This document shows, piece after piece, positions 1 through 21,117 of a stretch of DNA of 21,117 nucleotides (position 1 is the first letter of the stretch; every line of letters starts with the position of its first letter). The stretch is from contig JAUWKS010000056.1 of the NCBI GenBank assembly GCA_030614005.1, positions 1 through 21,117 on the forward strand. Direction: 5' to 3'. This DNA comes from Candidatus Heimdallarchaeota archaeon (GTDB taxonomy: Archaea; Asgardarchaeota; Heimdallarchaeia; JABLTI01). The position numbers were made by a program, and so were the translations under genes. A model generated the notes under the pieces. That model saw only the letters and a list, made by a program, of their open reading frames with translations, was not told the origin of the DNA and searched no databases.

Positions 1-112
1 CAAATAGGACATGGAGAAGAATAAACGCTTGAAGATCAAGTAATTTTGTGTTAGCACGAGGAATACTTTCAGCAATCTCCAGAGAAAAGGACTTTAAACA
101 GGGAAGCAGCAT
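1..112 (-). CDS. Partial ORF running off the left edge (MLLPCLKSFSLEIAESIPRANTKLLDLQAFILLHVLF...), possibly the N-terminus of a DDE transposase
   Basis: ATG at 112-110 with an in-frame TAA just upstream, open to position 2. It lies downstream of a structured region and a possible IS terminus. The product call is a guess from context only. Confidence 0.25.
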   Translation of the reverse strand, partial: MLLPCLKSFSLEIAESIPRANTKLLDLQAFILLHVLF

Positions 113-120
113 AGTTCTTT

Positions 121-212
121 ACTGACTGCCAAAAAGTCAACAGCCTTCGAGGCTCCAGCCCCGTGCCGTATACCGACTCGGGAATCCCCCACTCAACTGT
201 TCCTAGTGAGGG
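121..212 (-). ncRNA. GC-rich structured region with four adjacent hairpins (unassigned cis-RNA or IS leader)
   Basis: 121-240 is about 54% GC (65/120 by hand count) in an AT-rich window. Stems at 186-212, 159-183, 142-154 and 121-141. Mismatches become G-U pairs when read on the minus strand. Confidence 0.35.
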
Positions 213-254
213 CTCAGAGATGAACTGCACCAACAAATTGATCGCGGTGACTGG

Positions 255-273
255 GAATGGATAAAAGACTCAG
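255..273 (-). mobile_element. Possible IS4-family (IS50-like) terminal repeat CTGAGTCTTTTATCCATTC
   Basis: 12 of 19 positions match the IS50/Tn5 outside end CTGACTCTTATACACAAGT. GC content falls just outside it. The partner end is not in the window. Confidence 0.2.
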
Positions 274-606
274 TGTCCCATTTGTCCATAAAAAAAGGAA
301 CGGTAGCCAAAACAAAGTGAAATTAGATAATCTAGACCAATCTTTGGTTGATTTAATGTATCACCCAATATTAGTAGTGTATTGTAGCGATGGATAGAAC
401 TTGAATTTTATTTCGGAGAAAGGATTCTGCTATCATTGGGTAAATCTTTTGTAGTCAATTTTTGTCACTATTTTTTCTGAGTTTACTTGTAAATTAAATT
501 CAACATAAGGATTATATATAGGATGTAATGAAAATTTCTTTAGAGTGGATTCTTAAAAAAAAATGAGAATCGGAATTATTTATTGTATATATAATAAGGA
601 GAATCA

Positions 607-1536
607 GTGATTATGGCACGTTATGCTTTATGTTCTGTTTGTGGGAGAGGCACAAGAATTGGCAGAGCAAGGACATGTACATACTGCGGTAGATATGTGT
701 GCAGAAAACATCGTACAAATGGTTTGTGCCCAGCACATATCAATGTTATGAGCAAAGAACATGCAGATGCATTACTTGTACAAGATCATATACATCACTG
801 GATAGGGAGAATAACAATACCAATATTGTTTTTCACTTTTATTGGTTCATTTGGAATTATTGGTCAACAAGGTAGGATATTTGGATTTGTGAGTTTAGGT
901 ATTTTTCTAGTAACACTACTGATATTTATAACAGGAAGTAGAAGCGTAAATAGAAAGCATGAAACAATATTGAGAAAAGCAATTCATTCAAAATTTAGTG
1001 ATATAGAAACTACTCTTTGTTTGAAATGTATTATTGCACTTCCAGAAGGAACTAGAAAATGTCCCTCATGTGGTACCAAAGTTTCTATTGTCCCAGGCAA
1101 TCCTTTCCAAGAAACACCTGCATCTATTACCATTGCAGAAGGGGAATATACTCAACCGCTTCAACAATATATTCAATCAACACCTCCTCCAGTAAAAACG
1201 AATTATGAGACTTTGCCACCACCACCGCCTCCAGTAAAAGCGAATTATGGAACTTTACCTCCACCTCCCCCACCAGAAAGTCAACAACAGTATAGAACTC
1301 CACCGCCACCTCCAGGATACATACCAAAACAGCACACTGGAAATCAAGATTTAGATAGTCTATTGGACGAAATTATTGAGCAAAACCCAGATTCCAAAGT
1401 AGAGGTAAATAATTTTTACGATGAGAAAGCTAACTCCAAATTTCATACCTGTAGTTCATGCGGTAAAGGTTTTACAAGGACAGGTAGCACAAGCCATTGC
1501 CCCTTTTGCAATATACCACTGTTTAATACACGATAA
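607..1536 (+). CDS. Two-TM membrane protein with an N-terminal AN1-like Zn finger, two C4 zinc ribbons and a proline-rich repeat tail
   Basis: C-x2-C-x11-C-x2-C-x4-C-x2-H-x5-C-x2-H at the N-terminus; two hydrophobic segments; CLKC...CPSC; LPPPPPP repeats; C-terminal CSSC...CPFC. AGGAG at 597-601; start is GTG 607 or ATG 613. Confidence 0.85.
   Translation: MIMARYALCSVCGRGTRIGRARTCTYCGRYVCRKHRTNGLCPAHINVMSKEHADALLVQDHIHHWIGRITIPILFFTFIGSFGIIGQQGRIFGFVSLGIFLVTLLIFITGSRSVNRKHETILRKAIHSKFSDIETTLCLKCIIALPEGTRKCPSCGTKVSIVPGNPFQETPASITIAEGEYTQPLQQYIQSTPPPVKTNYETLPPPPPPVKANYGTLPPPPPPESQQQYRTPPPPPGYIPKQHTGNQDLDSLLDEIIEQNPDSKVEVNNFYDEKANSKFHTCSSCGKGFTRTGSTSHCPFCNIPLFNTR
1186..1269 (+). repeat. 42-bp (14-codon) tandem duplication PPVKTNYETLPPPP / PPVKANYGTLPPPP
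   Basis: cctccagtaaaaacgaattatgagactttg at 1186 versus cctccagtaaaagcgaattatggaacttta at 1228; in frame. Confidence 0.9.
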
Positions 1537-1635
1537 TCCATTGATTTGAAAAAAGGTAATAATTCAGCCAAAATTCCTTTCTACCGAAAAACCTATTTTC
1601 ATTGAATCTGGAAAAGTATTGTTAAGGTGCTTAAA

Positions 1636-2058
1636 GTGACTGAAAATAACAAAGTTGTAACTCGAACTGGGATTTCCTTGGAAATTGCCCTTCTTACAGA
1701 ATTTGATGAATGGTTAGAGAAAAAGGGCTTCCCAAATAGAAGTGAAGGGATACGGTATTTAATTCGAGAGAAACTAGACCAAGAAGCTCTCCTCACAAAC
1801 CCCGATTTCATTGTTGTGGGTTCATTGACTTATGTCTTTCAACATCATGGTTTTGATTGTACCTTAAAACTGATAGAAATTCAACATGATTTTGAAGAGT
1901 TGATTATTTCAACTATGCATGCTCATATTACACATGATTTATGTTTAGAAACAATTTTTCTTAAAGGAAAGCAAATTAAGATAAGAAAATTGGCTGAGAG
2001 TATTTTAGCTTTAAAGGGAGTACTAAAAGGGCAGCTATATCTTGCCCCTGCAGATTAG
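1636..2058 (+). CDS. nikR: Nickel-responsive transcriptional regulator NikR
   Basis: N-terminal ribbon-helix-helix (TRTGISL...FDEWLEKKGFPNRSEGIRYLIRE) plus the C-terminal Ni site IQH...STMHAHITHDLCLE (H, HxH, C). AGGTG at 1625-1629 favours GTG 1636 over GTG 1627. Confidence 0.95.
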   Translation: MTENNKVVTRTGISLEIALLTEFDEWLEKKGFPNRSEGIRYLIREKLDQEALLTNPDFIVVGSLTYVFQHHGFDCTLKLIEIQHDFEELIISTMHAHITHDLCLETIFLKGKQIKIRKLAESILALKGVLKGQLYLAPAD

Positions 2059-3036
2059 TTACTCTTTAGCAACACCCATATTTGTTTCTGGGGAAAGATG
2101 TTCAATTGCTACTTCGTCATTTTCTCTCTTAATAAACTCCAAACTTTTCTCCTTTTGCCTTCGTTTCCTTTTTGGGGAGAAGATAACACTGATAACAAAA
2201 ATTGTACTGGAAACAATGATAATTGATGATCCTACTGGAAAATCAACTAGAAACGAAAGTAAAACACCGCCAACAGCGGAAGCAATACCAACAAGAGGTG
2301 AAAAGAGGAAAATTTTCTTTGTATCATAAGCAAATTGGTAGACAGTTGAGGTTGGATTAACAATTAATGCATAGACCAATAACGCTCCAACAATCTTAAG
2401 TGTGAAAGAAACTGTTAAGGCAGTAAGGAAGAGAATGAGAAAATTGAAAAAGTTCACTCTAATTCCTGCAGCAAGAGCCACTTTTTTGTTGAACATTGTG
2501 GCAATAAACTCCTTATAAAAGATTATTAGCACAAGAATGATTACTATGTTAATAATTCCTAAAAGAAGAAAATCAATAGTATCTAAACCAAAGACACTTC
2601 CCCAAAGAATTTGAACTGCTTCACTTGAAACCACCCCTGAAGGTAAGAAACTTAGAAAGATAAAGCCCAGTGCAAGTGTTAAAGCAAAGATTATACCCAA
2701 AACCACATTGGAATTTAGTCTTGTTTTTTCTGAAATTGGTCCAAGTAAAAGTGCTACACCAATAGCGAATAAGGTCGCCGAAATAATTGGGTCAAAATTA
2801 ATGTAACTATTAATTAGCAAACCTAAAGCTGCTCCTGCAAAAGCTGCGTGAGACATGGAAAAACCTATTGAGGTTACTTTTAGGTGAACTACAAAAACAC
2901 CAATAAGAGAACAAGCCATACCTGCGAGAACTGCTCCAAGAACAACCTTGGCAATGAGCTGAAGTTGGAAGTTGGCAAATAATAGGAATAATTGAGTCAT
3001 TTTTTTCACCATGTTATTGTTTTGAACAAATTCCAT
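2059..3036 (-). CDS. Metal ABC transporter permease (ZnuB/MntB, ABC-3 family)
   Basis: Multi-TM protein with family motifs SMSHAAFAGAALG, ILWGSVFG, ALAAGI and LKIVGALLVYALIVNP. The start is uncertain (3036, 3012 or 3000; GGTGA precedes 3000). Confidence 0.93.
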   Translation of the reverse strand: MEFVQNNNMVKKMTQLFLLFANFQLQLIAKVVLGAVLAGMACSLIGVFVVHLKVTSIGFSMSHAAFAGAALGLLINSYINFDPIISATLFAIGVALLLGPISEKTRLNSNVVLGIIFALTLALGFIFLSFLPSGVVSSEAVQILWGSVFGLDTIDFLLLGIINIVIILVLIIFYKEFIATMFNKKVALAAGIRVNFFNFLILFLTALTVSFTLKIVGALLVYALIVNPTSTVYQFAYDTKKIFLFSPLVGIASAVGGVLLSFLVDFPVGSSIIIVSSTIFVISVIFSPKRKRRQKEKSLEFIKRENDEVAIEHLSPETNMGVAKE

Positions 3037-3040
3037 CAAG

Positions 3041-3883
3041 TTATGCTTCTGAAGCAGACAGCTCCACAAATGCTCGGTAAATTTTAGATTCCACTGCAGT
3101 AATTCTATTCGAATCCAATACTAGCTTGCCTTGTCTGAGCATCACTACTCTGTTTACCTCTTTTGGTATATCAGAACCATGAGAAACACAAAGGATTGTT
3201 ACACCTGCCTCTTGATTCAACTTCAAGAGCAGCTGGTAAATTTCTTGGCGAGCATTAATATCCAAATTTGCAAATGGTTCATCTAGGAGCAATAATTCAG
3301 GTTCACCAGCTAGGGCATTTGCTATCATTACTTTTTGATGCTGACCAGCTGATAGCTTACCAATTGGACGAGACCAAAAATCTTCCATCCCTACTGCTTG
3401 CAAACTAGCTCTAACAATCTCCCAGTCCGCTTCCTTGATCCTTTTTCCAAGACCTATCAAACCAGAACGACCAATCATAACGACATCTTTAACTAGAAAA
3501 GGTTCATTAGGCTCAAACTCAAGACCCTGAATAACGTAACCGATTCTTTTTCTTATATCAGGACCCTCTTGCTTTACAGATAAACCGAAAACCATCACTT
3601 CACCTTTGCTTATTGGAAGTATTCCACAAATAGTTTCAAGAATGGTTGTTTTACCTGCTCCATTCGGTCCAACAATAAAGATGAGTTCTCCTTTAGAGAC
3701 TTGCATAGATACTTTATGAAGGGTAGGAATTCGCTCACCTTCATAGACAGTATCAACATTCTCAAGCTTTACTATTAGATCATTATAAGGAAATTTTATC
3801 TTGTTTATTGAATTGTTTCTTTGACTTGTAAGTTGAATATTTGCATTTATAGCAGTAAGAAAACTCTCACGATCAAAATGCAT
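3041..3883 (-). CDS. Metal ABC transporter ATP-binding subunit (ZnuC/MntA-like)
   Basis: Walker A GPNGAGKTT, signature LSAGQ, Walker B LLLDEP, H-loop VSH. Its ATG overlaps the upstream stop (TAATG). Confidence 0.95.
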   Translation of the reverse strand: MHFDRESFLTAINANIQLTSQRNNSINKIKFPYNDLIVKLENVDTVYEGERIPTLHKVSMQVSKGELIFIVGPNGAGKTTILETICGILPISKGEVMVFGLSVKQEGPDIRKRIGYVIQGLEFEPNEPFLVKDVVMIGRSGLIGLGKRIKEADWEIVRASLQAVGMEDFWSRPIGKLSAGQHQKVMIANALAGEPELLLLDEPFANLDINARQEIYQLLLKLNQEAGVTILCVSHGSDIPKEVNRVVMLRQGKLVLDSNRITAVESKIYRAFVELSASEA

Positions 3884-4296
3884 TACTCTATCTCCAAGAA
3901 ATCTTCAATGGGTTTAGTAACAAAGGTTAAAGCAATTTTTCTAACAGCTTCTGGTTTCAATCCTTTTAGATCGAGTGGAACCTTTAGCCGCATTTTGAGA
4001 GTTTCATTATTCATAGTAAAAACAGCTTCTGGTTTACCCTTATCTATGACAGTAATGTTTCCTTTGCCTAAGGTACATCCTGAAATGAACTGAATTCCAT
4101 CAATCATACAAGATATTGGTGGATTGATACCGGTATGTGCTACCACTTTCATTATGAAAGGATCAAAACCTAACCTATTAATAGCCGTTTCAGCCATTCG
4201 AGCTCCAACAATCAAATAGGGACCAAGATGAGTGTGAAATCGAGCTAAAATCTCTACAACTTCAACCACTTTAAAGGGACTATATTCTGCTTTCAT
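3883..4296 (-). CDS. FmdE-family (PF02663-like) protein, probable metal chaperone or accessory protein
   Basis: RFHTHLGPYLIVGARMA and SCMIDGIQFISGCTLGKGNI are FmdE-family motifs. GGTGA precedes ATG 4296 (MKAEY). Confidence 0.88.
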   Translation of the reverse strand: MKAEYSPFKVVEVVEILARFHTHLGPYLIVGARMAETAINRLGFDPFIMKVVAHTGINPPISCMIDGIQFISGCTLGKGNITVIDKGKPEAVFTMNNETLKMRLKVPLDLKGLKPEAVRKIALTFVTKPIEDFLEIE

Positions 4297-4331
4297 GTTT
4301 TTCACCAATTTCAATATTAGACAATAAACCA

Positions 4332-5291
4332 TTACTTCTTAGCTTTCTTTCTTAGTGATGGTAGAGCTACTGCTATAATGACTAAAAATAAAATCGTACT
4401 TTGGAGAAGGAGCCCATTATTTTTAGTTTCATTTAATCCAGTCACTAATTGCTGCAAGTTGTATTCCAACATCTCGAGATAGCTATCTGAGTTTTCAGAG
4501 TCTTGTGGAAAATTCGTTAGAACAATATGAGGAACATTAACTAAACTAGCAACTTCTTTACCTATACTTGTTCCAGATTGAAGATTACTAATTATCAGCT
4601 CCGCACTTAAATTCCCTGCAGCTATTGCTAAATCAGAAACCTCTTGCACTGACATAAGTTCATCGGATTTAGACCAATTCCCTACAACATTTAACCCAAG
4701 AAAATTACTAAAACCAATTTGATGAGTCATTACAACTGCTTTCATTCCTGTCAAATTATTGTCTTGTGCTGCTTGGAGAAGCTCAATTGCTTTTGCATCA
4801 ATTTGACTACTGAAAAGGGAAAGTTCTTCGTTAAAGTCTGTAGCTAATTCTGGATATGTCTGATTTAATTTACTTGTAATTACATTGAGATATTTTTTAG
4901 CATTATCCGGAACACCCCAAGGAACTGCGCCTACCAATGGTGCTAAAGCATATTTTGCACTAGTTTTCCCCGCACTAGATAATAAATCATCTAACCATTG
5001 CCCTTCAAAACCATGACAAAAAACAACATCTGCTTCTTGAATTAACTCTAAATCACTCGGACTGGAATCATAGTGAGCTGGACATGCCCCTGGATTAATA
5101 ATGGGTTCAATGACTTGATTAGTAATTGTTCCAACAAAATCAGCCAATGTTGTTGTGGTTGCAGCAACTTTTATTACCGATTCACTATTCTTGACAAGAC
5201 TTTTCCTTCCTTGTGTAATTTGTGGTACTAATAATAAACTAATCACAACAAATGTCAAACAGATCAATTTTACTTTAGTTTTTCCTTTCAC
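4332..5291 (-). CDS. Metal ABC substrate-binding protein (ZnuA/TroA, cluster A-I) with a C-terminal membrane anchor
   Basis: Signal peptide; VAATTTTLADFV; PAHYDSSPSDLELIQEADVVFCHGFE; MTHQIGF; C-terminal hydrophobic helix then RKKAKK. GAGGT at 5302-5298 precedes GTG 5291. Confidence 0.9.
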   Translation of the reverse strand: MKGKTKVKLICLTFVVISLLLVPQITQGRKSLVKNSESVIKVAATTTTLADFVGTITNQVIEPIINPGACPAHYDSSPSDLELIQEADVVFCHGFEGQWLDDLLSSAGKTSAKYALAPLVGAVPWGVPDNAKKYLNVITSKLNQTYPELATDFNEELSLFSSQIDAKAIELLQAAQDNNLTGMKAVVMTHQIGFSNFLGLNVVGNWSKSDELMSVQEVSDLAIAAGNLSAELIISNLQSGTSIGKEVASLVNVPHIVLTNFPQDSENSDSYLEMLEYNLQQLVTGLNETKNNGLLLQSTILFLVIIAVALPSLRKKAKK

Positions 5292-5333
5292 TGAAATACC
5301 TCTTTTTATTCTTGAAGATTTTAGGAGAATAGA

Positions 5334-5360
5334 GTAACACGATTTTATAAATGGTGTTAT
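5334..5360. promoter_or_regulatory. Putative NikR operator enclosing the TATA box of the ABC operon
   Basis: GTAACAC-N13-GTGTTAT inverted repeat, containing TAACA-N15-TGTTA. The spacer holds TTTATAAAA on the minus strand, about 50-60 bp upstream of the first start codon. Confidence 0.75.
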
Positions 5361-5536
5361 TCATTCCATTCTGGAAAGAAAATAACAGACTAAAAATCGA
5401 AGAAAACGCCTATTTGGATCAGAGTAATTCCTTCTATCTTCAGTTATTTTTTTGTTTGAAACAATTTTAATTTACTTTGGAATCAAAAAGTCAAGAAGAA
5501 ATAAGAAAAGAGAAAAAGAGAGGTTAATTGCTCTCA

Positions 5537-7591
5537 TTATTTCTTAACCAAGCCAACCTTATCAAGGGTATATCCATAGATAAAAGCAGTTTCTTTCATG
5601 TGTTCATATCGTCCAGAAGCACCGCCGTGTCCTGCACCCATATTTGTTTTCAACAGCAACTCATTTTTGTCAGTTTTTGATACTCTCAGTTTGGCTACCA
5701 TTTTTGCTGGTTCCCAGTAAGCAACACGAGGATCATTTAATCCGGCTGTTACTAAAATATGAGGATAATCTTTTGCTTCAATATTATCATACGGAGAATA
5801 GGATAGCATATAATCAAAGTATTCTTTCTCGTTTGGATTTCCCCATTCCTCCCATTCTTGAGCAGTTAATGGAATGGTTTCATCTAGCATAGTATTGATT
5901 ACATCAACAAATGGCACTCGAGCAATAACTAACTGGAATAATTCGGGAGCCATGTTCAAAATCGCACCCATTAATAATCCACCGGCACTTCCTCCGGCAA
6001 CTACTAATTGTTCTTTTGAAGTTACTTTTTCGGCTATTAGGTATTTAGCGCAGTCAATGAAATCGTAGAAGGTATTCTTTTTCTTAAGCATTTTACCATC
6101 TTCGTACCACTTTCTCCCAAGTTCACCACCACCTCGTACGTGAGCGATTACATACACCATATTTCGCTCGATTAGACTTACTAAAGTTGGAGAGAAATTG
6201 GTATCCATTGAATAGCCGTAGGAACCATAAGCATAGAGCATTGTTGGTGCAGGTGTTGTTAGTCCTTTCTTGTGAACGATTGAAATAGGCACTTGCACAC
6301 CATCACGAGCTTTTACATTTACTCGAGTAGTCACATAATCTTCTTTATTGTAATTCTTTACTTCATCCTCTTTTAAAAGAACTAATTTCTTATCTTTTAC
6401 CTGGTAATCAAAAATGGTTACAGGGGTTATTAAAGAAGTATAACGAAGTCGCAAAACATCTGATGAATATTCGAAATTATCTCCAGTCCAAACACCGTAA
6501 ACCGGTTCTGGGAATGTTACATCATGGTTTCTCTTATCATCTTTCCCGAAGAAAATACCTATTTTTATTAACCCTTCATGTCGCTTAACGATTATCAGGT
6601 ATGGTTCAAATGCAATAGACCATGAGAGCTTCACATCATCATTATGAGCAATTATTTCTTCCCAATCATTTTTAGCTAGCTTATTAATCGCGGTTCTCAT
6701 TAACTTGAAATTTGTTGCTTTATCATCATTTGTTACAATGTAGAAAAAACCATCTTTATGAGTTATACTGTACTCGTGGTCTTTTTCTCTCAAGAGAACA
6801 ACGACAAACTCTCCTAGAGGATTTGACAAATCAAGGAACCGTGTTTCTGAACTAGTAGTGGTTTCAGAATCCATGAAGAGGTATTTCCCATCTTTGCTTT
6901 TCCAAACTGTTAATCTTCTAGTAATATCCTTTTCTTCAAAAATTAGTCTATCTTCTTCTGTAGAAGAACCAAGACGATGTCTTTTTAGTGCATAGGGTCT
7001 CTGAGCTTCATCCCTTAAAGTATAGTAGAGGGTATTATCATCTACCCATTCAAAGCTCCAACCAATATTCTCTACTCCAGTAGAGCTAGTTTCGCCTGTT
7101 TCAAGGTTCTTAATCTGGATACTATATTTTTCATAACCGGTATTGTCAATTGAATAAGCCAATAATTTCTGATTCGGGCTAATTTTCATTGTCTGAATTT
7201 TATAATATTCAAAGTCCTTAGCTAACTCATTTACATCTATGAGTAATTCTTCTTTGTTCTCTAAATTCAAGTGTTTTCGATAGTAAATCTTATACTCTTT
7301 TCCTTTCTCATTTTTATTATAATAGTAATAGTCCTTGAATTTGTAGGGAACACTCTCATCATCTTCCTTTATTCTATTCTTCATTTCAGTAAATAACTCG
7401 TCAATAAAAGGTTCCAGATAGTTAGTTTTTGCTTTAGTATAATCATTTTCAGCTGTCAAATAATCGATTACTTCTTGCTTTTCTTTTCCTCGCAACCAAA
7501 AATAATCATCTACTAATTCATTCCCAAAAATCTTAGTGATCTTGGGTTCTTTCTTTGCAATTGGGGGATTAGTTTTTTCCGGCATAATCAT
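5537..7591 (-). CDS. ptrB: Oligopeptidase B (protease II, family S9A)
   Basis: N-terminal DDYFWLR and beta-propeller region; catalytic GGSAGG, NDPRV and GHGG; S1 motif PLTAQEWEEWGNP. Start at 7591 or 7585. Confidence 0.95.
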   Translation of the reverse strand: MIMPEKTNPPIAKKEPKITKIFGNELVDDYFWLRGKEKQEVIDYLTAENDYTKAKTNYLEPFIDELFTEMKNRIKEDDESVPYKFKDYYYYNKNEKGKEYKIYYRKHLNLENKEELLIDVNELAKDFEYYKIQTMKISPNQKLLAYSIDNTGYEKYSIQIKNLETGETSSTGVENIGWSFEWVDDNTLYYTLRDEAQRPYALKRHRLGSSTEEDRLIFEEKDITRRLTVWKSKDGKYLFMDSETTTSSETRFLDLSNPLGEFVVVLLREKDHEYSITHKDGFFYIVTNDDKATNFKLMRTAINKLAKNDWEEIIAHNDDVKLSWSIAFEPYLIIVKRHEGLIKIGIFFGKDDKRNHDVTFPEPVYGVWTGDNFEYSSDVLRLRYTSLITPVTIFDYQVKDKKLVLLKEDEVKNYNKEDYVTTRVNVKARDGVQVPISIVHKKGLTTPAPTMLYAYGSYGYSMDTNFSPTLVSLIERNMVYVIAHVRGGGELGRKWYEDGKMLKKKNTFYDFIDCAKYLIAEKVTSKEQLVVAGGSAGGLLMGAILNMAPELFQLVIARVPFVDVINTMLDETIPLTAQEWEEWGNPNEKEYFDYMLSYSPYDNIEAKDYPHILVTAGLNDPRVAYWEPAKMVAKLRVSKTDKNELLLKTNMGAGHGGASGRYEHMKETAFIYGYTLDKVGLVKK

Positions 7592-7756
7592 ATCTATTCT
7601 TTCAACATTTATTAAAAGTTTTTCAATAGAAAAAGAAGAATTTTTTGTCGCTTAATTTTATCATTAGATTTGAGTAAAGTTAATAAAATTGAATGTAATA
7701 TTACTTTTAGTCATAAAAATTGTGACTATTGAAAAAAAAAGTGGGAATTACTACCA

Positions 7757-8791
7757 GTGGATAATATATTTAAGAATTTAAAAGCTTGGTTGCCGTTATT
7801 AAAGCTTGGCAATACTGTTTCTAGAAAAAATGAACTTGAAGAATATAGCCGTTACCTTGTGTTAAATAATTTAAAGAAAGCAAAAATTATTGACTATTTA
7901 ACCAAACCTAGAGCACTTTATGATATAATTAATCAATTCAATTGGGAATACCCATCAAAGTATGTAGATGATTTTCTTAAAGTACTTGTAAAAGATCATG
8001 TTCTTGACCAAATATATGGTAAATATTCTTTAAATAAAAAGGTAGTAATCGAAAAACCAGATGTTAAATTTATTGAAGATTTTAATGATGTTTTTGAAAT
8101 TTATGCAACAGGAATACCTGAAAGATTGAAAGGTAAGTTCTTTGATTATACAGGTAGATTAGCATTATTTAATTGGGATTCAGTATTAGCTGGACAAATA
8201 TATCAAGCGCTAAGGGATTCTGCTTGGAATTTCATCAACACGAAAAAGATTAATGATGTTCATTTACTTGATATTGGGTGTGGTCCTGGATATGAAACAG
8301 CAGATTTTTGGGTTCGATTTCAGGAAAGGAACGTTAAAATTACTGCACTTGATTATGATGAGAATCTTTTAACAATTGCAAAAGAAGAATTTTGTCAAAA
8401 TATCTCCAAATTTGGATACAAAGAAACTACCTGGGATGAACTAATCAATCCTCCTGAATTTATTCATAGCTCAGCTGATAATATGGCAATGATTGAGGAT
8501 AATAAATTTGATATAATTTACTTCTCAAATTTCCTTCACTGGTTGGATGAACCCATTAAAGGCGTAAAAGAAATGTTCAGAGTATTGAAACCAGGAGGAT
8601 TTATTTTCGGAAGTCAAGGGACATCTGAAGTAACTAATCCATATCTAGACATCACTGCCAGGGTAGTAAAAGGAATAAATGGTTATTTTTCAAAAAAACA
8701 ATTTGTTAAATGGTTCAAAGAAGCCGGTTTTATAGAAATAAAATCAGCAACAATGGTTAACACCTTTAAAGCAAAAAAACCAAACGAGTAA
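7757..8791 (+). CDS. Class I SAM-dependent methyltransferase with an N-terminal extension of about 140 aa
   Basis: Motif I LLDIGCGPG; ALDYD; FDIIYFSNFLHW; MFRVLKPGG. Confidence 0.88.
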   Translation: MDNIFKNLKAWLPLLKLGNTVSRKNELEEYSRYLVLNNLKKAKIIDYLTKPRALYDIINQFNWEYPSKYVDDFLKVLVKDHVLDQIYGKYSLNKKVVIEKPDVKFIEDFNDVFEIYATGIPERLKGKFFDYTGRLALFNWDSVLAGQIYQALRDSAWNFINTKKINDVHLLDIGCGPGYETADFWVRFQERNVKITALDYDENLLTIAKEEFCQNISKFGYKETTWDELINPPEFIHSSADNMAMIEDNKFDIIYFSNFLHWLDEPIKGVKEMFRVLKPGGFIFGSQGTSEVTNPYLDITARVVKGINGYFSKKQFVKWFKEAGFIEIKSATMVNTFKAKKPNE

Positions 8792-8869
8792 AAAAAAGGC
8801 AATAATTTAAAGAGAGAAATACTAGCAAAATCAGCAATTTAAAAACAATTTAGAAGGTGAAATGGAAAT

Positions 8870-9454
8870 ATGGAATATCTTGAATTTGTCAAATCATTCA
8901 AGAAAATTAGGAAAATACTAATCCTTGGTTCAGGTGCAGTAGGAAAGACAAGTCTAACAAAAGTACTCAAATCCGAATTACCTCTAAAGGATATGAATGG
9001 TGATTGTGATTATAATCGCACATTATTTGTTGAAATTGATCAATTCAAAACTAAAGACAAGAAAGGTACTTTTCAAGTGATTGATTTGGCAGGACAACTA
9101 GGTTTACCAATTCATGCAACTCGAGATACTCCCAAACTCGCTTTTAGTGCAGTTGATCTAATTTGTTTTGTTTTTTCAAAAGATAATGCACAAAGTTTAA
9201 TCGACCTCAATCAATGGGTAAATATTACGAATAATTATTACCAGAAAACGAACTCGAAAGTTCCTCCCTTCATATTAATCAAGAATAAAATGGATTTGGA
9301 AAACAACATAGATGATTCTTTAGTGGAACTTATGATGTCGAGTATAAAGGGTTATTTTGAGATTTCTTGCTATGATGGTAAGGGAGTTGAGGAATTAAAG
9401 AAGTGGTTCAGTGAATTCTTCATTGAATGCAATAATGGATATAGGGAGAAATAA
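8870..9454 (+). CDS. Ras-superfamily small GTPase (eukaryotic signature protein)
   Basis: G1 GSGAVGKTS, G2 RT, G3 DLAGQ, G4 NKMD, G5 EISC; 194 aa; GGTGA at 8856-8860. Confidence 0.92.
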   Translation: MEYLEFVKSFKKIRKILILGSGAVGKTSLTKVLKSELPLKDMNGDCDYNRTLFVEIDQFKTKDKKGTFQVIDLAGQLGLPIHATRDTPKLAFSAVDLICFVFSKDNAQSLIDLNQWVNITNNYYQKTNSKVPPFILIKNKMDLENNIDDSLVELMMSSIKGYFEISCYDGKGVEELKKWFSEFFIECNNGYREK

Positions 9455-9457
9455 CAC

Positions 9458-10417
9458 ATGTCTTCTAAAATTACTAAAACAATAACAACTGGAGTCCAAG
9501 TTAAATGCAAACTCTGTGATGCAAATATTATTTTTGATGTAAATGATAGTGCATCATTTTTATCGAAAACTGAACATCAGAACTTTTTTGGTATGATGTT
9601 AGTCACATATAGAGTTCAGCATATAGTTAATGGTGAGAAACATCTAAATGCCGTTTTAATTGATCAACAGAACCTTTTCAGAGGGTATATAGATGCCTAC
9701 AAAATTCCTATCATGCAAGAAGAGAAAAAGGTAGATCTAGCTGATTTCAGAAATTACTTGATATTAGAAGAAGAAATATATCCATTAACTTCAAGTGATA
9801 TTTTTACTAATTTCTTTATTATAAATACCACAGGTTGGATTCTTGAAGTAGCAAAATTAGCGAGTATTAATACAGAGGCCGTTCTGAGGAGTATCTTTGA
9901 TAAAATCGAGGAATCAAAAACAATTTACGAAAACATACCACAACCACTCAATATCAAAGTAGCCAATTTAGAATTCTATATCTGGATTGAGGGAAGCACC
10001 CATGTAATGGTTACTTTTCAAAAGAAGAAAGATACTTTTGAGCTAAATGAACTCTTTGAACGAATTACGAAAAATATTGAAAATAATGAAATAATTCCTA
10101 AAAAAAGAATCTTCAAGATTTTAGATACTATTCTACAAGTAACTGACTTGGCAGAAAAAAATCCTGATATAATTCTTAGATTACTAAGTGATGATCTATA
10201 TTATTCCAAGATAAAGACACGATATCCTGAAAGAATTATGGAAATCATACCAAAGATTTCAAAAAGACACTCAATCCCAAAAAGTATCTTAGTGGATTTG
10301 TTATTTGGAAAATATTCTTTAATTGAGCTGTTTGAAGAGAAACCGGAATTAATTACCGAATGTAAACAAATAACAGAGACATTAGATTTTATTAATCGCA
10401 GAAAATTATTGGTTTAA
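9458..10417 (+). CDS. Uncharacterised GTPase-associated protein with an N-terminal CxxC...H-x6-H Zn-binding domain
   Basis: Starts 3 bp after the GTPase stop. C17, C20, H55, H62 followed by VLIDQQNLFRGY; mixed alpha/beta middle; helical C-terminus. Confidence 0.8.
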   Translation: MSSKITKTITTGVQVKCKLCDANIIFDVNDSASFLSKTEHQNFFGMMLVTYRVQHIVNGEKHLNAVLIDQQNLFRGYIDAYKIPIMQEEKKVDLADFRNYLILEEEIYPLTSSDIFTNFFIINTTGWILEVAKLASINTEAVLRSIFDKIEESKTIYENIPQPLNIKVANLEFYIWIEGSTHVMVTFQKKKDTFELNELFERITKNIENNEIIPKKRIFKILDTILQVTDLAEKNPDIILRLLSDDLYYSKIKTRYPERIMEIIPKISKRHSIPKSILVDLLFGKYSLIELFEEKPELITECKQITETLDFINRRKLLV

Positions 10418-11083
10418 ATTAGCAATAAAATGTGGGTTTCCATAATCAATTTTGAGAAAATTATGACATTGAATTATCATCTTGAATTCATACTCTTTGG
10501 CAAAGTTCTTCACTTTGTCAATAGCTTTCTTTTTATCGATTCTAGTTAGATGTTCATCTTCATCGTTTGTACTGCAAGCATAATAATCATACTTGTAATT
10601 ATAATCGTATAGTCGCCCACAAATTGGGCATCGCATTAGAGATGGTTCATAGTAAGCAAATGCAATAGTTGTTTCTAGTTTTGTTTTATATTCATCCAGT
10701 GATTCATCAGCACTCACATCTGCAGAAAGGGAAGAGGGAATATCCTTACATATAGGACAATCAGAAAGCGTTATTGTTTTCGAATTCTCAGGTAATTTAT
10801 TAATGAAATCTATTACTTTTTCAACAGAAAAGGTTGTTGTCTCTTTTGCTTCAACTCTAGCTTTAAATTCTCGAACTGCGACCTCATATTCTTCTTGAAC
10901 ATAAAGTTGTACAATTGCATTAGCTATTGTTTGATTGTTTTCAGTAGATTTGACATAACCTGAGCATTCGAAAGAATAATTCTCCCTATAAAAGTAAAAA
11001 TACACAAATGTACCACCAATGGATCCAATAATAATCATTATGAGGAGTATTATTAGAGTCCATTTTAGAAAATTGGATTTCAT
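10406..11083 (-). CDS. Single-pass membrane protein with a carboxypeptidase-regulatory-like start and two CPIC Zn motifs
   Basis: TM WTLIILLIMIIIGSIGGTFVYFYF; SGYVKSTENNQTIANAIVQLY; CPIC twice; YACST...H. ATG 11083 is preferred over 11206. Confidence 0.7.
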   Translation of the reverse strand: MKSNFLKWTLIILLIMIIIGSIGGTFVYFYFYRENYSFECSGYVKSTENNQTIANAIVQLYVQEEYEVAVREFKARVEAKETTTFSVEKVIDFINKLPENSKTITLSDCPICKDIPSSLSADVSADESLDEYKTKLETTIAFAYYEPSLMRCPICGRLYDYNYKYDYYACSTNDEDEHLTRIDKKKAIDKVKNFAKEYEFKMIIQCHNFLKIDYGNPHFIANLNQ

Positions 11084-11198
11084 AATCAGCACACAAAATT
11101 TATTGGTTAATCTATGAAAGTTCTTAGTACATATAATATTCAATGTAAGAATATTATCGTTTTTTATTAACAATTTTTCCAAAAACGGGTATAGAAAT

Positions 11199-11882
11199 TT
11201 AGGCAATTATAGCTTGTATCCCAAGATAGAATACTCCTATAGCAATTGTATATGCAACCATTACTGGTATTCTAATCAATGATTTCTTTTTGGACAAAAT
11301 ATCTTGGTTAACCAGGAAGGTAGGGAAGACATTGGTTAGACTAAGGAAATGTATGGGAATTAGAAAAGCAAAAGGGAAGATTGTTAAAAAGAGAGAGAGC
11401 TCTAAAATATTGTCCAAAATGTAATATTTCATACATCCTATCAGTATAAAAATTTTTAAAAATCCAACTAGTAAAGAAATCGACAAGATTAGATAATAAC
11501 TTCGTATGAGCATTTTCAATTCTGATCGAGAGCGAATTAAAACTCCGGAACCAATTAAAGAAAATAATCCAATCATTATCCAATAATTGATGTGAAAATT
11601 AGCTGTATACATTAAATCAAATCGTAGTATAGGAATTCCATCTTTAATAAAAACTTCACCATCAGTTTCGTATCCTACAATAGTCTCTGTTATGAAGTAA
11701 TAAAATTCATCATTTTTTGCTTGTGCAGGAACTGATATTACAAGTGCGAGATTAATTATTACTGCAATGAATAACAGTAGAATAGATATTCTATAGTTCC
11801 ATGATGAATTCTTAAACGATTTTGCAAACGAGTGCTTTTTTACTGCTACTCGTAATTCAAAGGGTAGATTTTCCTCTCTCAT
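11199..11882 (-). CDS. Hypothetical multi-pass membrane protein
   Basis: About five hydrophobic segments; AGGTGG upstream of ATG 11882. Confidence 0.7.
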   Translation of the reverse strand: MREENLPFELRVAVKKHSFAKSFKNSSWNYRISILLLFIAVIINLALVISVPAQAKNDEFYYFITETIVGYETDGEVFIKDGIPILRFDLMYTANFHINYWIMIGLFSLIGSGVLIRSRSELKMLIRSYYLILSISLLVGFLKIFILIGCMKYYILDNILELSLFLTIFPFAFLIPIHFLSLTNVFPTFLVNQDILSKKKSLIRIPVMVAYTIAIGVFYLGIQAIIA

Positions 11883-11999
11883 CTAATTCCACCTGTATAC
11901 TACTTTGACTTTCTGATATTATTAACTTTTCACATATGCTTTAGTCTTTCGAGAAAAACTTTAAGGACAATTAATCTTCCTATAGCTGGGGTTGAGCTT

Positions 12000-12338
12000 A
12001 TGTTTTTAGCAAGAATAAAAATTGATAGAAATAAAGTGGAAGAAATTACTAAACAAATAAGAAAAGTATATCCATTAGTATTTGATGATGTAGAGGAATT
12101 TGAAGAATTAAAATTTAAATCTCGTAAGGAATTATTCTATTTTATCATTGATGAAATCTGGGGCCTTGAAAAAAGTTTTTTTCCTTCTCTCCCAAGATCA
12201 CTAGTGGAATTATTAGAAAGAGTGAGATATGTTGAGGTAATTTGGGAAGAGATTAAGAATGAAAAATACATCATTTCTAATGAAGATATTATCTGGGAAT
12301 TGTTCTGTTTAAGGTCCATTCAGATTTACAAAACATAA
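12000..12338 (+). CDS. Hypothetical acidic helical protein
   Basis: 112-codon ORF with host-like composition and a GGGGTTGAG purine tract upstream. Confidence 0.6.
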   Translation: MFLARIKIDRNKVEEITKQIRKVYPLVFDDVEEFEELKFKSRKELFYFIIDEIWGLEKSFFPSLPRSLVELLERVRYVEVIWEEIKNEKYIISNEDIIWELFCLRSIQIYKT

Positions 12339-12399
12339 TGCTTTCAAATCGCTTCCTTTCTAAGAGATGAAGAAATAACAACAAATTCCTAGTTTATTT

Positions 12400-13158
12400 T
12401 TAAATGTCAACTAGAAGCATCCCTTCTTTAGCGATAGGATAACTTGCTATTATTTTACCTGTTGATGAGATAACTTCTGCTCCACCAATTGTTGTCCAGT
12501 TACTATCGGAAAGTTCAGGTGAATAGTAGTTAACCATTAATGATGGCACTTGAAGAACTCTAAAACGAGGTAAATAACCATCTTCTATTTCTTCATCCCA
12601 TTGCTCTTGAGTGAACTTTTGAGAACTATCAAATGATCTTGCAAGAGGGAAAAGCAAATAATCAAGTTCTAAGTGCTTTAATTGCTCGAGAATTTTATCT
12701 TCAAAAAGGTCACCACAAATGATAAACGCCATTTTTCCGAGAGCTGTTTCAACAGATGAAATAATATTACCTTGACAATAAACAGAAGGATCTGCTTGTG
12801 GAGAATGCCAACCGGCAGAATTGCGACGATATTTTAGAATAATTTTACCAGTTGTATCTATAAGAATAGCACTGTCGTAGAACTTTTCGGTTTCCCGTTC
12901 TAAAAGTCCTAATCCAACATAAATCTTATTTTTTCGGGCAGCAGAAGAAATTTGAAGAGAGACAGCCCCAGGTATAGGAACAAACAAAGATGTATCATTT
13001 TGAATGTTATCGATGTTAACCAAACCAGTGTATGTTGCTTCAGCAAATAGAACTAAATCAGCATTCATTCTAGAAGCTTGCTGAATATAATTTAATATTT
13101 CATTTAGGTTATTCTCTGGAGATTCTCCAGGTCGAGTTACTACTAAAGCTGCTCGCAT
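12400..13158 (-). CDS. Carbon-nitrogen hydrolase (nitrilase superfamily), Lys-to-Arg variant
   Basis: ADLVLFAEA (catalytic Glu); FYDSAILIDTTGKIILKYRR; TALGKMAFIICGD (catalytic Cys); GGAEVISSTGKII. Confidence 0.9.
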   Translation of the reverse strand: MRAALVVTRPGESPENNLNEILNYIQQASRMNADLVLFAEATYTGLVNIDNIQNDTSLFVPIPGAVSLQISSAARKNKIYVGLGLLERETEKFYDSAILIDTTGKIILKYRRNSAGWHSPQADPSVYCQGNIISSVETALGKMAFIICGDLFEDKILEQLKHLELDYLLFPLARSFDSSQKFTQEQWDEEIEDGYLPRFRVLQVPSLMVNYYSPELSDSNWTTIGGAEVISSTGKIIASYPIAKEGMLLVDI

Positions 13159-13437
13159 TGATTAAAACATCCACAAGATACTTTTCAGTGGAATAGAAAA
13201 GGATATTCAATGTTAAAAACATTTATTCAGAGAAAAAAGCAAATCAAATGACATTCTTTGGTTATTCACTCAGATTAACTAAATATTTTAACTTAAAGCT
13301 CAACGTTAGAATATTCAGATTTTGAATAAAGATACTTTAGAATAAAAGGAGAAAGGTTTTATTCAAACCATTCGAATTGTAACTCTCTTTAGAATTGAAA
13401 GAAAGAATAGTTAACATCTGATTGAGGTCGTGAATGA

Positions 13438-14001
13438 TTGAATATTTTTAACCGAGTTGCTAATAGTTATGACAAATTCGTGGGTCCTTTTGATTTGGAT
13501 GAAATTAACGAATATTTACCTTTAAGGTCAGATGGATTGCTCATCGATTTGGGTGGTGGAACAGGTAGAGTAGCATTCCAATTGTCAGAGTATGTTAAAG
13601 ATTGCTTTGTATTAGACTACTCGTATGAGATGCTTCAACAATCACAGAAAAATAACCATCGATTACCGCTAATACAAGGAGTAAGTGAAAATTCACCTTT
13701 CCGATCAAATTCCATCAATCAGATTTTCCTTAATGATTCATTGCATCACATCCAAAAGCAGCAAGAGACCTTAGAGGAATGTTATAGACTTTTAAGACCA
13801 AAAGGTGAATTAATTATTAGAGAATTTGATAAGAAATATTTCTGGAACATTTTTCTTATAATTGGAGAAGCATTTCTAAGATTCAAAAGTAAATTTGTTT
13901 CACCCAAGCAACTATCTGTAATGTGTGAAAAAGTTGGCTTCACCACTCGTTGGGTGAGACCAAATAAAGCAACATTTATCCTCATAGCTACAAAGGAATA
14001 G
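13438..14001 (+). CDS. Class I SAM-dependent methyltransferase (UbiE-like)
   Basis: LIDLGGGTG; LDYSYEML; SPFRSNSI; LHH; YRLLRPKGELII. TTG start with GAGGT at 13424-13428. Confidence 0.88.
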   Translation: MNIFNRVANSYDKFVGPFDLDEINEYLPLRSDGLLIDLGGGTGRVAFQLSEYVKDCFVLDYSYEMLQQSQKNNHRLPLIQGVSENSPFRSNSINQIFLNDSLHHIQKQQETLEECYRLLRPKGELIIREFDKKYFWNIFLIIGEAFLRFKSKFVSPKQLSVMCEKVGFTTRWVRPNKATFILIATKE

Positions 14002-14028
14002 TGTGAAGTTATACACTTAATTTAAGCG

Positions 14029-14250
14029 TCAAGGAAGAGATTGCATTAGTTTCTAAGTTTCCTCTTCAAGAGCACGTAAATCATTAGAATCTACTCCAAA
14101 TCTGGGTTCAATATTCATCGGTATCTCAATTTCTTGAACAAGAATTCCATCTTTAAATGCTTTAACAATCCAATTTCTTTCTGAAGAGGAAGTTGGTATA
14201 AATGCTTGTACCTTATAACCTCTTTCTTCAAATTCATCATATAATTTCAT
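14029..14250 (-). CDS. Small hypothetical protein: 65 aa to TAG 14053, 73 aa if that TAG is a lesion
   Basis: Reads ...LEEET-TAG-KLMQSLP-TGA; the helix pattern continues through the TAG. Confidence 0.55.
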
Positions 14251-14345
14251 ATGATTAATAGGGATATTTATAATAAAAACAATTTCTATAAAGCAATTTT
14301 TGAAAATTAAAAGAATAATAGAAGGGAATTTGATAACCTTCTATT

Positions 14346-14948
14346 TCACTTCTTACTCTTTGATTTTTTCTTGGGTTTCTTTTTCTTACCTTTCATAAGA
14401 ACCGAAATTATTACTATAATAATAATTAAGGCAACTAAACCGCCACTGCCTATTACAGCATACCACCACCAATCCAAACCTTCTAACGAACCAAAGTTAA
14501 GGACATAGGTTGCGGCAGACCCAGTTCCACCATTACCCACCAATAAAGAATGTTCTCCTGTGGTATCAGATACTGCAGTAAAGTTTAATATTTTCTCTTC
14601 ACTTGCATCGCCTGAAAACCAAATACCAGTATCCGCTTTGAACCCATAAGATTCTCCTGGTCGATTGATTTGAAGATAAAATACTCCTATGATATCAAGA
14701 TTAAACTGTACTCTGAAGAAGTATTCTTTTCCTTCTTCCATATAAACCAGGTATTCACCTTCATCTGGTCCTGCAATCAATGCACCTTCTAGATCATTGA
14801 TTTTACGATAGGCTGATGCATTTTGAAATAAATCATGAAATGGTTGATTGCTGTCCATAGCTATAGCCATTACTGGAGTGAAAGCTAATGGTGCAATAAA
14901 CAATAATAATCCAAAAACGGCAAAAATTCTTGTTTGAAATGCTTTCAT
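14346..14948 (-). CDS. Secreted protein with a C-terminal TM anchor and Lys-rich tail (putative beta-sandwich ectodomain)
   Basis: Signal peptide MKAFQTRIFAVFGLLLFIAPLAF; beta-rich middle; TM WWWYAVIGSGGLVALIIIIVIISVLM; tail KGKKKKPKKKSKSKK. GAGG upstream. Confidence 0.8.
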   Translation of the reverse strand: MKAFQTRIFAVFGLLLFIAPLAFTPVMAIAMDSNQPFHDLFQNASAYRKINDLEGALIAGPDEGEYLVYMEEGKEYFFRVQFNLDIIGVFYLQINRPGESYGFKADTGIWFSGDASEEKILNFTAVSDTTGEHSLLVGNGGTGSAATYVLNFGSLEGLDWWWYAVIGSGGLVALIIIIVIISVLMKGKKKKPKKKSKSKK

Positions 14949-15109
14949 CGTTTAATCCTCAATAATTAATAGTTAAAATTAAATTCTAAATACCCTTTTT
15001 ACTTTCTGAGATGTATAAAAGTTTTGCAAGTAAAAAAACATCCTCTACAACATTGTTTCAATTAAAATTTTATAAGAGAGGAGCAATAAGAGAATATGAG
15101 GAATGAGAC

Positions 15110-15430
15110 ATTACATCCGAAGAAATTCAAAAAATAATCCTTGATTTCATTCATAAAGAAACTGGTTATGCGAATCCATTGGAGGCTTACTGTGGTTTTG
15201 AAAAGTTAGATATAGTATCTCAAGAAGCAACACAGGAAGGTAAAATACTTGTAGTCTTCAATTATCATTTCGATGAAGATGGTTTTTCACAATATGATAA
15301 AAGTCATCATCTATCTGGTGGGATTACAATTGATGAAAATGGAGAGATATTTGATTGGAGTCTTACAGAAACACATACCGGCGTAGCTGCTAATCTTGAT
15401 ACATATAAGACAAAATCTAAGAGTCTGTAG
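15110..15430 (+). CDS. Hypothetical acidic protein with an unresolved start
   Basis: The frame is open from 15107 (DITSEEIQKIILDFIHKETGYANPLEAY...), but the first canonical start is TTG 15179. Confidence 0.55.
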   Translation: MTSEEIQKIILDFIHKETGYANPLEAYCGFEKLDIVSQEATQEGKILVVFNYHFDEDGFSQYDKSHHLSGGITIDENGEIFDWSLTETHTGVAANLDTYKTKSKSL

Positions 15431-15518
15431 AGAGAGGATTTATTACTACTAATTTACAATTGATGTATTTCTAAATTCAATATTTCCCTAGGTTGGACCA
15501 TTTGATTTCTCCAGCTAA

Positions 15519-16751
15519 TTATTTCTCGCGTTTCTTTGAATGTCTATAAATGAATGAAAAAATACCCAATGTGCAGATGCCACATATTATTTGTAATGAA
15601 AATGGAGCAATAATGATGAAACCTGATGGACTAGTAGTATATAACGAACTTAAATTCACAGACATTACAAATGTATTGTAAACTGAAAAAACGCTCATAA
15701 CAAAGTAAACTATTTCACCATTATTCTCCACTAGATCTGGTTGAACATATGACCCATAGAGTGAAGGATATTCACTTGCTGTTGTAATTGTATAAGACGA
15801 ACTCCATGGACCCCAAAGATCATCTGCAGTTCTAACTTCAATTGATAATTGGTTAGTATCAAAATAGAACACAGTCCATTTTTGCAGATAATTATTCCAC
15901 ATAACGGATAATTCTCCCACCGGTGATGGAAAAATACTTGTTGCTAATAAATAATTACTACTCCATATAGGAGACCCACTAATATCAGCTTCTATTAAGT
16001 ATTCATAATTTGCTTGATTGAGAATACCAGTTAAGGGGACTCGACATAAATAACAAGCTTCGTATCTACCTGCTGGAGTAGCTAAAAAGTAAATATAATC
16101 TTCAGATGTTAAAATCGCTTGGTTTTGAGCAAAACCAAACTGCACAAAATTACTTCCACCAGGCCAAGAGATATTATTCATTTTCACGAACGTTTTCCCA
16201 TTATCTGCGGAAACAGCAATAGAAGCATTATTGCAATCCCACATTCCCCCCGTTGCAGACCAATGATTAACACTCATATAATATATGTAGATATTTCCAT
16301 TATAACTTACAGCTGCAGATGGGATACAAGTCATTTCATCGTAGTCAACTTTCTTACTAGAAATCAATTCAGTAGCATTGCCAGTTCGTGAATCCACGAT
16401 CCAGCCATTTAACATAATCCCATCCGAAGGGTCTGTATCATTACTATAAGCCATAGTGTTGCTTCGCCAATTTAGAGCCAAACCTTCTCCACAACCAAAT
16501 GTATCACCAAAAATGTAATAGTATTGGTCTTGGTGTTTCATAATAATTCCCAAGTCTGTTCCTCGTACATCTACAATTGTTGTATCATTAAGTGCATTCT
16601 CACCTGTTAATTTTGAAATTGGTTCGTGAGGAAGATTTACTTGTACCGTTTGTTCAGCTAATGCTATTTCAGTTGGTACAAATGAGTAATACATCATCAT
16701 ATAGATTATTAGAATGATTAATAGTTTCTTTTTTTGAAGAGGCATAAACAT
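15519..16751 (-). CDS. Secreted, C-terminally anchored DUF4185 beta-propeller glycosidase (GH183-like)
   Basis: GTDLGI, IFGDTF, WRSNTMA, CIPSA, YYMSV, NFVQ, LCRVP, GELSVMWNNYLQKW, WGPWS and LYGSY match the DUF4185 pattern; signal peptide and C-terminal TM with basic tail. Confidence 0.85.
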   Translation of the reverse strand: MFMPLQKKKLLIILIIYMMMYYSFVPTEIALAEQTVQVNLPHEPISKLTGENALNDTTIVDVRGTDLGIIMKHQDQYYYIFGDTFGCGEGLALNWRSNTMAYSNDTDPSDGIMLNGWIVDSRTGNATELISSKKVDYDEMTCIPSAAVSYNGNIYIYYMSVNHWSATGGMWDCNNASIAVSADNGKTFVKMNNISWPGGSNFVQFGFAQNQAILTSEDYIYFLATPAGRYEACYLCRVPLTGILNQANYEYLIEADISGSPIWSSNYLLATSIFPSPVGELSVMWNNYLQKWTVFYFDTNQLSIEVRTADDLWGPWSSSYTITTASEYPSLYGSYVQPDLVENNGEIVYFVMSVFSVYNTFVMSVNLSSLYTTSPSGFIIIAPFSLQIICGICTLGIFSFIYRHSKKREK

Positions 16752-16878
16752 TCAACTCAAAAAATAATAATTACTAGTAATAGTTTTCTACTATAATAAT
16801 TGTAGAACTTCTATTTATAGAAATCTGTTTGTGTAGGACAACAATAAAGAAATTTGCTCTATTTTTGAAACTTTGATG

Positions 16879-18957
16879 TTATTTGAGTAATTCTTGAAAA
16901 TTCTTTGAAACCATTTCATCAATTAAAGTAATTTGTTCGTCATTTTTTACAACAAACCCTTTTGCTTCACTGAATGCAAATTCACTGTACAAATAATCTT
17001 CTGCAAAATTTCGGAGCTTTTCTCGGATCAAGTAACTTTCTTGAGTTAATACAAGGGCAAAAACCATTTCACCGATATTTTCAAGCATAATTGCTACATC
17101 TCCGTGATCAATAAGTTTCAAGCCACCTTCTTTTGATTCGAGAAGAGTTTCTCCCATAGTTCGTATAGCAGTTAGCAATCCTGAGAGCAAGTTTGCATCT
17201 ATTTCTAAAGCTTTGTCAAAATATTTTTCATATACAGGAAGACCGGCTTGTTTAGAAATAATATAGAGCGCTTTCAATTGAGTTTCAATTACTTTTGGTT
17301 TTGAAATGCTCTCGAGAGTGAATGTAGAGCGAATTGAGTTGGTCATTCTAGTGAAAATTTTCACTAGCAGGTTTTTATCTTCACCCTTAATCTCTTTCAG
17401 TTGTTTTTTAGCTTCTTCCTCTTTTTCGGGGAGATTGATCTCTTTGGAAAGCTCAATAGCTTGTTCTAGAACTTTTACCCCTTGTTTTTGTTTTTTCGCC
17501 AAAGATAATAATAATCCTTGGAGAATATAGACATCAACCAAAACTAGTTTGTATTCTTGCTCAAAACATAATTGCTTTGTATCTTCTATTTTTTCAAGAG
17601 CAAAACTTAGTAGTAGCTCTTGCCCTGTAATTCTATGTTTGATCAGGTCAATCTCTGCAAGTTGTAATTTGGTATTAATGATAATCTCAAATAGGTTCTT
17701 CTCGAGAGCGAGTTCCAAAGTTTGTTCTAATAATCTACTCGCATCACCAAGATTTGATTGTCGAGCAGCAATGTGAGCTTTTCTTAGATTCACTTTCGCT
17801 ACTTCTGCCGTTAATTTTGCCTCAGCTATTTCTGCTAGTGCAAAGTCTAGTTCATCTATAGCCTCGGTAAATCTGTCCATTGTTTCAAAAATATCCGCTC
17901 GACATAGTTTGAGATCAATACTAATGCGAGGAGGTATTACTGTTTGACTTTCTTTAATAGCTTGAAGCGCATGTTCAGACTTTGAAAGAGCGACTTCTGT
18001 TTCACCAGAAGCGAGTAAAATATGAGCAATATTTGTTTCAGTAGCCACAATAATATATGAAGCATTATTTGAGCGCTTAGCGTAATCTAAGGCAATTTCA
18101 AAATATCTTAGAGCAAAATCCAAATAACCTAATTGCCGATAGATAAAACCGATATTATTTGCAAAGGAAGCAATGCGAATTTCATTTGCAAGTATTGTTG
18201 AAAACTCAAAAGCTTCTTCTAAGTAAACTAAACCTTCCTTTAAGTGTCCTATTTCAATTAAACATAGTGCAGTGTTATTCAGAAGTCTGTTTAACAAAAA
18301 TCTATTATTGAATTCTCTTGCTTGATCTATGAGTTCTATTCCTATTTCCGATCCTTTCAACAAATCTCCTTTTCTACGGTTTATTGCAATATTCACTGAA
18401 AACCCATGAATGTATCGTTGAAGCAAAAATTCCTGGAGTTGACTATTGCCGGAAGCAATTTCCTTTTGTTTAGTATATTCTTCTTTCAATTTCAAGATTT
18501 TTGATGGAACATCATCGAAAGATTGGCTATAATAACTAAAAAGAACATCATTTGCTAAAGCAGAGAGAAAAAGAACAGGATTAGTATCTCGAGATAGCTC
18601 CTCAATTTTTAGTATTAGTTCTGGAATTTCATCAAATTTTCTACTCTGTATGAGTGCATTAACTTTTAGATTCAAGAGTCCAGGATGTTCCGGGCAATTT
18701 GAACAAATTGAAATTATCTTTTCATTTTTCCCTTCATAAAATAATCCGTGGAGAATAAAGTAAATGAATTCCGGATATCCTCTGTAATCATCGAGTTGAT
18801 CCTCAATAGAGTGCATTACTAATAGAAATCGTCTTAGATTATCTTCACGCTTTGATGTTGTATTCTTAACCTTCTCAAGAAATTCTTCTCGAAGATTATC
18901 ACTTAGACGAGAATAATGAAATAATAACTCCTTAGGCCAAATCTCAGGAATAGACAT
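16879..18957 (-). CDS. TPR-repeat protein with a C-terminal longin-like domain
   Basis: TPR-like repeats (LNNTALCLIEIGHLKEGLVYLEEA; ANNIGFIYRQLGYLDFALRYFEIA). C-terminal ALYIISKQAGLPVY...DANLLSGLLTAIRTMGETL...LKLIDHGDVAIMLE...VFALVL pattern. GGAG upstream. Confidence 0.85.
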   Translation of the reverse strand: MSIPEIWPKELLFHYSRLSDNLREEFLEKVKNTTSKREDNLRRFLLVMHSIEDQLDDYRGYPEFIYFILHGLFYEGKNEKIISICSNCPEHPGLLNLKVNALIQSRKFDEIPELILKIEELSRDTNPVLFLSALANDVLFSYYSQSFDDVPSKILKLKEEYTKQKEIASGNSQLQEFLLQRYIHGFSVNIAINRRKGDLLKGSEIGIELIDQAREFNNRFLLNRLLNNTALCLIEIGHLKEGLVYLEEAFEFSTILANEIRIASFANNIGFIYRQLGYLDFALRYFEIALDYAKRSNNASYIIVATETNIAHILLASGETEVALSKSEHALQAIKESQTVIPPRISIDLKLCRADIFETMDRFTEAIDELDFALAEIAEAKLTAEVAKVNLRKAHIAARQSNLGDASRLLEQTLELALEKNLFEIIINTKLQLAEIDLIKHRITGQELLLSFALEKIEDTKQLCFEQEYKLVLVDVYILQGLLLSLAKKQKQGVKVLEQAIELSKEINLPEKEEEAKKQLKEIKGEDKNLLVKIFTRMTNSIRSTFTLESISKPKVIETQLKALYIISKQAGLPVYEKYFDKALEIDANLLSGLLTAIRTMGETLLESKEGGLKLIDHGDVAIMLENIGEMVFALVLTQESYLIREKLRNFAEDYLYSEFAFSEAKGFVVKNDEQITLIDEMVSKNFQELLK

Positions 18958-19142
18958 TATTTGTTCTCCAGTAATTGCTTTTTATATGGAGTTTTTATCA
19001 TTTAATATATTTCTTGGTTGCTACAAATGATCTAAAAGAAAATAAATACTAATTTGAAACTATCAAAAGAGAAGAAAAAGAGACTTATTGTTATTACTTT
19101 TTGAATCGGAAACAGTATTTAGCGGATCAGTGAAATGAATTT

Positions 19143-19430
19143 CTAATTCTTATACCTTGATGCTTTTGCATCACAAAAAGTGGGAGCTGGTTTCGGATAT
19201 AATTTATCGTACTCTTCTTTAGTTAGGTTTTTCTTTTTAGGGCCTCCTTCCTTGACCTTAGGAGCAATTAGATATTCTCCATCAACTTCAATATCAAGTT
19301 TAAAGGCTAATTCAATAATATCCTTCTCTGTAAGAAGAACAATGCTTGCTATCCAGTTTATCTTTACCTTCTTCTGTTGTTGAACAAGAGATAGAACTTG
19401 CTCTTCAATTTCTTTGGTAATAATATTCAT
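19143..19430 (-). CDS. Small hypothetical protein with a winged-helix (PCI-like) pattern
   Basis: IEEQVLSLVQQQKKVKINWIASIVLLTEKDIIELA...EVDGEYLI. ATG 19430 is preferred over TTG 19478. Confidence 0.55.
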   Translation of the reverse strand: MNIITKEIEEQVLSLVQQQKKVKINWIASIVLLTEKDIIELAFKLDIEVDGEYLIAPKVKEGGPKKKNLTKEEYDKLYPKPAPTFCDAKASRYKN

Positions 19431-19558
19431 TCGATTCCCATCAGAGTTAGATTCATTTGTAATTTTCCATTTTAACAAATTGGCGTAAATTTAAAAGAAA
19501 TAAACTTACATTTTATGAGTTGTTTCTTTTGAGACTATGATTATATTCTTAGTTAATG

Positions 19559-20521
19559 TTATTGTTTTACTTCACACATTTTCTCTGACAAAGATTTTAT
19601 CCAATCTTCTATTGACTTTGGAAGAATTGTAAAATTATTACCTTCTAGATCTAATTCTCTGAGTTCTGTTAAATTGGTTAACGATTCTGGTAGGGTTGTT
19701 AGTTGATTATCACTTAAAATTAATTTTCTAAGTGATATTAGATTGCCTAATGATTCTGGAAGAATCGTTAATTTATTTCTGTGCAGATCGAGCTCTTTAA
19801 GCACTGCAAGATTTCAAATAGACTTTGGGAGATTTTCCAATTTATTATTATATAAAACAAGTTCTTCCAGCGATTCCAAATTACCGATAGATTCTGGAAG
19901 AGCCGATAAATTTCTTCCCATGTAAAAGCTTAATTCTTTGATTAATGTCAGGTTTCCTATTGATTCAGGGATACTACTTATTTGATTACCAAATAGAAGA
20001 AGTTCTTCCAGTGACTTTAAATTGCCAATGGATTCCGGAAGCATAGTTAAACTATTCCTCATTAGATTTAATTCTTTAAGAGAAGCAAGGTTACCGATAG
20101 ATTCGGGGAGTGTAGTTAATCCATTTCTACTTAAATTTAATTCTATTAGTGATGTTAGGTCACCGATTGCTTCTGGAAGGGATGTTAGTTCACAATATCT
20201 TAAAGTCAATATTTTAAGTGATTTCAAATTACTGATCGTATCTGGGAGAGTTGGAAAATGATTATATCTTAAAGCTAATATTTTCAGCGATTTTAAATTG
20301 CCAAGAATTTCAGGAATAGTCGATAAACCACATCGATAAAGACTAAGCGCAATTACTTGCCCAGCTTCTATTATCATGCCTATTGTTCCTACTTCAAAAA
20401 AACGCACTATAGCGAGTTCTTTGCTAATTAGTTTTTCAAGTTCTTCTATAACCTTAATTTCACTTTCAAATAATTGTGTCCCGCGAAAATCTTTGAGTTC
20501 ATCTTTCTGGTTTTCTTTCAA
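19559..20521 (-). pseudogene. Leucine-rich repeat protein (about 11 repeats) interrupted by one in-frame TGA at 19816-19814
   Basis: The two listed ORFs are in the same frame: ...LPKSI-TGA-NLAVLKELDL..., where the other repeats read SIGNL. Confidence 0.85.
19610..20350 (-). repeat. 23-codon (69-bp) LRR array, consensus LxLxxNxLxxLPESIGNLxSLxE
   Basis: Ten full repeats (one of 24 aa) and a final partial repeat, counted from the translation. Confidence 0.9.
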
Positions 20522-20637
20522 ATTAGTAATTAACCCCCAGTCGGAGCCTAGAATAGTACTTTTCTATTACTATTTAAATTCTTTTTTCGCATAGAAGGCA
20601 TAAGGAATAATAAAAAGAAAATAATTTGGTGGAAAGA

Positions 20638-21003
20638 TCACACCATTGCGAGATACGCTATTAATAATATTAAACCGCCACCGAGAACTGCTATACTTAT
20701 GAATCCAATGATAATACCTGCAACAGCGAATTTATCAGATTTCCAGTCAGTAGTCAAAAAGCCAGTTATAACAGCAACAAATGATCCAAGAAGAGGAAAG
20801 CAACTTAATCCCAAAATCGAAGCAATAAGTGAAACAACACCCAAAGAAAAGCTAGATTTTTCTTCAGTTGTTTTTGTCGGTTGTGTTGGTTGTGCTGTTT
20901 TTATTGCTGCTTCAAAAGAAGCGCCACAATCACCACAAAACTTCTTGTCAGAAGAGTTTTTGCTGCCACATTCAGGACAAAACTTTACATCATTAAGAGC
21001 CAT
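20638..21003 (-). CDS. Zinc-ribbon plus DUF4190-like membrane protein
   Basis: CPECG-x8-CGDCG followed by TM segments (SLGVVSLIASILG...FAVAGIIIGFI). The listed GTG 21015 is part of a GGTGA SD, so ATG 21003 is the likely start. Confidence 0.8.
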   Translation of the reverse strand: MALNDVKFCPECGSKNSSDKKFCGDCGASFEAAIKTAQPTQPTKTTEEKSSFSLGVVSLIASILGLSCFPLLGSFVAVITGFLTTDWKSDKFAVAGIIIGFISIAVLGGGLILLIAYLAMV

Positions 21004-21117
21004 TGAATTATTCACCTAAAATAATAAATTATTTTGAACTATTAATTGTACATCTCAAGATTTAATAAATCTTTTTCAGCAGAGAAAAGAAGATCAAAAA
21101 CTGAAATAAAAGGAATA

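Follow-up and report, generated by a model that had tools for sequence, protein, structure and literature searches.

A conserved palindrome at the promoter of a ZnuA-type metal-uptake operon in a heimdallarchaeal genome is a candidate NikR operator

A 27-bp palindrome upstream of a metal-uptake operon in a heimdallarchaeal genome raises the question of which protein, if any, binds there, and to which metal such a switch would respond. The DNA analyzed (the window, 21,117 nucleotides) is contig C117 of MAG G000, a genome of 3.62 Mb with 90% completeness and 33.5% GC, whose relatives are labeled either Heimdallarchaeota or Promethearchaeota; the sequencing runs listed for the locus are all DNA runs, from cold-seep and marine-sediment metagenomes, with no RNA run among them. 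To our knowledge, almost no transcription-factor sites are known in Asgard archaea, and the NikR encoded in the window, together with this palindrome, provides a concrete candidate regulator-operator pair in this group.

The operon downstream of the palindrome lies on the minus strand. Its first gene encodes a divergent ZnuA-family (cluster A-I) substrate-binding protein (SBP) of 319 aa (4332-5291; PF01297, 88 bits), with a GTG start at 5291 and a signal peptide. It is followed, on the same strand, by genes for an FmdE-domain protein (3883-4332; PF02663), an ABC transporter ATPase (3041-3883; PF00005), and an ABC-3 family permease (2059-3069; PF00950, 182 bits), the last given as the longest open reading frame, the true start of which may be further in. 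The FmdE-domain gene occupies the same position in orthologous operons and in bacterial-type cassettes (discussed later). Convergent with the operon, on the plus strand, is nikR (1627-2058; PF08753, 88 bits), 3.3 kb from the palindrome and the sole copy in G000 (one match). Its product has an N-terminal ribbon-helix-helix (RHH) domain, a C-terminal NikR_C domain and a His3Cys high-affinity site, and exceeds two NCBIfam NikR equivalog cut-offs (for NF003381, 123.9 relative to a cut-off of 105). The ligands H87, H98, H100, and C106 align with H76, H87, H89, and C95 of the Escherichia coli protein, so that all four ligands of the high-affinity site are intact. On the other side of the palindrome, several oligo-T runs (5470-5536, minus strand) come directly after the stop codon of a peptidase S9 gene on the same strand and probably form an archaeal terminator between that gene and the putatively NikR-controlled promoter.

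The palindrome (5334-5360, assigned to neither strand) has the form GTAACAC-N13-GTGTTAT. Confirming the description in an earlier note on this DNA, which had quoted the sequence correctly and called it near-perfect, complementary pairs were found at 10 of 13 positions about the center at 5347; in the outer arms, 6 of the 7 positions match, and further in ATTT faces AAAT. A repeat search of the window extended the match to 14-nt arms with 86% complementarity. The half-site cores are TAACAC on the left (5335-5340) and GTGTTA on the right (5354-5359), and the end of the palindrome lies 42 nt from the SBP start codon. This arrangement has the geometry described for NikR boxes, i.e., two inverted half-sites of 6-7 bp, 13-14 bp apart and 27-28 bp in total (PMC545781). 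The promoter on which it lies is that of a metal-uptake gene, and NikR is encoded in the same genome. When the pattern GTAACAC-N12..15-GTGTTAC was searched for in either orientation with at most one mismatch, a single match was obtained in the whole 3.62-Mb genome.

We compared five lineages: the window, G007, G009 (contig L012), the JGI contig L006, and the NCBI contig L005, which is 3.2 kb long and stops past the FmdE gene. Orthologs of the SBP (57-59% identity) are encoded in G007, L006, and L005, and in each of the three the palindrome is found upstream of the SBP gene; the gene order, with a convergent nikR, is kept in L006 and in the G007-lineage contigs L004 and L007. In a palindrome-anchored alignment, the 12 arm positions (TAACAC/GTGTTA) are 100% identical in all five independent lineages. 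Averaged over pairs, identity is 0.59 for the spacer, 0.47 for the 40 nt on the upstream side, and 0.32 for the 40 nt on the downstream side. As random AT-rich DNA would give approximately 0.28, the flanks, at 0.32-0.47, have diverged almost to random. Phylogenetic footprinting of orthologous promoters, which the earlier note had proposed as a check, thus bore out its expectation of conserved arms. The distance from operator to start codon is likewise conserved (42-44 nt) in three ZnuA-type promoters. In L005, the leader from the operator to the SBP start codon contains a tandem run of approximately five G-plus-A8/A9 units (1534-1623), which makes it longer than in the other lineages.

The same stretch might instead be an RNA hairpin in the 5' leader, a terminator, or a palindrome that arose by chance, readings that even jointly strike us as most improbable. 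The stretch does fold as RNA at -9.8 kcal/mol (z-score -4.0), and its position 177 nt downstream of the same-strand peptidase gene would suit a hairpin or terminator. The arm sequence itself, however, is invariant and without compensatory changes; because no arm position varies, there is none of the covariation that an RNA stem would show, and the inner positions vary without keeping their pairing. Further, the upstream gene differs or is divergent in the orthologs, and the TATA-like box that precedes the palindrome in orthologous promoters (see below) would start transcription inside the palindrome. As for chance, TAACAC-N13-GTGTTA with at most one mismatch matched once in the window, relative to 0.01 matches expected.

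Two genomes of the same genus show what the box travels with. The NikR of G009 is 78% identical to that of the window and has the same TRTGISL beta-strand, and in G009 the same palindrome is found upstream of a CbiM/NikM-family gene, which is likewise convergent with nikR. Since the same box and an orthologous regulator are here associated with a CbiM/NikM gene, the motif follows nikR, not the transporter type. No ZnuA-type SBP is found in G009 and no CbiM in G000 or G007, and the distribution of these two proteins is therefore complementary. The operator-bearing gene of G009 (L012, 8506-9635) is a lone CbiM/NikM-family gene, the 348-aa product of which has an additional membrane region at the C-terminus; its contig, G009:C53, is labeled Bathyarchaeia by NCBI, and the genome set used here places G009 in the genus of the window. 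The second genome, G001 (a sister species; approximately 77% nucleotide identity), has flanks syntenic with the window and is without an approximately 3.6-kb stretch equivalent to window positions ~1708-5302, comprising nikR from about codon 28 on and all four transporter genes. At the deletion (L087, i.e., G001:C386, 1400-1560), the first ~27 codons of nikR run into the operator, with the junction at a short segment of similarity, indicating that the regulator and the operon were lost as one unit in a single event. The operator of G001, with perfect arms and a TATA-like spacer, survives as a relic, flanked by a zinc-finger gene and the peptidase S9 gene.

Published NikR boxes provide an additional line of evidence. 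The earlier note had compared the core TAACA-N15-TGTTA with the Helicobacter pylori consensus TRWYA-N15-TRWYA. That consensus is indeed published (PMC3177205) and the core fits it formally, but the fit is uninformative: the H. pylori literature calls the consensus poorly defined, and it was matched five times in the window relative to 4.33 matches expected from shuffles, a chance level at which the fit of this site carries no weight. The delta-proteobacterial NikR box is GTGTTAC-[N13/14]-GTAACAC (Rodionov et al. 2004, PMC545781), and a reversed form, GTAACAC-[N13]-GTGTTAC, is found at nikMLKQO of Desulfotalea psychrophila and at nikK of D. vulgaris (PMC545781). Of the 14 arm bases of this reversed box, 13 are shared by the window site, and the spacing is identical. 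Judged by sequence, this is the informative match, far more so than the fit to the H. pylori consensus.

That this is a NikR-type operator, as the earlier note had suggested, is supported by conservation, by co-occurrence with nikR, and by the match to a published NikR box. We conclude that the NikR encoded at 1627-2058, 3.3 kb away, very probably uses the palindrome as its operator, on the promoter of the neighboring metal-uptake operon. It would then belong to a known class, with a box type known from bacteria, and its assignment as an ordinary kind of metal switch is well supported. The operator could in principle serve a different transcription factor, either an AsnC/Lrp-type protein, such as that encoded beside nikR in some loci, or a Zur/DtxR-type sensor, a reading to which we assign only a very small likelihood. 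An AsnC-family gene does adjoin nikR in G007, L006, and L007, but the window and G009/L012, both of which have the box, showed no such gene next to nikR; further, no regulator other than nikR is shared by all the loci that extend far enough to reveal their neighbors, and the box is of the type predicted for NikR in bacteria.

To judge how far NikR control might extend, we scored sites with a matrix built from the four non-window sites only. The window site scored 31.4 bits and the runner-up in the 3.6-Mb genome 16.9 bits, suggesting that the regulon is this one operon. In G000, other matches with up to two mismatches and other matrix matches reached 17 bits or less and look like background, and no site above background was found at the [NiFe]-hydrogenase loci. 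For the region upstream of nikR itself, examined in the window and at three orthologous loci, even the highest matrix scores were negative, in agreement with the earlier report of no equivalent site there. Across the 82 genomes of the class, a 16-base pattern scan yielded matches in 12 genomes, as compared with 10 for a reversed-pattern control; only four matches, all from the same genus (G000, G007, G009, and G001), are credible. The other class-wide matches were rejected, as those with neighboring open reading frames scanned fell within or next to unrelated genes, among them DNA polymerase IV, primase, and Hsp70-like genes.

NikR is more widespread than the box. Of the 82 genomes of the class, 39 encode it, and a search of genome contigs with the NikR alignment gave two loci. 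The box is restricted to the NikR subclade with the beta-strand TRTGISL. In the sister NikR clade, the beta-strand of which is nearly identical (TRTGVSF), no such box was found within 7 kb, a result that counts against the reading of the palindrome as a NikR operator, and of 20 other NikR loci of the class, searched over ±7 kb, G009 alone had such a box. Confined to the one subclade, the motif is poorly suited to mapping an Asgard-wide nickel regulon, the use that the earlier note had foreseen for it: there is one site per genome, hydrogenase loci are at background, and class-wide matches equal the control. Related-looking pairs of other types were observed near other NikR loci of the class, namely GTAATAC-N15-GTATTAC (near the NikR genes of L053 and L054) and GTCTTAC-N15-GTAACA; a GAACAC-N12-GTGTTA site in L050 lies beside genes without a Pfam match. 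A Helarchaeota homolog of the SBP (L009/L011; 42% identity), with no FmdE gene in its operon and no nikR in the examined locus, has different inverted repeats in its promoter (L009, ~5827-5885), with the words GTATTAC/GTAATAC.

How would NikR act at this site? In the window, the spacer contains the TATA-like sequence TTTATAAAA (5343-5351, minus strand), which is a plausible TATA box; no TATA-like box was found upstream of the palindrome, where it was looked for in both the window and the G001 relic, and the relic has the same spacer. Downstream, the order given by the earlier note is correct: a Shine-Dalgarno-like GAGGT (5302-5298, minus strand) stands 6 nt before the GTG at 5291, which opens the signal peptide. 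The orthologous promoters are built differently. In G007, G009, L006, and L005, a BRE/TATA-like box (cAAA followed by TTTTATAAA or a close variant) lies 5-16 nt upstream of the palindrome and ends 5-8 nt short of it, and in two of these four promoters the spacers, TTTCGAAAA and TTTTCGAAG, are not TATA-like, suggesting that a TATA box within the spacer is specific to the lineage of the window.

Archaeal TATA boxes are usually centered approximately 26 nt upstream of the transcription start. With this spacing, transcription of the window operon would be expected to start near 5321, approximately 30 nt before the start codon, while in the orthologs, with the TATA box upstream, it would start near the dyad, the operator spanning approximately -15 to +12. 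The earlier note had pictured an operator around the TATA box, with Ni-NikR blocking TBP/TFB. That picture is plausible for the window and the G001 relic, with their TATA-like spacers, but would not apply to the four other promoters, where the TATA-like box is upstream. As the TATA-like box lies outside the palindrome in four lineages, the conserved logic would be occlusion of the promoter at the start site or beside it, and TBP/TFB need not be excluded.

We propose the following mechanism. Metal-loaded NikR would be a tetramer with an RHH dimer at each end; the dimers would sit on the TAACAC and GTGTTA half-sites, the centers of which are about two helical turns apart, with the AT-rich spacer between them. 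Bound in this way when metal is abundant, NikR would silence the SBP-FmdE-ATPase-permease importer at its promoter. In the window, where the sole TATA-like element is in the spacer, NikR and TBP/TFB would be competitors; in the orthologous promoters, with the TATA box upstream and the operator at approximately -15 to +12, it may instead block recruitment of RNA polymerase.

The operator had also been offered as independent support for nickel specificity, a role that it cannot fill, since an operator shows which protein binds, not which metal is sensed. We nevertheless consider nickel, on indirect evidence, the most likely metal to be both sensed and imported. A NikR-family protein that senses zinc or another metal, e.g., cobalt, and controls an ordinary Zn/Mn-type importer is an unlikely alternative, although a less remote one than a different transcription factor. 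It draws on the transporter itself, which is of the ZnuA/ABC-3 type, a family known for Zn, Mn, and Fe but not Ni, and on the suggestion by Kaster et al. (2011, PMC3087415) of a zinc response for MTH603, a NikR homolog encoded beside ZnuABC in Methanothermobacter. The four square-planar nickel-site residues are conserved, however, and in G009 the orthologous regulator and box are found on a CbiM/NikM gene, not a zinc system; as CbiM-family proteins can carry cobalt, the latter case speaks against zinc but not against cobalt. Also weighing against zinc, G000 has a separate canonical ZnuA as well as a ZIP transporter: a second ZnuA-family gene (G000:C78:19219-19986) scored 187 bits relative to 88 for the window SBP and is probably the true zinc or manganese system of this genome. 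Finally, G000 has no known nickel importer (neither CbiM/NikM nor NiCoT was found, at 90% completeness) despite at least four [NiFe]-hydrogenase large-subunit genes.

One observation counts against both the nickel and the NikR-operator readings: the ZnuA-FmdE-ATPase-ABC-3 cassette recurs without NikR in bacterial-type contigs. Such NikR-less four-gene cassettes were seen in the metagenome contigs L072 (6001-11808), L074 (4293-7073), and L076 (630-3604), and that of L072 adjoins FeoAB and a DtxR-family repressor.

For archaea, only Nik/CbiMNQO, NikABCDE, and NiCoT have been listed as Ni/Co importers (Zhang et al., PMC2667541), and the regulated transporter (ZnuA, FmdE, ABC_tran, and ABC-3) is outside all three families, so that a nickel role for it would be an addition to the list. 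We tentatively suggest, with confidence falling somewhat short of even, that the ZnuA-type SBP/FmdE/ABC-3 cassette is a nickel importer that, in this heimdallarchaeal genus, has replaced NikM(N) at the nikR-linked position, a non-orthologous displacement, with the FmdE protein as a dedicated nickel-handling partner. If so, the cassette would constitute a fourth nickel-uptake family in archaea. The main value of the site is indirect, in that it connects the nickel regulator to a “zinc-type” ABC importer that includes an FmdE protein, a link that is of note in a genome with several [NiFe] hydrogenases and no recognized nickel transporter.

The closest archaeal counterpart is the MTH603 locus, likened here by gene arrangement: in both, an archaeal nikR adjoins a ZnuABC-type cluster. 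They differ in that no operator was described for MTH603 and that its authors proposed zinc sensing. The NikR-nikABCDE system of E. coli offers a mechanistic parallel. Its operator, GTATGA-N16-TCATAC (PMC7055735), likewise has two inverted 6-bp half-sites about two turns apart within 27-28 bp, and its regulator, an RHH tetramer in which the same four residues bind nickel, represses an uptake operon adjoining nikR, as is predicted here; half-site sequence, promoter type, and transporter family differ, as does the beta-strand, which reads R-T-G-I-S in the window NikR and R-V-T-I-T in E. coli. The reversed delta-proteobacterial box, although bacterial, resembles the window site in its 13-bp spacing, its 27-bp length, and its position on an importer promoter linked to nikR. 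The delta-proteobacterial boxes, which are computational predictions themselves, serve NikMNQO/NikKMLQO systems, whereas the window site would serve a ZnuA-type/FmdE ABC system in an archaeal host with TATA/BRE promoters. One predicted bacterial-type NikR box would thus be used in two archaeal layouts, with the TATA box either inside the operator or just upstream of it.
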